64,000 nt of DNA, from the NCBI GenBank assembly GCA_964619585.1, contig CAZUCO010000003.1, forward strand, positions 11,304 through 75,303, in the 5' to 3' direction. How positions within the stretch are numbered: the stretch's first letter is position 1; each line of letters begins with the position of its first letter. The position numbers and the translations under genes are program-made. Below the pieces are notes generated by a model. It searched no databases and had not been told where the DNA came from. It worked only from the letters and a program-made list of their open reading frames with translations. Of this stretch, positions 1 through 64,000 are shown piece after piece. Origin of the DNA: an uncultured Candidatus Saccharibacteria bacterium. Lineage in GTDB: Bacteria > Patescibacteriota > Saccharimonadia > Saccharimonadales > Saccharimonadaceae.

Positions 1-341
1 AACGCTATTTCGTACCAATGAACCTCCCCAACCGAACGAATAGCAATGAGAATAATCGGTGCCATTGCCACGATAGAAGCCATGTAGTATGACTTCAACA
101 GAGAGCGTGGCCAATTCGCCGGTACCATTCGCTTCAACCGTACGTGTTGGCCGAATATACGCCAAACACGATTTGACCAATAGATTATCCCGGTCGTTAT
201 ACCAACAAACACTAGGTACAATAAAAAAAAGACGGCCAAAATGCCGCCTGGACCAGTCTTAGATGGACTGTATGCACTGACAAATCCGAGCAAAAGAATT
301 GCTGCAGCCAGAGTCACTACCGTTAATATTTTTCCAAACAT
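1..341 (-). CDS. Multi-pass membrane protein, N-terminal part only (the gene runs off the left edge)
   Basis: ATG at 341-339 on the minus strand. I translated the frame to position 1 and found no stop (MFGKILTVVTLAAAILLLGFVSAYSPSKTGPGGILAVFFLLYLVFVGITTGIIYW...), with three hydrophobic segments. It is absent from the ORF track because no stop lies in the window. Confidence 0.5.
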   Translation of the reverse strand, partial: MFGKILTVVTLAAAILLLGFVSAYSPSKTGPGGILAVFFLLYLVFVGITTGIIYWSNRVWRIFGQHVRLKRMVPANWPRSLLKSYYMASIVAMAPIILIAIRSVGEVHWYEIA

Positions 342-986
342 TACTTGCCCACTATATCACCAAGGGAGCCTGAGCGACAAACCGTAAGTACCATAGTTGC
401 GACATCCGCCACCGAATAAATATTTGGGCGCGTGCTTCTATGATGATCCGCCGCTCGAGACAACTGACCGCTCCAGCATGTGCTGGGGCAACTGATTGAA
501 AGACATTCCGCTACTCGCGCCGAGCAGTATCATTACTATCATACCCATTGATAGATACTAAGGATTAGCTCAGCACGAGAGGTACTCGTACTTTCGATGC
601 TGACCAATATAGTCAGCTAACAGGCTCGACACCTAGATTTAGGCGAAGCCACGGTAACACCTCTGTTATACGAATGGTACAAATGAAGGTGCGTGGATCC
701 AGATTGGACCCATGTTGTTTTGTTTTTGTACTATTTGTTTATGTTTTGTGTGTTACCGGATTTTCCGTCTAAAGCTTGCTTGTTAAGTGCCGTAACTCAA
801 GATGAGGTACTAGACGGTCAGTTATTGAATTGTTAAGGTGTCTTTTGCTTTTGTTTGTTTTTTAAAAGCTTACCCTTACTCTAGCATAAGCACTTTTACA
901 GGTCAATACCTGCGGCGTAAAAAATAGTTGTATCTTACACATTTTGTTTACATTTTTGTTTCATTAACAGATAATAATTATAATTT

Positions 987-1688
987 CTACAACGATGCTT
1001 TTAGTACTACATTAGTATCATCAAGCCATGTCTTTACATTGTGAGCGGCAGTCGCAACAGCCGATGGTATATGCTGAGGCGTACTCCACCCACGTTCAGC
1101 ATACGTACTCAAGTTATAAAAGTCTTTTATCATAACTTTTGCTGTTTCGACGAGCCCATACTCTTCGTTGCAGTAGGTAGCGATGTCTCGCGGTGCCGAA
1201 AATGCGCTAAAGCTTACCCCTTTCCTCGGCCATTGCGCCTCAAAGGTTGCTACCGCTCGCCGTTCCATATAGGGTTTTGTTACAAGAACCATGGAAGAAA
1301 CCTTCTCAAAGCCAGCATTGATGAGCATTTTATAAACGAACTGGGCATTCTCGCCCGTGTTTACCGCTTTGTCTTCAACCAAAACCTGGTCAATATCTAT
1401 GCCCTGCTGTGCCATAGTAGCTACAAAATGTCTTGCTTCTGTCATTTCTGACCAATTTTTTAAATGAGGATTATGCGGTGCAGCCCCACCCGACACAATC
1501 ACGACCTTAAAATCATACTGCTTAACCAACTCGGCGGCAGTATACGCTACACGATCATCACGACAGCCAAGTACGACGAGCGCATCAGCACTATGTGAAG
1601 GCTTACCAAGCTTCATATAATCCCATACTATTTTTATATCTCGATCCATTGAAGCATTCATAAGTCTCATCATACAACTGCAGTACAA
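987..1688 (-). CDS. YdcF/ElyC-like DUF218 family protein
   Basis: 233-aa ORF. ALVVLGCRDD...VVIVSGG...VEDKAVNTGENAQF...VLVTKPYMERRA matches the DUF218/YdcF signature. The true start is probably one of the internal Met codons (MMRLMNASMDRD). Confidence 0.6.
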   Translation of the reverse strand: MYCSCMMRLMNASMDRDIKIVWDYMKLGKPSHSADALVVLGCRDDRVAYTAAELVKQYDFKVVIVSGGAAPHNPHLKNWSEMTEARHFVATMAQQGIDIDQVLVEDKAVNTGENAQFVYKMLINAGFEKVSSMVLVTKPYMERRAVATFEAQWPRKGVSFSAFSAPRDIATYCNEEYGLVETAKVMIKDFYNLSTYAERGWSTPQHIPSAVATAAHNVKTWLDDTNVVLKASL

Positions 1689-1838
1689 ATGTGTCGATCA
1701 AATGGTGTATTTTTTACCGAAAAAATCTTCAAGAAAGTTATTGACATAAACGTTTTCACGGCCTATTATAGGGGTAGTCTCTGAGTAAAAAAATTATACA
1801 GGGACCAAAAATAAACATTGAATCAAAACTCCACAGAA

Positions 1839-1867
1839 AACAACCGTTCCTCGCAGGCGGTTGTTTT
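1839..1867 (-). terminator. Intrinsic terminator after the GH5 gene
   Basis: Stem AACAACCG / CGGTTGTT directly after the TAA (1868-1870), followed on the minus strand by TTTTCTGTGG. Confidence 0.55.
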
Positions 1868-2848
1868 TTATTGCAGTAAATCATGCATAGATCGATAATC
1901 CCAGGCCCCCCACCCAGGCACTTTATATGACCAGTAGCTATGTGCCCACGCATGCTCATCAAATGTTCTGCGCTGCGTTGCGATATAGGCGGTCACCGCT
2001 CGTTCATCACGCATTGGGTGGCCAGTTGCACCACTCCACTCACCAACCATCACGGGTATACACTTTGCTACTTCACGTAATAGATCCTGCCAAGCCCTGC
2101 CCGCCACCACACTATACTCATCATCGCGTTTATTGCGATCTGCCCGTGAGTAAACCTGATAAAGATGCACGTCAAGAACGAGGCGCTCACCAAGATCCAA
2201 CTTTGCCAGTCTTTTGGCCATCTTAAGAGGCCTGAACGCATCACTGACGATAATCTTTACCTCTGGATTAGTATATTTCTGAACGATACTGTAGGCCTCC
2301 CTATAGTAGTGTAATAGTCTACTGGGAAAGAGTGGCCATCGAGGCTCATTAATTACTTCTACCCCTATGAGGCTACGCTCACTACCGTACTTTTTAACTA
2401 AATAGAGCAGGGTGTTGAGCGCCTGACGACGCTTAGATTTACGATATAGATGCACCTTCCCCGTTTCTCCGCTATGTGGCTCCCCGTTTTGCGAGCCCTG
2501 TAGGCCATGGAAATCCAGAATGACCCCCAAATGATGTGTCTCCGCCCATTCAAAAGCACTGCTCAGATAGTTCTCACCGTCAACAAAATCACTTGTTTCT
2601 TCAAACAGCCAATATCCTACCGGTAATCGTACAAAATCAAACCCTGCGGCAGCAATCCAGGCAAAATCTGCCTCTTGTATAAACTCGGATCTGTGTTGCT
2701 CGAGCCGCTTAATAGCTTCAGCCCTGCCGAGCTGCCGTACAAGTTCAGCCTCTCCGCTGCCTTCTACCCCTTCGAATAGCCCCGGAGTCATCCATCGCTC
2801 CGCCACGAGCCATCCACCGAGATTGATACCTTGTAATGCCTTTGTCAC
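1868..2848 (-). CDS. Glycoside hydrolase family 5 (beta-glucanase / glucan 1,3-beta-glucosidase-like)
   Basis: 326-aa ORF. INLGGWLVAERWMTP, FVRLPVGYW, EVINEP (acid/base Glu) and VGEWS (nucleophile Glu) are GH5 hallmarks. The GTG start is poorly supported and there is no signal peptide. Confidence 0.6.
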   Translation of the reverse strand: MTKALQGINLGGWLVAERWMTPGLFEGVEGSGEAELVRQLGRAEAIKRLEQHRSEFIQEADFAWIAAAGFDFVRLPVGYWLFEETSDFVDGENYLSSAFEWAETHHLGVILDFHGLQGSQNGEPHSGETGKVHLYRKSKRRQALNTLLYLVKKYGSERSLIGVEVINEPRWPLFPSRLLHYYREAYSIVQKYTNPEVKIIVSDAFRPLKMAKRLAKLDLGERLVLDVHLYQVYSRADRNKRDDEYSVVAGRAWQDLLREVAKCIPVMVGEWSGATGHPMRDERAVTAYIATQRRTFDEHAWAHSYWSYKVPGWGAWDYRSMHDLLQ

Positions 2849-2854
2849 CTCTTT

Positions 2855-2882
2855 AGTATACCCAAGAAAAAAAGCAGCCTAA
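2855..2882 (-). terminator. Intrinsic terminator of ssrA
   Basis: Minus strand reads AAAGCAG-TTTTAGG-CTGCTTTTTTTCTT, about 20 nt after the tmRNA CCA end. Confidence 0.6.
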
Positions 2883-2900
2883 AACTGCTTTTAATAATAT

Positions 2901-3295
2901 CTGGTGGAGCTGCGGGGTACTGCCCCCCGGTCCGGTTGGTAACACATCATTCATCTACAGGCGTAGTTATCTTTAAAATTACTGGTCTCACCTCGAGAGA
3001 TAACCAAAATAGCAAGGGTCAGTCTATGGATTAACGTCACAGGTGCACTCCACAGCGATACACCTATCGAGTCATATCAATATGACACTTCCTTAAGTGC
3101 TATATGACGTCGCACAGGAAGCGGTCATAGCAACTAGGCTACAACTGGCGCAAAAGCGGCACGTGGTGCAAATGCACTCGCCACAAACGCTTTTACTTTA
3201 GCAAATGGTTTTGCAATTAAATAACTGTTTACGTCAGCAAGTCGACCCGCCGAATGATCTGTTAATGTCCAATCGTCGAAAGCTATATCAGCCCC
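2901..3295 (-). ncRNA. ssrA: tmRNA (transfer-messenger RNA)
   Basis: The minus strand starts GGGGCTGATATAGCTTTCGACGATTGG, close to the canonical tmRNA 5' end. It ends CGGGG-GGCAGTA-CCCCG-CAGCTCC-ACCA. The acceptor stem GGGGCUG/CAGCUCC has a G3:U70 Ala identity pair. An internal tag frame runs GCA(3214)...TAG(3136-3134) and encodes AKPFAKVKAFVASAFAPRAAFAPVVA*. The T-loop is non-canonical. Confidence 0.8.
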
Positions 3296-3361
3296 GTGAA
3301 TTACCTTATAATTGTAGCAAATTTTACTGCTTTTTTCCAGTGCATACCGTATACTAAAATT

Positions 3362-4879
3362 ATGTCAAAGGTAGCTCGAGTTATTTCCGTAGCTCCGATC
3401 GGCTTCGAAGGAAGCATCATCGATGTTGAAAGTGACATAAAACGTGGCTTACCTTCACTCCAGATCGTCGGCATGGGCAACAAAGCTATTGAGGAGGCCA
3501 AGGAGCGAGTTCGTAGCGCAGTTACTAATTCTTTGCTCGACTTCCCACCTCAAAAGATTATCATCAACCTGGCGCCTGCTGAACTTCCCAAAGATGGCTC
3601 AGCTTATGATTTACCTATTGCTTTAGCCATTCTTGTTTCAAGCGGTCAACTCAACCAAGAACAGGTCAACGCCGCTGTCTTTGTTGGTGAATTATCCCTC
3701 GATGGTGCACTCCGACCTATAAGAGGCGTGATATCAATCGCTGAGACAGCACGAAAAACTGGCATTACAAAAGTATTTATGCCGAAAGAAAATGCCGAGC
3801 AAGCCTCATTGATTGAAGGAATTGAGATCGTCCCCGTAACATCACTTAGCCAGCTCTTCCTGCATCTTAAACAAGAGCAGATTATCACCCCTGCGGCCAC
3901 TCGTCCTCATAGCGAGACGCCCCCTACTGGAGGGCCCCTTATTGATGATGTCCACGGACAAGAACAAGCAAAACGAGCCATACTTATTGCTGCAGCTGGC
4001 CGGCACAACATACTATTAACAGGCCCTCCAGGCTCAGGTAAGACAATGCTGGCCAACACGCTCACGTCTCTTCTACCGCCACTATCAAACAGCGAGAAGG
4101 TCGCAGTCACCAAGCTACACAGTCTTGCAGGAAACGTCGTTGGTGACATCATCACCACTCGACCATTTCGGAGCCCGCATCACACTTCGAGTCAAGTTGC
4201 ACTGATAGGCGGCGGTGCTCGACCAAAGCCAGGTGAGATAAGTCTGGCACACCTTGGTGTGCTTTTTCTTGATGAGATTCCAGAATACCCACGCAGCAGT
4301 CTCGAGGCGCTAAGGCAGCCGCTTGAGGATAAGCAGATCTCAATCAGTCGTGCAAATGGTCATGTGCACTATCCGGCAGACTTCATGCTTGTTGCTACAA
4401 TGAATCCATGTCCTTGTGGATTCTTTGGTGACGCCACTAAAGAATGCCAGTGTAGCTCTACACAGATAATCTCTTACCAACGTAGGCTGTCCGGCCCTCT
4501 GATGGATCGCATCGATCTTGTCATACCAGTTGAGCGAGTAGTCACTCACACTCTCCTTGATCGCGAGCCATCGACTAATTCACAACACATATACTTCCAA
4601 GAGTTGCTCAACAAGGCAGTTTTGGCTCAGAATAACAGGTATAGCCGTGATGATTTTTACAACAATAATCTGTCTTCACGAGATATCAAGCGACGCATTT
4701 CCCTCTCAAGCTCGGTACAAGATCTCTTAAATGATGCCGCGGAGAAGCTCAATATTAGTGCGCGAAGTTACTTCAAGATTATCAAGGTAGCTCAAACAAT
4801 TGCCGATCTCGATGGCACTGGTATTATCGCCAAAAAACACATTGCTGAAGCCCTACAATACCGCTCCATGACCTCTTGA
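3362..4879 (+). CDS. comM: Mg-chelatase-like AAA+ ATPase, YifB/ComM family
   Basis: MSKVARVISVAPIGFEGSIIDVESD is a typical ComM N-terminus. Walker A is GPPGSGKTM, and GVLFLDEIPEY and a C-terminal Mg-chelatase domain are present. The ORF-track start at 3296 (GTG) abuts the tmRNA 5' end, so I moved the start to the ATG at 3362. Confidence 0.85.
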   Translation: MSKVARVISVAPIGFEGSIIDVESDIKRGLPSLQIVGMGNKAIEEAKERVRSAVTNSLLDFPPQKIIINLAPAELPKDGSAYDLPIALAILVSSGQLNQEQVNAAVFVGELSLDGALRPIRGVISIAETARKTGITKVFMPKENAEQASLIEGIEIVPVTSLSQLFLHLKQEQIITPAATRPHSETPPTGGPLIDDVHGQEQAKRAILIAAAGRHNILLTGPPGSGKTMLANTLTSLLPPLSNSEKVAVTKLHSLAGNVVGDIITTRPFRSPHHTSSQVALIGGGARPKPGEISLAHLGVLFLDEIPEYPRSSLEALRQPLEDKQISISRANGHVHYPADFMLVATMNPCPCGFFGDATKECQCSSTQIISYQRRLSGPLMDRIDLVIPVERVVTHTLLDREPSTNSQHIYFQELLNKAVLAQNNRYSRDDFYNNNLSSRDIKRRISLSSSVQDLLNDAAEKLNISARSYFKIIKVAQTIADLDGTGIIAKKHIAEALQYRSMTS

Positions 4880-4955
4880 AACGGATAGACTAGTGTGATA
4901 TGATTGGGAACGAGAAGGTTCAGCAATACGACCTCTTTACAAAACTAAGGGAGAA

Positions 4956-5471
4956 ATAAACGTCATCAACCAACAAGTTCGCATTAACTCAAGTATCCGA
5001 TCAAACGAACTACGTGTGATAGGACCTAGCGGCGAACAGCTTGGTATCATGTCTCGAGCCGACGCTTTACGTCAAGCCGAGAGCCATGGTGTTGATCTCG
5101 TGGAAATATCTCCAAACGCTAACCCTCCTGTAGCAAAGATCATTGACTGGGGTAAATACCAATACCAGAAGATGAAAGAACAGCAGAAGAGTAAGCAGAA
5201 GAGTAAGCAAGCTGAACTTAAACAGATGCGCTTTGGTCTCAAGATTGGTAGTGGTGATCTTGAAATCAAACTCCGCAAGATTCGAGCCTTCCTAGCCGAT
5301 GGCCACAAAGTCCGCATACAAATCTTTTATCGCGGACGTGAAATGGCACACAAGGAACTAGGCTACGATATGATTAACAAAATTATCGGATTACTCGAAG
5401 ATGACGCAGTCGTTGAGCAACAGCCTATTATGGCCGGTCGAAACTTGAGTATTACCGTAAGGAGTAAATAA
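4956..5471 (+). CDS. infC: Translation initiation factor IF-3, with a non-AUG start
   Basis: The track ORF (GTG at 5016) cuts off the conserved N-terminal IRSNELRVIG segment. In-frame upstream codons back to the stop at 4896-4898 include no ATG, GTG or TTG, only ATA (4956), ATC (4965) and ATT (4983). The SD AAGGGAG lies at 4947-4953. The exact start is uncertain. Confidence 0.8.
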   Translation: MNVINQQVRINSSIRSNELRVIGPSGEQLGIMSRADALRQAESHGVDLVEISPNANPPVAKIIDWGKYQYQKMKEQQKSKQKSKQAELKQMRFGLKIGSGDLEIKLRKIRAFLADGHKVRIQIFYRGREMAHKELGYDMINKIIGLLEDDAVVEQQPIMAGRNLSITVRSK

Positions 5472-5665
5472 TGCCAAAATTAAAGACCCACAAAGGGACA
5501 GCCAAGCGAGTCAAACTGACAAAAGCTGGCAAGATTACCCGCCAACGAGCATCGGGTGGTCACTTATTGGCCAAAAAGAGCAAAAGCCGCAAGCGTGCTA
5601 TCAACACGACTGGTGTCGTAAAAGGCTCAATGGCTAAGAATATTAAACGAGCACTAGGAGTCTAA
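5471..5665 (+). CDS. rpmI: 50S ribosomal protein L35
   Basis: [22 protein letters not shown]... is a canonical L35. It sits in the infC-rpmI-rplT order. Confidence 0.95.
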
Positions 5666-5670
5666 TAGTC

Positions 5671-6012
5671 ATGCGAGTTAAACGAGGTGTTTCAGCACGA
5701 GCAAAGCACAAAAAAGTATTAAAAGCTGCTAAAGGCATGCAGCATAATCGTACCCGCAGTTTCCGTTTGGCAAAGCAAGGGGTAATACGATCACTGCAGT
5801 ACGCATACCGTGACCGTCGTAATCGCAAGCGTGATCTACGCAGTCTATGGATTACACGTATCAATGCAGCTGCCCGAGAGAACAATACTACTTACGGTAA
5901 ACTGATTGCTGGCCTTAAGAAAGCTAGTATCGAGCTTGACCGCAAGACACTTGCGGAACTTGCTGTCAGTGATGCAAAAGCATTCGCAGCAGTAGTAAAA
6001 AGCGCAAAATAG
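5671..6012 (+). CDS. rplT: 50S ribosomal protein L20
   Basis: [22 protein letters not shown]...[24 protein letters not shown] is a canonical L20. Confidence 0.95.
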
Positions 6013-6032
6013 CGAGTTTTATTTACATCAAA

Positions 6033-6060
6033 ATACCCGCCTCTAGTAGGCGGGTATTTT
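6033..6060 (+). terminator. Intrinsic terminator of the infC-rpmI-rplT operon
   Basis: ATACCCGCC-tctagta-GGCGGGTAT followed by TTTT. Confidence 0.7.
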
Positions 6061-6061
6061 G

Positions 6062-6405
6062 ATGTAGTCGACCCGTAAGCCGGGTTCTGTCTAGTAGTGA
6101 TCATCTATCTAGGCTCCCCATTGCTGAAGAGCTCAAGCGGTTCAACGAACCAACGGACGGGTCGCCCATGTGTTGATTCTCCTTGCAGTAGACAGGGTTT
6201 ACCTCTTTAGTATGTCACCATACCAAACTGTGGGCTCTTACCCCACTCCTTTCACCCTTACCTCCTAAGAGGCGGTATCGTTTCTGTGGCACTTTCCCTA
6301 GGGTTACCCCCGGTTGCCGTTAACAACTGTCTGTACCCTACACTGCCCGGACTTTCCTCTCGTCAGGATAATTATCTGACCAGCGATCACCTGAGTCGGC
6401 TACTA
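6062..6405 (-). ncRNA. rnpB: RNase P RNA (bacterial type A-like), ends +/-5 nt
   Basis: The minus strand contains GAGAGGAAAGTCCGGGC (plus strand 6344-6360) and ACAGAACCCGGCTTA (plus strand 6076-6090), the two universally conserved P4 strands. A P1 helix pairs GTAGCCGAC (6395-6403) with GTCGACTAC (6064-6072). Confidence 0.85.
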
Positions 6406-6417
6406 CTATAGTATACG

Positions 6418-7293
6418 CTAATTGTGAGCATCGTGGGCATTGAGAATCTTGTTAACCATGCCGTCGGCAAGTTGATTGTACTCACGTCGCACATGGCTGA
6501 ACGTAACATGATCAAAGTGTGTCACTAATTCCTTGATCCTTTCATTGATTGGCCATAGCTCGCGATTCTTAATTTTATAGATGCCGTTTAGTTGATTCAC
6601 AACTAACAGACTATCCATACGAAAATCAACCGTTTTTGCCCCCATTTCAAGGGCCTTTTCTAAGCCTAATCTTACTCCATGATATTCGGCTTGATTGTTA
6701 GTCGTAATACCCAGGTATAAACCGCCCTGGTGTACGACATTTTCATGATCATCCATCACGATAAAACCACTCGCACTTGGTCCTGGGTTACCTCTTGACC
6801 CTCCATCAGAATAAACAATAACGTGACTACCTGGAACATGGCTCATCATGTCTGTGCCGATTACATCACCTTGCTGTACAAGTGGAGGTGCCACCTGTGC
6901 CGAAATCCCGAGCAGTAACTTCGCACTCTCTGTTAGCTCATCCTGATGAAGATCATCAACCGCCAGCCATAGGTGACGACTATAATTTTCACTTAACGTC
7001 ACTGCCGCTTTGGCAGGCACATTAACGAGATAGAGCAGGAATGTATACTGCGTGTCCCTATCATCATGATCAATATAAGTGATAACGTCCTTTAGTGACA
7101 TCGCCTGTGGCGTAATGCCTGTGTCAAACTCGAGGTGGCGTCTTAGTGCATCCTCGGGCTGCTCACCGTAGTCGAGCTTACCGCCAGGAAGCTCGTACTT
7201 ACCTAAAATAGATGCGCGGCCGTTAGAGCGCTTTAGAAGAAGCACCTTGTTATCAATGCGGACAATTGCTCTTACTGATACTTTTTGTTTCAT
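6418..7293 (-). CDS. Nudix-domain / RNase HI fusion protein
   Basis: The N-terminal half has a Nudix fold with the box GGKLDYGEQPEDALRRHLEFDTGI. The C-terminal half is RNase H type 1: VYSDGGSRGNPGPSASG (D), NNQAEYHG (E), MDSLLVVNQ (D), EYNQLADGM (D). Confidence 0.75.
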   Translation of the reverse strand: MKQKVSVRAIVRIDNKVLLLKRSNGRASILGKYELPGGKLDYGEQPEDALRRHLEFDTGITPQAMSLKDVITYIDHDDRDTQYTFLLYLVNVPAKAAVTLSENYSRHLWLAVDDLHQDELTESAKLLLGISAQVAPPLVQQGDVIGTDMMSHVPGSHVIVYSDGGSRGNPGPSASGFIVMDDHENVVHQGGLYLGITTNNQAEYHGVRLGLEKALEMGAKTVDFRMDSLLVVNQLNGIYKIKNRELWPINERIKELVTHFDHVTFSHVRREYNQLADGMVNKILNAHDAHN

Positions 7294-7334
7294 AGCAAGC
7301 TACCTTTGTGGCTATAGTCATTATATACCATACT

Positions 7335-7410
7335 TGGTCGGGATGACTGGACTTGAACCAGCGGCCTCACCACCCCCAGCGGTGCGCGCTACCAACTGCG
7401 CCACATCCCG
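7335..7410 (-). tRNA. tRNA-Pro (GGG), CCA encoded
   Basis: Hand-folded cloverleaf: CGGGATG-TG-GCGC-AGTTGGTA-GCGC-G-CACCG-CTGGGGG-TGGTG-AGGCC-GCTGG-TTCAAGT-CCAGT-CATCCCG-A-CCA. Confidence 0.85.
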
Positions 7411-7583
7411 TCAAAACATAGTAACCCTGAGTGGACAGTAGTGCGTGATATATCCCCGCTGAGTTGCAAGGTGGTTCTCTCTATATCGACACCACGGTGA
7501 CCATATATCTGAGATCCATATCTAGATTCGTTAGGAAATCATGTACACTACTGCCCGCTCAGGGTCTACTTCTATTATACCTC

Positions 7584-8237
7584 CTAACGAATATTGAGGC
7601 CAAAAATGATACTAAATATATCGAGGAAGAAGTTGATACCAGACAGCATAAACCTGCCGATGAAAGGGCTAGCCACCATAACAAGCAGAAAGACAAATAC
7701 TATTCCAAACCGTTCGATGGCTTCCATCCCCCGACGTACGAAATCGGGTGCTAGTGCGTACAGAACTCGAGAGCCATCAAGTGGCGGTATAGGCAACATA
7801 TTGAAAATAAAGAATCCTAAGTTCACCATGACAGCAACGGTAAGTATCTCTCCAATCGGTGTAGTTATTGGCTGGCCGAGTAGTACAAGCAGCCCGAAAG
7901 ACAGAAAGGCGATGAAGAAGTTAGTAAGCGGCCCTGCAAGAGCAACCAACCCAGCCCCCCACTCTTCACCCTTTACGCGCGCTGGATTGAATGGGACCGG
8001 CTTTGCCCCGCCGAAGATTGGCGCTTGAACAAGTGCCAGCGCTATCGGAAGTATAATCGTCAAGAACGGATCAATATGCTTGATAGGGTTTAGTGTTAAC
8101 CGCCCCTCTCGTTTTGCGGTGTCATCACCCAGCCAGTAGGCCATAAAGCCATGCATTGCCTCGTGAAGTGTCATCGATATGAGAATCACTCCGAGAACGA
8201 TTACGATATATCCAAGATCTATTTGTCCCAACTCCAT
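7584..8237 (-). CDS. Site-2 protease family (peptidase M50) membrane metalloprotease
   Basis: HEAMHG (HExxH) lies in the first TM region, followed by multiple TM helices and NMLPIPPLDGSR (the NxxPxxxLDG motif). Confidence 0.8.
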   Translation of the reverse strand: MELGQIDLGYIVIVLGVILISMTLHEAMHGFMAYWLGDDTAKREGRLTLNPIKHIDPFLTIILPIALALVQAPIFGGAKPVPFNPARVKGEEWGAGLVALAGPLTNFFIAFLSFGLLVLLGQPITTPIGEILTVAVMVNLGFFIFNMLPIPPLDGSRVLYALAPDFVRRGMEAIERFGIVFVFLLVMVASPFIGRFMLSGINFFLDIFSIIFGLNIR

Positions 8238-8346
8238 TGTGTATTAATTATACCTGTTTGGTGTTGGGTTGTCTAAAGGGTTGACCTCGTCCCTTTTTTT
8301 CGGTACAATTATACAGATTGTTTAAAAAGTTTAATGGAGAGCAACT

Positions 8347-8553
8347 ATGGCAGCACGCTGCGAACTGACTGGAAAAGGCAAGCAATTTGGTCACAATGTG
8401 AGCTTCTCTTTGCGTCGCACTAAACGTGTCTTCAAGCCTAACTTGCAGAAGAAGACGTTTATCGTTGACGGTCAGAAAGTTACTATGACCATCTCAACAC
8501 AAGCTATTCGAACCCTCAAAAAGAAGGGTATCTTACAGCCAGCCGGCAAATAA
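8347..8553 (+). CDS. rpmB: 50S ribosomal protein L28
   Basis: MAARCELTGKGKQFGHNVSFSLRRTKRVFKPNLQKK is a canonical L28. Confidence 0.9.
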   Translation: MAARCELTGKGKQFGHNVSFSLRRTKRVFKPNLQKKTFIVDGQKVTMTISTQAIRTLKKKGILQPAGK

Positions 8554-8574
8554 GCCTTAGCTTGTAGTTATTAA

Positions 8575-8602
8575 ATAACCCCTGCCATGAGACAGGGGTT
8601 AT
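8575..8602. terminator. Bidirectional terminator between rpmB and the convergent gene
   Basis: ATAACCCCTG-ccatgaga-CAGGGGTTAT, flanked by an A-tract and a T-tract. Confidence 0.65.
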
Positions 8603-8612
8603 TTAATGGTTG

Positions 8613-9242
8613 TTAGCTACGCGAAAGCTCGATGATCGTCGTAGCCGCAGGAAGACTACTGGCTGACTTGATCTTGTATTTTGCCATTTGCTCCACTTCA
8701 CCACCAAACTCTTTCTTGAAGGTATCAAGAGTGTCTTGAGTTTCAGAATACTTAACCGCAGGATCAGCATAGTAAACAGGAACAACAGCTTTAGCCTCAA
8801 TTGCTCGAGCAAGATGGGCGGCTTCGGTTGGGTTCAGTGTTCCGCCTCCACCAACCGGTAATATAACCATATCTACCACCCCAAGCGCTTCGAGCTGCGC
8901 TTCAGTAAGCTCGGGTCGAATACTCCCCAGTAATGCTATTCGTACATCACCGACTGTAATACGATACATCGTCGCGGCTTTTGAATCTTTTGGAGCACCA
9001 TAAGCATCAGCGGGTACCGCCTTGATCGAGAAGTCTGCTACTTCATATTCACCAGGACCATCAATTTTTAGCATCGCTTCGTCAGATGTTATCATCATAT
9101 CTGGTGTTGTTGCTATCACAACTGATCCATCGACTTTAACATCTTTCAGTCCAACTTCTGAAAGCTTCGGGTTACTTACAAGTTTTGCCTTCTTTGTTGT
9201 TATAGCAACACTATTCTCGCCTTTATACTCAATATCAAACAT
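8613..9242 (-). CDS. MBL-fold hydrolase-like protein (degenerate, no HxHxDH seen)
   Basis: 209 aa. The C-terminal part, VDMVILPVGGGGTLNPTEAAHLARAIEAKAVVPVYY, resembles UPF0173/Lactamase_B-type proteins. I could not find the N-terminal metal motif. Confidence 0.35.
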   Translation of the reverse strand: MFDIEYKGENSVAITTKKAKLVSNPKLSEVGLKDVKVDGSVVIATTPDMMITSDEAMLKIDGPGEYEVADFSIKAVPADAYGAPKDSKAATMYRITVGDVRIALLGSIRPELTEAQLEALGVVDMVILPVGGGGTLNPTEAAHLARAIEAKAVVPVYYADPAVKYSETQDTLDTFKKEFGGEVEQMAKYKIKSASSLPAATTIIELSRS

Positions 9243-9277
9243 TCTCAGACTCCTCTGTCTCTTATACTAACTATTTA

Positions 9278-9868
9278 TTACTCACTCAATATGTTCTCTT
9301 CATCACGTAGAACAATATGCTTACTGCTCAAAAGCTCACTAATGAAGCGATCGTGGATACTCAAACGATAGTAAAACTCATCATATGGCATCACGCTGTA
9401 GTTGAGCTCACGACCCTCCTTCTTCTCAAGTGTTTTTATAAATGAGTTAAGCTTCGCTTTCGTGACCTTACCAACTAGCAATAGATCAACATCACCCGCA
9501 GAGTGAGCTACAAATACACCAGACAAGACCGCCAGCTTTACGCCACCCAGTTCATCAAGTTTGCCCTGCCAGTCAAGTGTTGAAGGTGTCGTATCTTTGT
9601 TTGACGCTTTCACCTTGTCGCCAAATATATCTCGGAGTGAGACATAGTGCTCATAGCGTTGATTCACTTCGTAGTACAGCTTATTCTCCGCGGTATCACT
9701 CTTGATGATTCCAACATTTAGCATATTAGATAGTTCGCGTCGTACAGAGTTAATCTGTTCATCGATCAGACGTGTAATCTCCCGCACATAGAAAGATTTC
9801 CCTGGATTATTAAGAAACAGGTGTAGTAACTTTACTCGTGTTTTTGAACCAAATAATGCGTCAATCAT
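9278..9868 (-). CDS. Winged-helix (ArsR-like) transcriptional regulator with a C-terminal domain of unknown function
   Basis: KTRVKLLHLFLNNPGKSFYVREITRLIDEQINSVRRELSNMLNVGII is a typical wHTH. Confidence 0.45.
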   Translation of the reverse strand: MIDALFGSKTRVKLLHLFLNNPGKSFYVREITRLIDEQINSVRRELSNMLNVGIIKSDTAENKLYYEVNQRYEHYVSLRDIFGDKVKASNKDTTPSTLDWQGKLDELGGVKLAVLSGVFVAHSAGDVDLLLVGKVTKAKLNSFIKTLEKKEGRELNYSVMPYDEFYYRLSIHDRFISELLSSKHIVLRDEENILSE

Positions 9869-9908
9869 TCCCTCTCCGAATACTATTTATATCATAGTAG
9901 CACAGATT

Positions 9909-10661
9909 TTACTCAGAGACGATACGTGATTCGATGTAACGGCTGACCTCAGATAGATCACACCATTGAATAAACGGATTTGGGCGAAACCATGTCATCT
10001 GTCGCTTCGCAAGTTGCCAATCTTGTGTTGTTGATTTATCAACTGCAGCTTCAAGGTCAACTTCTTTTCCAAGATAAGAATGCACGATTGGATATATATT
10101 TCCCGTCATTGCTGGTGCATCCCACCCGTACTTTTTGCCCAACTTAGTTGCTTCTTCAACAACACCATTTGAAAATAATTGTTCAACCCTCTCGTATATT
10201 CTCTGACGGAGTATTTCTCTGCGTACTGCAATGCCCGCTATGATCATTCGCTCGCGGGGGCCCTGCCTCCAGTCATCACCATGCTGCTTGTGATTAGTAA
10301 AATCGAAGTTAAAAATGACGCTGTCGATATAGAGCCCAGTTCCGCCTACAAGCATCGGGGTCTTACCCCGCGCACGGATCTCTCCAATCTTACGCTCTGC
10401 ATACAACTTAAAATCAGCTGCTGTAAATCGCTTCCCAGGAGAAACAAGATCAATTCCCCAATGTGGAACTTGTGCCTGCTCATCTGATGTTGGTTTAGCT
10501 GTGCCAATATCCATACCCTTATATACCGTCCGCGAGTCGGCACAAATGATTTCACCATCTAGCCTCTTTGCAAGTTCAATCGCCACAGATGTTTTGCCAC
10601 TTGCTGTTGGACCCACGATTACAATAAGTGGAGGTTCTGATCGTATTCCTGAGGTCGCCAT
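9909..10661 (-). CDS. miaA: tRNA dimethylallyltransferase (short form)
   Basis: IVIVGPTASGKTSVAIELAKRLDGEIICADSRTVYKGMDIGTAKPT is the MiaA P-loop and substrate motif. The annotated start overlaps the upstream gene by 43 nt. Confidence 0.8.
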   Translation of the reverse strand: MATSGIRSEPPLIVIVGPTASGKTSVAIELAKRLDGEIICADSRTVYKGMDIGTAKPTSDEQAQVPHWGIDLVSPGKRFTAADFKLYAERKIGEIRARGKTPMLVGGTGLYIDSVIFNFDFTNHKQHGDDWRQGPRERMIIAGIAVRREILRQRIYERVEQLFSNGVVEEATKLGKKYGWDAPAMTGNIYPIVHSYLGKEVDLEAAVDKSTTQDWQLAKRQMTWFRPNPFIQWCDLSEVSRYIESRIVSE

Positions 10662-10969
10662 CGTCGCTCTCCAAAATTATCTACTTTATAGTCAGTACAG
10701 GTGATACCGTCTTGTTCCAGCATTTGACGCTGCACTTCTTGCCCACCGTGATAGCCAATCGCTAGCCCGCCTTCTTTGTTGACAAGTCGATGCCATGGCA
10801 GACTGTCAGGTCCCTGATGGGCAACGCCGCCCACGATACGTGCAGCACGTGGCTGGCCTGCCATGGCTGCAAGGTCCCCATAGGTTGTTACTTTGTCCCC
10901 TGGGAGTTCACTCATGAGCTGGTAAATCTTTTCACGAAAGTTCTTACCAAGCTCTAATTCATCGTTCAT
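10619..10969 (-). CDS. Alkyltransferase-like protein (ATL; MGMT DNA-binding domain without the active-site Cys)
   Basis: VTTYGDLAAMAGQPRAARIVGGVAH...LPWHRLVN has the MGMT PCHR motif replaced by PWHR. Confidence 0.7.
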   Translation of the reverse strand: MNDELELGKNFREKIYQLMSELPGDKVTTYGDLAAMAGQPRAARIVGGVAHQGPDSLPWHRLVNKEGGLAIGYHGGQEVQRQMLEQDGITCTDYKVDNFGERRWRPQEYDQNLHLL

Positions 10970-10983
10970 GCTTCACTACCCCT

Positions 10984-11589
10984 TTATTGACCATAGAAGT
11001 ATCTTTCTACCGCAGACCAATCTGCAGCTCTTACGATATCTTTATCAAGCAACTCAGACTGGTTCCAGCTATAGTCACCAAATAGGATTGCTTTTTTGCC
11101 ACTAGCGGCTACCGCTTGGCAGTGCTTTAGCTGGTCATCTATCAAAAAATCTGCCCCGATATCAGCTAGGATGCCGGCCTTGGTCTGATGCACTGACTGA
11201 TGATCAATCGTATCCCAAATGCCTGCAAAATAAATTACTTCATCATTGAAGATACCTGGATAATGACGGCTAATCCATTCCAGCGTGTCTTGACGTACCT
11301 GTGTGCGCCGCGACGTCACGATACATAGGTCGTAATCTTGGCTTAAACGTTTTAGTACCGGCAAGGCTGTGTCGTTATGCCGATAACTTCCTATCACCCC
11401 AGACTCATGGAAGGTGTTGGCACGACGCTCAACTTCTGCATTATCAACCTCCCACACTTTTGCCCAATGTTCATCATAGTCTTCTGGCTGCAGGTTGGTA
11501 CCCCACATCTTATTACTAAACTCGACAAAGCCAGCTGCATTGTCCGCAAGAACATCATCAATATCGATTGCAATAGTTTGTCGTGCCAT
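10984..11589 (-). CDS. HAD-superfamily 5'(3')-deoxyribonucleotidase-like hydrolase
   Basis: IAIDIDDVLAD (DxDxV motif I), CIVTSR (motif II) and FLIDD (motif IV). Confidence 0.5.
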   Translation of the reverse strand: MARQTIAIDIDDVLADNAAGFVEFSNKMWGTNLQPEDYDEHWAKVWEVDNAEVERRANTFHESGVIGSYRHNDTALPVLKRLSQDYDLCIVTSRRTQVRQDTLEWISRHYPGIFNDEVIYFAGIWDTIDHQSVHQTKAGILADIGADFLIDDQLKHCQAVAASGKKAILFGDYSWNQSELLDKDIVRAADWSAVERYFYGQ

Positions 11590-11596
11590 AATTCTC

Positions 11597-13438
11597 CTAG
11601 CTCAGACCAACCAGATATCTCGCTAGGTCATCGAGTGCTACTTTTTCCTCGCCACTCTGTGTGCGAACACTCACTTCTCTGGCTTCTTTATCTTTTGGAC
11701 CGACAATGAGCTGAACTGGGATCTTCATAGCTGTTGCTTCTCGGATCTTTTTGCCCAGACTTTCGTTACGATCATCCGTTGTAAATCGTACTTCGTTATA
11801 TTTCACCGGCTTCATCAAGATTAGCTCTGATAATATCGATGTTATTTCTTCAACATACTCCATAACGGTGTCGTTGATCGTCAGAATGCGAAGCTGCTCT
11901 GGCGCCAGCCAGAATGGGAACCAGCCACCGGTATGTTCGATAAATACTGACAAAAATCGCTCAATTGAGCCAAGCAGTGCCGAGTGAACCATCACAGGAA
12001 TCTTCTTCTCACCATCCTCGCCAGTATACTCAAGCCCGAAACGTTCAGGCTGCACGAAGTCGATCTGGACCGTGGCAACCTGATGCTCACGGCCAATTGC
12101 ATCTGTTGCCATGAAATCAATCTTCGGGCCATAGAATGCAGCCTCACCTTCTTCTTCAAAATACTCGAGTCCGTTCTTCACTACCGCATCTTTCAGCTGA
12201 GTCTGCGCGGACTGCCATAAATCAAGCTCGCCAAGATATGCATCTGAATCGTCACGATAACTTAGTCGCACACGGAGCTTCATATCAAGCAAATTATAGA
12301 GCTCGCCTGCAGCGGCCAAGAGTCCGTCAACCTCATCAGCAATCTGATCTGGTCTACAGAAGACATGACTATCGTCTTGAGTCAAAGATCGCACACGATT
12401 AAGCCCGCCAAGCTCGCCGGTTTTTTCATCACGATAATCGGTTGTGGTCTCGAGAAAACGAACCGGCATATCACGGTAGCTACGAGGCTTGCTAGCAAAA
12501 ATCTGTGTATGATGCGGGCAGTTCATCGGCTTTAAGGCCATTTCATCGCTCGTTTCCTGACTCGTCACCAAAAACAGTTCATCACCAAACTTTGCCCAAT
12601 GACCCGAAGTTTCATATAAATCCTTCTTAGTGATATGCGGTGTCCACACTGCCTCAAAGCCACGCGCTTTGCGTAGCTGATTTGAAAGTGCTGCTACTTT
12701 TTCGCGCAGCACTGTGCCACGAGGGGTAAACATCGGCAGCCCTACACCTACTAATGGTGAAGTTGTGTATAGATCAAGCTCTTGACCCAACTTTCGGTGA
12801 TCACGCTTCTTTGCCTCTTCAAGCATTGCGAGGTGTTCATCGAGCTCTTCTTGGGTTGCAAATGCTACACCATATAGTCGCTGCATTTGAGGATTCTTCT
12901 CATTGCCGCGCCAGTATGCACCAGCAACCCGCATCAGCTTGAAAGCCCCAACCTTCCCAGTCGACTCTGCGTGCGGACCACGACAAAGATCGGTGAAATC
13001 TCCATCAGTATAAAATGACACGTCGACCATACTCTTTACTGGGTCATGTGCAGCGCCACTAATACCCGCCGGAAGCTCCATACCCATAACGGCCGCGTCT
13101 AGTTCGCTTGCGAGAGTCGTCCCTTCACGCTTAAGGTCATTGAGAAGTTCTACCTTATACAGCTGCCCTGCACCCTTCGCCCACTCGAGCGCATCATCAA
13201 TCGGTTTCTCGCTACGCTCAAATGCATAGTCGGCGGCGATAATCTTACGCATTTCTTTTTCAATCTTTTTGAAATCAGCTTCAGAGATCTTCGTCTCGCC
13301 GAGATCAATGTCATAGTAGAAACCATTTTCGACTACAGGACCAACACCAAACTTCGCCTCGGGCCAGAGATGCTGCACCGCCTGTGCGGTAATATGTGCC
13401 AAGCTATGTCGCATTGCATATAATTGCTCTTCGTTCAT
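11597..13438 (-). CDS. thrS: Threonine--tRNA ligase (no N-terminal TGS domain)
   Basis: 613 aa. It begins at the editing/SAD domain (MRHSLAHITAQAV), has a class II core (MNCPHHTQIF, RVRSLTQDDSHVF, GSIERF) and a C-terminal anticodon-binding domain. Confidence 0.9.
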   Translation of the reverse strand: MNEEQLYAMRHSLAHITAQAVQHLWPEAKFGVGPVVENGFYYDIDLGETKISEADFKKIEKEMRKIIAADYAFERSEKPIDDALEWAKGAGQLYKVELLNDLKREGTTLASELDAAVMGMELPAGISGAAHDPVKSMVDVSFYTDGDFTDLCRGPHAESTGKVGAFKLMRVAGAYWRGNEKNPQMQRLYGVAFATQEELDEHLAMLEEAKKRDHRKLGQELDLYTTSPLVGVGLPMFTPRGTVLREKVAALSNQLRKARGFEAVWTPHITKKDLYETSGHWAKFGDELFLVTSQETSDEMALKPMNCPHHTQIFASKPRSYRDMPVRFLETTTDYRDEKTGELGGLNRVRSLTQDDSHVFCRPDQIADEVDGLLAAAGELYNLLDMKLRVRLSYRDDSDAYLGELDLWQSAQTQLKDAVVKNGLEYFEEEGEAAFYGPKIDFMATDAIGREHQVATVQIDFVQPERFGLEYTGEDGEKKIPVMVHSALLGSIERFLSVFIEHTGGWFPFWLAPEQLRILTINDTVMEYVEEITSILSELILMKPVKYNEVRFTTDDRNESLGKKIREATAMKIPVQLIVGPKDKEAREVSVRTQSGEEKVALDDLARYLVGLS

Positions 13439-13441
13439 ATG

Positions 13442-13607
13442 AACCTCCTTTTAAATATAAAAAGCACGCATATCGTATTAGAACGTGCGTGCCTCGGGCC
13501 TCTAAACAGGCGGTTCCACCTTGGCTATTCTCTTACCGCATTCATTTATCGTCTGTCTGCGATCGCTCCGGACGTGCTCAGCGGATGGTTAGGCCGCGTC
13601 GTTGCTT
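13442..13607 (-). promoter_or_regulatory. T-box-like transcription attenuator (Thr) in the thrS leader
   Basis: Minus strand features, in order. Promoter: TTGCAA (13637-13642), 17 nt, TACTAT (13614-13619). Hairpin GCGG-CCUAACCAU-CCGC presents ACC-A (13587-13589). T-box sequence AAGGUGGAACCGCC (13509-13520 core). Antiterminator fold: GCCAAGG / 7-nt bulge UGGAACC / GCCU-GUUUAG-AGGC / CCGAGGC. Competing terminator GCACGCA...UGCGUGC-UUUUU (13457-13495). The SD AAGGAGG and the ATG follow. Confidence 0.6.
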
Positions 13608-13678
13608 ACCTATATAGTACAAAACCACCTCAGTTATTGCAACTACTGCCCCTGTTTGCTAGACTAAGATATGCATAC

Positions 13679-13755
13679 GGGCGATTAGCTCATTTGGCTA
13701 GAGCGCTTCATTGACGTTGAAGAGGTGAGAGGTTCGAATCCTCTATTGCCCACCA
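13679..13755 (+). tRNA. tRNA-Val (GAC), CCA encoded
   Basis: GGGCGAT-TA-GCTC-ATTTGGCTA-GAGC-G-CTTCA-TTGACGT-TGAAG-AGGTG-AGAGG-TTCGAAT-CCTCT-ATTGCCC-A-CCA. Confidence 0.9.
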
Positions 13756-13774
13756 GTATTGCTTATCAGATAGG

Positions 13775-13802
13775 GACACTCTGCACTGCAGGGTGTCTTT
13801 TT
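13775..13802 (+). terminator. Intrinsic terminator after tRNA-Val
   Basis: GACACTCTG-cactg-CAGGGTGTC followed by TTTTT. Confidence 0.6.
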
Positions 13803-13996
13803 ATATGTCATTTCTGTAAATATAGGAAACCGTATTTAGACTGCATCGTCAGCAAGTCTTTTAGGATGCATGGAGCCCGTCCAACAGGGGTAAGTATCAC
13901 TTTTCCCACACGCCTTGCCTACTTTTCCACTTGTGTTTTTAGTCTTTATTCACGTGAATATTCATCTGATGATATATCTCTCAGCAGCATGTTCCA

Positions 13997-14025
13997 TTGA
14001 CAATTTATAACACTTATGCTAATAT
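13997..14025 (+). promoter_or_regulatory. Near-consensus sigma-70-type promoter
   Basis: TTGACA (13997-14002), exactly 17 nt, TAATAT (14020-14025). The ATG of the small ORF begins 7 nt after the -10 element. Confidence 0.6.
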
Positions 14026-14031
14026 GTAACT

Positions 14032-14166
14032 ATGTCCACAGAAGGAACAAACCACCACAAACAATCGAAGCTTTCTCAATTTAAGCTCGATTTCGAATAC
14101 AACCGTACCCTGCGCGACGAACGAAAGATTACTCGTCAACGCCGCGATGATGGTGCACGTAGTTAA
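14032..14166 (+). CDS. Small basic protein, 44 aa, probably on a leaderless mRNA
   Basis: Hand translation: MSTEGTNHHKQSKLSQFKLDFEYNRTLRDERKITRQRRDDGARS*. It is below the ORF-track size cut-off. The consensus promoter lies directly upstream, and the hairpin AAAGAGATA...TATCTCTTT (about 14208-14252) lies downstream. Confidence 0.45.
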   Translation: MSTEGTNHHKQSKLSQFKLDFEYNRTLRDERKITRQRRDDGARS

Positions 14167-14293
14167 CATATTTCCGAATTCGCCTACGAACCTTCTCCCT
14201 TAGATCAAGAAAAAAGAGATAAGGCTTAACCTAAGGCCCTATCTCTTTTTAGTTGCACAAACACGGCCTCCACCGACGAAAAAACGAGTATTT

Positions 14294-15958
14294 CTATTTT
14301 TTGCGGAGAGCTAGGCGTCGCTTCTTCTTTTCTTTGAGCGCAACTGCAGTTGCCTTGTCTGTCACATCAAACACATTGAGGTATTTCCCAAGGAGGAGTC
14401 TCGTCTGCGAGGTATAAGCTGATGCAGAACTATATACAAGTGCAGTCACCGGCATCAGGACCCACTGGAGAAGCATACCAATCGTTCGTCGGCGTTTATA
14501 GCGAGCAGGTCGTGGTGGCAACATCTTGAATGTCAAGAAAACAGTAATGACGAGTCCAATCATAGCAAACCGCTGCATTACCCCCATTACCTCTGGGAGT
14601 TGGCTAGCGGCAACACTACGACTTGCTTCAAAGTTGATTAACTGCGGAATCCAACCACCGAAGGTAATGAGTATCGGTATGCAAGCCAACGTAACATGCC
14701 CATCAAGTAAACGTACGAATCTCGCGAAGCCAGCAAAGAACGGTATATTACGCCGGCGCGAAAATACATGAGAGCCAACATATGCCACGTCAGACGCACC
14801 ATACGCCCAACGCCGTAGCTGCACGAACTGAGCCTTAAGTGTCTTCTTGTACGTATCAGAAAGGACAGCATCCTGGTATATCGGCACAAAGATTGGCATC
14901 ACTTCATAATTACCGCCAAAGTAAAACCAGCTTCTCCAGTACTGATGGCCATCCTCGACGATTGTCCGGGTGCTCCAGAAGTTCATCTCGACAAGCGCAT
15001 CCATCGGCTGAGAATGAGAGGCGAAGTTCCTCAAGGTGTGAGGCCGCATCGCACTAATGATATTCCAAAAAGAGTTACCGGTTGCAATGACACGCATAGG
15101 AGCTGGCACATCCCAGATGTTATTGAGAAACAGCGATACTGGCTGGTACGATAAATGCTTTCGGTTGTCATGAACAATATACTCATAGGTAACGTAATCA
15201 AAGTACGTTGCATGTGGCCGATTGTCGCTATCAAGCGTCGTCACAATAACATCTTTATACTGGATCTTGTTCTTATCGAGCCATCCTTGAAGGTATTTAC
15301 CAGCATAGGTGATGTTACCGCCCTTACCTACTACCTCGTTTGGAATATTCTTGGGGTGTTGAACAATCTCAAACGCAAAGAATGTTGACCCGAATTCTTT
15401 TTTGAGTTTCTTTGCGTTCTCTGCCGTGGCTGGACCCCCTCGCTCCTCATACGCAAGCACCACAATAAGATGCTTATTGTCATAGGTTGTCTTCTTTATT
15501 GTTTCTATCGTATCGTGAAGAATCTCATATGCCTCATTGTACGTTGCAATGATAACTGCATTGAATACCTCTGATGGTTTTGGGTAAGGATCAACAGAAG
15601 CCGTCATCAGTCGCAGGTTCTCACCATGACGACGGTACCAAGCATCACGAGGACGCGTCTTACTATAGTGAGTATACACTTCCTCAGGATTCTCAAGTTC
15701 TGCGAGCATGCTGCTCCATGCGACCTTCCCCGCCTCCACTACCTTTTTGCGACCCTTGATAGTATGAAAGGCGATGCCGCCCGCCTTAACGAGCACTGTA
15801 GTTGCAACGAGTAGTAAGTATACTGCCGCCCAAAGAGGATCGATAAGCGACAGTACAACGATCAAGATTACTGCTCCGTAACTGATCAATGCCGGCAGCA
15901 TTTCAAGAAAGCGATATTGTCGCGTTCGTTTTCCCAGTGGTATCTCTATATCAATCAT
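14294..15958 (-). CDS. Processive family-2 glycosyltransferase (cellulose/chitin-synthase-like), membrane-embedded
   Basis: N-terminal TM helices. VIIATYNE, TLDSDN (DxD), VEDGHQ (the TED-like motif) and QLRRWAYG (QxxRW), followed by C-terminal TM helices. Confidence 0.75.
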   Translation of the reverse strand: MIDIEIPLGKRTRQYRFLEMLPALISYGAVILIVVLSLIDPLWAAVYLLLVATTVLVKAGGIAFHTIKGRKKVVEAGKVAWSSMLAELENPEEVYTHYSKTRPRDAWYRRHGENLRLMTASVDPYPKPSEVFNAVIIATYNEAYEILHDTIETIKKTTYDNKHLIVVLAYEERGGPATAENAKKLKKEFGSTFFAFEIVQHPKNIPNEVVGKGGNITYAGKYLQGWLDKNKIQYKDVIVTTLDSDNRPHATYFDYVTYEYIVHDNRKHLSYQPVSLFLNNIWDVPAPMRVIATGNSFWNIISAMRPHTLRNFASHSQPMDALVEMNFWSTRTIVEDGHQYWRSWFYFGGNYEVMPIFVPIYQDAVLSDTYKKTLKAQFVQLRRWAYGASDVAYVGSHVFSRRRNIPFFAGFARFVRLLDGHVTLACIPILITFGGWIPQLINFEASRSVAASQLPEVMGVMQRFAMIGLVITVFLTFKMLPPRPARYKRRRTIGMLLQWVLMPVTALVYSSASAYTSQTRLLLGKYLNVFDVTDKATAVALKEKKKRRLALRKK

Positions 15959-15966
15959 TGATATAC

Positions 15967-16344
15967 CTACGAAAGAAATGCTATATCAAAAATCGAATGG
16001 GTAATCATGAAAATAATGGCAAACATCAGAAATGTGAAATAACATAATGCCACCGCTAGTGAGCGCATGTTACGATCAAGCAACTTGGCCGTAGCACCAA
16101 TGTGAACTACCGCCATCACTGCCGCAAGCCCAATTAACAAGTAGAGCTGATACCACTTACTGCGATAAAATTGCACGTCACCAAATGATGTGTATCGTGT
16201 TGCTATCTGCACCTCAGTAGGAGTCACCGATAAGGCAACATAAATTGCGTAGGCAATAAAGACTACGATAATACCGATCGACAATGTCAGAAGTAACTTA
16301 TCTGATACAAGTGATCTTAAAACGTTGAGTGTACGTACTTTCAT
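15967..16344 (-). CDS. Small four-TM membrane protein, co-oriented upstream of the GT2 synthase
   Basis: 125 aa with four hydrophobic segments. An 8-nt gap separates it from the GT2 gene. Confidence 0.4.
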   Translation of the reverse strand: MKVRTLNVLRSLVSDKLLLTLSIGIIVVFIAYAIYVALSVTPTEVQIATRYTSFGDVQFYRSKWYQLYLLIGLAAVMAVVHIGATAKLLDRNMRSLAVALCYFTFLMFAIIFMITHSIFDIAFLS

Positions 16345-16354
16345 ATAATTTATT

Positions 16355-16430
16355 TGGAGCCGCTGACCGGGTTTGAACCGGTGACCTACGCTTTACGAAA
16401 GCGCCGCTCTACCAGCTGAGCTACAGCGGC
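16355..16430 (-). tRNA. tRNA-Thr (CGU), discriminator U73, CCA encoded
   Basis: GCCGCTG-TA-GCTC-AGCTGGTA-GAGC-G-GCGCT-TTCGTAA-AGCGT-AGGTC-ACCGG-TTCAAAC-CCGGT-CAGCGGC-T-CCA. Confidence 0.9.
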
Positions 16431-16554
16431 ATCACATCCCTAAGGTAGATCACTCAATATTATAGCAGTATGAGAAGTGAATGAAAATGACCCCACGTAT
16501 GCGGTTGCGCCAGGGGCGAATTTTTGCTATCATACCTTGAGTTGTGATCATTGT

Positions 16555-16632
16555 GCGCTCGTAGTGAAGTTGGCCTATCACGCCTCCCTGTCACGGAGGA
16601 GATCGCCGGTTCGAATCCGGTCGGGCGCGCCA
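16555..16632 (+). tRNA. tRNA-Asp (GUC), CCA encoded
   Basis: GCGCTCG-TA-GTGA-AGTTGGCCTA-TCAC-G-CCTCC-CTGTCAC-GGAGG-AGATC-GCCGG-TTCGAAT-CCGGT-CGGGCGC-G-CCA. Confidence 0.85.
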
Positions 16633-16650
16633 CGAAATAATCACATCAAA

Positions 16651-16678
16651 ATAACTCCGTCTTGGCGGAGTTATTTTA
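16651..16678. terminator. Bidirectional terminator (tRNA-Asp / sodA)
   Basis: ATAACTCCG-tcttgg-CGGAGTTAT followed by TTTT and preceded by AAAA. Confidence 0.7.
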
Positions 16679-16705
16679 TATCTTTAGACTATTTAGAGTG
16701 AGAAA

Positions 16706-17308
16706 TTATTGCTGTCTGAATCGATCAGCAACAAAGTTCCAGTTGACGACATTCCACCATGCATTTACATAGTCATCCCGCTTGTTCTTGTAGTCAAGAT
16801 AATACGCATGCTCCCAGACATCCAGTCCGAGAAGCGGTGCGGGCTTAGCTTGCATAATCGGAGTATCCTGATTTGCTGTTGTAATAATCTCCATATCGGG
16901 CTGAAGCCAGCACCATCCGCTACCAAACACAGCCAAAGATTTTGATGTAAATTCATCAACAAAACTCTGAAAGCTGCCATACTTATCAGTGATCGCATCA
17001 GCAAGCTCCCCCGTAGGCTCGCCGCCGCCCTCGGGGCTCATCCATTGCCAGAATAGTGAATGATTATAGTGACCACCACCGTGGTTACGCACTGCCTGCT
17101 GAACATCGCTTGGAAGTGTGTCAATAGCGCCAAGTAGACTCTCTAGTGAACGCTCTTTAAGCGCTGGTGCCGCATCCATAGCAGCATTGAGCTTATCAAC
17201 ATACGTCTGATGATGCTTGCTGTGATGAAGTGTCATGATATCGGCACTGATATACTTCCCTAGTGCATCGTATCCATACTCAAGTGGCGGTAGTGTAAAT
17301 TGACTCAT
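16706..17308 (-). CDS. sodA: Fe/Mn superoxide dismutase
   Basis: LPPLEYGYDALGKYISADIMTLHHSKHHQTYV...DVWEHAYYLDYKNKR is a canonical Fe/Mn-SOD. Confidence 0.95.
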   Translation of the reverse strand: MSQFTLPPLEYGYDALGKYISADIMTLHHSKHHQTYVDKLNAAMDAAPALKERSLESLLGAIDTLPSDVQQAVRNHGGGHYNHSLFWQWMSPEGGGEPTGELADAITDKYGSFQSFVDEFTSKSLAVFGSGWCWLQPDMEIITTANQDTPIMQAKPAPLLGLDVWEHAYYLDYKNKRDDYVNAWWNVVNWNFVADRFRQQ

Positions 17309-17326
17309 AGAACCTTCTCCCTTCTA

Positions 17327-18400
17327 TTAGCTTCCTTGTTTTGGGATCTCAATATATTCTTGCACCTTATGCTCAGCTTTTATCTTCTGTAGTGCTGCAT
17401 TGAATTCAGATAGCCCCACCTTGATGTACTGGTAATTGACCTGTTGGTCATTTGCACCCAGTCGTTGTACGAAATAGTAGCCGTCACCAATTGTTGACAT
17501 AATCGCATCGGAAATCTGTCCATTCTTGAGAGTGAGAGCAGTCCGACTAAGCCCGTTATCATGGTTGTTTCGCGGCACCCAACCAGATGCACCGTATTCA
17601 ACCAGTTTGCCTTGCTTCTTAAACGCCGCAGCAACCTTTTCAAGAGAAACATTCTTTGCCTTCAGAGCGGTTGCGACTTCATCTTTGACAGCGCGAGCCT
17701 TAGTGTCCATTGCATATACTACTTTCTGACGAAGCAACGACTGGCCAAGAAGATGTCGCAGCTCATCTGAAGAATACCCAAGCACGCTCTCGGCTGACGC
17801 CTCGTAGACATCCTCGCTCACCTCGCCAGTTGAGGTCTTACGAATATCGTCGACTACGGACTGAATCTCCTGATCACTTACGGAGATCTTGAGGCTGCGA
17901 GCTTGCTTCTCGGCAAAGCCGTCGGCAATCAACTCGTCCATCACCTGACGTTTATAGAAATTAAGCTGTGTTGTTTCATCATTGCCATTGAGCCCAAGCT
18001 GACCTTGATTGCGAAGCCATTGCTCAGTACTTCGGTACCGCATCAGATAGTCGCTATATCTAAGCGTCTCGCCGTCTACTGAACCAACAGGAAGTGGCAA
18101 GACCTTTGTGATCCGATAAACAAATTCACTTGTGTTGTGTGCCTTGTATAGTTGCCACCAGCCAAGCGCAGTTGTCACGATCAACGCAACAACACCAATA
18201 ATAATCGCATTGATAACCAGTCTATGTCGTACATACTGATGTGGGTATTTAAACTTCCTACCGCCAGCAAGGATACGCTCCCTATGTTCGGCAACAGTTT
18301 CATTGGTAATCCGGGCTGGACTCTCCTGGGGCTGATCGGTGCTTTTACGCCTCTGCTGAATTTTCTTCTTGAGTTTCTTCATGTGTCCCTTGTTTATCAA
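17327..18400 (-). CDS. Membrane-anchored periplasmic-chaperone-like (SurA/PpiD N-domain-like) hypothetical protein
   Basis: Basic N-terminus, a single TM helix (LVINAIIIGVVALIVTTALGWW) and a helical extracytoplasmic region. The similarity call is weak. The start may be the Met at 18382. Confidence 0.3.
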   Translation of the reverse strand: MINKGHMKKLKKKIQQRRKSTDQPQESPARITNETVAEHRERILAGGRKFKYPHQYVRHRLVINAIIIGVVALIVTTALGWWQLYKAHNTSEFVYRITKVLPLPVGSVDGETLRYSDYLMRYRSTEQWLRNQGQLGLNGNDETTQLNFYKRQVMDELIADGFAEKQARSLKISVSDQEIQSVVDDIRKTSTGEVSEDVYEASAESVLGYSSDELRHLLGQSLLRQKVVYAMDTKARAVKDEVATALKAKNVSLEKVAAAFKKQGKLVEYGASGWVPRNNHDNGLSRTALTLKNGQISDAIMSTIGDGYYFVQRLGANDQQVNYQYIKVGLSEFNAALQKIKAEHKVQEYIEIPKQGS

Positions 18401-18920
18401 TTGCTTTTAACACTGCATCTTGGAGCATGTTGTATGTTTTATCTGGATGTTCTACTTTATGGATGACAAGATCACCTACAAATGTCTGGATAACGAGGGT
18501 ACCGTACCCAAAAATCTCTCCACTAAAACCAGGTATATTATAGCTTATGTTTTGGATTTTAGCGAGGCGAAGCTCCACGACATCCTTCCCAAAGAAGCCA
18601 CGCTGCGTCACTTGGCGTAGCCGCTCATCTGTCACAATATAAATAGTGAAATACCACATGATGAAGTGATAAGAGAAGATCAGCAGGCCAACTCCAAGCC
18701 CAATCAAAGGCAACAGAAAGAGCTCCATCTTGTCCTGCCACACAAGAGGCGGTATCGACAAGACAGCGAATGGGATCAGCAGACCATAAAAGCCCTTTCG
18801 CATTGCAATGATGTGGCGCCGGAAAATGAATAGTAGTTCCTCGCCCTCTCTTTGGCCATCAAACTCGCCCTCTGCTTCTCGTACCCTTTTTCGCATTGTG
18901 CTACTAGTATACAATATCAA
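18345..18920 (-). CDS. Membrane protein with a bacterial PH (YdbT/bPH_2-like) domain
   Basis: Two TM helices are followed by RLRQVTQRGFFGKDVVELRLAKIQNISYNIPGFSGEIFGYGTLVIQT, typical of DUF304/bPH_2. The 3' end overlaps the next ORF by 56 nt. Confidence 0.45.
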   Translation of the reverse strand: MILYTSSTMRKRVREAEGEFDGQREGEELLFIFRRHIIAMRKGFYGLLIPFAVLSIPPLVWQDKMELFLLPLIGLGVGLLIFSYHFIMWYFTIYIVTDERLRQVTQRGFFGKDVVELRLAKIQNISYNIPGFSGEIFGYGTLVIQTFVGDLVIHKVEHPDKTYNMLQDAVLKAIDKQGTHEETQEENSAEA

Positions 18921-18951
18921 GGTAAGGTCCGCTTTTTCTTACCTACAATAT

Positions 18952-19028
18952 GCCTCGGTAGCTCAATTGGATAGAGCAGTTCCGTCCTAAGGAAAAGGTT
19001 GCAGGTTCGACTCCTGCCCGGGGTACCA
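18952..19028 (+). tRNA. tRNA-Arg (CCU), CCA encoded
   Basis: GCCTCGG-TA-GCTC-AATTGGATA-GAGC-A-GTTCC-GTCCTAA-GGAAA-AGGTT-GCAGG-TTCGACT-CCTGC-CCGGGGT-A-CCA. The acceptor stem has two G:U pairs and there is a 27:43 mismatch. Confidence 0.8.
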
Positions 19029-19033
19029 AATAA

Positions 19034-19063
19034 ATAACTCCACGGTTACGTGGAGTTATTTTA
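19034..19063. terminator. Bidirectional terminator (tRNA-Arg / ndk)
   Basis: ATAACTCCACG-gtta-CGTGGAGTTAT followed by TTTT. Confidence 0.7.
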
Positions 19064-19076
19064 TCGTTAAACCCGA

Positions 19077-19586
19077 CTACCTCGTGAACTTCTCGTGAAG
19101 TGCCTCGTAGTCATATAGCTCACTGTCTGAGAACCAGTGACCAATCTCCTGCTCTGCCTCCTTTGGATCACCTGATGCATGGATGAGATTCGGAATCCCC
19201 TTACCTTCCGTGTCGGCGTAACCATAGCTCATATGACTGAAGTCACCACGGATCGTACCTGGTGCTGATGATTTCGGCTCTGTACTACCAACAAGTTTCC
19301 GGACAAGACTCACCGCTTCGACGCCCTCAAACACCATTGCAATAACTGGACCACCATTCATCATGTCGAGTGTGATATCAAAGATATGCTCACCTGCACG
19401 TGTCTTCAATTTACCGATTTCCTCGTAGTGCTTCTCGTAGTGGCCACGCTCTGGTGCAAGCATCTTGGTGCCAACTATCCTTAGTCCGACTTTCTCAAAG
19501 CGTGTCAGAATCTCACCAACCAAGCCGCGCTGCATAGCGTCAGGTTTAAACAATACTAAAGTCTGCTCGAGGTTTTGTTTGCTCAT
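19077..19586 (-). CDS. ndk: Nucleoside-diphosphate kinase
   Basis: LEQTLVLFKPDAMQRGLVGEILTRFEKVGLRIVG...NLIHASGD contains the active-site His. Confidence 0.9.
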   Translation of the reverse strand: MSKQNLEQTLVLFKPDAMQRGLVGEILTRFEKVGLRIVGTKMLAPERGHYEKHYEEIGKLKTRAGEHIFDITLDMMNGGPVIAMVFEGVEAVSLVRKLVGSTEPKSSAPGTIRGDFSHMSYGYADTEGKGIPNLIHASGDPKEAEQEIGHWFSDSELYDYEALHEKFTR

Positions 19587-19615
19587 AGTTCTCCTTAAAT
19601 TATCTCAGCTTCTTC

Positions 19616-20407
19616 TTACAATTGTACCAAAAGCCACACAGCGATAATAGCAGCCAGGATAACTCGGTACCAGCCAAAGACGGCTAGACCATGACGAGAG
19701 AGGAATTTCAGGAGAAAATGAACCGCAGCAATACCTGAAACAAACGCAGCGATATTGCCAACAATAAGATTGCCTGCATTTGCCGCAAGATAATCACCAT
19801 TTTCAAGGAACACCTTCAAAGTCACACCGGCCATGATTGGCAAGCTGGCGAGGAAGCTATATTCTGCAGCTTCTTTGGCGCCGAGCCCCATCAATCTACC
19901 AGTGATAATCGTGCTGCCCGAACGAGACACGCCAGGAATAAGAGCAACCATCTGGGCAATACCAATCGTCAGTGCTCGTGGAGCCGTCAATGCCTCACCG
20001 TCTCGAACTGCTGAACGCTTAGGCAACTTCTCAAGAACGATCATCAGAGCACCCACTAGTGCAAGAGTTACCATGACTACAGTTAAACTACCGAAGAATG
20101 GTGCCGTAGCAATAAAATCGGAGGCGATGAAACCAATAGCACCAGCTGGTACCGATGTGAGCAAAATGTTACGAGCGAGAGTATATTTTTTGTTCACGAA
20201 TATATCGCGGAGGATCTTTATGATACGTGGCCAAAAGTAAACAAGGAGAGCAAGGAAAGTACCGATATTAATAGCTTCGAGGAGTAGGTGGTCTGACTCA
20301 TATCCAAGTAGCTCTTGCGCAATCACAAGGTGGCCTGAACTACTGACTGGAATGAATTCAGTTAGGCCTTGGACAATGCCAAGAATAATCACTTCGATGA
20401 TATTCAT
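19616..20407 (-). CDS. uppP: Undecaprenyl-diphosphate phosphatase
   Basis: GIVQGLTEFIPVSSSGHL and PGVSRSGSTI are BacA/UppP motifs. There are eight hydrophobic segments. Confidence 0.9.
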   Translation of the reverse strand: MNIIEVIILGIVQGLTEFIPVSSSGHLVIAQELLGYESDHLLLEAINIGTFLALLVYFWPRIIKILRDIFVNKKYTLARNILLTSVPAGAIGFIASDFIATAPFFGSLTVVMVTLALVGALMIVLEKLPKRSAVRDGEALTAPRALTIGIAQMVALIPGVSRSGSTIITGRLMGLGAKEAAEYSFLASLPIMAGVTLKVFLENGDYLAANAGNLIVGNIAAFVSGIAAVHFLLKFLSRHGLAVFGWYRVILAAIIAVWLLVQL

Positions 20408-20441
20408 AGACCCATTGTAGCATTAGCCGTATACTAGAGGC

Positions 20442-21350
20442 ATGTATATGTCTGAGTTAATTCTCGATTTTGTCGAATCGCTCGAAGTCGAGGGTGGACG
20501 ATCGTCAAAAACGGCCGAAAATTATCGACTCTATCTTGAGCGCTTCACGCAATTCAGCGACGATATAAAGGTTGATAAAATTACTACGGAGGTCATCCGC
20601 CGCTATCGGCTATGGTTGAATCGTCATAAAAACAACAACGGTGAAACACTCTCAACCCTTACCCAAAGCTACCACTTGATCGCTCTGAGAGGGTTCCTGA
20701 AGTATCTTTCTGAACGTAACATCGAATCACTTTCGGCCGACAAGATCCATCTCCCAAAGGTAAGTCGCAAACAAGTTACCTTCCTCCATTTTGAAGAAGT
20801 ACAGCAACTTGTTGACGCCATCGACCTAAACACTGAAGAGGGCCTACGCGACCGTGCGATTGTCGAGCTACTCTTTTCGAGTGGCCTCCGTGTCTCAGAG
20901 CTCGTTAATCTTGACCGAGGTCATGTCAATACCAAGCGCCGGGAATTCATGGTACGTGGGAAAGGCCAAAAGGATCGCCCTGTCTTTGTGAGTGATGCCG
21001 CTGCAAAATGGGTCGAAGAATATCTAGCAAAACGAATCGACAACCTTCCACCACTTTTTCTAAGTTATAGTCGCAACAATATTGCGTCTCGTAGTGGAGA
21101 TTACCGTCGGCTCGGTGCTCGCAGCGTACAGCGTATGGTCAACAAGTACGCTCGTCTCGCCGGTATCACCAAACATGTTTCGCCACATACGATGCGTCAT
21201 AGTTTCGCAACTGATCTCCTCATGAATGGCGCCGATCTACGTAGTGTACAGTCTATGCTTGGGCACAGTAATATCTCGACGACACAAGTCTACACTCATG
21301 TCACTGATGAGCACCTCCGTGAAATACACGAGAAGTTTCATAGTAGCTAG
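20442..21350 (+). CDS. xerC: Tyrosine recombinase XerC/XerD family
   Basis: N-terminal SAM-like domain. The C-terminal catalytic residues are ...RVSEL..., HTMRHSFATDLL and LGHSNISTTQVYTHV. Confidence 0.8.
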   Translation: MYMSELILDFVESLEVEGGRSSKTAENYRLYLERFTQFSDDIKVDKITTEVIRRYRLWLNRHKNNNGETLSTLTQSYHLIALRGFLKYLSERNIESLSADKIHLPKVSRKQVTFLHFEEVQQLVDAIDLNTEEGLRDRAIVELLFSSGLRVSELVNLDRGHVNTKRREFMVRGKGQKDRPVFVSDAAAKWVEEYLAKRIDNLPPLFLSYSRNNIASRSGDYRRLGARSVQRMVNKYARLAGITKHVSPHTMRHSFATDLLMNGADLRSVQSMLGHSNISTTQVYTHVTDEHLREIHEKFHSS

Positions 21351-21353
21351 CTT

Positions 21354-22532
21354 CTAAGGTCGGCAACTATTGTTTGCTGTATAGCCACCAACATTTTTGG
21401 TGATAAAGAAGTTCTTGCACAGGTTACCATCAAGCGAGAGAGCAGCTTGAGGGCTTGTAATTGGTAGCCCTCCATCTGAGACGGAAACCCGAGCACGCAC
21501 CCGACGGAACTGATCACTCGCCCGCCCTGTAGAATCAACCATCGGTCGAATACCATCAAAGCTCACAACTCGCGTACCATTCAGTAGCTCCACCTTGTAA
21601 CTGCTATCATTGTAGAGTGCCTGAAGCTGCAGATATGCCTCACGATTTGCTTCACTACCACCTTCAGGGGTAGGGACATTGATCACCATTTGACAAGCGT
21701 ATTTACTGGCACCGTTAAACCAGTTATCGCTACACTGAGACGGAATAGAGCCTCCAGACTTAGTCTTACGACGATCATCAATCGAAAAGTCTGTGCCTGA
21801 TAAAGCCCCTGTTGCCGGATAGAGGAATAGCGTGCGAGCGTTAGTGGTCTCCTCCTTATCAAATTCTGCGAGTTTGAGATTTCCCTTCCTGAACTGAATA
21901 AGCTGCGTACGTAGCAAAGCAGGTGCTGTTGCCGGCCAGCCCGAAGGGGTATCATTCGGTAGCGAAGAGGCAGGACCAGCCGGAAGCGTAGGGGTTGTTG
22001 CACCTATACCTCCACTTCTGGTTAGATCATCCTTGCTAAACCATGAGATACGAATTTTATCGAATGCACCCTTTGATCTGAGAGGAATAGTCGCAGGTTC
22101 ATCGGTCGTTAGCTTACCATCTTGGTAGTCGGTATCCATCTGCACTTTGACACAGGTGTAGCCTTGATTACTATCTGGCGTACCGACCTGTACTTCGCCG
22201 TTGTCAAACTGAGCCACCTTCGCATCACCGAGCATAGTACATTTTTGCGTATCGTAGCTTTTATTGAACTCAGTTCGGAGAAGGTTACATTCAGCTGTAT
22301 TACTACTCTCAAGATCACAGGTCCTGAGTGCCACGAGACCACGCTTGGCATCTTCAACGCCCGCCATAGCAGCATCATAGGCACTCTGTGACAGGTCACT
22401 GTTGCTTGAAGCTTGAAGATTACGCATCATGATCTGTACAAAGCTTGCCGTCACAATAGTAACCAGGAGAGCCGTAAAGATAACTATGAAAAGTGAAACA
22501 ACTCCTCTTTCTCTACTACGTCGATCGCCCAT
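21354..22532 (-). CDS. PilX-like pilus-associated protein (last gene of the T4P cluster)
   Basis: The N-terminal hydrophobic helix VVSLFIVIFTALLVTIVTASFVQ is followed by SQSAYDAAMAGVEDAKRGL (a PilX_N-like motif) and then a large variable domain. Confidence 0.5.
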   Translation of the reverse strand: MGDRRSRERGVVSLFIVIFTALLVTIVTASFVQIMMRNLQASSNSDLSQSAYDAAMAGVEDAKRGLVALRTCDLESSNTAECNLLRTEFNKSYDTQKCTMLGDAKVAQFDNGEVQVGTPDSNQGYTCVKVQMDTDYQDGKLTTDEPATIPLRSKGAFDKIRISWFSKDDLTRSGGIGATTPTLPAGPASSLPNDTPSGWPATAPALLRTQLIQFRKGNLKLAEFDKEETTNARTLFLYPATGALSGTDFSIDDRRKTKSGGSIPSQCSDNWFNGASKYACQMVINVPTPEGGSEANREAYLQLQALYNDSSYKVELLNGTRVVSFDGIRPMVDSTGRASDQFRRVRARVSVSDGGLPITSPQAALSLDGNLCKNFFITKNVGGYTANNSCRP

Positions 22533-22534
22533 TG

Positions 22535-23239
22535 CTACTGCCCTCCATCATCTTTTTTACCCGCACGTGCCGTAAAACTAAAGTCGTTCACTGCACAACG
22601 CGTTTCATCAACATCAAGGCCAGGCTGACACCCTATTACACCACCTTGGTTCACACTGTTGGTTTCAGTGCCAACCCGTAAAGAGATACTGTACAGAGTT
22701 TGATCGCCAACAAGAGAGACGGCACCGTATGTTGAGGTGTGGATCGCGATGTCACCGACGCCTTCACCCAGTAGCTCACTCGCATCGGCAGGTATGGGTA
22801 AATATCTTCCCGACTGCTGATCGACTTCACAATACTTGCCAGCACCGGCGGCAAACTTCACAAAACGAATATCACTCTTGTTATTGCTTGCGTCTCCATC
22901 GCGCTGATTGATAGTAGCCCCAGGAGTCGAAGACTTGAGATATTTGCCATAATTCCACGCATAAACAGTTGCACCGACACACAGTCTTCCACCCGTTTGC
23001 TTCAGTACGGACAGCACTTCGTCCTTGTTCTTACCCGACTGGTTCAGCTCACGCTGAATATCACTACTGATTACCTGGCCGGCCCGATCAACTTCGCGCA
23101 GTGTCATCCCTTTGGTGTAGACATCGCCGATCTGAAAAATAAGCATGACAATCGCCAAGAGAAGAATCGATATAAATGTCATCGCAAGCGTCAGTTCAAC
23201 GATCGTAAAGCCCTGATCTTTATTATTACGATACGTCAT
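22535..23239 (-). CDS. Minor (pseudo)pilin with a prepilin-type N-terminal methylation motif
   Basis: KDQG/FTIVELTLAMTFISILLLAIV is a class III signal peptide with Glu at +5. Confidence 0.7.
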   Translation of the reverse strand: MTYRNNKDQGFTIVELTLAMTFISILLLAIVMLIFQIGDVYTKGMTLREVDRAGQVISSDIQRELNQSGKNKDEVLSVLKQTGGRLCVGATVYAWNYGKYLKSSTPGATINQRDGDASNNKSDIRFVKFAAGAGKYCEVDQQSGRYLPIPADASELLGEGVGDIAIHTSTYGAVSLVGDQTLYSISLRVGTETNSVNQGGVIGCQPGLDVDETRCAVNDFSFTARAGKKDDGGQ

Positions 23240-23819
23240 ATAACCTCACTACCGTCTCTATATGCGTAGGGACTCTATCCTCACCGGTACTCTGCCAACA
23301 TGCCCGAATTTTGAAATCATAGGCATTTGGTACAGTAGTACTCCCTGGAAGCGGTGAAATCTTTTCCCGCTCAATCCATAGCCCGTATACTGCTCCACCT
23401 TGGTACTGTGCGTAGACCGGAGCATTGCTATGGTCAATTGGCCGGATTTTGTCGCCAGAGAGTTGAGTTGCATCAGTTGGGTTCATAGCAAAAACCGGTT
23501 TGCTATTCAGGTCATCTGCTGTTGGACACTGTGTATCACTCACAGAGATAGTTCCTGTATTATTACCCCTGATCTTGACCCATTCCGTATCGGCTTGGTC
23601 AGAAGGTTTCACGGCTGTATATGCCTGGTGTACTGCCCTAAGCGCCTCCGCCTGAGCGTCAATTTGCTGACGCACCAGCGTGATCTCAAGAGAGCGCTGC
23701 GCACTGGCAACTCCTTGATTCATAATACCCATCGTTCCGACCGCGATCACACTAAAAACCGTCACTGCAAGTAGCACTTCGATCAATGTGTCCCCTCGCT
23801 GGATAGCTTTTCTTAACAT
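23226..23819 (-). CDS. Minor (pseudo)pilin, atypical cleavage motif
   Basis: IQRG/DTLIEVLLAVTVFSVIAVG has Glu at +5 but Asp at +1. Confidence 0.6.
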   Translation of the reverse strand: MLRKAIQRGDTLIEVLLAVTVFSVIAVGTMGIMNQGVASAQRSLEITLVRQQIDAQAEALRAVHQAYTAVKPSDQADTEWVKIRGNNTGTISVSDTQCPTADDLNSKPVFAMNPTDATQLSGDKIRPIDHSNAPVYAQYQGGAVYGLWIEREKISPLPGSTTVPNAYDFKIRACWQSTGEDRVPTHIETVVRLYDVS

Positions 23820-24601
23820 TTGTCGCTGTCTCCCAGTAACACTACTGCATTTTGGCTAGAGGCAAACTTCTTAATCTCTACCGCCTGACGCGACCCGCGT
23901 ATCGCAATCCCCGCGTCGAAACAAAGTGTTACATCCTGATTCTCCTTTGAAGGCTGCAGTAAGCTATCAGCCTGTGGGTTATCAGCTGCAATCGCGACAT
24001 TGGAACCACGAGCTGTATAAGTATGGACGGTACCATCCTCAGGAGAGCGTAGTATCAGAATCGACCGGTTGAGGAGAGTATCCCGTTCGCCGGTACCCCC
24101 AACAGCATCTTTTGTGCCCTTGATCGCTGTTTGCCATGGCACTTCTAGTTCATCCGAGGAAAGTCCAATGTTTTGGCGTACCACCTGTGGCCTGTATGCC
24201 TTAAAAGTAGTGATCGCATCGGCATTGTCAGCAAGCCCAGTCGGTTCAGTCCCGATCACGGCCCAGCTTGTAAAGTTACGACCCCCATCGAGCTGAACAT
24301 ATCGTCCTAGCAAGACGCAGTCTGTCTGGCCACGAGGTTCGCCGCCTGTGTTACCGGCAGTAATCTCTTGAGGTACGCCATTATTGCACGTAAAGTTGTT
24401 GGTGCGGCCGTTTTCAACGTTAAACACGAGATTGTACTGCTGTTGCAGAAACACATAGGTTGTATCGACACTGTCCTTGTAACGCTGCGTACTGATCATC
24501 ATCGACCAGCCAATAAGAAGGGTTGCAGCCAGCAAGCCAGAGATTGCTACAAACATGGTAACCTCGATGATTGTGAATCCTGACTTTTTATTCATGCCCA
24601 T
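23813..24601 (-). CDS. Minor (pseudo)pilin (FimT/GspH-like position)
   Basis: NKKSG/FTIIEVTMFVAISGLLAA is a class III signal. Confidence 0.7.
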   Translation of the reverse strand: MGMNKKSGFTIIEVTMFVAISGLLAATLLIGWSMMISTQRYKDSVDTTYVFLQQQYNLVFNVENGRTNNFTCNNGVPQEITAGNTGGEPRGQTDCVLLGRYVQLDGGRNFTSWAVIGTEPTGLADNADAITTFKAYRPQVVRQNIGLSSDELEVPWQTAIKGTKDAVGGTGERDTLLNRSILILRSPEDGTVHTYTARGSNVAIAADNPQADSLLQPSKENQDVTLCFDAGIAIRGSRQAVEIKKFASSQNAVVLLGDSDKC

Positions 24602-24611
24602 TTGGGGTCAA

Positions 24612-25517
24612 TTATAGCATAAGCATAGTAGTAGTGGCACCAGTAATTAGGCCGCTATACCAATCGAGGATAAATGTGCCGAAGAACAGAGACAGCCAGA
24701 AGCCAATAATCAGCAATGGACCAAAGGGTATCTGACTCTTTCTGGTGAGCCGTTTCGATATCAGCCCAGGTAGCACGATCAATGTACCGATAAGATTCGC
24801 CAAAAAAAGTGTCAAAAAGGCCAGCTGCCAGTCACCAAGCAGTAACCCAAGAGCAAGTCCTAGCTTGACGTCACCGAACCCAACCCATCTTCCCCTTGAG
24901 ACAAGCCATAACACCAAGTAAAGACCAGCTAGAATCGCAACCGCCCCTAAAGTCGAGACCGCGTACAGCGACGGATAAGACGACTGCGACCATTGAACAG
25001 CGCTTATAATTGCCGAGAGAACGATCACCGGCCACATCACCACATCGGGCAGCAAGAGCCATTTCAGATCATAGAAGAACAAAATAATCAGACCAAGTAG
25101 TGCAATGGCGAGGAGCCCAAGCAGCCAGAGGTCGGCAAAGCCATGTGTCATCACCCAGTTGTGATACAGGAGCAAGAACACAGTTGCCGTGACGATCTCT
25201 GTCAGCGGCTCAAACCAACCGATTGGTTGCTTGCAGTAACGGCATCTACCGCCAGTACTACACCAACTCACGAGTGGCAGCAGGTCATACCACTCGAGGG
25301 TGTGGCCGCAGGATAGACACCTCGAGCGATCTTTTGTCAGAGAATCTTTTGTCAGTGGTTTTAGCTTCTTGTACTCGATCTTCGGCACCGCTTCGCCCGC
25401 AGCTTTATCCTCTACTAGTTGCCTAGCACGCAGGCGCCAAACAGTTGCACCAGCAAAGGAACCAAGAAGTAGCCCCAAGACAATGCTGATGATATAGCCA
25501 ACCAATACGTAATCCAT
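24612..25517 (-). CDS. pilD: Prepilin peptidase (A24 family)
   Basis: Cys-rich cytoplasmic loop SRCLSCGHTLEWYDLLPLVSWCSTGGRCRYCKQPI, the GFGDVKL aspartyl motif and multiple TM helices. Confidence 0.85.
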   Translation of the reverse strand: MDYVLVGYIISIVLGLLLGSFAGATVWRLRARQLVEDKAAGEAVPKIEYKKLKPLTKDSLTKDRSRCLSCGHTLEWYDLLPLVSWCSTGGRCRYCKQPIGWFEPLTEIVTATVFLLLYHNWVMTHGFADLWLLGLLAIALLGLIILFFYDLKWLLLPDVVMWPVIVLSAIISAVQWSQSSYPSLYAVSTLGAVAILAGLYLVLWLVSRGRWVGFGDVKLGLALGLLLGDWQLAFLTLFLANLIGTLIVLPGLISKRLTRKSQIPFGPLLIIGFWLSLFFGTFILDWYSGLITGATTTMLML

Positions 25518-25541
25518 ATCTACACAGTATACAGCTTATGA

Positions 25542-25571
25542 CAAAAATACGGCGAGAGTTCGCCGTATTTT
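25542..25571 (-). terminator. Intrinsic terminator/attenuator directly after pilA
   Basis: Minus strand reads ATACGGCG-aactct-CGCCGTAT followed by TTTTTGT. Confidence 0.65.
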
Positions 25572-25593
25572 CTTGTCCTATATCGAATCAGGT

Positions 25594-26046
25594 TTACGCG
25601 TCTGTACAAACAATAGCGTTGTTGGCTTCGAGGCGGATATAGACCGCTGCGGCGCGTGTCGATGAGTCACCTGCACCATCAGCCTGGTTGCCAGATGGAC
25701 ATGCCCGTCCGAGTTGAACGCGGACCGTGTTAATATCAGGTGCTGTATAGGTAGTTGCGCCCAGAACATTATTAGTAACATCGTATTGACCAAGGTTCTT
25801 AATATAGTCAGTCTTAAACTGGTTAAAGACAGTTCCTGCAGTTGGCAACTGACCCCGTTTGTTACCACGATAGCTGTTAAGTCCTGAAGCTACGTTGCTT
25901 GCATCTTGCTTACGTGCATTGTCACGCTGACCACGCTGCAGCGCAGGCAGTGCGATAAAGATCATCAGAAAGATCAGTGCGGCAATCGCCAGCACAAGTA
26001 CCACCTCGATGATAGTAAAGCCGCTCTGTTTTTTATCTGTACTCAT
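25594..26046 (-). CDS. pilA: Major type IV pilin
   Basis: MSTDKKQSG/FTIIEVVLVLAIAALIFLMIFIALP. The SD AAGGTGGGA lies upstream of the ATG at 26046, so the track's GTG start at 26058 is rejected. The protein is about 150 aa with a C-terminal Cys pair. Confidence 0.8.
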   Translation of the reverse strand: MSTDKKQSGFTIIEVVLVLAIAALIFLMIFIALPALQRGQRDNARKQDASNVASGLNSYRGNKRGQLPTAGTVFNQFKTDYIKNLGQYDVTNNVLGATTYTAPDINTVRVQLGRACPSGNQADGAGDSSTRAAAVYIRLEANNAIVCTDA

Positions 26047-26094
26047 GGAATTTCCCACCTTTCTTACTGAGTCGTTACTGTTACGCTTACGGTT

Positions 26095-26123
26095 ATAATA
26101 CTCGCTTTGCTGCTGTATGTCTA
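26095..26123 (-). promoter_or_regulatory. Candidate internal promoter for pilA
   Basis: Minus strand reads TAGACA, 17 nt, TATTAT. The -35 element overlaps the pilC stop codon. Confidence 0.4.
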
Positions 26124-27341
26124 GCGTTTTAGATCAACACCGCTGTTGACCAGACCATAGATCGGGAGCAAGATGGCACCAACGAGGCTTCCCGCTACAA
26201 CCGCCAGCACCACCATCAGCAGCGGCTCAATGGCGGTCGAGAGTGACCTAATCTCCTCGTCGAGCTCATCTTCGTAGACCTGGGCTGCTTTTCCAAGCAT
26301 TTCATCGACCTTACCTGATTGTTCACCAATGTTGATCATCTGAGGCACAAATGGCAAGATATAGTCCTCATCCTTCAGAGAGGCCGATAACGCCTTACCG
26401 CCTTTGACCTTCTCTGCTGAACTTACTATCGACTTGGCGACGACCGAGTTGTTGACTGCTTGGGCTGTGATACTGAGCATGTCAAGCATCGGTACACCGG
26501 TATTGAGCAGCGTCTCACCAGTACGAGCAAATCGTGCCATGTATAGCTTACGGAACATCTTTCCAAACAGCGGCACATTGAGCTTAAGGGTGTCTTTGGT
26601 CTTGATACCCGCCTCAGTCGCAAAGTATTGTCTACCGAAGTAAATAACCGCCACAATGACAAGTATCATCACCCACCAGAAACTAATCAAGAATCTAGCA
26701 ATCCCGACCATAATAAGCGTTGGTAGTGGCAACTGCGCCTTGAGGTTGACGTACAGATCCTCGATCTGCGGCACAACAACAAGGAGCATAAAGACAACCA
26801 CACCGACGATAACCGCCAGTACGATCGCTGGATACACCATGGCACCACGAATTTTACTGATCATAGCCGCGTCTTTTTCCTGCTGAGCTGCGATACGGCG
26901 AAGCGACTGATCGAGCGTACCTGATGACTCACCTGCTTTGACCAGAGCCAAGAATACGTTACTGAAGACATCAGGGTGCTTATTGAAGGAGTCGTAGAGC
27001 GATTTACCAGCCTCAACACTGGCAACAATTTCCTCAATAACATTCTTGAGCTTCTTGTTGGCAGTTTGGTCATGCACTGTCCTCAGGCTCTGCGTAAGCG
27101 GTAAACCAGCTCCCAGCAACGTAGCGAGCTGTCTTGTAAACACCACTTTGTCTTTTGTAGTGATGCGGCCGGTGAGCTTCGAGAGGAAGCTCTGGCTATC
27201 ATCAGCCTCCTTGATGTTATGAGGTATGAAGCCCTGCGCCAGCAACACCTTTGCAGCTGCTTGTTCGCTATCAGCTTGCACACTAGCCTTTACGATCTTG
27301 CCGCTCGACTGGTCCTTTGCCTCATAATTAAAACGTTTCAT
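26121..27341 (-). CDS. pilC: Type IV pilus platform protein (GspF family)
   Basis: 406 aa with two GspF repeats (FTRQLATLLGAGLPL and FARTGETLLNTGVPM) and three TM regions. Confidence 0.9.
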   Translation of the reverse strand: MKRFNYEAKDQSSGKIVKASVQADSEQAAAKVLLAQGFIPHNIKEADDSQSFLSKLTGRITTKDKVVFTRQLATLLGAGLPLTQSLRTVHDQTANKKLKNVIEEIVASVEAGKSLYDSFNKHPDVFSNVFLALVKAGESSGTLDQSLRRIAAQQEKDAAMISKIRGAMVYPAIVLAVIVGVVVFMLLVVVPQIEDLYVNLKAQLPLPTLIMVGIARFLISFWWVMILVIVAVIYFGRQYFATEAGIKTKDTLKLNVPLFGKMFRKLYMARFARTGETLLNTGVPMLDMLSITAQAVNNSVVAKSIVSSAEKVKGGKALSASLKDEDYILPFVPQMINIGEQSGKVDEMLGKAAQVYEDELDEEIRSLSTAIEPLLMVVLAVVAGSLVGAILLPIYGLVNSGVDLKR

Positions 27342-27351
27342 GGAGCCTGCT

Positions 27352-28422
27352 CTATCCTCTCATCAGTCGCTCAAACTCAGTTAGATCTACCGCATAGTTG
27401 CGCGCCTCGTCAAATGTGACTGTACCACTCTGCACCAAGCTAGCAAGTGTTCGATCCATCGTCTGCATACCTTGATCGGCACCGGTCTGGATCACTGCAT
27501 CAAGCTGGTGACTCTTACCTTCACGGATAATATTGCGAACTGCTGGGTTAGCGATCAATACTTCCGCTGCTACCACCCGACCACCACCGATAGCCGGTAC
27601 AAGACGCTGTGAACAGATCGCCATCAAAATATTGGCAAGCTGGGCACGGATCTGTGGTTGTTGATGCGGCGGGAACACGTCGATCATACGATCGATTGAT
27701 TGAGCAGCACTGTTGGTGTGCAGGGTTGCAAACACAAGGTGACCTGTCTCAGCAATTGTGATCGCCGCTGAGATCGTCTCAAGATCACGCATCTCACCGA
27801 TCAAGACAACGTCAGGGTCCTGACGAAGTGATGAACGAAGCGCTGCAGAGAAACTATACGTATCATAGTGAACTTCTCGTTGGACCACAACAGATTTTTT
27901 ACTCTTGTGCGTGAACTCGATAGGGTCTTCGATGGTAATGATATGATCAGCCCGCTCGGTGTTGATCTTGTCGACAAGCGCGGCAAGCGTTGTTGACTTG
28001 CCAGAACCAGTCGGACCTGTCACCAGCACCAACCCCCGTGGGTAGTCAGCAAAATTCATGACTACTTGTGGCATACCAAGTTCAGTGACACTCTTGATTT
28101 CGTTTGGAATCAAACGAAGTGCTGCAGCTAAGTTGCCGCGCTCATTAAAGGCGTTTACACGGAAACGACCGAGGTTACCAAATGCGAAACTGAAGTCAAA
28201 TTCTTTGTCCTTTGTCAAAATCTGACGCTGGTCTTCACTGAGGATGGCAAAGATAAGTGCCTCAACTTTCGCCTCATCGAGCGCATCATAACCAGCAACT
28301 GGCACGAGCGCACCATCAACACGTAGCATAGGTGGCAAACCTACCTGAAGGTGAAGGTCACTGGCATTCTTTTTCACTACTTCTTCAAGTAGTATCTCAA
28401 TTCGTAGATCCTGATTATTCAT
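27352..28422 (-). CDS. pilT: Twitching-motility retraction ATPase
   Basis: Walker A GPTGSGKSTT, the AIRNIIREGK signature (here AVRNIIREGK) and a size of about 350 aa. Confidence 0.9.
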   Translation of the reverse strand: MNNQDLRIEILLEEVVKKNASDLHLQVGLPPMLRVDGALVPVAGYDALDEAKVEALIFAILSEDQRQILTKDKEFDFSFAFGNLGRFRVNAFNERGNLAAALRLIPNEIKSVTELGMPQVVMNFADYPRGLVLVTGPTGSGKSTTLAALVDKINTERADHIITIEDPIEFTHKSKKSVVVQREVHYDTYSFSAALRSSLRQDPDVVLIGEMRDLETISAAITIAETGHLVFATLHTNSAAQSIDRMIDVFPPHQQPQIRAQLANILMAICSQRLVPAIGGGRVVAAEVLIANPAVRNIIREGKSHQLDAVIQTGADQGMQTMDRTLASLVQSGTVTFDEARNYAVDLTEFERLMRG

Positions 28423-28438
28423 AATCCCACCTTCTCCT

Positions 28439-30202
28439 TTATGCTGTATCCGCAGCTACGCGATTCACTTCCTCTAGTGTTGTCAGACCCTGCAGCGATT
28501 TCAGATATCCATCTTGGCGCATTGTGATCATTCCCTGCTCTATGGCTTTGTGCTGAATCTCAGCACTTGTTGCCCGTTTGACAATCAGATTCTGGATTTC
28601 TTCAGTCACATCCATGACCTCATAAAGCCCAGCTCGACCCGAATATCCTCGTGGCGTCTGAGGAGTATCTTTCCCCTTGACTAAAGTATAAGCGTTTTGC
28701 CCGGCAAGTGGCAAGTCTTGATAGCCCAAATCCTCTGAAATCTTTACGACATCAGCTTTTGTCTTCGGCAACAGATGGCCGACTGTCGTGGTAATATTTT
28801 GCGTTTCGATAGGAGTGGAGTTGTAGACATCTCGCTTTTTCGACACTCGACGCACCAATCGCTGACCGATAATTGTATTCACCGTGCTTGCAATTAGGAA
28901 CGGCTCGATCCCCATATCGAGCAGTCGCGGCAACACCCCTGCTGCCGAGTTGGTGTGAAGGGTTGAGAACACCAAGTGACCAGTAAGCGCCGCCTGCACA
29001 GCCAAGTTGGCCGTTTCAGCGTCACGAATCTCACCCACCATCACGACATTGGGGTCCTGACGTAGTATCGAGCGAAGCCCAGAGGCAAATGTCAGGCCAA
29101 CATCGGCATTAACCTGTATCTGGTTGACTCCTTCCATTTTGTACTCAACTGGGTCTTCGAGTGTCACAATATTGATACTCTCATCCTTGATTTCTTTGAT
29201 GAGCGCATACAGACTCGTTGACTTACCAGAACCAGTCGGACCAGACGTCAGGATCATACCGCTTGGACGGCGTATTCCCTTTTGAATAGCTCTTAGGGCA
29301 CGGCCAGCGTATCCCATCTCTTGAAGATCAAAACTGTTGCCCGTCTTGTCGAGTAGACGGATTACTACTTGCTCACCCCACACCACTGGGCTGATTGCGA
29401 TACGAAGGTCCACTTCTTTGTCGCTCACTTTGATAGCAAATTGCCCATCCTGGGGAGTACGGTGTTCATCAATCTTTAGGTTCGACAAGATCTTGATGCG
29501 GCTGACAAGCGCCGGTTCGATACTCTTTGGTAGCTGCATGATCTCTCTCAAAACACCGTCGATACGCACACGAATCTTTAGGGCTTTCTCCAGAGGTTCG
29601 ATGTGGATGTCAGACGCCCTCGTCTTGACTGCATATTCCAGAATAGTACTTAGCGCCCGTGATATCGGTGAATCCTGGACAAGTGTCTTGATGTTGCCTG
29701 ATTCTTCCCGTGTAACATCCTGTTCACTCTGTTCAGCGGCAGCATCGACAGTCGAGAAGTCAGCCTTGTACTGGTCAAGAACATGTCGAACACCCGCTTC
29801 AGAGGCCATAAGTACCTTGATTGGTCGTTGGATGCGGTTAGCCAGATAGTCGACTGCTTGCACATTGTTGGCATCGATCATCGCTACAGCGAGACGGTTC
29901 TGTATCTCTGCAAGCGGCACGGCCATGAAACGCTCCGCGATATCTTCTGGCAGTAGGTTGAGGATCTTTTCATCAATCACTGAGTTGCTCAAATTGACAT
30001 AGGGTACGCCCGATACCTGAGCAGTGGCATGAGTTGAAAGCTCTTCGTCAATCAAACCTTTTTTTGTCAGTACCGCCAGAATAGGTTGATTAGTTTTGGC
30101 AGCCTCATCAGCGGCCTCATCGATCGAAGCCTGCGCAACCAAACCTTCATCAACCAGTAGTGTCAGGATTCTGTCTTGGAGTTCTGTTGTCAGGAGAGCC
30201 AT
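28439..30202 (-). CDS. pilB: Type IV pilus assembly ATPase (GspE family)
   Basis: N-terminal GSPII_E_N domain and Walker A GPTGSGKSTS. I did not see the tetracysteine motif. Confidence 0.9.
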   Translation of the reverse strand: MALLTTELQDRILTLLVDEGLVAQASIDEAADEAAKTNQPILAVLTKKGLIDEELSTHATAQVSGVPYVNLSNSVIDEKILNLLPEDIAERFMAVPLAEIQNRLAVAMIDANNVQAVDYLANRIQRPIKVLMASEAGVRHVLDQYKADFSTVDAAAEQSEQDVTREESGNIKTLVQDSPISRALSTILEYAVKTRASDIHIEPLEKALKIRVRIDGVLREIMQLPKSIEPALVSRIKILSNLKIDEHRTPQDGQFAIKVSDKEVDLRIAISPVVWGEQVVIRLLDKTGNSFDLQEMGYAGRALRAIQKGIRRPSGMILTSGPTGSGKSTSLYALIKEIKDESINIVTLEDPVEYKMEGVNQIQVNADVGLTFASGLRSILRQDPNVVMVGEIRDAETANLAVQAALTGHLVFSTLHTNSAAGVLPRLLDMGIEPFLIASTVNTIIGQRLVRRVSKKRDVYNSTPIETQNITTTVGHLLPKTKADVVKISEDLGYQDLPLAGQNAYTLVKGKDTPQTPRGYSGRAGLYEVMDVTEEIQNLIVKRATSAEIQHKAIEQGMITMRQDGYLKSLQGLTTLEEVNRVAADTA

Positions 30203-30214
30203 ACTGTGCCTCCC

Positions 30215-30448
30215 CTATTTTTCACCCGAATTGCCACCAATTGTCACATCGACAGTAGGATTGATCGCTTGGCTATTGAATATATCCGGGTTTGGAGTAC
30301 CGATTGTCTCGTTATATCGATCAATCGTCTTGACCTTGACCGCTTCTTGTGGCGGCTTGAGGAATGGAATCGCTGATGCAACAAAGTAAGCCACCACCGC
30401 ACTAACCGAGACGATGAGGATGATCATAGCTATATCTGTTTTCTTCAT
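30215..30448 (-). CDS. Small single-pass membrane protein between pilO-like and pilB
   Basis: 77 aa with the TM helix IAMIILIVSVSAVVAYFVASAI. It overlaps the upstream gene by 4 nt. Confidence 0.4.
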   Translation of the reverse strand: MKKTDIAMIILIVSVSAVVAYFVASAIPFLKPPQEAVKVKTIDRYNETIGTPNPDIFNSQAINPTVDVTIGGNSGEK

Positions 30449-31128
30449 GGACGCTCACTTTTTTCAGTTAACTCAACCTTCTTTGCGGGGGCATACACGG
30501 TGTGACCTTCAACATCCATCGTCATCTGGTTTGACTGTCGCTCAATGGTGATACTAGTCACCATAACCGGTCGGATTGAACGCTGGAGATTTGTCAGGAC
30601 ATCCTTGAGTTTGCCTACTTGCGCACTATCTACTCGGACAGTAAACTGGAAGGCAATCTGGTTTTCGCCAACAGCTGTCTCAGAAGTAGACGCTTCGCCA
30701 CTCCCCTCTTCGGCGGCAGGTGTTACGTCACTTGACTCAATCGTTACTCCACCAACACTGAGAAGTTTCTGCTCGAGTGAGGCACCAAACGCCGCTGAGT
30801 TTGCCTGAGCTGGCAATGCATCGAGGATCACTGTTATCGGTTCCGCCCCGTCCAAGCGTGGCGTTGCGCCAAGTGCTGAGTTGGTATTAAGAACACGTGT
30901 TTCATCTTTTAGCTTATCAACAATTTCGTTGTTGTGGCGTAAGTTACTGACTGTCTCCTGTTTTCTACCAATCACTTTTTGGTTAAATACAAGCTGCTGC
31001 CAAAGCGAGTAGGAAACAACGGCCGCGACACTTACAAGTGCTGCAGCAATCGCAATCCATAGAAACATCTTTCGACCAGCGTTCTCAATCTGTTGTCGTT
31101 TTCGAAGTCCAGCGTCTTTCGTTGCCAT
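30445..31128 (-). CDS. pilO: PilO-like pilus alignment protein
   Basis: Single N-terminal TM helix, a coiled-coil and an alpha/beta C-domain. It lies directly after the pilM-pilN-like genes. Confidence 0.45.
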   Translation of the reverse strand: MATKDAGLRKRQQIENAGRKMFLWIAIAAALVSVAAVVSYSLWQQLVFNQKVIGRKQETVSNLRHNNEIVDKLKDETRVLNTNSALGATPRLDGAEPITVILDALPAQANSAAFGASLEQKLLSVGGVTIESSDVTPAAEEGSGEASTSETAVGENQIAFQFTVRVDSAQVGKLKDVLTNLQRSIRPVMVTSITIERQSNQMTMDVEGHTVYAPAKKVELTEKSERP

Positions 31129-31841
31129 TACTGTGTCCCTTCTTTCCCACCAAATAAGCTCGATGGCACGCCTGTAGCGGAGTCAGTCGCATTTTGTTTT
31201 TGTGGGGCTACGACCCGACCATTCTTGGCGTTTGCGCTGAAAAGTTCAGATGCATAGGTAAAGCTGATACTAAAGTTTAGCCCGCGCTTACCATTTACGT
31301 CTTCACCCGACTGTCGTTCGCCATCAGTGATTGATGAAGCTAGGTCGACTGACCGAGTCTCGCCATTTTCGTTGAACTCAAACTTTGTCTGAGCCAGAGT
31401 CTTCTTGAATACCTCGAGCGCTTCGTACCCATTCTCAGCTGTGGCATCTACCGTCACTGTTCCGTCTTCACTGTTCATGGCAAGCTTGTTGATCACCACA
31501 CGGTTTTTACCCGTTGGCACAACTGTACTCAAAACGTCAAAGATGCGTGAACTAATGATCTTCTCACTATGCAGTGAGTCGATCTCCGACAGTTGACTTT
31601 GGACCGTTAGCGTTTGAGGAAGATCTTTGACCTGGCTAAGCTTCTGGAATTCATCCTTGATAGCGCCGTCTGCCTGTAGCTGCAGCACTGACTGGGCACC
31701 AAAGACATACACAGCAAGTAGCACGACTACACCGCCCGCTGCAAGTGATACCAAGACAGCAATCGATGTTACTAGGGTACGCTGTTTGCGTGCCTTGAGA
31801 AGCGACAGTTTAACGTCGGGGATTAGATTAATTTCAATCAT
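31128..31841 (-). CDS. pilN: PilN-like pilus alignment protein
   Basis: MIEINLIPD is the typical PilN N-terminus that binds PilM. It is followed by a TM helix. Confidence 0.6.
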   Translation of the reverse strand: MIEINLIPDVKLSLLKARKQRTLVTSIAVLVSLAAGGVVVLLAVYVFGAQSVLQLQADGAIKDEFQKLSQVKDLPQTLTVQSQLSEIDSLHSEKIISSRIFDVLSTVVPTGKNRVVINKLAMNSEDGTVTVDATAENGYEALEVFKKTLAQTKFEFNENGETRSVDLASSITDGERQSGEDVNGKRGLNFSISFTYASELFSANAKNGRVVAPQKQNATDSATGVPSSLFGGKEGTQ

Positions 31842-32887
31842 AAGTTGTTCATCCTTTGCGCGAGACCCACAACAGTCGCAAACTCGTTGGCTATTGGCAG
31901 AAGTTGTTGCTGATCAGCCTGAGACACCCTCACTTTTTGCCATGGATTAGCTGCAGACGCCTGGATATTTGCTTTTGAACTGATGTAATCACCGAATCGT
32001 GGCACCGTGACAGCAAAACCAGATAGCAGGACACCACCCACAGGAGTGTTTGGGTAGCGGGTTTGGAAAAACTTGACGGACTTTACGAGCTCGCTCACAA
32101 AGTTCTCTAGCACGCTCTCCACCGCCCGGTAGACCTGACCCTCGAGACGATCTGGGGCAAGGCCAAATTTCAATATAAACTGGCGCGCCTGATCATCCTT
32201 GACGTTCAGGTTTTGCACTGCCGCTTTGACAAGTGCATTGAGTCCCATTGGTATTGTGCGAACAAGACGAGGTGCATCGCCATAGGTGATCGCAATATCT
32301 GTTGCCTGCTCACCCATGTCAACAATCAGTCGTGCATCAGCGATGTTGGCAGGCAGGAGCGAGCGTATCATAGCGATCGGGTCTGGCTCGACGGCAATCA
32401 CGTTGAACCCAAGTGATTCAACAAAATCAAGCTGGCCTTCAACATATTCATTCGCAGTGCTCGTCAGAAGCACCTCCTGCTGTTTAGGATCATGCAAGCT
32501 CTGGCCCAGTAGTCGCCAGTCGACCTTGGCCTCATCAACTGCCATCGGGATATATTGATCAATCTGGTACTTGATAGTGCTTCGAAGCTCAGCTTCGCTC
32601 ATAGTCGGCACATCGATGACAGTAGTAAAGGTCTTTTGTGATGGCAGCCCAAACACAACATCACGCGCCTTGACGCCGCTCTGCCCAACTGCGGTCATGA
32701 TCACCTCACCAAGTCGTTGTCGCGCCTCTGGAGAGTCAGCCGCTGTAAGCTTGCCGTCGACAGGAGCGTAGCCATAGTGTTGCAGTGTCCAGCTATCTTT
32801 GCCTGCACGTCCAAGCTGCACTACTCTAATAGCGTTGGTGCCAATATCGAGTGCGAAAAAGTCGCCCGCCCCTTTTAGTAATGCCAT
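31838..32887 (-). CDS. pilM: PilM (actin-like ATPase of the pilus alignment complex)
   Basis: FFALDIGTNAIRVVQL, VDMGEQATDI and GVLLSGFA resemble the actin/FtsA-fold phosphate motifs. I moved the start to MALLKG (32887). Confidence 0.8.
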   Translation of the reverse strand: MALLKGAGDFFALDIGTNAIRVVQLGRAGKDSWTLQHYGYAPVDGKLTAADSPEARQRLGEVIMTAVGQSGVKARDVVFGLPSQKTFTTVIDVPTMSEAELRSTIKYQIDQYIPMAVDEAKVDWRLLGQSLHDPKQQEVLLTSTANEYVEGQLDFVESLGFNVIAVEPDPIAMIRSLLPANIADARLIVDMGEQATDIAITYGDAPRLVRTIPMGLNALVKAAVQNLNVKDDQARQFILKFGLAPDRLEGQVYRAVESVLENFVSELVKSVKFFQTRYPNTPVGGVLLSGFAVTVPRFGDYISSKANIQASAANPWQKVRVSQADQQQLLPIANEFATVVGLAQRMNNL

Positions 32888-32940
32888 AATACTCCTCATT
32901 ATACATAAGCGTTTTGACAGGAGCAAGCGATTTTCACCAC

Positions 32941-35088
32941 TTAGAATCGTGGCGGCAATTCACTCACGTAGTCAGTAGTGGCGACTGGCGTGCCGCTACC
33001 ACTGCCGAACGACGATAGATGTGCATCGGGTCGCAGATTAAATACTTCTGCGGATTTGTTCATACTGTTTTTCTTCTCCTCATTAGAAGCACCGTCAAGC
33101 GTACTTCCTGCGGTTCGGAAAAGATAGATTTTTCCAGCGTACACGGGACCATTAAATCGAAGCTGCGTACCACAAACCTCTGTTGAGAGCTTTGCCCCTG
33201 GATTATTACGATCTATTTGCGAACATGTATTGATCCAACCTTCATCACTTTCCGTGCCTGTAGTTATCAGCCATGGATCAATCTGTTCAACGTTTTCACT
33301 TATATCAAAGCTCTTCGCAAAGATCCGTACTCGAGGGAGCTTTGAGATACCGGTGTAACTATTTGCATATTTCAGATCATTACTGATAGTAAATATACCG
33401 TCACACACGTAATCGTTACGTCCAGTCAAGTTTACATTGCCACTACTACAGACTGAGGTGGCACCCTGTGGCGTCGTAGGGCGATTCGTCACCACACTGC
33501 CAAAGCAGCCATAACTTGGCGATGTAGCTCCTATCGCAGCACATGAATCATTAATATTGCTAAAGGTTAGGAGATTTCTGTTCGCTAGAGTCGAGTTACT
33601 GCCTTTATTAAGTCCAGCGCCAGATGCCATTCCACTGGTTGCTATGCCGCTCTTAGTCTCGTTGTGAATAAGCCCATTAGTGAATACACCGTACTCACCC
33701 CAGCTGCCATATATACCATTAACACCGGCTTGGGTAATAACTGTCAGACTTGTCGATATAGCTAAACTGCCGCCTGGCAGACTTGCGTTGCCCACAACAC
33801 GCAGGTCACCACCCCATACCTGAACAGAGGGTTGTCTACCCGACATTGAACAAGTCATATTACTATGACGCCACCCGCTCTTTTGAGGGGTAGGGTTCCG
33901 GACAGAAGTCATATAGCAGATCACTTCACCTAAAGCTGCGTCTGGCTCATCCGAAAAGTTACCGGTATCTGCTGGCGATGCAGGGCCACTCTTGATTGCG
34001 TCGTCACATGTCACCATATCTCCAGAAGCCCGAGCGGCTGCCGTAGCATAGGTACATGGGCTACTAGAAGAATCAGTATAGGCGGCATTTTGTGCAGTGT
34101 CCTTTGGCCAGGTCTTAAATTTCAGCCGCGCGACCTCCCATGGATGGCTACCATACACATCACCCGACCCAGGGGCCTGTGTTACCCTACCTCTAGTCTG
34201 GAACTTCATCGGGTCAGTGGAGTAGCGCGGGATTGAGTTGATAGTCGGAACTAAATTATAGGGGCCAGAGTATCTCCATGAGTAGTTAACTGTCACCGTT
34301 CGACAAACACTCGTGTCTGACTGCCCAGCGCCTTGACCTGTATACCAAAAATACTGACAAATATCGCCGCTTAGACTGTCACTACCACTCGACCTGGTGC
34401 CACTATGTACCTTGCCCGTAAGACGAGGGACAGGTAGTGAACGGACTTGATCATTGTTGCTAGGGTTTCCACTCGCAGGCCGGTCTTTCTTCTGCATAAT
34501 CAACGATTTGAATATACCCGTTGTGCAGTCATGGTTATGACCTGGTATGTTACGGTGTCGTTTATCAGTTGGCGATTCTGCTGCTTTACCATTAACTGCG
34601 CACCCCAACGACGGGTTTACCTTGTCATTACTCGTACCTTTGTCGATGTACTTTACGCAGTCCCAGGCAATATTCTCAAGTACCCCACCAACATTTGTTT
34701 GTCCACCTCCATAATATCCAGCGTTTGGACAAAATTTGGGACTAAAAATAGCATAGGATTCAGTGCTCTTGTCACACTCGCGCCATTGTACATTCGTTAT
34801 AAAGTTCAGCGTGCTTTCTGGTGAGCCAATAGTGATATCAGCACCCGTGATCCAGGCTTCAAAATTTGGCTTATCGCGTCCTTTTGAACAGAGCTTACCG
34901 CTAGGACTAGTTGGTGATACACTGTCCACGCGGGCAGTTAAAGTACCTCCGTTAGATGTGATTATCGTATTAGCTTGTGCAACTTCAGTCGGCTGCGATG
35001 CCAACAGAAAAGAAAAAAAAGCCACACTAGCTGCCACGATGAGAAAAATTCGTGATAGCCAGTTTGTTTTCAGCCTTCGGATAAGCAT
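32941..35088 (-). CDS. Large secreted Cys-rich protein of unknown function, first gene of the T4P operon
   Basis: Start at MLIRRLKTNWLSRIFLIVAASVAFFSFLLASQPTEVAQA (signal peptide or anchor). 715 aa with 18 Cys by my count, rich in Ser, Gly, Thr and Asn. I recognise no family motif. The stop is 53 nt upstream of the pilM start. Confidence 0.6.
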   Translation of the reverse strand: MLIRRLKTNWLSRIFLIVAASVAFFSFLLASQPTEVAQANTIITSNGGTLTARVDSVSPTSPSGKLCSKGRDKPNFEAWITGADITIGSPESTLNFITNVQWRECDKSTESYAIFSPKFCPNAGYYGGGQTNVGGVLENIAWDCVKYIDKGTSNDKVNPSLGCAVNGKAAESPTDKRHRNIPGHNHDCTTGIFKSLIMQKKDRPASGNPSNNDQVRSLPVPRLTGKVHSGTRSSGSDSLSGDICQYFWYTGQGAGQSDTSVCRTVTVNYSWRYSGPYNLVPTINSIPRYSTDPMKFQTRGRVTQAPGSGDVYGSHPWEVARLKFKTWPKDTAQNAAYTDSSSSPCTYATAAARASGDMVTCDDAIKSGPASPADTGNFSDEPDAALGEVICYMTSVRNPTPQKSGWRHSNMTCSMSGRQPSVQVWGGDLRVVGNASLPGGSLAISTSLTVITQAGVNGIYGSWGEYGVFTNGLIHNETKSGIATSGMASGAGLNKGSNSTLANRNLLTFSNINDSCAAIGATSPSYGCFGSVVTNRPTTPQGATSVCSSGNVNLTGRNDYVCDGIFTISNDLKYANSYTGISKLPRVRIFAKSFDISENVEQIDPWLITTGTESDEGWINTCSQIDRNNPGAKLSTEVCGTQLRFNGPVYAGKIYLFRTAGSTLDGASNEEKKNSMNKSAEVFNLRPDAHLSSFGSGSGTPVATTDYVSELPPRF

Positions 35089-35150
35089 ATGTATTATATT
35101 AAACAGCAAGTGCAACGTACATGCAAACACATGTGGTGATTCCCTGAAAT

Positions 35151-35205
35151 GAAGCAACCCCACCCCCCGTGCGATGATGCACGAGAGGCGGGGTTTGGTT
35201 GCTTC
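35151..35205 (-). terminator. GC-rich hairpin (terminator-like, no U-tract) after the island-1 gene
   Basis: GAAGCAACC..CCCC.CGTGC-gatgat-GCACG..GGGG..GGTTGCTTC, 5 nt after the TGA. Confidence 0.5.
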
Positions 35206-35210
35206 CAGGC

Positions 35211-35906
35211 TCACTGCAGCCGACGGGCGGCGCAGTACGAGGTCGCTTCCCGAGCATCCCGGAGCTGCGCCCGGTACGCGACGACGTCCGACTTCGCGTG
35301 CCTCACCATGACCTTGGCGCCGTTGAGCTGGACCTTGGCCTTCCGGAGGGCGACCTTGGCCCTGCGGACCTTCTTGGCCGCGCGGTGCTTCTTGCCCTTC
35401 TTGGCCTTGCTCAGCGCCTTCTGGGCCTTGACGACGGCCCGCTTGGCCTTGTTGAACTGAGCCATGGCCTTGTTGAACTGAGCCATGGCGTTGACGAGAA
35501 GCTGCTGCTTCGTGGTGGCGTCGTCGTTGCCGCCGCCACTGGACGAGTAGTACTCCACCGTCTCAGTCCGGGGGTTGGCAGTGCCGACCCCGTAGGTGAT
35601 GGTGACGAAGTTCGTGGCCTGGTAGGCCTCGTCGGCACACAGGACGACTCCGTTGCCGTAGCCGACGACTGTCGCCGACTGGGAGCCGTAGGTCGGATCG
35701 CTGTACTTGATCTCGATCTTGGTGGTGTAGTCCCGCACGTCACTCTGGAACGTGAGCCGGTCCGACGGAGCGCTCTGCCCCATCACGTACTTGCCCGCGA
35801 CGTACTGGACGCAGCCCGGGCCACACGGAGTGGCTCGGGCAGGCACTGTGCCGTAGGTCGTCAGCCCGAAGGCCAAAGCAACCAAGAGCACGAGAAATCT
35901 CCTCAT
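35211..35906 (-). CDS. Exported protein with a Lys/Ala-rich helical C-terminal tail (high-GC, foreign-looking)
   Basis: The signal peptide is MRRFLVLLVALAFGLTTYGTVPARA. Third codon positions are almost all G/C. The SD GGAAGGA lies 6 nt before the ATG. Competing ORFs on other frames have L/R/G/V/D-rich shadow composition. Confidence 0.7.
   Translation of the reverse strand: MRRFLVLLVALAFGLTTYGTVPARATPCGPGCVQYVAGKYVMGQSAPSDRLTFQSDVRDYTTKIEIKYSDPTYGSQSATVVGYGNGVVLCADEAYQATNFVTITYGVGTANPRTETVEYYSSSGGGNDDATTKQQLLVNAMAQFNKAMAQFNKAKRAVVKAQKALSKAKKGKKHRAAKKVRRAKVALRKAKVQLNGAKVMVRHAKSDVVAYRAQLRDAREATSYCAARRLQ
35445..35486. repeat. Perfect 21-bp tandem duplication inside the island-1 gene
   Basis: GGCCTTGTTGAACTGAGCCAT occurs twice (35445-35465 and 35466-35486) and encodes AMAQFNK-AMAQFNK. 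Confidence 0.95.
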
Positions 35907-36196
35907 GTTGGTCCTTCCGGTAGGTAGGATGAATCGTAGAGCCTGAAAGTTAAATGTGCCCCCGCGGAAAGCGGAATTACATCAACGCTTCCAGGACACT
36001 GCGATCCATACGGTGTACAGATTACCTAAATTATCTCATAAAGCTACACAAATAGAAAGCACAAGTAGTTTGATTATTCAAGGATTAAATCTACAACGAA
36101 GCTGTGGATACTTATTCAGATCACTTAACAAATAAGCCAAATCCCCTTACGCTTCATTGGATACGAACGGATATGGTGATCCTACCCCTGTTTTGT

Positions 36197-36202
36197 TATA
36201 AT
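36197..36202 (+). promoter_or_regulatory. Extended -10 promoter of ychF (leaderless or near-leaderless)
   Basis: TGTTATAAT, with only 8 nt between the -10 element and the ATG at 36211. No SD is present. Confidence 0.5.
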
Positions 36203-36210
36203 ACTCACAT

Positions 36211-37290
36211 ATGTCACTCTCGATCGGCATCGTAGGTCTCCCCAACGTCGGCAAGTCGACGCTTTTTAATGCGCTTACTAATAGCGAGATTTTGGCCGCC
36301 AACTATCCATTCGCTACGATCGAGCCAAATACTGGTATCGTGCCAGTGCCCGACGAGCGACTCAACGTCCTGAAAGATATATATAACTCTGAGAAGATCC
36401 TCCCTGCAACAGTCACATTTGTTGACATTGCCGGTCTGGTGGCAGGTGCAAGCAAAGGAGAAGGTCTCGGCAACAAATTTCTCGCCAATATTCGTCAGTG
36501 TGATGCGATTGTACACATCGTACGTGCTTTTCATAGCAGCGATATCCTCCGGCACGACGACAGTGAGGTAAACCCCGAAGCAGATATTGAGATCATCAAT
36601 ACCGAGCTTATCTTGGCCGATCTAGAAACACTGCAAAAACGCGTACCTGCCCTGCAAAAAGAAGCCAAGGCCAAACCAGCCGCACGTGAAAAACTCAGCT
36701 ACCTCGAGAGTCTTATCCGTCATCTCGAGACAGGCACGCCACTATCTGGCCTCCCTTCTCTTGATACTGAAGCAATCGCAGACCTCCACCTTCTAACCGC
36801 CAAGCCGGTTATCTACGCATTCAATGTTGACGAGGCGACACTGGTTGATAGCGAAGCACAGGCAAAGTTAAACACTCTCGTGGCGCCAGCCCGAACACTT
36901 TTTGTGTGCGCCAAGCTCGAAGAAGAACTCAAAGGCCTCGATGAAAGCGATGCCAAAGAACTGCTTGAGAGCTATGGAGTAGAAGATACTGGTCTTGTAC
37001 AGATGATCCATGCCGCATATGAGACGCTGGGACTACAAAGCTATCTGACTGCCGGACCAAAGGAAGTGCGAGCTTGGACGATCAAGCGAGGCTACACTGC
37101 ACCACAAGCTGCAGGGGTGATCCACACTGATTTTGAACGAGGTTTTATTGCTGCACAAATTGTTGATTATGATGATCTCGTGACTGCCGGCAGCGAACAA
37201 GCAGCCAAGGCAGCTGGAAAAGTACGCACTGAGGGCAAAGACTATGTCATGCAGCCCGGCGATGTCGTAGAATTCAGATTTAACGTTTAA
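36211..37290 (+). CDS. ychF: Ribosome-binding ATPase YchF (Obg-family)
   Basis: IGIVGLPNVGKSTLFNALT, a C-terminal TGS-like domain (VRAWTIKRGYTAPQAAGVIHTDFERGFI) and normal GC (31/60 in 36241-36300). Confidence 0.95.
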   Translation: MSLSIGIVGLPNVGKSTLFNALTNSEILAANYPFATIEPNTGIVPVPDERLNVLKDIYNSEKILPATVTFVDIAGLVAGASKGEGLGNKFLANIRQCDAIVHIVRAFHSSDILRHDDSEVNPEADIEIINTELILADLETLQKRVPALQKEAKAKPAAREKLSYLESLIRHLETGTPLSGLPSLDTEAIADLHLLTAKPVIYAFNVDEATLVDSEAQAKLNTLVAPARTLFVCAKLEEELKGLDESDAKELLESYGVEDTGLVQMIHAAYETLGLQSYLTAGPKEVRAWTIKRGYTAPQAAGVIHTDFERGFIAAQIVDYDDLVTAGSEQAAKAAGKVRTEGKDYVMQPGDVVEFRFNV

Positions 37291-37325
37291 GGAGGGGTTC
37301 ACCCGCCCCCTCCGTTTCATTTTTG
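37291..37325 (+). terminator. Intrinsic terminator of ychF
   Basis: GGAGGGG-ttcacccgc-CCCCTCC followed by GTTTCATTTTT. Confidence 0.65.
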
Positions 37326-37430
37326 GAGTAAATCCAAAAAATCACTCCACCCTCAAGTCTCCATCGCCTATGGCGACTGTCGACTTGCTCAGTTTACACT
37401 TCGTTATAAAAATTCTTTAGAAATTAAACT

Positions 37431-38392
37431 AGCGGAGCGTCCGCCAGAGCAGACCGGCCATTTCTGGCTGATCCACTCCGGCGAACACCCCGCGAACATC
37501 ACGACCCCGGCAGGCAGTACAGCCTGGCATCCTTCCGCGGAAGGCGGTACTTCCCGGTCGCAGTGATAGCCACCCGGAGGACCTGCTCACCGGGCGCCAG
37601 CTCATCGTCGAGCACGAGCACCAGATCACCGTCGCCGAAGCTGAGGTCGTAGCGTCGCACGACCACCTGACCGTTGGCCTGCTTGATCCGCACCCGGAAC
37701 TTCGACTTCGGCGTCAGGTTGACAGTACGGGGCCGCTCCTGCAGTGAGAAGTGGTACTCCCGGATCTGACACTCACCGGGCGGGATCGAGTTCGTCTTCC
37801 AGACGAACCGCTTGGTCCACCTGGCCGGCCGCCACCAGTCGAAGACGATCGGCTGCTTGGTCAGGGTCCGCTTGGTAGCCGGATCGATGACCAAGATGTA
37901 CCACTCGACACCACTCCCCCGCTTGATCGCGGGGAGGTGGTACACCATGGCCGTGTTGGCCAGTTGAGGAACGGTGAGATCGTCAGGACCGAAGTCGCTC
38001 TCCGATACACCGAACGCGAGCTGGACGGAGTAGTCGCCGGTGACCACCCGCACACGCGGGCGGCCTTTCCGGTCAACTTTCATCGGTACCAGCACGTCGG
38101 GGAGATGGGACGAGTCGTCGGTAGCCGACGACACCGCAGCCACCTTGGCCATGATCACTGGCTGGCCCGTCTCACGCAGAGACGAACACATTGCAACCAG
38201 TAGCGCTGCTACAAGCAACAACGCTCCGATCATGGTGAGGCGAATCTTGGTTGAGCGAGTCATCACTGACTCACCACCTTTCTTGGGTGTTGAGGGGGAA
38301 GGTGATGTAAAAACGCGCTCAGAAAAACTTCCGAGCACTTCTTTGCGCGCGTTTACAGTCACGGCACAACGAGATTAATTATAGCATAATCT
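37431..38392. other. High-GC compositional island 2 (single-gene cassette)
   Basis: 36/60 G+C in 37921-37980. Shadow ORFs occur on both strands. Imperfect direct repeats, TTCTTTAGAAATTAAA (37412-37427) and TCTTTTAGAAAGTAAA (38390-38405), lie at the edges. Confidence 0.7.
37499..38263 (-). CDS. Membrane-anchored / lipoprotein-like exported protein of unknown function (high-GC, foreign-looking)
   Basis: The start is at MTRSTKIRLTMIGALLLVAALLVAMCSS. The SD AAAGGTGGTGA lies 7 nt upstream. Codon usage is G/C3-rich. The track's longer start at 38362 has no SD. Confidence 0.65.
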   Translation of the reverse strand: MTRSTKIRLTMIGALLLVAALLVAMCSSLRETGQPVIMAKVAAVSSATDDSSHLPDVLVPMKVDRKGRPRVRVVTGDYSVQLAFGVSESDFGPDDLTVPQLANTAMVYHLPAIKRGSGVEWYILVIDPATKRTLTKQPIVFDWWRPARWTKRFVWKTNSIPPGECQIREYHFSLQERPRTVNLTPKSKFRVRIKQANGQVVVRRYDLSFGDGDLVLVLDDELAPGEQVLRVAITATGKYRLPRKDARLYCLPGS

Positions 38393-38423
38393 TTTAGAAA
38401 GTAAATATATGGAAAAGGTCCGG

Positions 38424-38456
38424 CATCTCGTCTCGCAACAAGACGAACGAGATGCT
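38424..38456 (-). terminator. Hairpin terminator after tlyA
   Basis: GCATCTCGT...ACGAGATGC overlaps the stop and is followed on the minus strand by CGGACCTTTTCC. Confidence 0.5.
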
Positions 38457-39168
38457 AAACGATTCTCAGAAGATAGAACCGCTCTCGATTACCCTTAGCG
38501 CCGGCAACTTCACTATCCTTTTTGTCTATAGTCATAAAGTAACGCTTCGACCAAGCTTCAAAATCGCGCAAGATAGCACGACGAACTGCATCGTTTTTGA
38601 TAACACCTTTGTTGATCTGCTCCTTACCAGCCTCAAACTGCGGCTTCAGCATAGCAACTATCTTCGTATCACGATTAGAGATTGCAGCAATGTGAGGCAA
38701 AATCTCGCGTAAACTGATAAAGCTCACATCCATAACGACCACGTCTGGAGGTACAGCAGGAGTAAAGTCCCGAATGTCCGTCTTTTCATGAAGCTCGATT
38801 CGCTTGTCACCACGGAGACTCGGATGAAGCTGCTCGGTGCCAACATCGACAGCAATCGACTTAGTTGCCCCGTGTTGCAAAGCATAGTCCGTAAATCCGC
38901 CCGTGCTACTTCCCACGTCGAGAATCACTTTACCACCAAAATCTACTCCGAGTGCTTCCGCAACACTTGCAAGCTTGAGACCTGCTCTACTAACATATCG
39001 CTCACTGGCCGTAAGCTTTACGGCAATCTCTTTATCTACCATATATCCTGGCTTTGTCACTGTTTTATTATTGACCATCACCTGACCAAGCCGTATCAGA
39101 TTAGCCGCCTGTGAACGTGACTGAACAAGTTGTTTCGTGACGAGCAGTTCATCGAGCCGTTGTCTCAT
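38455..39168 (-). CDS. tlyA: TlyA-family rRNA 2'-O-methyltransferase
   Basis: N-terminal S4 domain (RLDELLVTKQLVQSRSQAANLIRLGQVMVN) and an FtsJ-type SAM motif (ILDVGSSTGGFTD). Confidence 0.85.
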   Translation of the reverse strand: MRQRLDELLVTKQLVQSRSQAANLIRLGQVMVNNKTVTKPGYMVDKEIAVKLTASERYVSRAGLKLASVAEALGVDFGGKVILDVGSSTGGFTDYALQHGATKSIAVDVGTEQLHPSLRGDKRIELHEKTDIRDFTPAVPPDVVVMDVSFISLREILPHIAAISNRDTKIVAMLKPQFEAGKEQINKGVIKNDAVRRAILRDFEAWSKRYFMTIDKKDSEVAGAKGNRERFYLLRIV

Positions 39169-40895
39169 GGGTACATAATCCTCTCAATATCTCTAGTAAT
39201 CTCGGCAATTTTAGCATACGAATACCCCTTGGTCATTACCACAATAACGTACGTCCCTTTAGGATGACGAACGATTGCAGCATCATGTACATAATCCCAC
39301 AAAAAACCAACTTTGTCGTAAACAGTGCCACCAGCACCAGCTGGAACACCAGATCTATATGGATGTACACTGAGCGAGTGCAGCAGGCGGTCACGTTGAC
39401 TCGCCGACATCAGACTTCCCTGCTCAAGCCTCGTCATATAGTTCATCAAGTCGCCAGCAGTCGTATGATTTGCAGTAGGGTTTGTAAATGTAGTTCCTCT
39501 CGAAAAGCCCTGCCCCCAGATAAATGCGTTTAGTTTGTCTCGTCCAGCTTGCTTGATCCACGCCTCAGCACAAGGGTTGGTGCTTGCAATCGTCATCCGA
39601 TCAAAACAGCCAGACACGGTCGTGTCCAACCACGGATCACCCCAATGTATCTTACCTTTGTTCATCTGATCAAACAGCCACAATGCCACATAGAGTTTGT
39701 ACGTACTTGCGCTCACCGTACTTTCATAAGCACGGCCACCCGCTGTCCATCCCTTACCACCGAGCTGTTTAACTGCTATACGAATATTCTGTGTACTCGT
39801 CGTGTACTGAACATACGCCGACAGACCAGCCTGCGACGAACTATAGCGACGTTCATACACCTCTGGAGACGGAACTGAAACTAACAATACATCAAGTGCA
39901 ACGCTTGGCTCTCCACTCTCTATCGCATTAGTTAGTTTACGAGCCAAGTCTTCTGCATTGACGGCTTGGCCAAGCTTGCCCTTTTGACGTGTGCTCACAG
40001 CCCCATCGACCAGAACAACTCGCGTTGGTGTAGGTTGTTTGCCCATCTTTGCCGTTAGACCAGAAGCATAGGCCTTTAGTGCTGATTGATTAATGGAAAG
40101 CAGATAATGATCGCCTTCACGCTTCACCACCAACCAAGAAATGATCGCCTTCTTATCAGGTATGATCTTTACACCATTTGGTGCGAGTAATTGATACGAG
40201 CGAGTAATGATTGTCTCAGCCTTGTGTTTGATAGGTTCGACAGCACTGTCCGATACAGTTGGCGCCTGCTTCGATGACGGCACCGTAACCTTTGTTTCGC
40301 CCAGATGAAAGCGCGCACCAGTCAGTGCCGCAGTAACACTATCGACTGTGACTTTTTGGCCGTCTTTCGCTGCTGTCACGACTAGCTGATTATTCTTGAT
40401 GGCTAAGCTCGCATCTTTAGGTGGTGTTGATAGCAACGCAGCAAGCTTTTTGGCACTAGCCCCCAGCTGCTCAGACGCAAATACTACCTTATATTCATCC
40501 ACTACGGGTCGCTGCCAAAACACAGACAAAGGAATCAGCCGTTGCGTCAGTGGATAATCTATTAGGCCCTGGACTTGACTGTCGACATCAACTGATGCAC
40601 CTGCAACACTGAGTAATTGCGTTGTTTCTGTTGAAGATGTCGTAAGTCGGACACTACTCTGCTGGAATTTCTTCTGTAAATCAGCCGCTAGCTTGACCTT
40701 ACTCACACCGCCGACGGAACGACCAGCAAGCGATGCATATGGTACGGCAACGTGGTCCGGATAGCATAGTTGCCACACAACCTGTCCGCCAGCCAAAACC
40801 AGCAGCACACAAACAGGAACCAACCAGTATCGTTTCTTCCAATGATGTTGTCGTGTTGGTTTTGTTAGCTGCAGAGCTCGCTGCTTAGCGCTCAT
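39165..40895 (-). CDS. Membrane-anchored serine hydrolase (class A beta-lactamase / PBP-like C-terminal domain)
   Basis: N-terminal TM helix. The C-terminal domain carries STYK (SxxK), STN (SxN) and DKVG (KTG-like). A 4-nt overlap with tlyA suggests an operon. Confidence 0.55.
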   Translation of the reverse strand: MSAKQRALQLTKPTRQHHWKKRYWLVPVCVLLVLAGGQVVWQLCYPDHVAVPYASLAGRSVGGVSKVKLAADLQKKFQQSSVRLTTSSTETTQLLSVAGASVDVDSQVQGLIDYPLTQRLIPLSVFWQRPVVDEYKVVFASEQLGASAKKLAALLSTPPKDASLAIKNNQLVVTAAKDGQKVTVDSVTAALTGARFHLGETKVTVPSSKQAPTVSDSAVEPIKHKAETIITRSYQLLAPNGVKIIPDKKAIISWLVVKREGDHYLLSINQSALKAYASGLTAKMGKQPTPTRVVLVDGAVSTRQKGKLGQAVNAEDLARKLTNAIESGEPSVALDVLLVSVPSPEVYERRYSSSQAGLSAYVQYTTSTQNIRIAVKQLGGKGWTAGGRAYESTVSASTYKLYVALWLFDQMNKGKIHWGDPWLDTTVSGCFDRMTIASTNPCAEAWIKQAGRDKLNAFIWGQGFSRGTTFTNPTANHTTAGDLMNYMTRLEQGSLMSASQRDRLLHSLSVHPYRSGVPAGAGGTVYDKVGFLWDYVHDAAIVRHPKGTYVIVVMTKGYSYAKIAEITRDIERIMYP

Positions 40896-40937
40896 AGCAC
40901 TATTGTAACAAACCTTGCAACCTGCCAAGAAGTACTG

Positions 40938-41498
40938 CTATTTCTTTCGCTCTCGGTACTCACCTGTTGAGGTATCGACACTGACGATGTCACCCGTCTT
41001 GATAAATGCCGGCACACGAATAGTAAGGCCAGTTTCAAGCGTAGCGTCCTTCATTACCGCGCTTGTTGTGTCACCTTTTACGACATCTTCTGCGTATGTC
41101 ACTTCAAGGTATAGATTCTTGGGAAGTTCTACATTGATTACACGCTCACCGAAGAACTGCAGCCCAAGCATATCGCCTTCTTTCAGGTAGTTCGATGCAC
41201 TGTCGACAATAGAGCGTGAGAGCTCAAATTGCTCAAAGCTTTCAGGATCCATAAAGAAAAAGGTGTCACCATCGCTGTACAAATACTGAACACTTTTTGT
41301 ACTCACATCTGCCGGCTCAATCTTGTCTTGCCCCTTAAATGTCTTGGGGATCAGACTCCCATCAAGTAAATTCTTGAGCTTCACGTTCACAATCGAACCG
41401 CCGCGACCCATGACTTTTTGGCCATACTCAACGACTCGATATGGGATGCCGTCTATCTGACAGACTGTGCCTTTTTTTAGATCAGTTGGCTGGTACAT
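40938..41498 (-). CDS. efp: Elongation factor P
   Basis: MYQPTDLKKGTVCQIDGIPYRVVEYGQKVMGRGGSIVNVKLKNL is a canonical EF-P. Confidence 0.9.
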   Translation of the reverse strand: MYQPTDLKKGTVCQIDGIPYRVVEYGQKVMGRGGSIVNVKLKNLLDGSLIPKTFKGQDKIEPADVSTKSVQYLYSDGDTFFFMDPESFEQFELSRSIVDSASNYLKEGDMLGLQFFGERVINVELPKNLYLEVTYAEDVVKGDTTSAVMKDATLETGLTIRVPAFIKTGDIVSVDTSTGEYRERKK

Positions 41499-41501
41499 AC
41501 G

Positions 41502-41744
41502 TTACTCTCCTGCGTTATGCTTTTTATGCCGAGTTGCAATTTTTACCCCTACCCCTATAGTTATTAGCCCCATCATCCCAAGCACTGACGTAGCAAGATA
41601 ATCTGGGTGACCTTTGGGGGTGCTTGGAGCTTCTGGGATAGCAACTCTCGGCTGTTCAGCGGAATCAAACCCCTGCTCGTCGATATTGCCAGCGGTATCC
41701 GGGTAGCTGCCATCTCCGGGCTCTACACTTTCCGGTGCAACCAT
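41502..41744 (-). CDS. Small acidic protein with a C-terminal TM anchor (tail-anchored)
   Basis: 80 aa. The N-terminal part is acidic and Pro-rich, followed by VLGMMGLITIGVGVKIA and then RHKKHNAGE. It is tightly packed between rpsR and efp. Confidence 0.45.
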   Translation of the reverse strand: MVAPESVEPGDGSYPDTAGNIDEQGFDSAEQPRVAIPEAPSTPKGHPDYLATSVLGMMGLITIGVGVKIATRHKKHNAGE

Positions 41745-41750
41745 ACTACG

Positions 41751-41951
41751 TTATCCCTGAGTGACAAATGGTAGTAGCGCAAGATGACGCGCACGCTTGA
41801 TTGCAACAGCAAGCTGACGTTGCTGTTTGATACTGAGGCCAGTTTTTGAAATTGGCTCGATCTGCCCATATGCGTTGATATAGCGCTGTAGGGTCTTTAC
41901 GTCTTTGTAATCAAAGTAAGTTACTTTGTCTTTCTTGTATCGTTTCATCAT
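41751..41951 (-). CDS. rpsR: 30S ribosomal protein S18
   Basis: [50 protein letters not shown]. Confidence 0.9.
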
Positions 41952-41969
41952 ATCTCCTCAACCATCCTC

Positions 41970-42410
41970 TTAGAATGGGATTTCACTTAAATCAATTGGT
42001 TTATCATCAATGTCACTTGGAGCAACATCTTTTTGTGCTGCAGGGCGCGGCGCACTTGATGTTGATGAGCTAGCACCAGCATCGCCGCCATTTGGTCCAT
42101 CAAGAAATGTTACATCAGTTGCAACAACCTCGATGCGTGAGCGCTTTTTGCCAGTCTCTTTGTCATCCCAGCTATCTTGGCGAAGACGACCTTGCACAAG
42201 ACAGCGGCGTCCCTTTGATAGGTATTGGTTTACGAGCTCACCAAGCTTCTCCCACGCTGTCACGTCAAAGAAGTCCGCCTGGTCATCTGCACCAGCCCGG
42301 TCAACCGCAAGGCTAAAGCTTGCAATAGTTTTCCCTGTAGTCGTTGTGCGCATCTCTGGGTCGCGTGTGAGACGTCCCATCAATATCACTTGGTTGATGC
42401 TCTTTGCCAT
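41970..42410 (-). CDS. ssb: Single-stranded DNA-binding protein
   Basis: OB fold (INQVILMGRLTRDPEMR) and an acidic tail ending DLSEIPF. Confidence 0.9.
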   Translation of the reverse strand: MAKSINQVILMGRLTRDPEMRTTTTGKTIASFSLAVDRAGADDQADFFDVTAWEKLGELVNQYLSKGRRCLVQGRLRQDSWDDKETGKKRSRIEVVATDVTFLDGPNGGDAGASSSTSSAPRPAAQKDVAPSDIDDKPIDLSEIPF

Positions 42411-42415
42411 ACCCT

Positions 42416-42763
42416 CTACTCCTCTTCTGATTCGTTTTCAGCTGACTTTGCCTGTGCAGCTGCAAGCTTGTTACGTTCTTTCTCTTCAACTTTCACGAGA
42501 AGATGACGCATGACGTCATCAGTAATCGTAAGCGCATTAGTAATCTTCTGTGGTGCATCTGCTGGAAGTTTCACATCTAGTAGTACATAGACAGCAAATT
42601 CTTCTTTGTTTACTGAGTAAGCAAGTCGCTTCTTGCCCCAGTTGTTCTCTTTAACAACCTCACCACCGTGTGTTGTGACGAGATCGCGTACTTTCGCAAG
42701 GCTTTTTTCAAGATCAGCCTCAAGATCTGGGTGAATAAGAACTGTTAGCTCGTATTCTCGCAT
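42416..42763 (-). CDS. rpsF: 30S ribosomal protein S6
   Basis: MREYELTVLIHPDLE...WGKKRLAY is a canonical S6. Confidence 0.9.
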   Translation of the reverse strand: MREYELTVLIHPDLEADLEKSLAKVRDLVTTHGGEVVKENNWGKKRLAYSVNKEEFAVYVLLDVKLPADAPQKITNALTITDDVMRHLLVKVEEKERNKLAAAQAKSAENESEEE

Positions 42764-42871
42764 AGTTTTCCTCCTCTGGAATCCTTATGGATGTTTACGC
42801 TCAAACGTAAACTGAGTTGATAACTATGCTATTTTACCATAACTACCTCGAGAACACTAGTCCGACTACGC

Positions 42872-45109
42872 TTAGAATCCGTCGCCGCTGTCTTCTGACT
42901 CATCGATACTCGAGATCAATACTTCACGCGGCCGAGCACCATCGGCAGGACCCACCACACCTTGCTCTTCCATCTCCTCGATAATCCTTGCTGCTCTTGC
43001 ATACCCCACACGTAGTCGCCGCTGGAGCAGGCTTGTCGAAGCTTTGCCGCTCTCAACTACCACCCTGAGGGCGTCTTTGTAGAGATCGTCACCACTTCCG
43101 CCATCAAAGTCCATTACAACACCACCCTTACCATTGAGCTGTACGGGCTGTGAAACAATCTCGTCGTTGTACTGCGGCGCAGATTGATCACGCAGATGAT
43201 CAGTGATCTTAATAACTTCTTCGTCCATTACCCACGCACCCTGGATACGTTTTGGCTTGCCCATATCGGCGGTCTTCATGAGCATGTCGCCCTGTCCTAG
43301 GAGTTTCTCGGCACCAACCTGGTCAAGAATAGTCCTTGAATCAATCTGCGACGCAACGGTAAAGGCGATACGTGCCGGCACGTTTGCCTTTATAAGCCCG
43401 GTAATGACGTCAACACTTGGGCGCTGCGTGGCAAGTACAAGATGAATACCAACTGCACGAGCTTTCTGCGCCAGTCGTACGATCAGCGCCTCGACATCGC
43501 GTGCGGCCACCATCATAAGATCAGCCAACTCGTCGATCACAACTACAATGTACGGCATCGCACCGTCTTCGACTTGCTGCTTGTGGCCTTCCTCGTCCTC
43601 AACCGCAATTTTGGTTGCACCACTTGCTACCTTTTTGTTGTAGCTGGCGATATCGCGCACTTTTTCTTCAGCAAGTAACTTGTAGCGTCGTTCCATTTCG
43701 TTAACCGCCCACTTGAGCGCACTGATTGTCTTCTCCGGTTCGGTGATTACTGGGGTGAGAAGATGCGGAATATCTTCATACGGCGCCATCTCAACCTGCT
43801 TTGGATCAACAAGTATCAGCTTCATTTCACTCGGGCTATTTCGGTACAGGAGGCTGGTAAGGAGTGTGTTGATCATCACCGACTTACCAGAGCCAGTCTG
43901 ACCAGCAATCAAAAGGTGGGGCATTTTGTTGAGCTTGCCAACCACGGCATCACCAGAAATATCGCGACCGATTGCAAACCCAAGTGGTTCATGCGCTGTT
44001 TGCCACTGCTTCGACTCCAGGATTCCTCGAAGACGGACATCGGCTGCCTTGCGATTCGGCACTTCGATACCAACCGCTCGTTGACCAGGAATTGGTGCCT
44101 CGATACGAAGGCTTTGTGCAGCCAAGTTGAGAGCAATATTTGTTTCAAGTGCCGAGATACGGGTAAGCTTCACACCAGCCGGCGGTTTCAGTGTATACTG
44201 CGTTACCTTTGGTCCAATATTAGCACCTTCCATCTCAACATCGATACTAAACTCTGCCAAAGTGTCTTTGATCGTCTGAGCATTGTGCTGTACGTCACCC
44301 GCATCAGCTGGATTTTGCTTCTTTTCGAGTAGGTCAAGGCTTGGTGATTTCCAGTTTGGATCGGTAACCGCAACAAGAGCTGCCTGTTCTTCAGCAGCTT
44401 TATCACTCGCCACACTGCTCTTAAGGCTCGATAGTCGTGCTGCCTTTTTGCTTTCGTTTGGATCAAGCGTCGGCACACCAGCATTGAGCTTAAACTCACC
44501 AATATCGCTTGATTTTGGTGCATCAGCGCTTGCGGCCTTCTTCATCACGGCCACGTTTTTAGCGTCTTCCTCACTCACTCTACTCAGCTCACGAACCTTT
44601 TCGATGATACTAGCTGGCGATATCCTCAGTACAAATAGCAGTGTAATAGCGATGAGAAGAATATAGATAAAGATAGCTACTCCGCTATCGACCATAGACA
44701 GCATGGCACTATTGAGTATCATGCCGACGAATCCACCACCTTCATTTTGCCACGCTCCGCCTTTTATCACCCCGAATAACCCCGCACACCAAGCGATCAA
44801 TGCAATAGTGGCAAATTTCATAACAAACGGGAGACGGTTTTCTTCCGCGCGAAATATCTCAATAGCGACATAACTAAAGATGAATGGAAGCGTATAAGTA
44901 GCCCATCCAAATGTTGTTAACATTGCTCCTTGGAGCCATTCCATAACTGGCCCGCCAACACCAAACCACGCGATAATCAGCAAGATCGAAAAAGCGATCA
45001 GTGCAACGGCACCAACCTGGCCCCAAAAACCCGCCGGCAATGTGTGCTGTGGCGAAGCGACTTTCTTGGTGCTTTTTCTCTTTCTTGAGGTGTTTCTTTT
45101 CTTTGCCAT
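42872..45109 (-). CDS. ftsK: DNA translocase FtsK
   Basis: Four N-terminal TM helices, a linker, the motor domain with Walker A GQTGSGKSV and a C-terminal gamma wHTH domain (TSLLQRRLRVGYARAARIIEEME). Confidence 0.9.
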   Translation of the reverse strand: MAKKRNTSRKRKSTKKVASPQHTLPAGFWGQVGAVALIAFSILLIIAWFGVGGPVMEWLQGAMLTTFGWATYTLPFIFSYVAIEIFRAEENRLPFVMKFATIALIAWCAGLFGVIKGGAWQNEGGGFVGMILNSAMLSMVDSGVAIFIYILLIAITLLFVLRISPASIIEKVRELSRVSEEDAKNVAVMKKAASADAPKSSDIGEFKLNAGVPTLDPNESKKAARLSSLKSSVASDKAAEEQAALVAVTDPNWKSPSLDLLEKKQNPADAGDVQHNAQTIKDTLAEFSIDVEMEGANIGPKVTQYTLKPPAGVKLTRISALETNIALNLAAQSLRIEAPIPGQRAVGIEVPNRKAADVRLRGILESKQWQTAHEPLGFAIGRDISGDAVVGKLNKMPHLLIAGQTGSGKSVMINTLLTSLLYRNSPSEMKLILVDPKQVEMAPYEDIPHLLTPVITEPEKTISALKWAVNEMERRYKLLAEEKVRDIASYNKKVASGATKIAVEDEEGHKQQVEDGAMPYIVVVIDELADLMMVAARDVEALIVRLAQKARAVGIHLVLATQRPSVDVITGLIKANVPARIAFTVASQIDSRTILDQVGAEKLLGQGDMLMKTADMGKPKRIQGAWVMDEEVIKITDHLRDQSAPQYNDEIVSQPVQLNGKGGVVMDFDGGSGDDLYKDALRVVVESGKASTSLLQRRLRVGYARAARIIEEMEEQGVVGPADGARPREVLISSIDESEDSGDGF

Positions 45110-45330
45110 AACTATTTTGATTATAACCCAATGAGACGAGACAAATGAAAGCTTACTTTCATTTCCGAGTGAGGCTGGGTTTCAATTGTTTAACCTATTA
45201 AACAATTATACCTTTCTCGACATCTACCTGTCGACTAGCGTATTACAAATCTATTGTAGCATAATTTACTACAAATTGCAAGATATCATGTTACCCCGAG
45301 AAGGAAATGGAGGTTTTGCCTCCTCCTTAT

Positions 45331-47448
45331 TTAATATCCGCGGTTCTCGGCGTTACGACGCGGCATAGTCACTTCGCTGTCGGGTACCTGAGCTGGTGGA
45401 AATTTTTTTGCCGTTGGACGTTGGAATGAGCCATTTTGTCGGTCGTTTGACTTACCCTGACCGTTTTGAGGTTTCTGGCCACCACCAATCTCGTTGATCA
45501 CAGGGATTACAATTGGTGTACGGCGAGTCTGGTCGTAGAGAATATGAGTAATCTCGTCCTTAAGCTCTTTTTTGATCTGGTCGAGGTCAAACTTCTTGCC
45601 ACCAAAACTACGAGCTACCTTCTGTTTGAGATATTGACGGATCAGACCCATCAATTCCTCAGAGTCACGCAAATAGATGAAGCCACGACTGATGATATCT
45701 GGACTGGTCAAGAGACGTCCAGTACCTCGCTGTACGGTCAGTACTACGACAAACATACCTTCAGCAGCCATGTGAATACGGTCCTTTAGCACTACCTCAC
45801 TTACAATCGCACCGCTGTCATCATACATGATACCGCCCACAGGTATACGGCCAGCCTTTTTGGCGCCCTCAGCCGTGATCTCAATAACATCACCGCTATC
45901 ACATACAAAGATGTTGTCACGCGGAATCGCACATTCTTTTTCAGCCAGACGAGCATTGTGTACGAGCATATGGAATTCACCATGGATTGGCATATAGTAG
46001 GTTGGGTTGAGTGCGTTGATTAACTTAACGTGGTCATCGTAGTAGCCGTGACCAGAAAGGTGAAGCGGACCAACACCCGTAAGGTGGGTCTTGCCGTTTT
46101 GGATCACTTCAGAGCCTTCACGCATGAGTCCATCAACAGTACGAACAACGTACTTTTCATTACCTGGGATAGGGTTTGAGCTAAACACGACAACGTCACT
46201 GTTTTTGATCTTGATAAACTTGTGAGCTCCAGACGCCATACGGTTAAGTACTGCGTTGAATTCACCCTGTGAACCAGTACAAACAATCGTCACCTTTCCG
46301 TCAGGGAATTTCACAATGTCTTCCATCTTGACGACAACGTCCTTCGGCACCTTGATCACACCAGCGCGTAGTGCTACCTCTAGGTTCTGGATCATACTGT
46401 ATCCAGCAAATGCTACTTTGCGATCATGCTTCTTCGCCTCTTCAAGAATCACCTGCATACGATGGATCTGAGAGCTAAAGCAACTTAGAATCAAACGAGA
46501 GCTTGGATACTTTGTCATCACTTCACCCAGGCTGTGTTGAATATCGAATTCACCATGAGTATGAGTACCGTCGCTTTCGCAGTTAGTACTCTCGTTCATA
46601 AGAAGCAAGATACCTTCTTTGGTTGCGATCTCTGTGAGTCGCTCAAGGTCAAACTTCTTGCCGTCGACTGGATTCTCCTCAAATCGCCAGTCACCCGTGT
46701 CAACAAGTACACCGAGAGGTGTACGAACAACAACTGCAGTTGCATCAGGGATCGAGTGGTTCACACGAACGAGCTCGATACTAAATGAGTCACCAAGCTG
46801 CACGCGCTCATGCGCTTCAGGATTCAGCTCGTAGTACTCTGGTTCGTAGCCACTCTGACTTTCTTCCATTGTACGCTTGAGCATGCCAAGGGTGAATCTA
46901 CTTGCATAAACTGGGGCTGGAATCTGGTGAATCAAGTGTCGGAATGCACCAATATGGTCAAGGTGCCCGTGAGTAAATACGACGCCTCTAATCTTGTGCT
47001 TGTTCTCGAGCAAGTAGGTAATATCCGGAGTGATGTAATTGATTCCAGGGTAGTCCCCGCCTGGGAACAAGAATCCCATGTCAATGATGACGATATCGTT
47101 GTCATATTCGATCGCCATCATATTTTTACCGATACCCATTTCACCAAGACCACCAATTGGCATAATCTTTAGCTTTGGACCTTTTGTCGGACGCTGACCT
47201 TTTTGGTCTGCCAGGCTAAACTGTCGCCCACCGTAACCGTTGTATAGGCTCTTGTTTACCGGAACATTGATGATGTGCTGCGAAGCACGCAGATTAACAT
47301 CCTCAGACGTGCGACGCTGAGCACGGAATACCTCACCACGGCGAGTATTCGTATTGTTCAGAACTGTGTTGTCTGATTTTTTCTTTTGCGTTCCAGGCCG
47401 CTTTGACATATCATCTGCCTGCGGCTTCGCGAGTCGTCGTTGACCCAT
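45331..47448 (-). CDS. rnj: Ribonuclease J with basic N- and C-terminal extensions
   Basis: MBL/beta-CASP core: IGGLGEMGIGKNMMAIEYDNDIVIIDMG and THGHLDHIGA. The basic N-terminal extension is about 95 aa. Confidence 0.85.
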   Translation of the reverse strand: MGQRRLAKPQADDMSKRPGTQKKKSDNTVLNNTNTRRGEVFRAQRRTSEDVNLRASQHIINVPVNKSLYNGYGGRQFSLADQKGQRPTKGPKLKIMPIGGLGEMGIGKNMMAIEYDNDIVIIDMGFLFPGGDYPGINYITPDITYLLENKHKIRGVVFTHGHLDHIGAFRHLIHQIPAPVYASRFTLGMLKRTMEESQSGYEPEYYELNPEAHERVQLGDSFSIELVRVNHSIPDATAVVVRTPLGVLVDTGDWRFEENPVDGKKFDLERLTEIATKEGILLLMNESTNCESDGTHTHGEFDIQHSLGEVMTKYPSSRLILSCFSSQIHRMQVILEEAKKHDRKVAFAGYSMIQNLEVALRAGVIKVPKDVVVKMEDIVKFPDGKVTIVCTGSQGEFNAVLNRMASGAHKFIKIKNSDVVVFSSNPIPGNEKYVVRTVDGLMREGSEVIQNGKTHLTGVGPLHLSGHGYYDDHVKLINALNPTYYMPIHGEFHMLVHNARLAEKECAIPRDNIFVCDSGDVIEITAEGAKKAGRIPVGGIMYDDSGAIVSEVVLKDRIHMAAEGMFVVVLTVQRGTGRLLTSPDIISRGFIYLRDSEELMGLIRQYLKQKVARSFGGKKFDLDQIKKELKDEITHILYDQTRRTPIVIPVINEIGGGQKPQNGQGKSNDRQNGSFQRPTAKKFPPAQVPDSEVTMPRRNAENRGY

Positions 47449-47663
47449 AAATTGTTTTTCTCCTTTTTGATTAGAAAAATTGATAATTTCATAAGTAGGA
47501 CTTACAGGGGTATTTCGGAATAGTATTGGATCATTCCCCTGACTACAGTGGTCTCATTATAGCAAATCTGCGGCGTTTTGGCAAGATCATCTACAAGGAG
47601 AAGCCCTCCGCTGCTACCTGCAAACGGAGGGAGATGGTAACTAAAAAGTATAATTTTTCCGTG

Positions 47664-48239
47664 CTATCCAAGATCGGCACGCTTTGCCGCTGCTAGGAAA
47701 TCGTCGATTAGGACTTGTCGCATACCCCCGTTATATAGCGCAGCAGCTGGGTGGTAGAGCGGTATAACGAGGAATTCACTATCGTGGTACTTCACCACTC
47801 GCCCATGACCGTGATCGCGTGAAATTACAAGGTCCGGAATAAAACACATGCCGCTGTGCCGACCGAGCGTAATAATAACTTTTGGCTGAATGATCTCAAG
47901 CTGACGCATAAGATAAGGCCAAAATTCACGTTTTTCTTCCGGACTTGGGTCACGATTGTTCGGGGGTCGGTACTTCACAATGTTCGTGATATAGATATCG
48001 CTTCGCTTCATGCCAGCAGCCGCGAGCATCTCATTGAGAAACCTGCCACTTGCACCAACAAATGGCAATCCCTGTTCATCCTCTGCCCGACCCGGCGCTT
48101 CACCAATAAATACGATATCGGCATTTGGGTTGCCATCCCCCATCACAAAGTTTGTAGCCTGTGACGCAAGATCATTACAGACGCCCGTCTTCACTATCTC
48201 GGACGCAAGCTCAGCCAGACGACTCGCTTGATCTCCCAT
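47664..48239 (-). CDS. Uracil-DNA glycosylase, family 4
   Basis: IVFIGEAPGRAEDEQGLPFVGASGRFL and HPAAALYN are family-4 UDG motifs. Confidence 0.85.
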   Translation of the reverse strand: MGDQASRLAELASEIVKTGVCNDLASQATNFVMGDGNPNADIVFIGEAPGRAEDEQGLPFVGASGRFLNEMLAAAGMKRSDIYITNIVKYRPPNNRDPSPEEKREFWPYLMRQLEIIQPKVIITLGRHSGMCFIPDLVISRDHGHGRVVKYHDSEFLVIPLYHPAAALYNGGMRQVLIDDFLAAAKRADLG

Positions 48240-48243
48240 ATAG

Positions 48244-49152
48244 TTAGTACTGCTCAGCTACTTTTGTTGCCACAACTCGGTGAAGTAGACCAAGTGCACC
48301 CTCGACGTCCGATTGTTTGAGTTGCTGACGAAATGCAGTATCAATTGCTGAGTTTGCGCTCCGCACGTCACTATATGCACGGATCATATCAGATTGAAGT
48401 GTGTAGTATTTGGTTCGGTCGTCGGCTTTGCTCGCCGCTGTCATTTGTACGAGAATACTACGCATCTTAGTGATACTAGCCGATGCCTTATCCACCGCCT
48501 CCCCAAACGTCTTGCTATCTGCATCCTTCAAACGAGTTAGTGCTGCCTGGCAAGGCTGGACGGCACGATCAAAACGTGTCACATCTTCCGCTGCACCACG
48601 AAAAGACGACGAGTAAATTGATGAGCTGAAGTTTGATGACTGACATTTATCATGTGCATCATTGAGCACCTCAATTGACGGAAGGAGTTTGTCTATCTGG
48701 GCGAGGAAAAGATCATTCTTTGTCTTAAAATTGTCATACGCACGCTTTACTTCGTCGTCCTTAAGCGCCTTTAGTTCACCAAGCTCCTTAGCCTGAGCCT
48801 TGTAGCGACCAAAAGAGGTATTGAATCGCTCGACTGATGATCTTGATGAGTTGTAGCCACCAATACCGTTCCCATAGAGGGAGAGGTTGAGACGCATCGA
48901 GGAATAACTCGAACGTACTGACGTAACAGCCGTAGCTGCTTTTCTGTAATCATTCTTGGAAACACCCCCAGACCAAAATACTACCCCTGCAAGAATCAAG
49001 CCTACGATCAGTAGAAAAACAATTCCAAGGCCAATACCTAAACCGACGATTACTTTCTTACTTGGATCATCTGGATTCGGCTGGTCCTGAGGGGGCAGCT
49101 TCGCTGGCACTGGGGCCTTGGGTGCAGATGTTGTTGGTGTGTTGCTTTCCAT
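48244..49152 (-). CDS. N-terminally anchored extracytoplasmic helical protein (paralog A)
   Basis: Pro-rich N-terminus, the TM helix VIVGLGIGLGIVFLLIVGLILAGVVFW and a helical domain. It resembles the adjacent gene (LKALKDDEVKRAYDNFKTK versus LRGSKAVRDAEVKKAFDTYAKA). Confidence 0.45.
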   Translation of the reverse strand: MESNTPTTSAPKAPVPAKLPPQDQPNPDDPSKKVIVGLGIGLGIVFLLIVGLILAGVVFWSGGVSKNDYRKAATAVTSVRSSYSSMRLNLSLYGNGIGGYNSSRSSVERFNTSFGRYKAQAKELGELKALKDDEVKRAYDNFKTKNDLFLAQIDKLLPSIEVLNDAHDKCQSSNFSSSIYSSSFRGAAEDVTRFDRAVQPCQAALTRLKDADSKTFGEAVDKASASITKMRSILVQMTAASKADDRTKYYTLQSDMIRAYSDVRSANSAIDTAFRQQLKQSDVEGALGLLHRVVATKVAEQY

Positions 49153-49172
49153 AATTTCCTCCTGTCTGGTCC

Positions 49173-49985
49173 CTATTTGGCTTTTTTATTCAGCAACTCA
49201 ATGAGCTTTGTCAGTTCTCCGTGCAAGATAGCGTCATTACCATACTTCACTACGGCACTCGATGGACTAATCTTGCTGCTACTGTACTTATCCCCAATTG
49301 CATCAAGACGAACAGCAGCCTGAGGCACGGTTAGCGTACCCTTATTCACTGCATCAAACACTACTTGACGCTCGGCGACTAATGCCTTGAACTTTGTCGC
49401 ATAGGCTGCATATGGCAGTGGTGACTTTTCAAGCTTTCCTAGATCAACCAAACAATTTTTTGAAGCCGTCGAGTGAGCAGCGGCAAGCTCTTTGACGTTT
49501 TTTACCTTGCTGCCTATTTCATAAATCGCCTGACATGTCACAAGTGATGAGCGATAGACCGGATAAACCTCTGAGAAATCGTGCAGATACTTCTGGTAAC
49601 GTGCTTCTGCTTTCGCATAGGTATCAAACGCCTTTTTGACTTCTGCATCGCGTACTGCCTTACTTCCGCGTAACTCCTCTACAGCCTTGTTTCTCTTGTC
49701 AGCAAGGTCCATAACCTTTTGTCGATCTTTGCTTACCGCATCAACCAGCTGTTGCTGCGACTTACCGACTCGAGACTCGATAGTCGTTGCATTTGCAAAT
49801 GTTCTTAGCTGATCGAGGGCTTTGTATTCTTTTATCTTGTCAGTTGTTTTCTTGGCCGTAGCAAAATCAGCCTTGCTTGGCGGCATCCATAGCGTAAGCC
49901 ATAGGACAAGCAGCAACACGCCCACTAGTAGTACAAATCCAGCAATTCCTCCAGCTAACAAAAGTTTCGTCTTCTTATTCATCAC
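49173..49985 (-). CDS. N-terminally anchored extracytoplasmic helical protein (paralog B)
   Basis: The TM helix is LLLAGGIAGFVLLVGVLLLVLWLTLW. The architecture matches 48244-49152. Confidence 0.45.
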   Translation of the reverse strand: MMNKKTKLLLAGGIAGFVLLVGVLLLVLWLTLWMPPSKADFATAKKTTDKIKEYKALDQLRTFANATTIESRVGKSQQQLVDAVSKDRQKVMDLADKRNKAVEELRGSKAVRDAEVKKAFDTYAKAEARYQKYLHDFSEVYPVYRSSLVTCQAIYEIGSKVKNVKELAAAHSTASKNCLVDLGKLEKSPLPYAAYATKFKALVAERQVVFDAVNKGTLTVPQAAVRLDAIGDKYSSSKISPSSAVVKYGNDAILHGELTKLIELLNKKAK

Positions 49986-50036
49986 TACACTCCTTGGTTA
50001 TAATCCCCATTATACGCCTGGGTTCGTAGATAGCTA

Positions 50037-52148
50037 CTACTCAGCGTCTTTAAGGCTCAAGCTGAGCCGACCACGCTCATCGATACCAGTCAGCTTGACC
50101 TTTACCTCTTGACCTTCGTGAAGTACATCAGTTACTTTTTCAACTCGCTGGTCACTAAGCTGTGAAATATGTACCATGCCATCAACACCAGGCATGATGT
50201 TGATAAACGCACCGAAATCCTTGATCGATACAACTTTACCCGTATAGGTGCGGCCAACTTCCGGCTCCTCAGTCAGACTCTTAATCCAGTCGATTGCTTT
50301 TTGGATATGCTCGCCGTCTGGACTTGCTACAGTAATAAGTCCGTCCTCTTTGATGTCGATCTGTGCGCCTGTTTCGGCAGTAATCTTATTAATCACTTCA
50401 CCACCCTTACCAATGACTGCACCGATCTTGTCTGGGTTAATCTTGATCTTCTCAATACGAGGCGCATACGGACTGAGGCTTGGCTTTGGAGCTGCCAGTG
50501 TACTCATCATGTGCTCGAGGATGTGCTTTCGGCCGGGGCCCGACGCACGAATCGCTTGTGCAAGTACCTCGACTGGCAAACCATGAAGTTTCATGTCCAT
50601 CTGTACAGCCGTGATGCCCTTCTCCGTACCAGTTACCTTGAAGTCCATGTCACCTGCGAAGTCTTCAGCATCTGCAATGTCAGAAAGTACATATGGAGTG
50701 TCGCCATCCATCATCAGACCCATCGCGATACCAGATACTGGTCGTTTGAGCGGTACACCAGCGTCCATCAGGGCAAGCACTGAGCTACAAGTAGCAGCCA
50801 TCGAGGTCGAGCCGTTCTGACTCATGATCTCAGTGACGCTTCGGATTGCGTACGGGAATTCTTCCTCTGTTGGAAGTACTGGAATCACCGCGCGTTCGGC
50901 TAAGTAGCCATGGCCAATTTCGCGGCGGCCTGGGCTGCCGAGACGACGCACTTCACCAACAGTGTAGCCAGGTGCATTGTAATGATGCATGTAACGACGC
51001 TCACCGTCAGTCACTTCCATCGTGTCGACGATTTGTGCAAAGCTCAGCGGAGCCAGTGTCACAATATTCATACCTTGCGTTACACCACGCGTAAACAGGC
51101 TTGAACCGTGCGCACGTGGCAAAATACCCGTTTCACTACTAAGTGGGCGAATCTCATCGAGCTTACGACCATCCGGACGAGTTTGTGAATCTACGATGCC
51201 CTTTCGCACGTCCTTGTGAAGTGCCATAGTGAACGCTTCATCGTATTCATCACGCTGCTCAGCGTAGTCTTCACCGATCTTTTCAGCCATTTCCTCGTGG
51301 AATTTCCAACGAAGTTCATTGATCATTTCATTACGCTCTGGGTATGGATGACGGAGCTTTTCACCAAGCTTTTCATGTGCCCATTCGTCTACCGCAGCCT
51401 GGATTTCTTCGTTTGGCAGCACCAGTTCGTACTCGATTGCTTCTTTGGCTACCTTCTCGGCAAGTTCTCGCTGCAGGGCAATCGCTGGCTGCATCGCCTT
51501 GTGCGCCCATGCGATGGCTTCGATAACGACTTCTTCATCAACTTCGTTGGCTCCAGCCTCAACCATCACCACGCCGCTTTCGATACCGGCCACAACGAGG
51601 TCAAGGTCACTTTGCTCACGCTCTTCAGGAGTAAGGAAGGCTTTGAACTCACCATTTACTCGGCCTACGCGTAGACCAGCTACAGGGCCATCAAATGGCG
51701 CACCGCTGATAGATAGCGCCGCGCTTGCCGCTGTCATAGCGATCATATCTGGACGGAAGCTAGGGTCCATCGATAGTACACTGGCAACTACCTGCACCTC
51801 GGCTCGGTAGCCTTTCGGGAAGAGCGGACGGATCGGACGGTCAATAATACGACCGATCAAGATTGCTTCGTCACTTGGACGACCTTCACGCTTAATGAAG
51901 CGGCTGCCGCTAATCTTGCCAGCTGCATACATTTTTTCTTCATAGTCGACCGATAGCGGGAAATAGTCGAGCTGGATTGGCCGTGAGCCAACTTGCGTCG
52001 TACCAAGCACTACCGTCTCACCGTACCTTACGAGTACACTAGCAGTTGTACGGAAGCCAACACGGTTTACTTCAAGTGTCAGAGTACGACCCAAAAACTC
52101 AGTCGAAACAGAGGTAATTTCCTTACCATTAGGGTTTATTGTAGACAT
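50037..52148 (-). CDS. pnp: Polyribonucleotide nucleotidyltransferase (PNPase)
   Basis: Two RNase PH domains, a KH domain and an S1 domain (GRTYTGKVVSIKDFGAFINI). I moved the start to MSTINPNGKE (52148), which has the SD AAAGGAGA upstream. Confidence 0.9.
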   Translation of the reverse strand: MSTINPNGKEITSVSTEFLGRTLTLEVNRVGFRTTASVLVRYGETVVLGTTQVGSRPIQLDYFPLSVDYEEKMYAAGKISGSRFIKREGRPSDEAILIGRIIDRPIRPLFPKGYRAEVQVVASVLSMDPSFRPDMIAMTAASAALSISGAPFDGPVAGLRVGRVNGEFKAFLTPEEREQSDLDLVVAGIESGVVMVEAGANEVDEEVVIEAIAWAHKAMQPAIALQRELAEKVAKEAIEYELVLPNEEIQAAVDEWAHEKLGEKLRHPYPERNEMINELRWKFHEEMAEKIGEDYAEQRDEYDEAFTMALHKDVRKGIVDSQTRPDGRKLDEIRPLSSETGILPRAHGSSLFTRGVTQGMNIVTLAPLSFAQIVDTMEVTDGERRYMHHYNAPGYTVGEVRRLGSPGRREIGHGYLAERAVIPVLPTEEEFPYAIRSVTEIMSQNGSTSMAATCSSVLALMDAGVPLKRPVSGIAMGLMMDGDTPYVLSDIADAEDFAGDMDFKVTGTEKGITAVQMDMKLHGLPVEVLAQAIRASGPGRKHILEHMMSTLAAPKPSLSPYAPRIEKIKINPDKIGAVIGKGGEVINKITAETGAQIDIKEDGLITVASPDGEHIQKAIDWIKSLTEEPEVGRTYTGKVVSIKDFGAFINIMPGVDGMVHISQLSDQRVEKVTDVLHEGQEVKVKLTGIDERGRLSLSLKDAE

Positions 52149-52184
52149 AACTGTCTCCTTTCTTGTGCGGAGAGTAACAGGGGT

Positions 52185-52212
52185 GAAAATTCTCGTCTGA
52201 AAATTCTCGTCT
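52185..52212. repeat. Perfect 14-bp tandem repeat in the pnp 5' leader
   Basis: GAAAATTCTCGTCT occurs twice (52185-52198 and 52199-52212), between the TGCTATAAT -10 element and the pnp SD. Confidence 0.9.
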
Positions 52213-52299
52213 CTATCACCTTCCGCGTTTGCTAACAGCTTTATTATAGCATGGAGCACTCGTAGTCTCCGTCCCTTGGTCACTGTTGAATACTTATGA

Positions 52300-52824
52300 C
52301 TACAGGGTTATCGGTCGACAGTCATTAAGATATTCCTTAGTGCAAGACACATTCCTACCCGACCCGTCACTCGCTTCATCGAGCATATCATCTGTTAGGA
52401 CGGTAAGGCTTGGATTTGCCACTGCAGTATTCAATTGATACGTTCTTATTCGCCAACTCCCAGAAGCATAATCCCAGTAATAAACGAAGAATCTTACATC
52501 TATATCTGTTGATATCCTCGAAACCCCATACTGGTTCCGTCCCACACGTCTGCCCGACCCGTCGTATGCTTCTATGCCCTTGTCTGCAACCCCACCAAAA
52601 TTATTCGACTTAAGATCATCCAGTGAAGCTGGAAGTGTATTATTTGCTACGAAATACACATTCATCTTTCTATCTGCATTGCCAAGATCAACCTTGAGCA
52701 CTGATATCCTTGCTCTATTCTGTATACCGTCGTAGGCAACGATAGCTATTGCCGCCAAAATTGCTATCACAATAATTACAATGAGAAGTTCAATTAAGGT
52801 AAATCCTCTTGTGTTTTTCCTCAT
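52300..52824 (-). CDS. Orphan type IV pilin-like protein
   Basis: MRKNTRG/FTLIELLIVIIVIAILAAIAIVAY is a canonical class III signal with Glu at +5. Confidence 0.75.
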   Translation of the reverse strand: MRKNTRGFTLIELLIVIIVIAILAAIAIVAYDGIQNRARISVLKVDLGNADRKMNVYFVANNTLPASLDDLKSNNFGGVADKGIEAYDGSGRRVGRNQYGVSRISTDIDVRFFVYYWDYASGSWRIRTYQLNTAVANPSLTVLTDDMLDEASDGSGRNVSCTKEYLNDCRPITL

Positions 52825-52873
52825 ATGATTTATGATAGCATCATTGAGAGAAGTAATGCATTCAATATACTAT

Positions 52874-53374
52874 TTAAATATGTACTGATTCCAGTATCTT
52901 CTCAAGTCGTTCATGTAGCCGTGTGACTCGTCCTTCTACATCGATATTCTCGCGGAGCTGGGTCCGCGATATCTTACTTGCTTCTGTGATTCCTCTTACA
53001 TGAAGTGAACAGTCTAGATCCGCACAAACTAAGTATGATACCGAGCCATTTACTGATTTCTTGAGAGTCAATATACCGGAACCAGTCCCTCGTCGCCACG
53101 TGGCACAGATATCGCAGATAACTGCCTCAACCCTACCAACAGAATTTGCCCTTCGCTTGGCGAATGTAAACGGAATCATATTCTCTCGATATATTAGGAC
53201 ACCCGCGTTGCCTGTTCGGTCGAATATTGCCAAGAAATCCCGATCACTCCAATGATCGATCAGCTCTGGTTGATAACGTAGCTGCTCACGCTGCTTTTTA
53301 CGTAGCTTAGCCTGAGCGGCATGTTCATCAAATTGTATTTTTGTGATGATATCCATAGTACTACTATACTTCAC
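52874..53374 (-). CDS. FBP-domain (FusB/FusC-like EF-G-binding family) protein
   Basis: The C-terminal treble-clef-like pattern is CDICATWRRG...YLVCADLDCSLHVR. Confidence 0.45.
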   Translation of the reverse strand: MKYSSTMDIITKIQFDEHAAQAKLRKKQREQLRYQPELIDHWSDRDFLAIFDRTGNAGVLIYRENMIPFTFAKRRANSVGRVEAVICDICATWRRGTGSGILTLKKSVNGSVSYLVCADLDCSLHVRGITEASKISRTQLRENIDVEGRVTRLHERLEKILESVHI

Positions 53375-53436
53375 CCCTTCTCCTGCTCATTCTACAGTTG
53401 CTCTATACCTGCTAGGGATATAGGGTAGAACAACTC

Positions 53437-54123
53437 TTAGCGCTTACTGTCTTTTTCTTCGTACATAGCCTCGTCGGCCTGATCGAGAAGTGTCTCAAGA
53501 TTAGTCCCAACCTTTGGATCATAGTAAGTACTGCCGATTGCAAATCCCATATTAACCTTGGCAGCGAATGTATTGGTAGCAAGAAATTGATACTCTAAAT
53601 CCTTGATAAATTCGTATGTATTGTCCATTTGCTCCTGATACGACGATACAGCGTTTCGATCGCTGTCATCAAGATTTACCAAAACGATAAACTCATCACC
53701 ACCGATACGACCACCACTCATGCCCACACTATCAGCCACGCGCTTAAAGCTATGCGCCAATAGCACCCCTATATCGCGGAGTACCTTATCCCCGTGTCGA
53801 TGACCATAGGTGTCGTTTAATGCCTTAAAATTATTGAGATCAATAAGAAACAGGCCAAAAGCTTCACGCTTAGCGATATATGCTTCAATCCTCTCAGTAA
53901 CGGCTTTTTTGCTAAGCAGTTCAGGAATAAGATCATCTCGTTCGGCATCTTCTTTCGCTTGACGAAGTGCTTCATTTGCCAGCCGAAGCTCATCTTCAGC
54001 CCTCCGGACACGACTTTCAAGCTCAGCATTAGTAGCCAAGCTCTGACTGAGTTGTTCTTCAAGATGAGTGCCATAGGTTACCACATCTGATTCTGGTAGT
54101 TCTCGGGTGATTGTCACAAACAT
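53437..54123 (-). CDS. Diguanylate cyclase (GGDEF domain) with an N-terminal coiled-coil
   Basis: FLIDLNNFKALNDTYGHRHGD and GRIGGDEFIVL. The GGDEF motif is intact. Confidence 0.8.
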   Translation of the reverse strand: MFVTITRELPESDVVTYGTHLEEQLSQSLATNAELESRVRRAEDELRLANEALRQAKEDAERDDLIPELLSKKAVTERIEAYIAKREAFGLFLIDLNNFKALNDTYGHRHGDKVLRDIGVLLAHSFKRVADSVGMSGGRIGGDEFIVLVNLDDSDRNAVSSYQEQMDNTYEFIKDLEYQFLATNTFAAKVNMGFAIGSTYYDPKVGTNLETLLDQADEAMYEEKDSKR

Positions 54124-54274
54124 TTATTATAACACAAGATATAATATAAAGCAATAAATTGTACTCTGTCGGGCCTGGTGTAATCACGATCACGCTTGCC
54201 CAAAACAAGACTCGCCAGCTTCTATTCTCAATTATATGATTCCTTTGGGCTGGCCCGCATGCTAGAGTGGCTTT

Positions 54275-54817
54275 ATGACACACTACAACAAGCTTGCCAC
54301 CCCCCATGAAGTTAATCAATCAATCAGTGCAATTGCCACGCAGATATTACAAGACCACGAAGAAACACCGCTTTTCGTTGCGCTCCTGCGTGGAGCAGCA
54401 CCGTTCAGTGCGAAACTTATGACTGAAATCGTTAAGCAATCTCCCGACTACCATCCAGAGCTAGACTACATGATGGTAAGTACCTATGGTGCCGGACAAC
54501 ACGCTGGCGAGCCGCATATCGTCACCGACCTTGCGCCATCGACAACCGTAAATGGGCGGGAGGTCATCGTCATCGATGATGTTCTCGATAAGGGCATTAC
54601 CGCCAGTTTTGTTTTTCAGCACCTTCGCGCCCGAGGTGCGGCCGCACTACGATTGGCCGTTCTCTGCGACAAACAAGTCAGTCGCCAAGAATCAATCGAA
54701 GCTGACTACAAAGGCTTTACCTTTGAAGATAATTGGCTTGTTGGCATGGGTATGGACGATGCAGGCGCTGCTCGTGAAGGGTATCGTTGGCTCGAAGAGA
54801 TTTGGGAAATCACCTAA
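54275..54817 (+). CDS. hpt: Hypoxanthine phosphoribosyltransferase
   Basis: The PRPP-binding motif is VIVIDDVLDKGITA. The size and flanking motifs are typical of Hpt. Confidence 0.8.
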   Translation: MTHYNKLATPHEVNQSISAIATQILQDHEETPLFVALLRGAAPFSAKLMTEIVKQSPDYHPELDYMMVSTYGAGQHAGEPHIVTDLAPSTTVNGREVIVIDDVLDKGITASFVFQHLRARGAAALRLAVLCDKQVSRQESIEADYKGFTFEDNWLVGMGMDDAGAAREGYRWLEEIWEIT

Positions 54818-54842
54818 TAAATATCAGAGCATTGGACACTTT

Positions 54843-55463
54843 TTACTGATCTAAGAGGGAGCCTTTATATTCCCATTCAGTATCATCACCTCCAGAAAAC
54901 GATGTTCGCACAGGCACACCACCCAAGTAGCGACAGTTATAGTACGCCTTTATCGCGTCTGCTGTCTGACGCGATGGCACAAGAGCACCACTTTCACCAA
55001 CTGTAAACGTAAGCGATGCTGCATCTGTTTTAGTTGCGTCAATAGTCACTTCCTTGCCATCAAATTTAAATTCAGCGTCTTGCTTTGTATCATAAACAGT
55101 GTTTCGTAGGCAAGATCGACCAGCTCGGATAGTCACTGCATCAAACGCTTGAGGTAATAGCGCTCTTATACCATGGCTGTCGGTGTGTGTCCGATCGGAC
55201 CGTTCAATAATTGGCGCAATAAAGCTAATCTCGTACTTACGTTCAACCGAGGCCTCTTCAAAACTTTCTTGGACCTCAGAGATAAGCTTTTGCTCCTGTT
55301 CAGCACGAGGTAGCTGCGTACCACTAGTGCCTACTGCATCTTGCCCAAATGTCACACCAAGACAGATAGCCGCAAGTCCACCTGCGATTCCACTGTACAA
55401 AGTCCTTACTCTTTCGCCAGATATTCGATTACAGTTTGCTGTCGGATTATATTCTTTTGCCAT
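54843..55463 (-). CDS. Hypothetical exported protein
   Basis: 206 aa with a hydrophobic segment (LYSGIAGGLAAICLGVTF) near the N-terminus. I recognise no motif. Confidence 0.35.
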   Translation of the reverse strand: MAKEYNPTANCNRISGERVRTLYSGIAGGLAAICLGVTFGQDAVGTSGTQLPRAEQEQKLISEVQESFEEASVERKYEISFIAPIIERSDRTHTDSHGIRALLPQAFDAVTIRAGRSCLRNTVYDTKQDAEFKFDGKEVTIDATKTDAASLTFTVGESGALVPSRQTADAIKAYYNCRYLGGVPVRTSFSGGDDTEWEYKGSLLDQ

Positions 55464-55562
55464 AGTAACTCAGCTCCTTTGCTATAAAATAGCATAGACA
55501 TCTATCAAGCTAAACCATAAGCGTTAATCGAGCTGTTACACCACACAACCACTGCTATATCG

Positions 55563-56360
55563 CTATCCAATATCTCGACGCCGGAAAACAACGATGGCAA
55601 TCAATAGCGCAATCAGTGTCACTCCTCCAAGTACGGCCACATTTGCCCACTCGATACCCCCTTTTACCACGTCAACCGCTGGGAAATAGTGCAGTAGTGA
55701 TAGCCCTTCGTAGTTCTTGAGCCAGTCGACCGCATCACCAAATGTCGAGAGGATAAAGCTTCCGATCACTGCCACAACACCGATCATCGTGGCAAAAGCC
55801 CGCTTACCAAGTGCCATGCCAGCAGCAAACGGTACTGATCCCAGCGTGACCATGAGCAGCCAGCTAAAGCCAAGTAGCTGTGCCAAATGGCTAAACTCGA
55901 TCGACGCATCATCAAGAAACGGAAGTACTGCATAAATACCTACGGCGATACCAATCGTCGCAATAAATGTGATCGTCACCATAGCGAGCCACTTTTCGAG
56001 TAAAATCTTCGTGCGGCTAATCGGCAGCGCAGTAATTGTACGTAGCTCTCCCGATTCTTCCTCGGAGCTACTGAGCCCAATGCCCAGGATAATCGCCATA
56101 ATGCCCGCAATCAGCGGCAAGCGAATATCGAACAGTTGCGATGCTATATAGGTTGAAAATTCCTGCAGATCAGCTAGATTTCCGATCAAGCCTTCAAAAG
56201 CTTTTGGCATATTCTTGACCAGCTCGTCGATTGCCCCGTCTTGGTGCATCGCCGGATAAAACGTCGTCATCAGTGCAGCCAGCGCAATTAGGCCAAGCGT
56301 CCAGCCAAACACAAACCAGCGACGCTCATACATTGTCTTGGCGTAAACAGAACGTATCAT
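55563..56360 (-). CDS. ABC-2 type transporter permease
   Basis: Six hydrophobic segments. A 4-nt overlap links it to the upstream ATPase gene. Confidence 0.65.
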   Translation of the reverse strand: MIRSVYAKTMYERRWFVFGWTLGLIALAALMTTFYPAMHQDGAIDELVKNMPKAFEGLIGNLADLQEFSTYIASQLFDIRLPLIAGIMAIILGIGLSSSEEESGELRTITALPISRTKILLEKWLAMVTITFIATIGIAVGIYAVLPFLDDASIEFSHLAQLLGFSWLLMVTLGSVPFAAGMALGKRAFATMIGVVAVIGSFILSTFGDAVDWLKNYEGLSLLHYFPAVDVVKGGIEWANVAVLGGVTLIALLIAIVVFRRRDIG

Positions 56361-57256
56361 TTCCGTGCCTCCTCATTCTCATACATCTCTTTGAATGCGC
56401 TTTCGAGGTTGTACTCCGTAATCTCTATATCTTGGAGCTGCTTCAAAGCTGCAACCCAACGCTGGAGCTCGGCTGTTTCACCGCGGAATGCAAAACTCAA
56501 CACATACCCGTCTTTTTCTGTCGTACGCTCAACTTCGGTCGCATCCTTTGGCGGATTGGTTGTTTTCTGTCTCGTCACCACTCGTACTTGTTTGCCGCTA
56601 CTTGCGAGTAACTCCTCCGCAGACACGTCCTTGATTACCTGCCCTTCACGCATCAAGATTACACGGTTACAGACATCAGCAACTTCGTTGAGATAGTGGC
56701 TAGACATAAAGATCGTCTTGCCTTCTGCTTGGCTCTCTCGTACCAGTTGTAAAAACACCTCTTGCATCACAGGGTCCAGGCCGCTTGTTGGCTCGTCGAG
56801 AATAATCAGCTCTGGGTCGGTGACAAACGCACCAATCAGCGCAATCTTTTGCTTGTTACCACGTGAGAGAGTACCAATCTTTTTGTTCAGCTGAGGTTTA
56901 AAACGTGCACAAAGATCATCAAATAGCTTGTCGTGGTTCTTACCTGACTGCCTGCGAACAAAATGCAGATACTGTGCGCCAGTCAGACGAGGTGGAAGTT
57001 CCATGTCCCCTGCCGCGTAGCCAATCCTCTTGTGAAGCGTATGTGCCGAGGCAGGTTTTATTGCTTTACCAAATAGCTCGATGCTACCGCTCGTCGGTAC
57101 GATAAACCCTAGAATAGTGCTGATAGTAGTTGTCTTACCGGCACCATTGGCGCCAACAAATCCGACGACATCACCCTTCTCAACCTGAAACGAAATGTCA
57201 TTTAATGCTTTTGTTTTTCCGAAATGTTTTACAAGATGGGTGACTTTGAGCACCAT
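56357..57256 (-). CDS. ABC transporter ATP-binding protein
   Basis: Walker A GANGAGKTT, signature LSRGNKQK and Walker B LIILDEP. Confidence 0.9.
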   Translation of the reverse strand: MVLKVTHLVKHFGKTKALNDISFQVEKGDVVGFVGANGAGKTTTISTILGFIVPTSGSIELFGKAIKPASAHTLHKRIGYAAGDMELPPRLTGAQYLHFVRRQSGKNHDKLFDDLCARFKPQLNKKIGTLSRGNKQKIALIGAFVTDPELIILDEPTSGLDPVMQEVFLQLVRESQAEGKTIFMSSHYLNEVADVCNRVILMREGQVIKDVSAEELLASSGKQVRVVTRQKTTNPPKDATEVERTTEKDGYVLSFAFRGETAELQRWVAALKQLQDIEITEYNLESAFKEMYENEEARK

Positions 57257-57369
57257 ATCATGCTTCCCCCTTTACTGTGAACAGTATAGCACGAGCGCTT
57301 TCAATCACATTGGTGTCTTCAAGCTGCAAAAAAATATAAGTGCAGTCACTGTCTTGATACAATAAATAC

Positions 57370-57990
57370 ATGTCGCTTCAATTTTCCAGATCGTCTCCCA
57401 CAAAACGCATACTTACACTTCTGTTTACCATTGCGTCGCTATCCGGGATCGGGGTCGGGCTATATCTCCTCTACCAGTCGTTCTCACCAGCAGTAAGTGG
57501 TGTCATCATCAATCCCCACGACAACCCCACGACAAAAGTGCTCCTCAAAAAGCAAACACCAAAAACCAACCAACTCTACATTCCAAGCATCGATGTTAGC
57601 GTATCGTTCGCGACTGACGCTTCGTCACTTCAGACTGGTGCATGGTGGCGACATCCCGAAAACGGGGATCCAGAGACGGGCGGTAATTTTGTCCTTGCAG
57701 CACACCGCCTGGAGATTGGCTGGTTGCCTGGAGAGACCGTGCGAAAATCGCCGTTCTACAACATCGGAAAATTAAGAGTTGGCGATAAGATCACTATCGA
57801 TTATCAGAAAAAACGCTATCATTACACTATCCGTCGTATCTTCACCGTCAAGCCAAACGCTGTCGAGATCGAGCAGCGTACCAATACCCCTCAACTCACA
57901 CTCTACTCCTGTACGCTCGCCGGTGCCAACGATGGTCGTGAGGTAATCATCGCAACTCCCACTAAACCTGACTCAAAGCAGCACAGCTAA
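57370..57990 (+). CDS. Sortase family transpeptidase
   Basis: N-terminal TM anchor, FVLAAHR (catalytic His), LTLYSCT (TLxTC Cys) and a downstream Arg (GREV). Confidence 0.75.
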   Translation: MSLQFSRSSPTKRILTLLFTIASLSGIGVGLYLLYQSFSPAVSGVIINPHDNPTTKVLLKKQTPKTNQLYIPSIDVSVSFATDASSLQTGAWWRHPENGDPETGGNFVLAAHRLEIGWLPGETVRKSPFYNIGKLRVGDKITIDYQKKRYHYTIRRIFTVKPNAVEIEQRTNTPQLTLYSCTLAGANDGREVIIATPTKPDSKQHS

Positions 57991-58001
57991 AGACACCCTT
58001 G

Positions 58002-59417
58002 CTAGTGTGCCGTAACGGTCGCTCCGTTTGCTTCACCCACTGATTTCTTTGGCACTCTTATGACAAACAATGCGACCAGAAGCGCTACAATCATAAGCCC
58101 TGTTGCTGTGGTGAATACTGCGTGATATCCGCCAAGTTGACGAGTAATATCGTCCGAGGTTTGACCGGCAAATATCGCCACACTTGAGAGTACCGCAACA
58201 CCAGCCGCACCGCCGACCTGCTGCGAAGTGTTGATCAGACCAGACACGAGCCCCGACTCCCGTGCGGGCACACCCGAGGTTGCCGCCAATATAGTCCCGA
58301 GGAAGAATAGTCCCATACCTACCGGCAGGATCACCATACTCGGTAATAGGTTAACTAAGTAATTGGCTTTTTCGGGTAGAAATGCCAGGAGTGCAATCCC
58401 GATGATTGATAAAGTCGTTCCCAGTACAAGCATCTTCTTGATGCCAATTCTATCGACCAGCTTAGGCGCGTTCCACGCAGTAAATCCCAATATAATTGGA
58501 AACACGAGGAAGGAAAGGCCACTCAGGATTGGCGAAAACTTTTGCATATCCTGAAGATACTGAGACAAGAAAAAGAACATCCCCAGCATACTCGCAAATG
58601 CTGGCACCATAATGATATTGCCTCCAACGACATTCCGAATCTTAAAGACTGATAGCGGCATCAGCGGATGTTTGGCACGCTTTTCATGACGTACAAATAT
58701 CCAAAGAAGGAGTATCGCCCCAATAATCATACTTATCACCGGTAAACTAGTCAGGCCAATTGTAGGCGCTTCGCTAATCGCATAGACCAGCAGTATCGTT
58801 CCTGCTGTCCCGAGCACGGCACCAGGTACATCGAGGTTTTTATCACTCTCCTCCTTCGCGTGGGCAGGTAGATATTTCATGATCCCCCAGGCAGCCAATA
58901 TGCCCACAGGTACATTCACAAAGAAGTCCCAATGCCAGCCCATAAGTTGGGTGATAATACCACCAAGTAATGTCCCGGCAGCCGCGCCTCCAGATGCTAC
59001 AATCGTCCACACACTGAGCGCCCTGTTTCGCTCTTTACCTTCGGCAAATGTCGCAAGCAAGACCGACATTGCCGCTGGTGACATAAATGCCGCCGCGATA
59101 CCTTGGATCGCACGAAGCACGATAAACATCAGTGGAGACTGCGATAGACCAATAAGCAGCGAGGTAGTCGTAAACCCTATGAGTCCAATCATCAATACAC
59201 GGCGACGACCAAACAGGTCCGAGGCTCGGCCGCCCAAGAGCAAAAAGCCACCAAAGGCAAGGATGTAGGCCGTCAAAACCCACTGAAGCGACTCATCGCT
59301 AAACCCAAGGGATTCCTGGATTGCCGGCAACGCTACGTTGACAATTGCACTATCTAGCACCACCAAAAACTGTGTCAGCGCAAGTAGTATCAATATTATT
59401 AATTTTTTCTTTGCCAC
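58002..59417 (-). CDS. MFS transporter, DHA2 (EmrB/QacA-like, 14-TM) family
   Basis: 471 aa with about 14 hydrophobic segments and a GRASDLFGRRRV motif A-like loop. Confidence 0.8.
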   Translation of the reverse strand: MAKKKLIILILLALTQFLVVLDSAIVNVALPAIQESLGFSDESLQWVLTAYILAFGGFLLLGGRASDLFGRRRVLMIGLIGFTTTSLLIGLSQSPLMFIVLRAIQGIAAAFMSPAAMSVLLATFAEGKERNRALSVWTIVASGGAAAGTLLGGIITQLMGWHWDFFVNVPVGILAAWGIMKYLPAHAKEESDKNLDVPGAVLGTAGTILLVYAISEAPTIGLTSLPVISMIIGAILLLWIFVRHEKRAKHPLMPLSVFKIRNVVGGNIIMVPAFASMLGMFFFLSQYLQDMQKFSPILSGLSFLVFPIILGFTAWNAPKLVDRIGIKKMLVLGTTLSIIGIALLAFLPEKANYLVNLLPSMVILPVGMGLFFLGTILAATSGVPARESGLVSGLINTSQQVGGAAGVAVLSSVAIFAGQTSDDITRQLGGYHAVFTTATGLMIVALLVALFVIRVPKKSVGEANGATVTAH

Positions 59418-59466
59418 ATGAATTCCTTTCCTGGTATGACTAATACCTCATCTGCAATTGATTGTA

Positions 59467-59501
59467 TTACTAAATAGTTTATATTGTCAACTATTTAGTA
59501 A
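59467..59501. promoter_or_regulatory. Perfect 13-bp inverted repeat, candidate MarR operator
   Basis: TTACTAAATAGTT (59467-59479), 9 nt, AACTATTTAGTAA (59489-59501), in the divergent MFS/marR intergenic region. Confidence 0.6.
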
Positions 59502-59521
59502 AATGATAAAATACTAATACT

Positions 59522-59980
59522 ATGGATCAATCCCTAAGGCAAAACCCGCTGTGGCTCATCTGGCTCTTATCGAGCCACCTCAAGCATTATATTGCTGAGT
59601 TCTCAGAGCAGAACCATCTCACTCCCAGTCAATTCCATGCCCTACTATTACTCGAGCCAGAGGGAGGAGCATCGATGAGACAATTATCATGCCTCCTGAG
59701 CTGCGATCCCTCGTACGTCACGAGTATTGTTGATGGGCTCGAGACACTGGAATTGGTCTATCGCCAAGACTCACCAACCGATCGACGCACAAAGACTTTG
59801 ATGCTTAGTTCCACTGGCATCAAGTTGCGCAAATCTCTCATAGATAAGTTCCAGACCTACTACGAACAGCTAGAAATCGCCGATCACTTCAGCCCTACAA
59901 TTGTCGACGAACTCAATACTCTCACGACAGCTACATTCGAAATCAACAGAAAAAAGTCTGAACAAACAAAGAAGTCCTAG
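59522..59980 (+). CDS. MarR family transcriptional regulator
   Basis: wHTH with LTPSQFHALLLL...MRQLSCLLSCDPSYVTSIVDGLETLELVYRQDSPTDRR. Confidence 0.8.
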   Translation: MDQSLRQNPLWLIWLLSSHLKHYIAEFSEQNHLTPSQFHALLLLEPEGGASMRQLSCLLSCDPSYVTSIVDGLETLELVYRQDSPTDRRTKTLMLSSTGIKLRKSLIDKFQTYYEQLEIADHFSPTIVDELNTLTTATFEINRKKSEQTKKS

Positions 59981-59998
59981 ACTGTTCGTCTAGGACTT
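59972..59998. terminator. Bidirectional hairpin between marR and rpsO
   Basis: AAGTCCTAGAC-tgttc-GTCTAGGACTT (11-bp perfect stem). It overlaps the marR stop. Confidence 0.6.
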
Positions 59999-60029
59999 CT
60001 TTGTACGGCCGTCCGTCTGTAGAAGGTAT

Positions 60030-60299
60030 CTACTTACGAAGACCTAGCTTTGCGACAACGGCTTTGTACGCTTCAAAGTCTTTACGCTCGAGATATTTCA
60101 AAAGGCGCTTTCGCTTACCTACCATTTGGATCAACCCGCGACGAGCCATGTGGTCGTGCTTGTTGGCCTTTAGGTGCTCTGTCACCTCTTTGATACGAGC
60201 CGTAAGAATCGATACCTGCGCCTGTGGGCTACCGACATCGTTCTTCGAGACCTGAGTCAAAGCAATTGCCTGTGATTTGTTCTCTTTAGTAATCATCAA
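60030..60299 (-). CDS. rpsO: 30S ribosomal protein S15
   Basis: GSPQAQVSILTARIKEVTEHLKANKHDHMARRGLIQMVGKRKRLLKYL is a canonical S15. Confidence 0.9.
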   Translation of the reverse strand: MMITKENKSQAIALTQVSKNDVGSPQAQVSILTARIKEVTEHLKANKHDHMARRGLIQMVGKRKRLLKYLERKDFEAYKAVVAKLGLRK

Positions 60300-60339
60300 T
60301 GATGTACTATAGCATGTCTCAAAGAGATAATCAATGCTC

Positions 60340-61371
60340 CTACCCTCTTCGGCGGAGAATGTCTAAAATAGAGCGAAATGGCCGAGCTGCTGTTGCTGAA
60401 TTGTGCGACTCTATCCGGGCAACTCTTCCACCCTGCTGTATATCTGCTGTCTTCCTCATTATATAGAATTCAGGCTCATCAGCAATGACTCTATTTGCCA
60501 GAGCATCATATTCCCGCTGAAGCCGACACAACTCGACAGGAGATACATCAATATCAAAGTGCCAAAACCTCAGGTCCTCAGAGCGTACATAGGGCTTATC
60601 TTCTCCATTTGGGAAAAGTTCTTCAAATGCCTTAAAGTTGGCTCCAGACCCTCGGTCGTCAACAACCCATATCTCACCTCCGACTTTCACCACACGCAGT
60701 GCTTCTTCAATCAGCTTCGCAATATTCCATGACCTAACAGCAGGATCGCCAATCACATCATTGAAAAGTACCTTATCAAATGTATTATCGGCAAAGGGCA
60801 ACTCCCGTCCATCTGCAAGTAGTGGTATATGAGTCAGCTCGGGAACCTCTTTTCCCATTCGCCTTAACCTTTCAACCTCATTCGTATAAAGGGTCTTCAA
60901 TTTTCCTGTATCAGTTAACGGGTCATCTTCCGACTGGTACTCGCCTTGGAATTTCTGTAGCAGGTCAACCGTATACACAACACTATCCGGCGTAAGTTCC
61001 GAAAGGTTAAAGCCAGGGTGATAAGGTATACCGCCCGAATTCACAGTACCTACCTCAAGGAGAACTTCAGGTGCATACTCACGCTCAACACTCATTGATC
61101 TTCCAATTTCTCTTCCTATTCTTCGTGCGCGTTCCAAACGAGCCTCTGGGGAAAGGCCCTCCAAGAATCCCTCAGGGCTATTTTCTCCATCAACCATGCG
61201 TCTGGTCACGCTGTTCTCATACAAACTCTGCAATTCCACTTCACCAGCATCAGGATGCCGAAGTGCATATGCTTCTTTGAATTCTTCAGCAGCTGCTTGC
61301 TGCTCATCAGACTGTGGTGGCTGATCAATTAACATAACGTATATTATAGCATATTGGACTGTAAAAAGCAA
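60340..61371 (-). CDS. Class I SAM-dependent methyltransferase-like protein
   Basis: LLADGRELPFADNTFDKVLFNDVIG...LIEEALRVVKVGGEIWVV resembles the Methyltransf_11 post-I/II regions. The N-terminal part is atypical. The start may be MLIDQPP (61335). Confidence 0.4.
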   Translation of the reverse strand: MLFTVQYAIIYVMLIDQPPQSDEQQAAAEEFKEAYALRHPDAGEVELQSLYENSVTRRMVDGENSPEGFLEGLSPEARLERARRIGREIGRSMSVEREYAPEVLLEVGTVNSGGIPYHPGFNLSELTPDSVVYTVDLLQKFQGEYQSEDDPLTDTGKLKTLYTNEVERLRRMGKEVPELTHIPLLADGRELPFADNTFDKVLFNDVIGDPAVRSWNIAKLIEEALRVVKVGGEIWVVDDRGSGANFKAFEELFPNGEDKPYVRSEDLRFWHFDIDVSPVELCRLQREYDALANRVIADEPEFYIMRKTADIQQGGRVARIESHNSATAARPFRSILDILRRRG

Positions 61372-61374
61372 TTA

Positions 61375-62049
61375 TTAACTCTGGTCGAGCGCGTAGTCTG
61401 CAACTGATATGCGCCGCAACACCTGACAATATGCTCCCGTCCCCAGTGCACCCCCAATATCCTCTGCCAATGTACGAATATACGTCCCACTACTGACATG
61501 TGTTCGAATCTTTACCTCTGGATAGGTATACTCAATCAATTCGATCGAATAAATCGTTACGTTTCTCGACGGGATCTCCACATCCTTGCCCTGATGTGCC
61601 AGCTTATACGCCCGCTGCCCATTGATCTTGATGGCACTGAATTTTGGCGGAATCTGCGTGATCTCACCGGTAAATTCCTTGAGGGCAGCTTCCACCCCTT
61701 CTTTTGTTGGTACGCGATCAGATACCTTCGTCATCTCGCCTTCCGGATCGCCAGTCGTACTGGTTTGCCCCAGATAGATCGTTGCTTCATATACCTTGTC
61801 GAGCTTGAGGAACTCATCGGCCCTTTTGGTCGCATCCCCGAGTAAGATAACGAGAAGTCCGGTCGCAAACGGATCGAGCGTGCCGGCATGACCAACCTTC
61901 AGCTGACGCTTGGTTGGCTTGATCCCCTTTTCCTGGTACTCATGTCGGATCTGCCCGCGAATCTTCGCGACCACATCAAAACTTGTCCACTCGGCTGGCT
62001 TGTCGACGAGCAAAATGCCATCTTGGGATTTTGAGAGATCAAATTGCAT
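61375..62049 (-). CDS. truB: tRNA pseudouridine(55) synthase
   Basis: GILLVDKPAEWTSFDVV and VGHAGTLDPFATGLL (catalytic Asp). I moved the start to MQFDLSK (62049). Confidence 0.85.
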   Translation of the reverse strand: MQFDLSKSQDGILLVDKPAEWTSFDVVAKIRGQIRHEYQEKGIKPTKRQLKVGHAGTLDPFATGLLVILLGDATKRADEFLKLDKVYEATIYLGQTSTTGDPEGEMTKVSDRVPTKEGVEAALKEFTGEITQIPPKFSAIKINGQRAYKLAHQGKDVEIPSRNVTIYSIELIEYTYPEVKIRTHVSSGTYIRTLAEDIGGALGTGAYCQVLRRISVADYALDQS

Positions 62050-62117
62050 CAGCCATATTATAGCAAAGCCTCTGCTTATCAACTCTGGTGATAGTACAGC
62101 TAGAGTATACTGGAGAC

Positions 62118-62786
62118 ATGAAGAAAGTCCTCTTTGGCATTTTTGCCCACCCAGACGATGAAGCATTTGGTCCGGCAGGGACACTACTGAAACTAAGAGA
62201 TGAAGGCTACGATATTCATCTCATCTTGCTCACCGATGGTGATGCAGGAGTGAATATCGATAACGTCCCTGATCTTGGCTTGACACGGCTGGGCGAGTGG
62301 CAAGCCTCAGCAAACATCCTTGGTGCTTCGTCGACTCATGCGCTTCACTATCCTGACGGCACACTAGAAAACGTCCCTAGCACCGAACTTGATGAAACAG
62401 TTACCAGTATCATTACCCACACAATCGAAACCTACACCGAGTCTGTAGAGATAGCATTTATGACATTTGAGCCCCGTGGCTTGACTGGCCACCGCGATCA
62501 CATCGCAGCATCAGAGCTCACGATGCGGATGACGGCACTATTCAACAACCGCACTGTTTGGTATTTCTGTCTCGACAGTACACAGGCACCTCTAGAAGAC
62601 ACTGCTTATTATCAACCCCAAGCGCGCGACGACGAATATATCACCGACAAAATCGATGTATCTGTCTACCTACCAGATATATACCGAATGATCGACGCTC
62701 ATGTATCGCAACGTGAAGATGGCGCAAATAGAAAGGCGCTCGGTGCTGAGCGCCTTTCGGTAGAGTGCTTCCATATTGATCGCTAG
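62118..62786 (+). CDS. PIG-L / LmbE family deacetylase
   Basis: VLFGIFAHPDDEAFGPAG (AHPDDE motif) and the later HRDH motif. The start is at MKKV (62118). Confidence 0.75.
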   Translation: MKKVLFGIFAHPDDEAFGPAGTLLKLRDEGYDIHLILLTDGDAGVNIDNVPDLGLTRLGEWQASANILGASSTHALHYPDGTLENVPSTELDETVTSIITHTIETYTESVEIAFMTFEPRGLTGHRDHIAASELTMRMTALFNNRTVWYFCLDSTQAPLEDTAYYQPQARDDEYITDKIDVSVYLPDIYRMIDAHVSQREDGANRKALGAERLSVECFHIDR

Positions 62787-64000
62787 CTCTGGCCAGGAAT
62801 CTTGAACTGAGCGGGATCAGCTGCCTGAGGCTGAACAGGTGATGCCGGGCTTTGTACGGCTGGCATATCGCCAAACACCTGCCCTAGCTGCTCAGCTGGG
62901 GTGATAGGACTACCAGGCATTGGTGGAGGTGGTGGCGGAGGTAGCGCAGTAAAGTCTGGTGGAGCAATTGATGGTGGCGGAGGTAGTGGCATCGACGCCG
63001 GAGCTGGCGCCGTGTCATGCGGCACTTCTCCAAGCTGCTGTGCACCACTTGCCTCGAGTGGGTTATTTGCCGGGTTAAATGGCGCACTACCGTAGGCTGC
63101 CTCAACAGCTGCCATGGCATCACCATGAGAAGAGCGATTCTTGGTGTCAAGATCAGCCAACGTCTCGTGGATAGGCTCAATCGCCGGAGCAACTCCGGGA
63201 GCTGGCTCAGGTGCTGACATGAGTGGCTCAATATTTTGCTCGTCAGGATCAGACTGCATAGCAGCAGTAAAAGGCGGAGTAGATGCTGTCGAATTACTAG
63301 CTGGCTGGCTAGGAGAATCGTGCGAAAGGATCGTACGATTTCTTGATTGCTCAGCCTCGTGCTGCTTGTCGAGCGCGGCCTGCTCAGTAGTAGCGTTTAG
63401 CACTCCACCAAAGGTAGGTTCGTAGTCTGGTTTTGGAATCTCATTTGATACAGACTCCTTTTTGGCTGAATCTACTGTAGCCGCCTCTTCTACCTCAGCG
63501 CTCGCAGCAGCCAAGTCTTTTTGCAGATCAGCTACGGAAGGAGTAGCCGCGGCGACGGTACCACCGGTTTCTTGAGCAACAGACTGTAGCTGCGAAGCAA
63601 GTATGTCTTCAGCTTTTTCAGCCGCTTCAGCTGAACGCTCTTGCTGCACTTGATCGGCGACTTGCTCAGGAGTACCCTCGAGCTCATGGTTGATAGCTAG
63701 TGCACCATCTTCTTTGGGCGTTTCCGCTTTAGCTGCTTTTTTTGACTTCTTTGATTTGTTCTGGCGATCAATTTTACTGCTCGCGCCTTCGGCGAGATCA
63801 GTCGTACCGTCGTTGTTTTCCGGTGAAGCATCTTCTGTATCAGTAGCATTATCAGATGATATCTCATGAGCTTCTTCAAGTTTGGCTGCAATCAACTGTT
63901 GATTGGCACCAGCTGCCATCAGCTGCGCTGCCATTGTCATTACCTTTGAACTTGTCTTGTTGTTACTGAAACGATCAGTCGCTGAGACAATACCTGTCAA
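62783..64000 (-). CDS. Protein with a long acidic/Pro-rich disordered C-terminal tail (5' end outside the window); the N-terminal visible part is DHH/NrnA-like
   Basis: The open frame runs to the window edge. TGIVSATDRFSNNKTSSKVMTMAAQLMAAGANQQLIA resembles the DHH-family segment (TGIxTDTGxF). About 350 aa of low-complexity sequence follow, ending in PPPPSIAPPDFTALPPPPPPPMPG. Confidence 0.4.
   Translation of the reverse strand: MTGIVSATDRFSNNKTSSKVMTMAAQLMAAGANQQLIAAKLEEAHEISSDNATDTEDASPENNDGTTDLAEGASSKIDRQNKSKKSKKAAKAETPKEDGALAINHELEGTPEQVADQVQQERSAEAAEKAEDILASQLQSVAQETGGTVAAATPSVADLQKDLAAASAEVEEAATVDSAKKESVSNEIPKPDYEPTFGGVLNATTEQAALDKQHEAEQSRNRTILSHDSPSQPASNSTASTPPFTAAMQSDPDEQNIEPLMSAPEPAPGVAPAIEPIHETLADLDTKNRSSHGDAMAAVEAAYGSAPFNPANNPLEASGAQQLGEVPHDTAPAPASMPLPPPPSIAPPDFTALPPPPPPPMPGSPITPAEQLGQVFGDMPAVQSPASPVQPQAADPAQFKIPGQS

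Follow-up and report, generated by a model that had tools for sequence, protein, structure and literature searches.

How Saccharibacteria recognize and hold their hosts is, to our knowledge, largely obscure apart from the pili themselves. The mycobacterial heparin-binding haemagglutinin (HBHA), displayed on the surface of an actinobacterium, has a coiled coil and, for attachment to polyanionic surface polymers, a basic segment rich in Lys and Ala. This segment is a Lys/Ala/Pro repeat without fixed structure, not a helical hairpin, and HBHA has neither a signal peptide nor a β-sandwich. In Nanosynbacter lyticus TM7x two type IV pilus loci have been described, T4P-1 and T4P-2, and the pilus-associated proteins of Saccharibacteria are fast-evolving and mediate host binding (PMC11623550, PMC9894109). 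Saccharibacteria are also naturally competent (PMC10633639). Here we describe a GC-rich gene (the cassette gene) that heads a pilus cluster in a Saccharibacteria genome.

A GC-rich island with one genuine gene

The DNA analysed, hereafter the window, is a stretch of 64,000 nt with a mean GC content of 47.9% (SD 4.2%, 300-nt windows). A previous reading made from the letters alone (the sequence-only reading) supposed a Saccharibacteria-type genome, which was borne out, the sister locus L002 belonging to Candidatus Saccharimonadales. It also reported a high-GC island, and its G+C counts for the island and two neighbouring genes (39/60, 28/60 and 31/60) were exact on recount. Positions 35151-35930 are 64.4% GC, against flanks of 35.5% (35089-35150) and 39.6% (35931-36210), with boundaries that are sharp in composition, and every quantitative check of GC, GC3 and tetranucleotides upheld the deviation. 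GC3 in the minus-strand ORF 35211-35906 is 0.888 vs 0.459±0.051 in the 56 other ORFs of the window (z = 8.4), its GC1 and GC2 being ordinary (z 0.2 and 1.6), and tetranucleotide distance reaches the window maximum at 35201-36000 (robust z 8.3), tied with a second island (island 2). High GC is confined to the coding sequence and terminator, with the leader at native composition, and codon choice in the minus-strand ORF is actinobacteria-like (GCC, GTC, GGC, CGG, AAG).

Three overlapping ORFs are present as previously listed (35199-35927 plus, 35211-35906 minus and 35411-35743 minus), and the earlier choice of the long minus-strand frame as the real gene was correct on the grounds of GC3 periodicity, a conserved family, a confident fold and an antisense frame that is broken in five loci. 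The two longer ORFs are as follows.

35211..35906, minus strand: real coding sequence of an exported 231-aa precursor (β-sandwich plus basic helical hairpin), by GC3 periodicity, homologues of the same architecture and AlphaFold
35199..35927, plus strand: antisense 242-aa ORF, a non-gene by-product of high GC3, interrupted in homologous loci

The antisense ORF is open only in the highest-GC3 copies (window, L001, L008 and L009) and broken in L003, L004, L006, L010 and L012, these five interruptions leading us to reject a conserved antisense gene. The public gene call is this plus-strand ORF, as seen in L013, and the true minus-strand protein is missing from the protein collection; the databases overlooked the gene because gene callers choose the wrong strand in its GC-rich copies. 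One could, on the strength of that gene call, take the plus-strand ORF for the true product, or else regard the island as an assembly or binning artefact, chimeras being possible for high-GC inserts in a contig of 48% GC. However, a separate Logan assembly of run SRR8893623 contains a 1304-nt exact match to 34911-36214, and because it spans both junctions the contig is no assembly chimera, a concern of the sequence-only reading. As eight other contigs show the identical arrangement, and the minus-strand product has a confident fold and a conserved family whilst its antisense frame is interrupted, this explanation is refuted and its probability is negligible. We conclude that the GC-rich island exists and that it contains one genuine gene, for an exported protein.

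Transcription unit

The cassette gene would constitute a self-contained, single-gene transcription unit (35151-36038, minus strand), comprising an extended -10 promoter that is conserved, a ~117-nt leader, a Shine-Dalgarno sequence, the 231-codon ORF and a strong hairpin as putative terminator.

36030..36038, minus strand: extended -10 box TGAGATAAT of the promoter, 131 nt before the ATG, assigned by conservation
35907..36023, minus strand: long 5' leader, not GC-rich, from alignment with L001 and leader comparison
35966..35992, minus strand: putative leader hairpin core GGAAGCG-TTGATGTAATTC-CGCTTTCC, from RNAalifold on four class-1 leaders
35912..35918, minus strand: Shine-Dalgarno GGAAGGA, 5 nt before the ATG, from the sequence
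35151..35206, minus strand: putative terminator hairpin directly after the stop codon, from folding and a terminator scan

A generic sigma-70 scan found no canonical promoter for the gene, and the -10 box was assigned because it is conserved among loci: GAGATAAT lies 131-183 nt upstream of the ATG at six of them (the window, L001, L003, L004, L006 and L012). Most homologous loci also have a -35 box, TTTACA, at a distance of 17 nt from the -10 on its upstream side; in the window the -35 is weak. The leader length of ~117 nt assumes that transcription starts ~7 nt past the -10. This leader is conserved with L001, and its core with L003 and L010 too (leader class 1). RNAalifold on the four class-1 leaders gave 14 pairs, with invariant core pairs and compensatory changes in two pairs only, which lends weak support to the putative hairpin. 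An Rfam scan of 34900-38700 (E up to 5) returned no match, in the leader or elsewhere.

The Shine-Dalgarno sequence had been noticed before, although its spacer to the ATG is 5 nt rather than 6. The 3' hairpin, earlier described as having no U-tract, is very stable (-47.2 kcal/mol, z -5.8, with a GC-rich stem) and is followed by a weak U tail, UUCAUUUC, that barely satisfies the scan rule of 5 T in 8, so that the scan reports a terminator-like site. Clear U-tracts are found at the same position in L001, L003, L004, L008 and L012. A hairpin of 16-20 bp occupies the terminator position in 8/8 Saccharibacteria copies, with unrelated stem sequences, and is absent from both copies on high-GC DNA.

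Genomic location and homologues

The cassette gene lies in a slot with the order ychF / cassette gene / large secreted protein / pilM…pilB-pilT-pilC, the neighbours being the following.

36211..37290, plus strand: ychF, the divergent upstream neighbour and other edge of the slot, by identity to flanking YchF genes
32941..35088, minus strand: large neighbour, a 715-aa secreted protein and constant partner, downstream of the cassette gene
35089-35112, minus strand: conserved promoter of the large neighbour, identical in L001

Homologues occupy this slot in at least seven further Saccharibacteria contigs (L003, L004, L006, L007, L008, L010 and L012), whilst L001 has kept the link to the large gene, only that part of the slot. 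It is L001, from another Saccharimonadales genome, that carries the nearest homologue, 64% identical over the aligned full length and directly upstream of the large-gene orthologue. More distant copies of the protein show 25-36% identity, as compared with 82-87% for PilB and 78-85% for YchF between the same genomes; ychF of the window is 78-85% identical to the YchF genes that flank the homologues of L003, L006 and L007, and YchF flanks the homologue in L010 and L012 too. The large neighbour, itself followed by pilM, pilB, pilT and pilC, is 46% identical to its L001 orthologue and follows the cassette homologue in L001, L003, L004, L006, L007, L010 and L012. It has no Pfam or NCBIfam match, and with this protein as query a scan of genome contigs returned L001's genome only. 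Promoter box and terminator position are common to the Saccharibacteria copies.

Metagenome-contig scans with the family profile, built from two sequences, and with a group-A profile found no relatives, nor did viral-contig scans; tblastn gave no match for the window protein in phage and plasmid collections or for a Nocardioides family member in plasmids. A homology search by words, with the family alignment as query, was flooded by Lys/Ala words and returned four proteins, and actinobacterial relatives beyond these profile and word searches could exist. As a separate observation, GC-rich but non-homologous cargo genes of a neighbouring slot look as if they had been transferred in the ordinary way from high-GC donors; the island-2 protein is unrelated to the GC-rich genes of neighbouring slots in L006.

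These data bear directly on the sequence-only reading's main proposal, that the cassette was recently imported from a high-GC donor, namely the actinobacterial host, and has not yet been ameliorated. In its favour are the GC3 of 0.89 with actinobacteria-like codon choice, the sharp boundaries, the existence of some family members on high-GC DNA and a window-L001 synonymous distance below that of the adjacent gene (excess identity 0.38 vs 0.15). Against this, the slot is not empty in relatives, where the same promoter box, leader type and terminator position recur; the homology search and tree place the nearest homologues within Saccharibacteria and the high-GC-context copies in another clade; and 1.84 billion cluster representatives yielded just two from a high-GC context, of which the Nocardioides copy is clearly, and the L009 copy mildly, GC-poor for its context. 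The synonymous pattern, moreover, appears stationary (see below). Insertion scars in the form of flanking repeats were not found: the caution already voiced over CCTGAAA, which occurs at both island edges, was well placed, with eight window matches vs 8.8 expected and none in the homologous loci, and CTGGAAGC likewise occurs at chance frequency and is not conserved. No mobility gene lies in the interval from ychF to the large gene, and the cassette matched no phage, plasmid or viral carrier. Judged by synteny, recent import is contradicted, the cassette being a conserved feature of this locus in the whole clade and its nearest homologues lying inside CPR, and we regard such an import as very unlikely. 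That this is a real, conserved and locus-resident gene and not a recent import can be held with high confidence; the family would long have resided at one set place in Saccharimonadales genomes, with ychF on one side and, on the other, the large secreted protein at the head of the pilus genes.

Copies on high-GC DNA

Two copies are found on high-GC DNA: WP_129474571.1 of Nocardioides glacieisoli and that of the L009 contig, labelled actinobacterial from its GC content and gene content only. The Nocardioides copy has a GC3 of 0.68 vs ~0.95 for its genome and is clearly GC-poor, and the L009 copy is mildly so, with ~0.66 GC in a stretch of 0.63-0.70 that adjoins genes of 0.70-0.78. In a bootstrapped tree of 19 sequences, 11/19 with an assigned taxon, the window copy belongs to a clade in which the two Saccharibacteria copies are the sole known members, and both high-GC-context copies nest among Saccharibacteria copies in clade B (97% bootstrap). 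The previously drawn link to high-GC actinobacteria thus holds in so far as family members do exist on such DNA, but recent donation to the window is unsupported. As far as these sequences tell, cross-phylum exchange of the family has occurred, by a route other than the one first proposed, and the distribution together with a tree that has a taxon for 11/19 sequences makes transfer from epibiont to host the more likely direction. A Nocardioides copy that is GC-poor for its genome, in a family present in few high-GC genomes, would provide direct sequence evidence of gene flow between epibiont and host.

It might also be proposed that alleles shuttle, gaining GC3 in high-GC actinobacterial genomes, then recombining with the resident allele to return to the locus in Saccharibacteria, and thus reaching equilibrium in neither phylum. 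Such a scheme would account for a Nocardioides copy that is GC-poor and Saccharibacteria copies that are GC-rich, each for its own genome, for the interleaving of both kinds in clade B, for GC3 differences between allele clades and for GC-richness limited to the coding sequence and terminator beside a native leader; allele P0003 looks mosaic, and natural competence (PMC10633639) would supply the means. However, no recent cross-phylum pair is seen and synonymous identity between the phyla is at chance, known copies on high-GC DNA are very few, a return to the same locus would be hard to achieve mechanistically where flanking homology is lacking, and allele clade and leader class remain linked. 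We therefore consider shuttling unlikely.

Persistence of high GC3

Every family copy has a GC3 of 0.66-0.89 vs backgrounds of 0.40-0.55, with values that vary by allele clade, being lowest in L003 and L006 and 0.78-0.89 in the window, L001, L008 and L012. Between these genomes 4-fold sites of housekeeping genes are near saturation (identity excess 0.09-0.14). GC3 also correlates with GARP content and with GC1. The window-L001 pair has seven A/T third positions in common vs 2.6 expected (p 0.005), and 15/41 of its synonymous differences are G<->C; in this test on ~130 codons, the substitution pattern therefore appears stationary and not decaying. High GC3 would thus be a heritable trait of the family in genomes of 46-52% GC, kept whilst neighbouring synonymous sites became saturated.

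The GC3 range, with L003 and L006 at its lower end, could alternatively be the fading relic of one ancient high-GC acquisition by a Saccharimonadales ancestor, followed by vertical descent and neutral, lineage-dependent amelioration. Further GC-rich genes do lie nearby, and a rough estimate from the near-saturated housekeeping sites suggests that an import at the common ancestor would by now have fallen to ~0.6, near the lowest copies. The 0.78-0.89 of the other four copies, however, far exceeds that expectation, the window-L001 pair gives no sign of decay, and YchF/PilB similarity disagrees with both the gene tree and the leader class, showing that descent is not simply vertical. Neutral fading from an ancient import is, as such, rather unlikely.

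Active maintenance of GC3 in place is a possibility to which we would give a little under even chances, and our leading guess for the force involved is selection or biased repair acting on the cassette gene. Recombination-driven GC bias is disfavoured as the sole cause, as the equally divergent large neighbour has a GC3 of 0.42. Translational selection is likewise disfavoured: the pilus genes and other window ORFs have a GC3 of 0.34-0.58, and AAG, CAG and GAG are also among the favoured codons. We know of no mechanism that holds one gene at GC3 0.85-0.9 in a genome of 48% GC, and such a gene is a clean natural experiment on the non-neutral forces that act on base composition.

Architecture of the protein

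The signal peptide, CGPGC motif, GGG linker and basic Lys/Ala tail recognized by the sequence-only reading are all present, the tail being a predicted antiparallel helical hairpin, and its claim of an exported product was supported by the SPase I-type signal peptide in the translation.

35832..35906, minus strand: signal peptide, residues 1-25, ending ARA, SPase I type without lipobox, from translation, AF2 and family N-termini
35538..35831, minus strand: acidic eight-strand β-sandwich, residues 26-123, pI 4.6, from AF2 strands (residues 34-117) and charge
35811-35825, minus strand: CGPGC, inside the β-sandwich domain
35637-35639, minus strand: invariant Cys90, inside the β-sandwich domain
35229..35519, minus strand: basic antiparallel helical hairpin, residues 130-226, pI 11.6, from AF2 and charge
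35444..35493, minus strand: 21-nt (one-heptad) tandem duplication in helix 1, AMAQFNK twice, from TRF (period 21, 2.4 copies, 96% match)
35232-35234, minus strand: invariant Cys225, in an A-Y-C motif just ahead of the C-terminus

The mature protein of ~206 aa would be Sec-exported and consist of the acidic eight-strand β-sandwich and two long antiparallel helices, with the C-terminus folding back to the β-domain. The cleavage site of the signal peptide was judged by eye; AF2 places a helix at residues 3-15, followed by a low-confidence linker, and hydrophobic N-termini are comparable in all family members. In the AlphaFold model (pLDDT 88.4, pTM 0.72) the hairpin helices span residues 130-170 and 173-226 at pLDDT >90, and the 97 hairpin residues include 27 K+R vs 3 D+E (net +24). 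Duplications of 21 nt have arisen independently in the L003, L004 and L012 alleles. Across 17 sequences the invariant columns are L51, D70, Y73, Q76, C90, T109, A168 and C225, all of which the window protein has, as it has the other hallmarks of the family: the β-domain motif Y-x-D-P-x-Y-G-x-Q, the β-domain Cys, the Lys/Arg/Ala-rich two-helix tail and a C-terminal [AS]-[YFA]-C. A disulfide between C90 and C225 probably staples the C-terminus to the β-domain.

By sequence comparison, this is a small, previously undescribed and very fast-evolving family. Searches with the window protein gave no Pfam family (best E 0.088), nothing above cutoff in NCBIfam, PHROGs matches of E 3e-3 or weaker to tape-measure coiled coils, and PDB sequence matches that were coiled-coil noise. 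Foldseek returned nothing at E 1e-3 or better from PDB, only generic hairpin and Ig-like resemblances, and matches with TM-scores of 0.2 from BFVD. A type IV pilin or minor pilin was rejected: there is no Pfam N_methyl match, the signal is of SPase I type ending ARA, and the AF2 model has no lollipop helix. In the literature we found no description of the protein, nor of GC-atypical genes at the pilus locus.

Comparison with known systems

Architecture and neighbourhood suggest, at somewhat less than even chances, an extracellular host-interface factor that binds the host surface or a polyanion. Through its polycationic hairpin the protein would attach to DNA or to polyanionic polymers of the envelope, whilst diversifying pressure would drive the evolution of the variable β-domain and of hairpin length. 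As a whole package, the single-gene unit, exported protein, slot residency, heritable GC3 and interface function together form what we consider, with somewhat better than even confidence, the best explanation of this locus.

The R domain of colicins E3/E9 (PDB 1JCH, 5EW5, 2YSU) is, like the tail of the window protein, a long, projecting antiparallel two-helix hairpin, and superposes on window residues ~130-226 with an RMSD of 2.1-2.5 Å over ~100 residues. The tip of the colicin hairpin touches a receptor on the target-cell surface, and a similar reach-and-bind role may be proposed here. There is, however, no sequence relationship (14-15% identity), the Foldseek E-value is ~1e-2, and a match would be expected of any long helical hairpin. 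Colicins also have translocation and toxin domains, both of which the window protein lacks, whilst its hairpin, unlike that of colicins, is polycationic and apparently disulfide-stapled to a β-sandwich.

SEC10/PrgA (TIGR04320) of Gram-positive conjugative plasmids is likewise exported to the surface and has a long antiparallel stalk of Ala/Lys-rich helices. The hairpins of the window protein, P0006 and P0008 align to the C-terminal part of the TIGR04320 model, in its coiled-coil part only, with scores of 21.5, 26.5 and 17.9 bits vs a curated cutoff of 70, and membership of the SEC10/PrgA domain was rejected on these scores. The window protein is also much smaller and has no LPXTG anchor, and the similarity may be purely compositional. 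Control of cell-cell attachment, by analogy with SEC10/PrgA, would fit the genomic context. A bolder version of this analogy, which we regard as a long shot, is that of a host-epibiont interface gene moving between actinobacterial hosts and the Saccharibacteria that live on them: expressed next to the pilus genes of the epibiont, it would encode a secreted factor for attachment or exclusion and be GC-rich from a past in, or functional compatibility with, high-GC host genomes, and the host copies (Nocardioides, L009) would be decoys or surface-exclusion factors that block epibiont attachment as PrgA might.

A likeness to HBHA and other Lys/Ala-rich polyanion-binding adhesins may be drawn, but no search of the window protein detected homology. 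The closest parallel in location is the pilus locus itself, as the cassette gene heads a PilM, PilB, PilT and PilC cluster like T4P-1 of N. lyticus TM7x. The window protein is unmentioned in the papers on Saccharibacteria type IV pili (PMC11623550, PMC9894109), and differs from pilus components in that it has no prepilin leader or N-terminal pilin helix and is served by its own promoter and terminator. As a conserved, rapidly diversifying and exported partner of the pilus locus, it is nevertheless a concrete candidate for a host-interface factor.

A genuine GC-rich island and the gene it contains

The island and its neighbours lie in the window as follows:
32941-35088 (-), large neighbour, 715 aa, followed by the pilM … pilB-pilT-pilC cluster
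35211-35906 (-), cassette gene, 231-aa precursor
36211-37290 (+), ychF
37499-38362 (-), gene of a second GC island, ATG at 38263

The composition jump at the island is sharp and genuine: positions 35151-35930 contain 64.4% GC, against a window mean of 47.9% (sd 4.2%, 300-nt windows) and flanks of 35.5% (35089-35150) and 39.6% (35931-36210). The three 60-nt G+C counts behind the sequence-only reading, which took the island for a recent import, were reproduced exactly, and the deviation was also found in GC3 and tetranucleotide usage. GC3 of the cassette gene is 0.888 versus 0.459±0.051 in the 56 other ORFs (z 8.4), with ordinary GC1 and GC2. In tetranucleotide usage no part of the window deviates more than 35201-36000 (robust z 8.3), which ties with the second island (37401-38200). 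The pair of CCTGAAA motifs at the island edges is ascribed to chance (8 matches versus 8.8 expected). A chimeric contig is excluded: run SRR8893623, assembled separately in Logan, gives a sequence identical to window 34911-36214, island included.

The overlapping ORFs described earlier are all present, and the minus-strand ORF 35211-35906 was rightly chosen as the real gene: homologs of identical architecture were found, its product gives a confident AlphaFold model (pLDDT 88.4, pTM 0.72) and the antisense frame is broken elsewhere. Only where GC is highest among the copies does this 242-aa plus-strand ORF remain open; it is interrupted in the compared loci L003, L004, L006, L010 and L012. The expected Shine–Dalgarno sequence is present, with a spacer of 5 nt rather than 6 nt. 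As the public gene call took the plus-strand ORF (contig L013, 12337-13065, equivalent to window 35199-35927(+)), the true minus-strand protein is absent from the protein collection. In the annotated L001 homolog (P0001) the 35 N-terminal residues are missing. Gene callers may fail systematically on GC-rich genes of mid-GC CPR genomes, which would leave such genes under-represented in protein databases.

A family tied to the pilus locus

The exported proteins encoded by the cassette gene and its homologs form an undescribed and mis-annotated family. It evolves fast and is tied to the Saccharibacteria pilus locus; its GC-rich composition is persistent, and it has crossed the epibiont–host boundary. 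The single homolog returned by a word-based search comes from a MAG of Candidatus Saccharimonadales. When 1.84 billion representatives were searched exhaustively with a profile, 19 hits were obtained, ∼16 of them full-length members (183-263 aa). Genomic context was obtained for nine family proteins, in 11 contigs or places besides the window (Table).

Table. GC3 and genomic context of family members (locus; protein; source; GC3; context)
Window; -; Saccharibacteria; 0.89; between ychF and the large neighbour
L001; P0001; Saccharibacteria; 0.84; homolog, then large-gene ortholog (46% identical to the window's); other flanks different
L003; P0005; Saccharibacteria; 0.66; ychF, homolog, large protein
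L004; P0002; Saccharibacteria; 0.71; homolog, large protein, pilM … pilB-pilT-pilC, pilin
L006, L007; P0003; Saccharibacteria; 0.67 (L006); ychF, small ORF, homolog, 833-aa protein, pilM … pilB-pilT-pilC, pilin
L008; P0008; Saccharibacteria; 0.84; homolog upstream of pilM … pilB cluster
L010; P0010; Saccharibacteria; 0.71; ychF, homolog, 745-aa protein
L011; P0010; -; -; 1.2-kb contig, too short for context
L012; P0007; Saccharibacteria; 0.78; ychF, PAP2 gene, homolog, 720-aa protein
L005; P0006; Nocardioides glacieisoli; 0.68; unrelated, adjoins DUF222/HNH gene
L009; P0004; high-GC contig (63-78% GC); 0.84; carotenoid, P450 and MerR genes

These contexts make the cassette gene a fixed component heading a PilT-containing pilus cluster, which corresponds to the T4P-1 locus type of TM7x (PMC11623550). 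Judged by what the sequence-only reading had itself named as counting against it, the idea of a recent import from the host finds no support. The regions around both copies on high-GC DNA look variable: in Nocardioides (L005 8470-10053) the family member overlaps the end of the DUF222/HNH gene, and in L009 (1-9000) it lies in a 63-70% GC stretch also carrying a GmrSD-type restriction gene.

PilB and YchF are 82-87% and 78-85% identical among these Saccharibacteria genomes, and the large neighbour 33-48%. The cassette protein, 64% identical to that of L001 and 25-36% to more distant copies, evolves very fast, like surface or host-interaction proteins. The large neighbour, likely a second host-interface protein, has no known domain; it carries an N-terminal signal or anchor without a pilin leader, and the ∼300 aligned residues at its start are rich in Cys and 67% identical to L001 (remainder 36%).

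The slots flanking ychF hold GC-rich genes (59-63% GC) that lack Pfam domains, are not homologous and differ by genome: a 477-aa protein plus sortase (L003 4952-6862), a repeat protein of 705 aa and another protein of 246 aa (L006 4945-7062 and 8928-9668), and a 252-aa protein (L004 591-1349). The pattern suggests a hot spot where GC-rich genes for secreted proteins collect. Flanked by ychF and an S4/FtsJ-type gene, the second island deviates both in GC3 (0.76, z 5.9) and in tetranucleotide usage (z 8.2). Its 254-aa product has a hydrophobic segment at the N-terminus, belongs to no Pfam or NCBIfam family and has only two relatives in the databases: P0023, which is the protein itself, and P0024, 51% identical. 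A third, weaker anomaly (62801-64000; GC ≤59.7% at 62801-63200, tetranucleotide z 3.6-4.7) lies at the window end within an ORF running off the edge. Low-GC patches (33-34%) occur at 701-1900 and 52601-52900, and tetranucleotide z reaches 3.3-3.8 at 201-1400.

Persistence of high GC3

Background GC3 in Saccharibacteria is 0.40-0.55. Housekeeping fourfold sites are near saturation between these genomes (identity excess over composition 0.09-0.14), so a neutral import in the common ancestor should now show at most near 0.6. Between the window and L001 alleles, shared A/T third positions number 7 versus 2.6 expected under independence (p 0.005), and G<->C swaps account for 15 of the 41 synonymous differences; such a pattern is that of evolution at stationary high GC3, not of decay. 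In a small sample of eight non-independent copies, GC3 correlates with GC1 (rho 0.79) as well as with the content of GARP amino acids (rho 0.86), and the pressure thus reaches non-synonymous sites. Translational selection is an unlikely cause, since the window's other ORFs, pilus genes included, have GC3 of 0.34-0.58 and the G-ending codons AAG, CAG and GAG are favoured too in the cassette gene. Recombination-linked GC bias alone is likewise unlikely: the large neighbour is just as divergent, and its GC3 is 0.42.

A locus-native transcription unit

The motif TGAGATAAT recurs 131-183 nt upstream of the ATG in six Saccharibacteria loci, most of which also have TTTACA 17 nt further upstream; the sole other TGAGATAAT in the window is at 19599-19607. 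Leaders fall into two classes that track allele clades. In class 1 (window, L001, L003, L010) the hairpin core is invariant, with little covariation; an Rfam scan of the window (34900-38700, E up to 5) gave no match. The ∼170-nt class 2 leader, unrelated in sequence to the window's, is strongly conserved in four loci (L004 ∼1530-1700, L006 ∼9830-10000, L012 ∼2070-2250, L008 ∼1030-1190); it has the common core GGTGRTTGGTCAA…GCTCGTG…CTCGACAG and may be a structured cis-regulatory RNA. A 3' hairpin (16-20 bp, -40 to -48 kcal/mol) follows all eight Saccharibacteria copies, with stem sequences unrelated among them, and is missing from both copies on high-GC DNA. The downstream gene has its own promoter, identical in the window and L001. 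Together with the common promoter box, leaders and hairpins, this makes the unit monocistronic and locus-native; its GC-rich parts are the CDS and terminator only.

Allele exchange and direction of transfer

In a bootstrapped NJ tree, the window and L001 group at 100%. Known-context members of clade A (100%) are all Saccharibacterial, and clade B (97%) contains both high-GC-context sequences, at separate positions among the Saccharibacteria copies. Neither allele clade nor leader class agrees with the similarity of YchF and PilB: by these two proteins the window's nearest loci are L004 and L006, yet its leader is of the class found in L003 and L010. One allele also looks mosaic. Alleles are therefore exchanged among Saccharibacteria. 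Epibiont-to-host transfer is more likely than the reverse, given that copies on high-GC DNA are rare and nested in the tree and that the Nocardioides copy has less GC than is usual in its genome (GC3 of neighbouring genes, 0.89-0.98); the L009 copy has GC ∼0.66 within a 0.63-0.70 stretch, adjoining genes of 0.70-0.78. With eight tree members lacking a known origin, this direction falls short of proof.

The exported protein

As had been read from the sequence, the product is exported and has a signal peptide, CGPGC, GGG linker and basic tail, with the 3' hairpin behind its gene. Its parts are:
residues 1-25, SPase I-type signal, ending ARA
residues ∼26-123, eight-strand beta-sandwich, pI 4.6
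residues 130-170 and 173-226, antiparallel helical hairpin, 27 K+R versus 3 D+E, pI 11.6

Lipobox, LPXTG and pilin leader are absent. Invariant in 17 family members are L51, D70, Y73, Q76, C90, T109, A168 and C225; as the C-terminus folds back to the beta-domain, C90 and C225 are likely to staple it there by a disulfide. Tandem duplications of 21 nt, or one heptad, have arisen independently in the hairpin of four alleles, and hairpin length therefore evolves in heptad steps. Tentatively, and short of probable, the polycationic hairpin might bind host envelope polyanions or DNA, the beta-domain being variable. Pfam, NCBIfam, PHROGs, PDB sequences, PDB folds and BFVD gave no significant matches. 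The hairpin does match the SEC10/PrgA surface-exclusion model consistently, at a sub-threshold 18-27 bits (cutoff 70), and bears a generic resemblance to the receptor-binding hairpin of colicin E.

Follow-up and report, generated by a model that had tools for sequence, protein, structure and literature searches.

The two GC-rich genes that bracket ychF in this stretch of Saccharibacteria DNA, A and B, are probably resident, fast-evolving surface-protein cassettes rather than fresh host DNA, with a GC3 that is maintained in place. The whole stretch analysed, 64 kb long, is called the window here; its GC content is 0.48, and two blocks within it (about 35100-36000 and 37350-38250) have a GC content of 0.59-0.65. 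The features of the region are as follows:

32941..35088, minus strand: p717, a secreted protein of ~715 aa with no Pfam match and a native GC3 of 0.43
35144..35209, minus strand: terminator hairpin of unit A, a long G+C-rich stem just past the stop codon (17 pairs by scan)
35211..35906, minus strand: gene A, 231 aa, GC3 0.89
35444..35485, minus strand: tandem duplication inside gene A, perfect 21 bp, encoding AMAQFNK twice
35907..36039, minus strand: promoter and leader of unit A, with the extended -10 element TGAGATAAT at 36030-36038
36211..37290, plus strand: ychF, housekeeping GTPase/ATPase (TIGR00092)
37411..37428 and 38388-38405, no strand assigned: 18-nt imperfect direct repeat, 83% identity, exactly at both edges of unit B
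37429..37494, minus strand: terminator hairpin of unit B, stem of about 25-29 bp
37499..38263, minus strand: gene B, 254 aa, GC3 0.80
38264..38405, minus strand: promoter and leader of unit B, with -35 TTTACT at 38400-38405 and TG-n-TATAAT at 38378-38386
38455..39168, minus strand: tlyA-type S4/FtsJ rRNA methyltransferase, native, the conserved convergent partner of ychF

Short two-copy repeat families like the one at the edges of unit B are numerous in the same region.

Among the 60 non-overlapping ORFs of at least 100 aa in the window, A (z = 8.3) and B (z = 6.5) are the only GC3 outliers, the other 58 having a GC3 of 0.457 ± 0.052 with a maximum of 0.575. An earlier note on this DNA had described high-GC blocks on both sides of ychF, each carrying one minus-strand gene for an N-terminally targeted protein, with an SD sequence and a downstream hairpin, and our analysis confirmed this description, both N-termini being hydrophobic; the strand that the two genes share is real but says little, because about 50 of the 60 ORFs lie on it. 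By our own arithmetic, two genes drawn at random from the 60 would enclose a single gene with a chance of about 58/1770 = 0.03. The GC1/2/3 values are 0.58/0.47/0.89 for A, 0.62/0.45/0.80 for B and 0.64/0.39/0.47 for ychF; since GC1 and GC2 are normal in A and B, the excess lies entirely at synonymous sites. C and G are each over-represented, with A3 at 0.03-0.06, as in a gene from a donor of 63-68% GC, which on its own is a classic gene-transfer signature. The L20, efp and pilin genes of the window have a GC3 of 0.34-0.49, so the excess is not ordinary translational selection. The GC content of the promoters and leaders of both units is 0.42-0.47, which is native-like. Moreover, the coding sequences are real, given that GC3 > GC1 > GC2 and that dN/dS is 0.38 for A (against its relative in L001, a Saccharimonadales MAG) and 0.45 for B.

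The abrupt compositional boundaries are what one would see if the assembly were chimeric, or if high-GC contaminant reads had been merged with a Saccharibacteria contig. However, these boundaries coincide with promoters and terminators, and the same genes, neighbours and GC3 contrast recur in independent NCBI, Logan, JGI and ENA assemblies, which makes such an artefact vanishingly improbable and disposes of the mis-assembly that the earlier note had named as a possible refutation.

Gene A encodes a Sec-type signal peptide (…PARA, then TP), followed by an acidic beta domain of ~105 aa that carries a CGPGC motif; the protein also contains an antiparallel helical hairpin that is rich in Lys/Ala and very basic (pI 11.8). 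The structure model is of poor confidence (pLDDT 57). A would be a secreted protein whose polycationic helical stalk could bind polyanions (cell wall or DNA) near the pilus. An assignment to the SEC10/PgrA surface-exclusion domain was rejected, because TIGR04320 scored 21.5 bits against its curated cut-off of 70 and matched the coiled-coil region only. The 5' leader of about 117 nt is structured (z = -2.5) and ends with the SD GGAAGGA; promoter and leader together have a native-like GC of 0.47 and are strongly conserved with L001 from the -10 box on. The 3' hairpin folds at -43.9 kcal/mol (z = -6.6), and its structure is preserved in L001, apparently via paired changes in an alignment judged by eye. 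The 21-bp tandem duplication is absent from the L001 relative.

The most likely start codon of gene B is the ATG at 38263, which gives the 254-aa product. A signal/anchor helix at its N-terminus precedes two predicted beta-sandwich (FN3/Ig-like) domains. The AlphaFold2 model is modest (pLDDT 67 overall, 80-94 in the N-terminal domain), and its best Foldseek match is to tandem FN3 domains with an E-value of only 3e-3. The lipobox region reads LVAMC in the window, LYAC in L002 and G/A-Q-C in most other members, none of which is canonical against [LVI][ASTVI][GAS]C; an AxA site further downstream is just as plausible as the point of cleavage. A role as sortase substrate was rejected, because B ends in …YCLPGS and has neither LPXTG nor a hydrophobic tail; in L002 and L085, unlike in the window, B comes after a sortase gene. 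B may thus be a membrane-tethered or secreted adhesin-like protein of tandem beta-sandwich type. The leader, about 105 nt long, folds at z = -3.4 and holds a terminator-like hairpin followed by five U (38315-38338); a predicted CACCUU/AAGGUG pairing could mask the SD. Promoter and leader are strongly conserved with L002, and the -10 region ATG(C/G)TATA(A/G)T is near-invariant in six B loci, four of which share an upstream TATTTAC. The 3' hairpin folds at -53.6 kcal/mol (z = -8.5); compensatory changes on both sides affect 5 of its 25 predicted pairs, and the arm GCGG(A/G)GTGTTCGCCGGAG is kept across B loci despite protein identities of only about 30%. Conservation is higher in leaders and 3' hairpins than in the coding sequences.

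The gene between the two units is native. ychF matches TIGR00092 over its full length (E = 7e-135; 449.8 bits, over the curated cut-off of 279.2), has normal GC3, keeps its synteny in all 47 loci, and is 65-85% identical within Saccharibacteria and about 60% identical to Actinomycetota; it has a TGTTATAAT box 8 nt ahead of the ATG and its own terminator hairpins (37291-37341). The identity and native status given to it earlier therefore hold, and the alternative of a foreign ychF within one ordinary island does not. High GC3 can also occur in a native gene: the ychF of L095 and L086 reaches 0.75-0.77 and is still of Saccharibacteria type, with 70-78% identity to this group and no more than 65% to Actinomycetota. 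ychF and tlyA converge in all 47 loci with a gap of 5 bp to 6.5 kb, and this junction, in the region suspected before of being a hotspot, is a variable slot across Saccharibacteria, empty in 13 loci and filled with varied cargo in 26. The cargo comprises one to three genes (pilins, a sortase with large secreted proteins, or the B family), and the closest relatives of the window, L002 and L085, have B-family genes there. In the window, gene B occupies this slot, and gene A sits directly upstream of p717, which heads a type IV pilus cluster in the window, continuing with pilM, two pilN/O-position ORFs without Pfam hits, pilB, pilT, pilC, a pilin gene and pilD.

An exhaustive HMMER search of 1.84 billion representative proteins returned a B family of 10 proteins including the window's own, and a word-indexed search of 5.8 billion proteins/clusters returned 2 hits. 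All nine relatives come from Saccharibacteria-like contigs; where flanks are visible, they lie after tlyA (once after an adjacent beta-lactamase-like gene) and/or converge on ychF. Their proteins are 26-51% identical, and in some members the match to the profile is limited to one half, N-terminal or C-terminal. For A, a single relative is known, from L001, with 65% identity. It is not adjacent to ychF and again lies directly upstream of a ~715-aa secreted protein, which is 46-49% identical to p717 over its full length, with a conserved spacer. Neither search found a homologue of A or B outside Saccharibacteria-like contigs, and the searched collections include metagenomes that yielded B-bearing contigs. 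No A-family relative was found in JGI metagenome, viral or plasmid collections, and neither family occurs among 42 Saccharibacteria loci from a ychF scan of GTDB species-representative genomes. Additionally, A-family genes are missing from L085, L092 and L095, the three B loci with a visible ychF-upstream side. A and B are unrelated and do not travel together, as proposed when they were called two independent cassettes. The units differ in distribution, which leaves the idea of a larger single island that later split around ychF unsupported; that their products act as a pair is unsupported too, because they do not co-occur.

Host-to-epibiont transfer has been proposed for Saccharibacteria and Actinomycetota, and the earlier note had read A and B in this way, as DNA captured recently and twice independently at a local hotspot of a competent epibiont, the donor being its high-GC host (Actinomycetota) or some other bacterium of high GC. 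The actinobacterium-like codon usage with GC3 of 0.80-0.89, the long G+C-rich terminator hairpins, the patchiness of both families and the occupancy of the ychF/tlyA site all agree with this. Moreover, at least one further GC3-rich gene near ychF, in L004, has distant relatives on Bosea megaplasmids, so that some cargo at these sites is truly foreign. However, the comparison of donor taxa found no actinobacterial homologue of either protein, and with nine B relatives at the same slot wherever flanks are visible, many independent captures into one site would be needed. Both families are syntenic and GC3-rich in distant genomes, native-type promoters and leaders are conserved along with A and B, and the pairing of A with p717 is kept in L001 together with the spacer. 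No integrase, transposase or att site was found at the two cassettes, and, in line with the earlier note, there is no tRNA gene within 16 kb of them and there are no terminal inverted repeats at them in the window. No tyrosine recombinase lies within 14 kb of the cassettes, a putative Xer-type ORF (20442-21350) having been identified by eye only. The sole candidate mobility signature is the 18-nt repeat (83% identity) at the edges of B, which may be chance. We therefore regard recent host capture as improbable.

The GC3 excess is also persistent. In eleven loci, B genes have a GC3 of 0.73-0.87 against 0.37-0.77 in their flanks; the values rise with those of the surroundings (r = 0.82, p = 0.013), the logit shift being 1.18 ± 0.21, and this tracking of the recipient speaks against host capture. 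The A relative in L001 has a GC3 of 0.82-0.85 in a genome of 0.46 GC. Between the window and L002, synonymous sites of flanking genes are saturated (dS above 2.5), and a neutral import since their common ancestor should therefore no longer show excess GC3. At synonymous sites, A and B have stayed closer to their relatives than flanking genes have, an identical codon being used at 0.62-0.69 of sites where 0.47-0.54 is expected (z = 3.8). A more recent shared ancestor by lateral exchange and synonymous constraint explain this equally well.

The first of these options would have cassettes swapped among Saccharibacteria by natural transformation and homologous recombination, anchored on conserved cassette ends or conserved flanking genes, each copy being young and unameliorated and the source an unsampled Saccharibacteria lineage of higher GC. 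Better conservation of promoter, leader and 3' hairpin than of the coding sequence, the mosaicism of B domains, the lower synonymous divergence of A and B, the nearby type IV pilus genes, and the occurrence of ychF and B that are both GC3-rich in L095 and L086 are all consistent with such exchange. Furthermore, B similarity does not track flank similarity: the B proteins of L083 and L084 align with that of the window over >200 residues and that of L085 over 147 only, whereas the housekeeping genes of L085 are much closer to the window's than those of L083 and L084. Nevertheless, B stands above background even in the most GC-rich carriers (0.87 against about 0.70 in L084), native GC3 approaches 0.8 in none of the Saccharibacteria loci examined, and spacers separating adjacent GC3-rich genes in other genomes keep a native-like GC of 0.45-0.50. 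Across different samples, 19 contigs carry one and the same B allele, P0006, which is thus stable within its species. Given the 26-51% identity within the B family, the exchange pool must be old and must reside somewhere. Taken together, lateral exchange is a possible but unlikely source of the excess.

Still less probable, to the point that we give it very little weight, is GC-biased gene conversion limited to hypervariable cassettes, in which frequent allele exchange would generate mismatch-rich heteroduplex within the divergent coding sequence only, and repair toward G/C would raise GC3 there. In bacteria, GC3 has been reported to be linked to recombination. The equal enrichment of C and G, the constant logit shift across genomes, sharp boundaries that coincide with the variable part, and the reach of GC3 enrichment into ychF in L095 and L086 would suit this process. 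However, spacers and flanks show no gradient, a GC3 increase of 0.35-0.45 is far above reported bacterial gBGC effects, and P0006 is invariant. In addition, blastn and tblastx found no copies or silent cassettes of A or B elsewhere in the 64-kb window. p717 diverges equally fast and has normal GC3, so fast evolution alone leaves the excess of A and B unexplained.

In RNA folding, the coding sequences of eight B-family members are more stable than their counterparts with shuffled synonymous codons (z of -1.6 to -6.7, mean -4.2), whereas the mean z of ten native genes under the same shuffling is -0.3 (Mann-Whitney p = 0.0003). Gene A of the window also shows excess folding (z = -2.6); the A relative in L001 does not (z = -0.3).

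We therefore favor the view that A and B are resident cassettes whose GC3 is held up in place. They are two unrelated, self-contained transcription units with predicted exported or surface products. In each, an extended -10 promoter, presumably strong, is followed by a structured 105-117-nt leader with an SD, a coding region with a signal at the N-terminus and a terminator hairpin of exceptional length; their expression is presumably high. They belong to small families of accessory genes, known so far only from Saccharibacteria, with proteins that evolve fast. The actinobacterium-like codon usage would then be a long-lived property of these families, with B adding a roughly constant shift to each genome's own GC3. 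In the best-supported version, selection on synonymous sites may favor a highly structured, presumably long-lived mRNA; alternatively, locus-specific biased repair after allele exchange may keep GC3 high. Families with such lasting GC-rich synonymous codons can mislead composition-based calls of gene transfer.

Several known systems resemble A and B in part. Like horizontally acquired GC/GC3-outlier islets, they are patchy single-gene blocks with a GC3 6-8 SD above the genome at a site that is empty in some relatives; unlike such islets, they lack donor homologues, mobility genes and att sites, their regulatory DNA is native-like, and their families occupy the same positions and stay GC3-rich across lineages with saturated flanking synonymous sites. 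As in integron gene cassettes, single-gene units are each followed by an imperfect palindrome. This reading was rejected, because each unit has its own promoter and no tyrosine recombinase lies within 14 kb; there is also no integrase, attI or array, and, unlike attC sites, the A and B hairpins are unrelated, one of them being conserved in sequence like a terminator or binding site. The Borrelia vls antigenic-variation locus, with a G+C content far above the genome average, is likewise a surface-protein locus with persistently high GC and no foreign donor. In contrast to vls, the 64 kb contain no silent cassette array or repeats, on which ground an antigenic-variation locus was rejected, and the identity of P0006 on 19 contigs gives no sign of rapid switching. 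The pneumococcal capsule locus, a variable surface locus between dexB and aliA that is exchanged by transformation, shares conserved anchors (here ychF and tlyA), diverse surface-related cargo, conserved ends and a diverging interior; the cargo here is one to three genes, and the GC3 excess has no counterpart there. Finally, abundant envelope proteins can have long-lived mRNAs, as with the ompA 5' leader and the long structured leaders of S-layer genes. A and B resemble these in their presumably strong promoter, their long and structured 5' leader, the high stability of the 3' hairpin and the export predicted for the product. Unlike in these mRNAs, the entire coding sequence of A and B is GC3-enriched and over-structured; the other presumably highly expressed genes of the window are not GC3-rich.

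Two GC-rich blocks (~35100-36000 and ~37350-38250; GC 0.59-0.65, whole window 0.48) flank ychF, a gene of normal GC (TIGR00092, E = 7e-135), and each contains one minus-strand gene, gene A and gene B, respectively. The excess GC lies almost wholly at third codon positions: GC1/2/3 is 0.58/0.47/0.89 for A, 0.62/0.45/0.80 for B and 0.64/0.39/0.47 for ychF, and GC3 is 0.42-0.49 in five further native genes. Among 60 non-overlapping ORFs of the window, A and B are the sole GC3 outliers, 8.3 and 6.5 standard deviations above the other 58 (0.457 ± 0.052, maximum 0.575), and the earlier note's claim of two GC-rich single-gene blocks around ychF therefore stands. Their codons are those of a generic high-GC organism (CGG, TCG, CCG, ACC, GCC, GGC, GTC, AAG, GAG), with adenine at merely 3-6% of third positions. 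No tRNA gene lies within 16 kb of the blocks, no flanking inverted repeats were seen at either, and the 64-kb window holds no second copy of A or B. Long antisense ORFs on the plus strand (35199-35927 and 37751-38203) were judged a by-product of high GC, and dual coding was rejected. Translational selection was also rejected as the cause of the high GC3, because the presumably highly expressed genes L20, efp and pilin have GC3 0.34-0.49.

Together with its promoter, leader and 3' hairpin, each gene forms a complete transcription unit (unit A and unit B):

35211-35906, minus strand: gene A, 231 aa; the coding sequence begins with a Sec-type signal peptide
36030-36038: extended -10 box of unit A, TGAGATAAT
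Unit A leader: ~117 nt, folds better than shuffled controls (z = -2.5), with the SD GGAAGGA
Unit A 3' hairpin: past the stop, long and G+C-rich, 17 pairs by scan, -43.9 kcal/mol, z = -6.6
37499-38263, minus strand: gene B, 254 aa; an alternative start is a GTG one codon earlier
38378-38405: promoter of unit B, TTTACT-16 nt-TATAAT with an upstream TG
38267-38371: leader of unit B, ~105 nt, z = -3.4
38315-38338: terminator-like hairpin with five U (UUUUU) in the unit B leader
Unit B 3' hairpin: past the stop, stem of 25-29 bp, -53.6 kcal/mol, z = -8.5

In the leader of unit B, a CACCUU/AAGGUG pairing could mask the SD, and this leader is a possible attenuator or translational switch; the region 34500-39500, the leader included, gave no Rfam match at E ≤ 1. 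The leader is highly conserved in L002, a contig carrying a B relative, far more so than the coding sequence. Six B loci have a -10 region that hardly varies (ATG(C/G)TATA(A/G)T), and four of them also share an upstream TATTTAC. Moreover, the 3' hairpin arm GCGGAGTGTTCGCCGGAG is kept in five loci whose proteins are only ~30% identical, and 5 of the 25 predicted pairs of this hairpin show compensatory changes on both sides. Unit A has the same pattern of conserved ends when compared with L001, the contig carrying its relative. Between the window and L001, the promoter region of p717, a ~715-aa secreted protein gene, is identical over ~30 nt, although the proteins share just 49% identity. A dispersed-repeat or MITE origin of the B hairpin was rejected, as it is single copy in the window. 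An 18-nt imperfect direct repeat (AATTCTTTAGAAATTAAA and AATCTTTTAGAAAGTAAA, at 37411-37428 and 38388-38405) marks the exact edges of unit B; it has no obvious counterpart in L002 and may be chance in AT-rich DNA. A TATAAT box lies 8 nt before the ychF start and 4 nt before the p717 start (36192-36213 and 35086-35110), and both mRNAs may be leaderless or nearly so, in contrast to the 105-117-nt leaders of A and B with their clear SD sequences.

The promoter and leader regions of A and B have GC 0.42-0.47, and the GC excess is restricted to the coding sequence and the terminator stems. Spacers between adjoining GC3-rich genes in other genomes have GC 0.45-0.50, which argues against a multi-gene import from a high-GC donor, where GC-rich spacers would be expected.

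No Pfam, NCBIfam or PHROGs family scored above cut-off with A, B or p717, and a PDB sequence profile search gave no match. In a search of 5.8 billion protein clusters, a single relative of A came up (P0001, from a Saccharimonadales MAG), and B likewise had one besides its own protein. A full HMMER search of 1.84 billion representatives with a B profile found ten proteins, the window's own included. The genomic context of the other nine is in every case a Saccharibacteria-like contig, with S6-SSB-S18, efp, tlyA and a peptidoglycan-binding/beta-lactamase-like gene as common neighbours. In all cases with visible flanks, B lies after tlyA and/or converges on ychF; in L083 it comes after the adjacent beta-lactamase-like gene. 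In L001, the A relative is followed by a 118-bp spacer and a full-length p717 orthologue, a pair that adjoins neither ychF nor pilus genes. JGI metagenome contigs contained no match to the A alignment or to the conserved A-leader DNA pattern, and neither viral contigs nor a plasmid scan matched A or B.

The earlier note had proposed two foreign high-GC cassettes around a native ychF, with a local hotspot for integrating host DNA as one of its options. Capture of host DNA accounts for the codon usage and the patchy distribution, but it fails on three counts: no donor was found, even in collections including the metagenomes that yielded several of these contigs; all nine B relatives occupy one slot wherever flanks are visible; and the regulatory DNA is native-like in composition.

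This slot is the ychF|tlyA junction. Unit B sits between the convergent genes ychF and tlyA (S4/FtsJ) in the window, and the two are convergent neighbours in 47/47 Saccharibacteria loci (those with both 3' ends from L002-L044, L085, L086, L090-L092 and L095, plus the window). Their 3' ends lie between 5 bp and 6.5 kb apart, with 13 slots empty (60 bp or less), 8 holding 60-600 bp and 26 holding more than 600 bp. Among the cargo are pilin genes (L018, L042), sortase genes accompanied by large secreted proteins (L002, L030, L034, L085), a polytopic membrane protein (L012, L032) and orphan genes; only part of it is GC3-rich. The junction serves in general as a slot for variable surface genes. In some lineages, part of the cargo near ychF is truly foreign, given that a 530-aa orphan gene upstream of ychF in L004 (7926-9518; GC3 0.78) has its relatives, at 29-32% identity, on megaplasmids of Bosea (Alphaproteobacteria).

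Further GC3-rich genes (0.63-0.84) adjoin B, before or after it (L002 1453-3592, L085 3699-6516, L084 5594-6034, L089 2-442). Their products are a 553-721-aa secreted protein that matches no family and a small sortase, divergent and class-F-like; this suggests a three-gene surface module of which B alone was kept in the window. For ychF itself (36211-37290), the next-best relatives after those of Saccharibacteria (65-85%) are from Actinomycetota in 38/38 loci (~59-63%; L045-L082, the ychF relatives kept from species-representative genomes), which could reflect sampling, shared ancestry or old transfer.

With pairwise protein identities of 26-51%, the B family is old; the flanking tlyA and efp are 66-88% identical. 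All B-family genes have GC3 0.73-0.87 (neighbours 0.37-0.77, depending on the genome), and in the A relative GC3 reaches 0.82-0.85 against a genome GC of 0.46. In the comparison of the window with L002, ychF and tlyA have reached synonymous saturation (dS of 2.5 or more), and a neutral foreign gene inherited from the common ancestor should likewise have reached native composition, yet B still shows its full excess. Across eight genomes, GC3 of B climbs with the local background (r = 0.82, p = 0.013), and on the logit scale the shift is nearly constant (1.18 ± 0.21), as expected from a gene-specific push atop each genome's mutational bias. A native gene can gain such a composition. In two related genomes (L095 1481-2560 and L086 4409-5242), ychF is clearly of the Saccharibacteria type, sharing 70-78% identity with other Saccharibacteria and at most 65% with Actinomycetota, yet its GC3 (0.75-0.77) exceeds that of its neighbours and is even along the whole gene; there, the enrichment is common to the B cassette and the adjoining housekeeping gene.

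We consider it probable that A and B are resident, Saccharibacteria-specific surface-protein cassettes whose GC3 is maintained in place, a reading consistent with a logit shift that is constant and a GC excess confined to coding sequence. Maintenance could operate through selection for structured mRNA, the only model that the folding test supports here, indirectly. In this test, synonymous codons were shuffled within each gene, leaving protein and codon usage unchanged. The eight B-family coding sequences gave z values of -4.7, -2.1, -5.4, -5.6, -2.7, -5.0, -1.6 and -6.7 (mean -4.2), compared with a mean of -0.3 for ten native genes, some of more GC-rich genomes (Mann-Whitney p = 0.0003); thus, more than high GC3 alone lies behind the effect. 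The value was -2.6 for A of the window, -0.3 for its L001 relative, and -3.2 and -1.0 for two further GC3-rich genes (L039). The excess folding, structured leaders and giant 3' hairpins point to selection on the transcript.

A and B are under purifying selection, relaxed relative to ychF (dN/dS 0.38, 0.45 and 0.05, respectively). At identical amino acids, the same codon is used at a frequency of 0.69 in A and 0.62 in B, compared with 0.54 and 0.47 predicted from their own codon usage at saturation (z = 3.8 each), and this excess is smaller in the flanking genes. This could mean that synonymous sites are under constraint or, equally well, that the alleles have a younger common ancestor than the surrounding genomes. 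The main rival to maintenance in place is exchange among Saccharibacteria, with a putative high-GC lineage as the source. Lower synonymous divergence of A and B, conserved cassette ends, mosaic domains in B and a mismatch between B similarity and flank similarity all favour exchange, but the GC3 of B always exceeds its own background, and no known genome could serve as the reservoir. Biased gene conversion limited to divergent cassettes is attractive; however, p717 is as divergent and has normal GC3, and the flanks show no GC3 gradient.

A stronger form of maintenance in place, which we regard as possible rather than probable, is that these are lineage-restricted surface-protein genes of Saccharibacteria whose synonymous sites have been actively held actinobacterium-like (GC3 0.75-0.9) over deep time, as units suited to mRNAs that are hyper-structured and long-lived, each combining a structured leader with a GC-rich, over-folded coding sequence and a giant hairpin at the 3' end. 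If so, the transfer-like composition would be an endogenous, selected property of these genes.

In the predicted structure of B, two beta-sandwich domains come after an N-terminal helix (mean pLDDT 67, first domain 80-94); its Foldseek matches are generic tandem FN3/Ig domains only (best E = 3e-3). Most B members keep a cysteine after the hydrophobic segment, although the sequence around it departs from the canonical lipobox. The model of A combines a poorly predicted acidic beta domain with a confidently predicted antiparallel helical hairpin of ~100 residues and pI 11.8 (29 Lys/Arg vs 3 Asp/Glu), which matches generic coiled-coil hairpins such as colicin receptor-binding domains (E ≥ 3e-3). 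A perfect 21-bp tandem duplication in gene A (35444-35485; AMAQFNK twice), which the L001 relative lacks, represents a recent in-frame expansion in the basic helical region. Unit A lies immediately upstream of p717 on the same strand; p717 has no Pfam match and is followed by pilM, two ORFs in the pilN/O position without Pfam hits, pilB, pilT, pilC, pilin and pilD. The product of p717 (32941-35088, minus strand; L001 10671-12824) is large, secreted and without family match, and its C-terminal half is ~30% conserved in many Saccharibacteria loci near ychF. We infer that A and B act at the cell surface, B resembling an adhesin module and A a polyanion-binding stalk protein tied to p717, the head gene of the pilus cluster.

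GC and codon-usage outliers in epibiotic CPR bacteria are routinely taken as host-to-symbiont transfer. The two strongest outliers in these 64 kb have no donor, hold conserved positions and are GC3-rich in long-diverged lineages. Should this hold genome-wide, composition-based estimates of transfer for Saccharibacteria would be inflated, and a gene-specific force would act on synonymous sites in tiny genomes, measurable as a logit shift of ~1.2-2. The genes so marked would be those for exported proteins by the type IV pilus cluster and in the variable surface-gene slot, making them candidates for the host-contact surface. The ychF|tlyA junction also gives a landmark that can be reused to find variable surface genes in Saccharibacteria, and the literature searched contained no description of GC3-rich gene families in this group. 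The finding is real and of more interest than a routine islet, on grounds other than those first proposed. Accessory genes of atypical composition are known from variable surface-gene loci; what is unusual here is that the deviation is persistent, donor-less and tied to transcript structure.

Follow-up and report, generated by a model that had tools for sequence, protein, structure and literature searches.

The region under study lies within a 64,000-nucleotide stretch of DNA (hereafter, the window) and forms a single, self-contained unit of transcription on the chromosome of a member of the Saccharimonadales (Saccharibacteria). It is set between the convergent housekeeping genes tlyA and ychF; the closest matches of ychF are Saccharibacteria MAGs. 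The initial annotation had pointed to an abrupt rise in GC at this place, and both direct counting (36 of the 60 nucleotides at 37921-37980 are G or C) and 300-nt windows (0.56-0.65 GC across 37300-38349 versus 0.43-0.50 on both sides) agree. Overall, GC is ~63% in 37430-38270 versus ~47% in the rest of the window, and the 1-kb profile of the whole window has only two such rises, at 35-36 kb (island 1) and at 37-38 kb (island 2, described here). The features of the unit and its borders are as follows:

37291 to 37428, no strand assigned: spacer from the ychF stop codon to the terminator of the gene (alignment with the homologous locus L001, and orthologous loci)
37429 to 37498, minus strand: 3′ UTR with a long GC-rich compound hairpin terminator (terminator scan, L001 and orthologous loci)
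37499 to 38263, minus strand: coding sequence (CDS) of 254 aa (open reading frame list, family of 10 clusters, AF2 model, Foldseek, composition)
38264 to 38372, minus strand: leader of ~108 nt (RNA fold, L001 alignment, 10 divergent leaders)
38378 to 38405, minus strand: predicted promoter (consensus scan, conservation upstream of family members)
38424 to 38456, minus strand: tlyA terminator hairpin, GCAUCUCGU...ACGAGAUGC followed by CGGACCUUUUCC (direct reading)

The open reading frames (ORFs) reported alongside the gene are all present (37751-38203 and 38040-38378 on the plus strand, 37861-38076 on the minus strand). The frame of the gene itself extends from 37499 to 38362 on the minus strand, and an internal ATG at 38263 yields the 254-aa product. 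This ATG is also the start of the L001 homologue (MTRSTK), and the sequence upstream of it is non-coding, because 1-nt indels separate the window genome from L001. The gene call, start codon and SD proposed for 37499-38263 thus agree with the ORF list and the L001 alignment. GC at the first, second and third codon positions is 0.62, 0.45 and 0.80, respectively, and the high GC of the gene sits almost wholly at third positions. For comparison, GC3 of ychF, tlyA and the beta-lactamase-like gene is 0.43-0.47, and the gene stands at z=+6.7 relative to the 56 other ORFs of the window (mean 0.459, sd 0.051, maximum 0.575). With a GC3 of 0.80, the gene shows the compositional anomaly against its host genome by which genomic islands are recognized. 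The 300-nt profile changes sharply at both gene ends, and there is no GC skew across the gene.

The predicted promoter comprises a −35 element, TTTACT (38405-38400), a 16-nt spacer and a TG-extended −10 element, TGCTATAAT, whose hexamer TATAAT occupies 38383-38378; together they match the consensus at 10 of 12 positions, with the TG extension in addition. Upstream of every family member for which sequence is available we found TATGCTATAAT or TATGGTATAAT/TATGCTATAGT, preceded by TTTACA or TTTACT. The extended −10 promoter recognized in the initial annotation is therefore a predicted promoter conserved in all family loci. Directly upstream of it lies the tlyA terminator, and a hairpin with a U-run also precedes the family promoter in L001 and L087, an arrangement that would insulate the gene as a separate transcription unit.

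The leader is predicted to fold into a 5′-terminal hairpin, H1 (38372-38340); a second hairpin followed by a U-run, H2 (38338-38315), which resembles a terminator and is listed as such in the terminator scan; a pyrimidine-rich linker, ACAUCACCUUCCCCC, whose CACCUU (38304-38299) is able to pair with the SD AAGGUG (38280-38275); and H3 (38274-38255), a hairpin around the AUG (38263-38261). The fold has a free energy of −43.7 kcal/mol (z=−3.8), and none of 200 shuffled sequences was as stable. Between the window and L001, 108 of 119 aligned leader positions are identical, with the flanking four-fold sites saturated. As judged from single-sequence folds of 10 divergent leaders, the 5′-terminal hairpin occurs in seven, the second hairpin in nine and the start-codon hairpin in seven, the last made of different sequences; RNAalifold found no consensus pairs in a MAFFT alignment of seven leaders. 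The hairpins thus appear to be conserved in kind, not in register. Rfam covariance models gave no match at E≤1 in 34500-39500, and an nhmmer profile of the leader matched only family loci within ~1.1 Mb. The pattern TATGCTATAAT-N6-8-GTTGT-N45-70-ACATCAC was met in metagenome contigs at 10 loci, all unrelated to the family; they precede genes for a polytopic membrane protein of 380-385 aa and for a protein of 225 aa.

At the other end of the unit, the 3′ UTR forms the hairpin GCGGGGUGUUCGCCGGAGUG...CUCUGGCGGACGCUCCGC followed by UAGUUUAAUUU, the base of which was placed by the terminator scan at 37447-37429. Its architecture, GCGGAG-N5-GCCGGAG...CUCCGGCGG-N-CUCCGC, recurs in L001, L083, L087 and L100, and other long hairpins occupy the same 3′ place in L084/L102 and L088/L103. 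Identity to L001 in the 3′ UTR (54 of 68 positions) is, like that in the leader, higher than in the CDS (65% at the nucleotide level). The spacer beyond it, which contains the ychF terminator hairpin (37291-37325, plus strand) and an AT-rich string at 37406-37428, is inverted as a whole segment relative to L001: local alignment of 37281-37361 (plus strand) with L001 scored 77 in opposite relative orientation and 21 in the same orientation. The segment is absent from L087, L100, L104 and L084, where the terminator of the gene directly adjoins the ychF stop.

In the AF2 (AlphaFold) model of the product (pLDDT 74), an N-terminal hydrophobic helix (residues 4-28, ~38254-38180) is followed by a disordered linker (residues 31-51) and two beta-sandwich domains, at residues 57-145 (37829-38095; pLDDT ~80-95) and 153-251 (37511-37807). 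The helix accords with the N-terminal signal or anchor claimed earlier, and Pfam, NCBIfam, PHROGs and PDB sequence searches returned nothing for the mature part of ~225 aa, in which no recognizable motif had been seen. The structural search that had been suggested was informative at the level of fold only: it revealed the two sandwiches, and Foldseek ranked tandem FN3 pairs highest (probability 0.97-1.0, E 2e-4 to 1e-3), with a TM of ~0.3 for the two-domain model. The Pfam fn3 profile did not match the window protein and gave scattered sub-threshold matches among the 11 members. No match to the lipobox [LVI][ASTVI][GAS]C was found; the window protein reads LVAM|C, with Met at −1, and among its relatives GQC or AQC precedes AxA sites, or Cys is lacking altogether. 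The C-terminus (...RLYCLPGS) has no LPXTG-type sortase motif, hydrophobic stretch or basic tail, and relatives end differently; a sortase gene adjoins the family gene in L001 and L087, not in the window. Sequence profile searches detected no cell-wall-anchoring domain (SLH or similar), and the best PDB sequence match, an S-layer lipoprotein, was not significant (E=0.18). From N- to C-terminus, the predicted product thus comprises a signal or anchor for export, a flexible linker and a pair of FN3-like beta-sandwiches. Most likely it resides at the cell surface or in the envelope, and would serve as a binding module or structural component at the surface of the epibiont.

An exhaustive HMMER search over 1.84 billion representative proteins placed the gene in a small, previously unnamed protein family of only 10 related clusters; a word-indexed search found only two family proteins. 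Members are 177-258 aa long. A signal or anchor is present at the N-terminus of ten; in the 177-aa call (P0005), the start seems to have been set too early, within the leader. When the nine non-self clusters were looked up, the gene was found in the tlyA/ychF slot, next to tlyA and/or ychF, and where the contig is long enough the synteny reads S6-SSB-S18-efp-(beta-lactamase-like)-tlyA. Most of the 11 loci are on short contigs, and on the 1.4-kb contig of L102 no neighbour was identified. Since the slot is occupied by the family wherever a neighbour is visible, the gene is a resident of this sub-lineage, not a recent import. Family proteins share 25-54% amino acid identity, versus 64-74% for tlyA in the same comparisons, and by this measure the family appears to evolve much faster than its neighbours. 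Its C-terminal domain falls into two deep allelic classes that are out of step with the ychF phylogeny: by ychF, L087 belongs with the window and L001, yet it carries the other C-terminal class. An HMM search of all ORFs in the loci of 40 Saccharibacteria species representatives revealed no remote family members, and the ORFs searched include other GC-rich genes in the tlyA/ychF slot. The family is absent from all 40 of these closest GTDB species representatives, many of which have an empty junction, and bearers and non-bearers are intermingled in a tree built from ychF alone; this distribution requires either that the gene was lost repeatedly or that relatives exchanged it laterally. The initial annotation had supposed that a compact genome would have almost nothing at this junction. 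That is so for about half of 39 related species (<100 bp), but the rest carry 0.5-4 kb of variable cargo.

High GC3 is present in every bearing lineage, whatever the genomic background. Family GC3 is 0.73-0.87 versus 0.43-0.77 in housekeeping neighbours, and is the higher of the two in 10 of 10 loci, with a mean logit shift of 1.09 over the flanking housekeeping genes. Regressed on background GC3 in logit units, family GC3 has a slope of 0.37±0.13, where a constant additive force would be expected to give 1. These lineages are well diverged: four-fold identity of tlyA between the window and L001 is 0.32, with 0.28 expected, and falls to 0.26-0.27 in deeper pairs. Elsewhere in Saccharimonadales loci, GC3 outliers are sporadic (7 of 450 ORFs) and of mixed function; a hydrophobic N-terminus was seen in 43% of them versus 30%, a comparison that involves only seven outliers.

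The high GC is accompanied by predicted folding far above that of synonymous shuffles and, in the five genes so examined, of GC-preserving shuffles too. By MFE-based prediction, all 11 family CDS fold more stably than their synonymously shuffled versions (z −1.7 to −6.8, mean −3.87), compared with a mean z of −0.61 for 19 control genes (Mann-Whitney p=1.5e-5). In a further shuffle, codon boxes admitted no exchange other than G<->C or A<->T, so that GC positions were preserved; the five family genes then gave z −3.1 to −4.2 and 19 controls −1.95 to +1.12, actinobacterial genes with GC3 of 0.83-0.96 and housekeeping genes of Saccharibacteria (GC3 up to 0.78) being among these controls. For the window gene, the whole-gene synonymous shuffle and the GC-position-preserving shuffle gave −3.56 and −3.53, respectively. 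Neither short palindromes nor regional G3/C3 skew explains the excess, and the same is true of exact inverted repeats of ≥7-8 nt. Most of the excess is also seen on the antisense strand, with z from −2.7 to −5.9 and a weaker effect than on the sense strand in four of five, and the selected molecule could therefore be single-stranded DNA, not mRNA. A similar pattern of composition and folding is seen in the neighbouring surface-protein and sortase genes of relatives and, more weakly, in island 1.

How did a GC-rich gene come to lie here? The initial annotation had read it as a recent single-gene cassette, which would have come from a high-GC donor (e.g., an actinobacterial host) and left att-like or target-duplication repeats between ychF and tlyA. 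The abrupt GC3 anomaly, the ORFan status of the exported protein and the variability of the junction in related species are all consistent with such an origin, as is the finding that Saccharibacteria in cultivation grow as epibionts on Actinobacteria (PMC10633639). The flanking strings (37411-37428 versus 38388-38405) match at 15 of 18 positions, which only 1 of 500 dinucleotide shuffles and 5 of 500 random AT-rich window pairs attained; nominally, the similarity exceeds chance, but these strings were picked for comparison post hoc. The right-hand string (38386-38405) is the −35 element and spacer of the gene's own promoter, the left-hand one, where the inverted spacer ends, is its terminator's AT-rich tail, and the pair is not present in L001, L087 or the other orthologous loci; a target duplication is thus not supported. 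We found no integrase, transposase or mobility gene between ychF and tlyA (only the gene and shadow ORFs), no candidate integrase among ORFs at 35.5-40.5 kb, no tRNA nearby (the nearest is >18 kb away) and no integron attC-type boundary element common to island 1 or to neighbouring GC-rich genes. Nor were homologues found outside the slot context among the 1.84 billion representatives, in a donor lineage or mobile elements, or by tblastn in plasmids and phages; the clusters with a visible neighbour are all in Saccharimonadales synteny. Two of the observations named in advance as speaking against a cassette were homologues restricted to low-GC CPR genomes and relatives bearing the gene at the same site with ordinary composition. 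Homologues do occur only in Saccharibacteria-type contexts, and relatives do carry the gene at the same site, but there its composition is equally anomalous. The same slot and the same anomaly in at least nine other diverged lineages, with flanking synonymous sites saturated between bearers, and the lack of excess folding in actinobacterial genes make a recent cassette highly improbable, and synteny in effect refutes it. Even less credit is due to an assembly or binning artefact, in which a foreign high-GC fragment would have been fused to Saccharibacteria sequence. The genome was indeed assembled from a metagenome, and the jump in composition is abrupt, but an independent Logan assembly of the raw reads of SRR8893623 spans both junctions of island 2 and is 100% identical over 34911-43263, which takes in both islands and all junctions. 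The arrangement also recurs in 10 other samples, and the CDS is continuous with an AT-rich promoter and leader of native style; in practice, this chance is negligible.

An older event has to be taken more seriously. If the ancestor of the bearers received the gene once, long ago, from a GC-rich donor, and amelioration is still incomplete, the GC3 would be a fading relic and the folding its by-product. Family GC3 varies less than the background, as if from a common high start; polarized synonymous changes lean S>W (68:25 summed, a ratio that depends strongly on outgroup GC); sporadic outliers of mixed function exist in other Saccharimonadales; and the nearest species representatives lack the family. 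Against this, the saturated four-fold sites of tlyA imply at least ~1 substitution per site per lineage, after which, by our two-state estimate, at most ~0.1 of GC3 excess would be left even from a GC3 of 1.0, yet the excess observed in low-GC genomes is 0.25-0.36. Moreover, there are no donor-side homologues, the leader and terminator are conserved and native in style, and the folding excess depends on G-versus-C choice and is absent from actinobacterial genes, neither of which a relic composition predicts. We consider the ancient transfer unlikely. Alternatively, the locus may be a recombination hotspot, where alleles are exchanged among relatives through homology arms in the leader and terminator, and GC-biased repair or more efficient selection raises GC3. 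The conserved non-coding flanks around a far more divergent CDS, the discordant C-terminal classes (L087), family four-fold sites that are less diverged than those of tlyA, and a GC3 partly homogenized across backgrounds fit this. Saccharibacteria are naturally competent (PMC10187176), and recombination rate and GC correlate positively across core genes in most bacteria (PMC11879095). The latter study ascribes the correlation to selection, not biased conversion, and it concerns core genes. Since family GC3 lies above even the highest background, its level must depend on more than exchange; G-versus-C choices that raise folding are not what biased conversion would predict, and the composition boundaries are sharp at the gene ends. 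A Mantel test of family against tlyA distance (r=0.18, p=0.20) is uninformative, the lineages being star-like and about equally distant. A hotspot as the main cause is rather unlikely.

We therefore favour a different explanation, namely, that this is probably a long-resident, fast-evolving exported-protein gene of the Saccharibacteria lineage, whose GC-rich synonymous sites are held for nucleic-acid folding, and not a recent import. The synonymous sites would be kept GC-rich by selection that favours extensive base pairing in a nucleic acid, for which the mRNA is the simplest candidate. The 5′-terminal hairpin, the long 3′ hairpin and the structured CDS could together give a long-lived message, and the hairpin over the SD and AUG may gate its translation. 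In this account, promoter strength, mRNA stability and the surface location of the product are what we infer. A broader proposal, which we put forward tentatively and regard as possible but doubtful, is that a small set of Saccharimonadales genes is maintained under a codon regime of its own, with GC-rich third positions, tuned G-versus-C choice and hyper-structured, "armoured" mRNAs that are long-lived and gated. An ultra-small cell with little transcription capacity might in this way hold surface proteins ready on demand, e.g., upon contact with the host. Examples of the regime are the present family, the neighbouring large surface protein and sortase, several GC3 outliers elsewhere and, weakly, island 1. 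If the proposal is true, "GC islands" in such genomes mark selection on RNA, not import.

It is routine to count a single gene of anomalous GC as horizontally transferred and, if the bearer is a Saccharibacterium, to take a high-GC actinobacterial host for the giver. In the present case, the anomaly is a stable, cross-lineage property of a resident gene, with predicted folding beyond that of synonymous shuffles. If our explanation is true, composition-based calls of horizontal transfer in CPR genomes need synteny and a folding control, and the gene is a strong natural case in bacteria of gene-specific synonymous-site selection for nucleic-acid structure, testable by recoding thanks to the genetic systems now available for Saccharibacteria. 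In that event, the family, its conserved leader and the ychF/tlyA slot would also be markers of candidate surface proteins, mostly unannotated, at the epibiont-host interface.

In the amelioration framework of Lawrence and Ochman, GC-anomalous ORFans are read as horizontally acquired genomic islets. The gene resembles an islet in its abrupt, gene-sized GC3 anomaly, its exported product without an annotated domain and its species-variable junction. Unlike an acquired islet, it stays at one position, its anomaly undiminished, in at least 10 diverged lineages, has no mobility genes, tRNA, conserved repeats or homologue outside the lineage, and has a codon choice tuned for folding. The vls antigenic-variation locus of Borrelia is a GC-rich surface-protein locus in an AT-rich genome, and shares with our gene a persistent, gene-specific GC elevation in a rapidly diversifying surface-protein gene. 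In contrast to vls, the window contains no second, silent or partial copies, the gene has no GC skew, and its GC excess lies at third positions and is tied to folding. The slpA gene of Lactobacillus is driven efficiently by its promoter, its long 5′ UTR folds into a stabilizing secondary structure, its codons are biased, and it encodes a two-domain protein with a signal peptide and poor sequence conservation (PMC3666127). By analogy, our gene would be comparable in its predicted promoter, structured leader, biased codons, signal and two poorly conserved domains. It differs from slpA in that a predicted hairpin covers its start codon and that its codon bias differs from that of the adjacent ribosomal-protein genes, and from S-layer genes including slpA in that the mature product is only ~22 kDa, with no SLH or cell-wall-binding domain detected. 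With respect to the protein, SEML1_0890 is an FN3-domain envelope protein that is essential in Southlakia epibionticum, and FN3-containing envelope proteins are reported to be indispensable to a cultured Saccharibacterium (PMC10633639). Unlike tandem FN3 modules, our product has no sequence-level match to Pfam fn3 or any PDB chain, and no catalytic or lectin partner domain. In its predicted fold and its FN3-FN3 Foldseek matches, it nonetheless resembles tandem FN3/Ig-like surface modules, the kind of protein that includes SEML1_0890.

The abrupt GC rise reported in the initial annotation is real and local: in 300-nt windows, GC is 0.56-0.65 across 37300-38349 and 0.43-0.50 on both flanks, and the whole 64 kb holds only two such rises, at 35-36 kb (island 1) and 37-38 kb (island 2). 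The ORFs listed there are all present, and its choice of 37499-38263 on the minus strand as the credible gene was confirmed, ATG 38263 being the start common to the closest homologue. A longer ORF reaches 38362; the segment upstream of ATG 38263 carries 1-nt indels between the window and that homologue, and the extension is therefore non-coding. GC at the three codon positions of the gene is 0.62/0.45/0.80. Its third-position value (GC3) compares with 0.43-0.47 in ychF, tlyA, and the beta-lactamase-like gene, and lies 6.7 sd above 56 other window ORFs, whose maximum is 0.575. The raw reads, assembled independently, gave identical sequence over 34911-43263, so the island junctions are not an assembly artefact, and there is next to no chance that the island is a chimera.

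The gene had been interpreted as a recently imported cassette. Apart from the protein itself, a word-indexed protein search returned a single relative, 51% identical; with these two as query, HMMER run exhaustively over 1.84 billion representatives gave 10 clusters. The family proteins are 177-258 aa long, with a hydrophobic N-terminus in ten. All nine non-self clusters that were looked up lie in the ychF/tlyA slot, adjoining tlyA and/or ychF (no neighbour was identified on the 1.4-kb contig L102), and longer contigs have the same S6-SSB-S18-efp-(beta-lactamase-like)-tlyA synteny as the window. No family match was found in plasmids or phages by tblastn, and no tRNA, integrase, or second copy was found for the island-2 gene. 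Recent import is therefore not supported, and we regard it as very improbable; the gene is a resident, syntenic, and lineage-restricted one with its own conserved signals, and not a recent arrival. The bearing lineages are nearly star-like. The family is absent from all 40 of the closest species representatives, and a neighbour-joining tree of ychF mixes bearers with non-bearers; the family's history therefore includes losses, replacements, or exchange among relatives.

The expectation that a compact genome would have almost nothing at this junction was half right. We surveyed loci L003-L044 from the ychF end (around locus position 7075) to the tlyA end. The two genes are convergent neighbours in 39 related species representatives, and in about half of these species the spacer is <100 bp, leaving the junction empty. 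The remaining species carry 0.5-4 kb of variable, unrelated cargo; the slot thus varies between species, in keeping with the initial intuition. Its cargo is mostly proteins with an N-terminal signal or TM segment and type IV pilin-like genes, together with ABC transporter genes and several GC-enriched genes (the latter in L003, L020, L030, L034, and L042). The best matches of the window ychF are Saccharibacteria/Saccharimonadales MAGs (65-80% identity). Below the Saccharibacteria in the ychF scan, ranks 43-80 (38 loci, L045-L082; 59-65% identity) are nearly all Actinomycetota, one being titled only "bacterium"; this may stem from the way the peptide-pattern search operates, or from a real affinity of ychF with the host phylum.

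The similar strings flanking the island had been taken as a possible att remnant or target duplication:

Flanking strings of island 2
37406-37428, left copy: AT-rich tail after the island-2 terminator
38386-38405, minus strand, right copy: promoter -35 hexamer and spacer

They match at 15/18 positions, a value reached by 1/500 shuffles and 5/500 random AT-rich window pairs, so the resemblance is nominally uncommon for a comparison chosen post hoc, but the att reading fails: each copy belongs to a transcription signal, and the pair was not found in orthologous loci. We read the repeats as the likeness of two AT-rich transcription signals. The left copy lies at the edge of a ~138-bp spacer that separates the ychF stop from the island-2 terminator. 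This spacer (window 37291-37428 vs 4905-5010 of the related locus L001) is inverted in L001 relative to the flanking genes (alignment score 77 vs 21). L087, L100, L104, and L084 lack it entirely, and there the terminator directly adjoins the ychF stop. The spacer contains a TTTTTGGAGTAAATCCAAAAAA palindrome as well as the hairpin that terminates ychF, and AT-rich TTTA(A/G)...TAAA strings lie at its edges.

The promoter proposed for the gene was borne out as TTTACT-16-TG-TATAAT at 38405-38378, and the arrangement TTTAC(A/T), ~17 nt, TATG(C/G)TATA(A/G)T recurs at all family loci for which upstream sequence is available. The leader is identical at 108/119 positions between the window and L001, at a distance where the surrounding neutral sites are saturated, and folds with z=-3.8. 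A leader profile matched family loci only, in about 1.1 Mb, and Rfam gave no match. Predicted folds follow the same plan in most of ten divergent leaders: a 5′ hairpin starting at nucleotide 2 or 3 (UUGUG...CGCAA; 7/10), a second hairpin (9/10), in most leaders a pyrimidine-rich linker (ACAUCAC, CUUCCCC), and a start-codon hairpin (7/10) whose arms (GAGUCA/UGACUC, GGAGGUCA/UGGCCUCC, ACGGA/UCCGU) vary by lineage. At 38315-38338 (minus strand), the second hairpin, GUGCUCGGAAGUUUUUCUGAGCGC then GUUUUUAC, fits an intrinsic-terminator pattern inside the 5′ UTR; the U-run is common to the window, L001, and L103 and is not seen in other leaders, and in some lineages this hairpin may act as an attenuator. 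The gene ends in a long compound GC-rich hairpin of conserved architecture. The message is inferred to be long-lived and translationally gated. The public call of 177 aa for the family protein P0005 (L100 1773-2306 / L101 6001-6534) seems to begin within the conserved leader (ATGCAAAG...), and the true start is likely a GTG ~84 nt downstream, giving a family-like MTRNKK... N-terminus.

The GC3 excess is a persistent, conserved property of the family gene. Its GC3 is 0.73-0.87, compared with 0.43-0.77 in housekeeping neighbours, and is higher in 10/10 loci (mean logit shift 1.09). Ancient transfer followed by slow decay would have to survive long divergence: identity at four-fold sites of tlyA is 0.32 between the window and L001 (0.28 expected for unrelated sequences) and 0.26-0.27 in deeper pairs (0.25-0.27 expected). 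Under a two-state model, at least ~1 substitution per site per lineage would leave an excess of at most ~0.1, even if GC3 had begun at 1.0, yet the excess in low-GC genomes is still 0.25-0.36, with the caveats that four-fold sites within the family itself have diverged less than tlyA's (0.51 vs 0.31 expected), that the logit slope of family GC3 is 0.37, not 1, and that polarised changes are ambiguous. On balance we consider slow decay improbable. A recombination or biased-conversion hotspot is also unlikely, if slightly less so. Higher genic GC accompanies stronger purifying selection in most bacteria (PMC11879095), whereas this family combines high GC3 with fast protein evolution (25-54% identity vs 64-74% for tlyA), one of the reasons that the case is unusual.

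Excess predicted folding depends on synonymous base choice. Compared with synonymous-codon shuffles, 11/11 family coding sequences were more stable (negative z; -1.7 to -6.8, mean -3.87), while 19 controls averaged -0.61 and went no lower than -2.63 (Mann-Whitney p=1.5e-5). In a stricter null, G<->C or A<->T third-position swaps were made within codon boxes, keeping GC at each position and changing about 50-66 nt:

Folding z under the stricter null
Five family genes: -3.1 to -4.2
L001 sortase: -5.9
L001 553-aa gene: -5.4
Island 1: -2.4

The 19 controls of this test (six window, six actinobacterial with GC3 0.83-0.96, and seven higher-GC Saccharibacteria housekeeping genes) ranged from -1.95 to +1.12. 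The excess is spread along the coding sequence; short palindromes, exact inverted repeats, and regional G/C skew do not explain it. The antisense strand retains most of it, and the folding may therefore concern RNA or single-stranded DNA. We infer that selection on folding keeps GC3 high.

In L001 (1453-3592) and L087 (2969-5786), the stretch from tlyA to the family gene also contains a sortase gene and a large gene for a repeat-containing exported protein (553 and 721 aa, respectively); the large L001 gene has internal repeats of about 216 nt. GC3 is 0.75-0.84 for the L001 pair; in L087 it is 0.84 for the 721-aa gene (folding z -4.8) and 0.63, near background, for the sortase. GC3-outlier genes of unrelated Saccharimonadales species gave folding z of -2.3 to -4.0. 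Such outliers (>0.18 above the locus median) make up 7/450 long ORFs, about 1.5%, in related species-representative loci (L004 3926-5518, L020 7180-7782, L038 5489-5896 and 12094-12687, L039 9218-9583, L018 3883-4626); they are not uniformly exported proteins, and the tested ones fold better than synonymous shuffles.

The island-1 gene (35211-35906, minus strand; leader 35907-36030) has a GC3 pattern like that of island 2. Its 231-aa exported product has one homologue (52% identity; Saccharimonadales GCA_036405235.1, locus L105 10001-10552), with GC3 of 0.85 vs 0.40-0.49 in neighbours. Promoter and leader are conserved in L105. Judged by its similar N-terminus and intergenic sequence, the downstream neighbour there seems to be unchanged, but the upstream one differs, being trxB, not ychF. 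Excess folding is less marked, with z of -2.5 and -2.4 in the window and -0.7 in L105. In public annotation, the gene called on this island is an opposite-strand shadow ORF (35199-35927, plus strand). Within the gene, 35444-35485 is a perfect 21-bp tandem duplication (TGGCCTTGTTGAACTGAGCCA, twice) encoding a repeated AMAQFNK heptad in the Lys/Ala-rich C-terminal half.

As first noted, the island-2 protein has no recognisable motif, with no significant match in Pfam, NCBIfam, PHROG, or PDB sequence searches; its lipobox is non-canonical, and it has no LPXTG-type sorting signal. An AlphaFold2 model from the 11-member alignment (pLDDT 74) comprises:

Predicted segments of the island-2 protein
Residues 4-28: helix
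Residues 31-51: disordered stretch
Residues 57-145: beta-sandwich 1
Residues 153-251: beta-sandwich 2

The top Foldseek matches in the PDB are FN3-FN3 pairs (probability 0.97-1.0). The gene represents a protein family that is new and unnamed; its members are exported, carry tandem beta-sandwiches, and share an unusual codon and structure regime that is conserved among them. The product presumably acts at the cell surface, and the most parsimonious interpretation is that it is exposed there and serves in binding or as a structural component. The island-2 unit, with its promoter, its structured 5′ UTR, its biased codons, and a product of two domains, resembles what has been described for Lactobacillus S-layer genes (PMC3666127).
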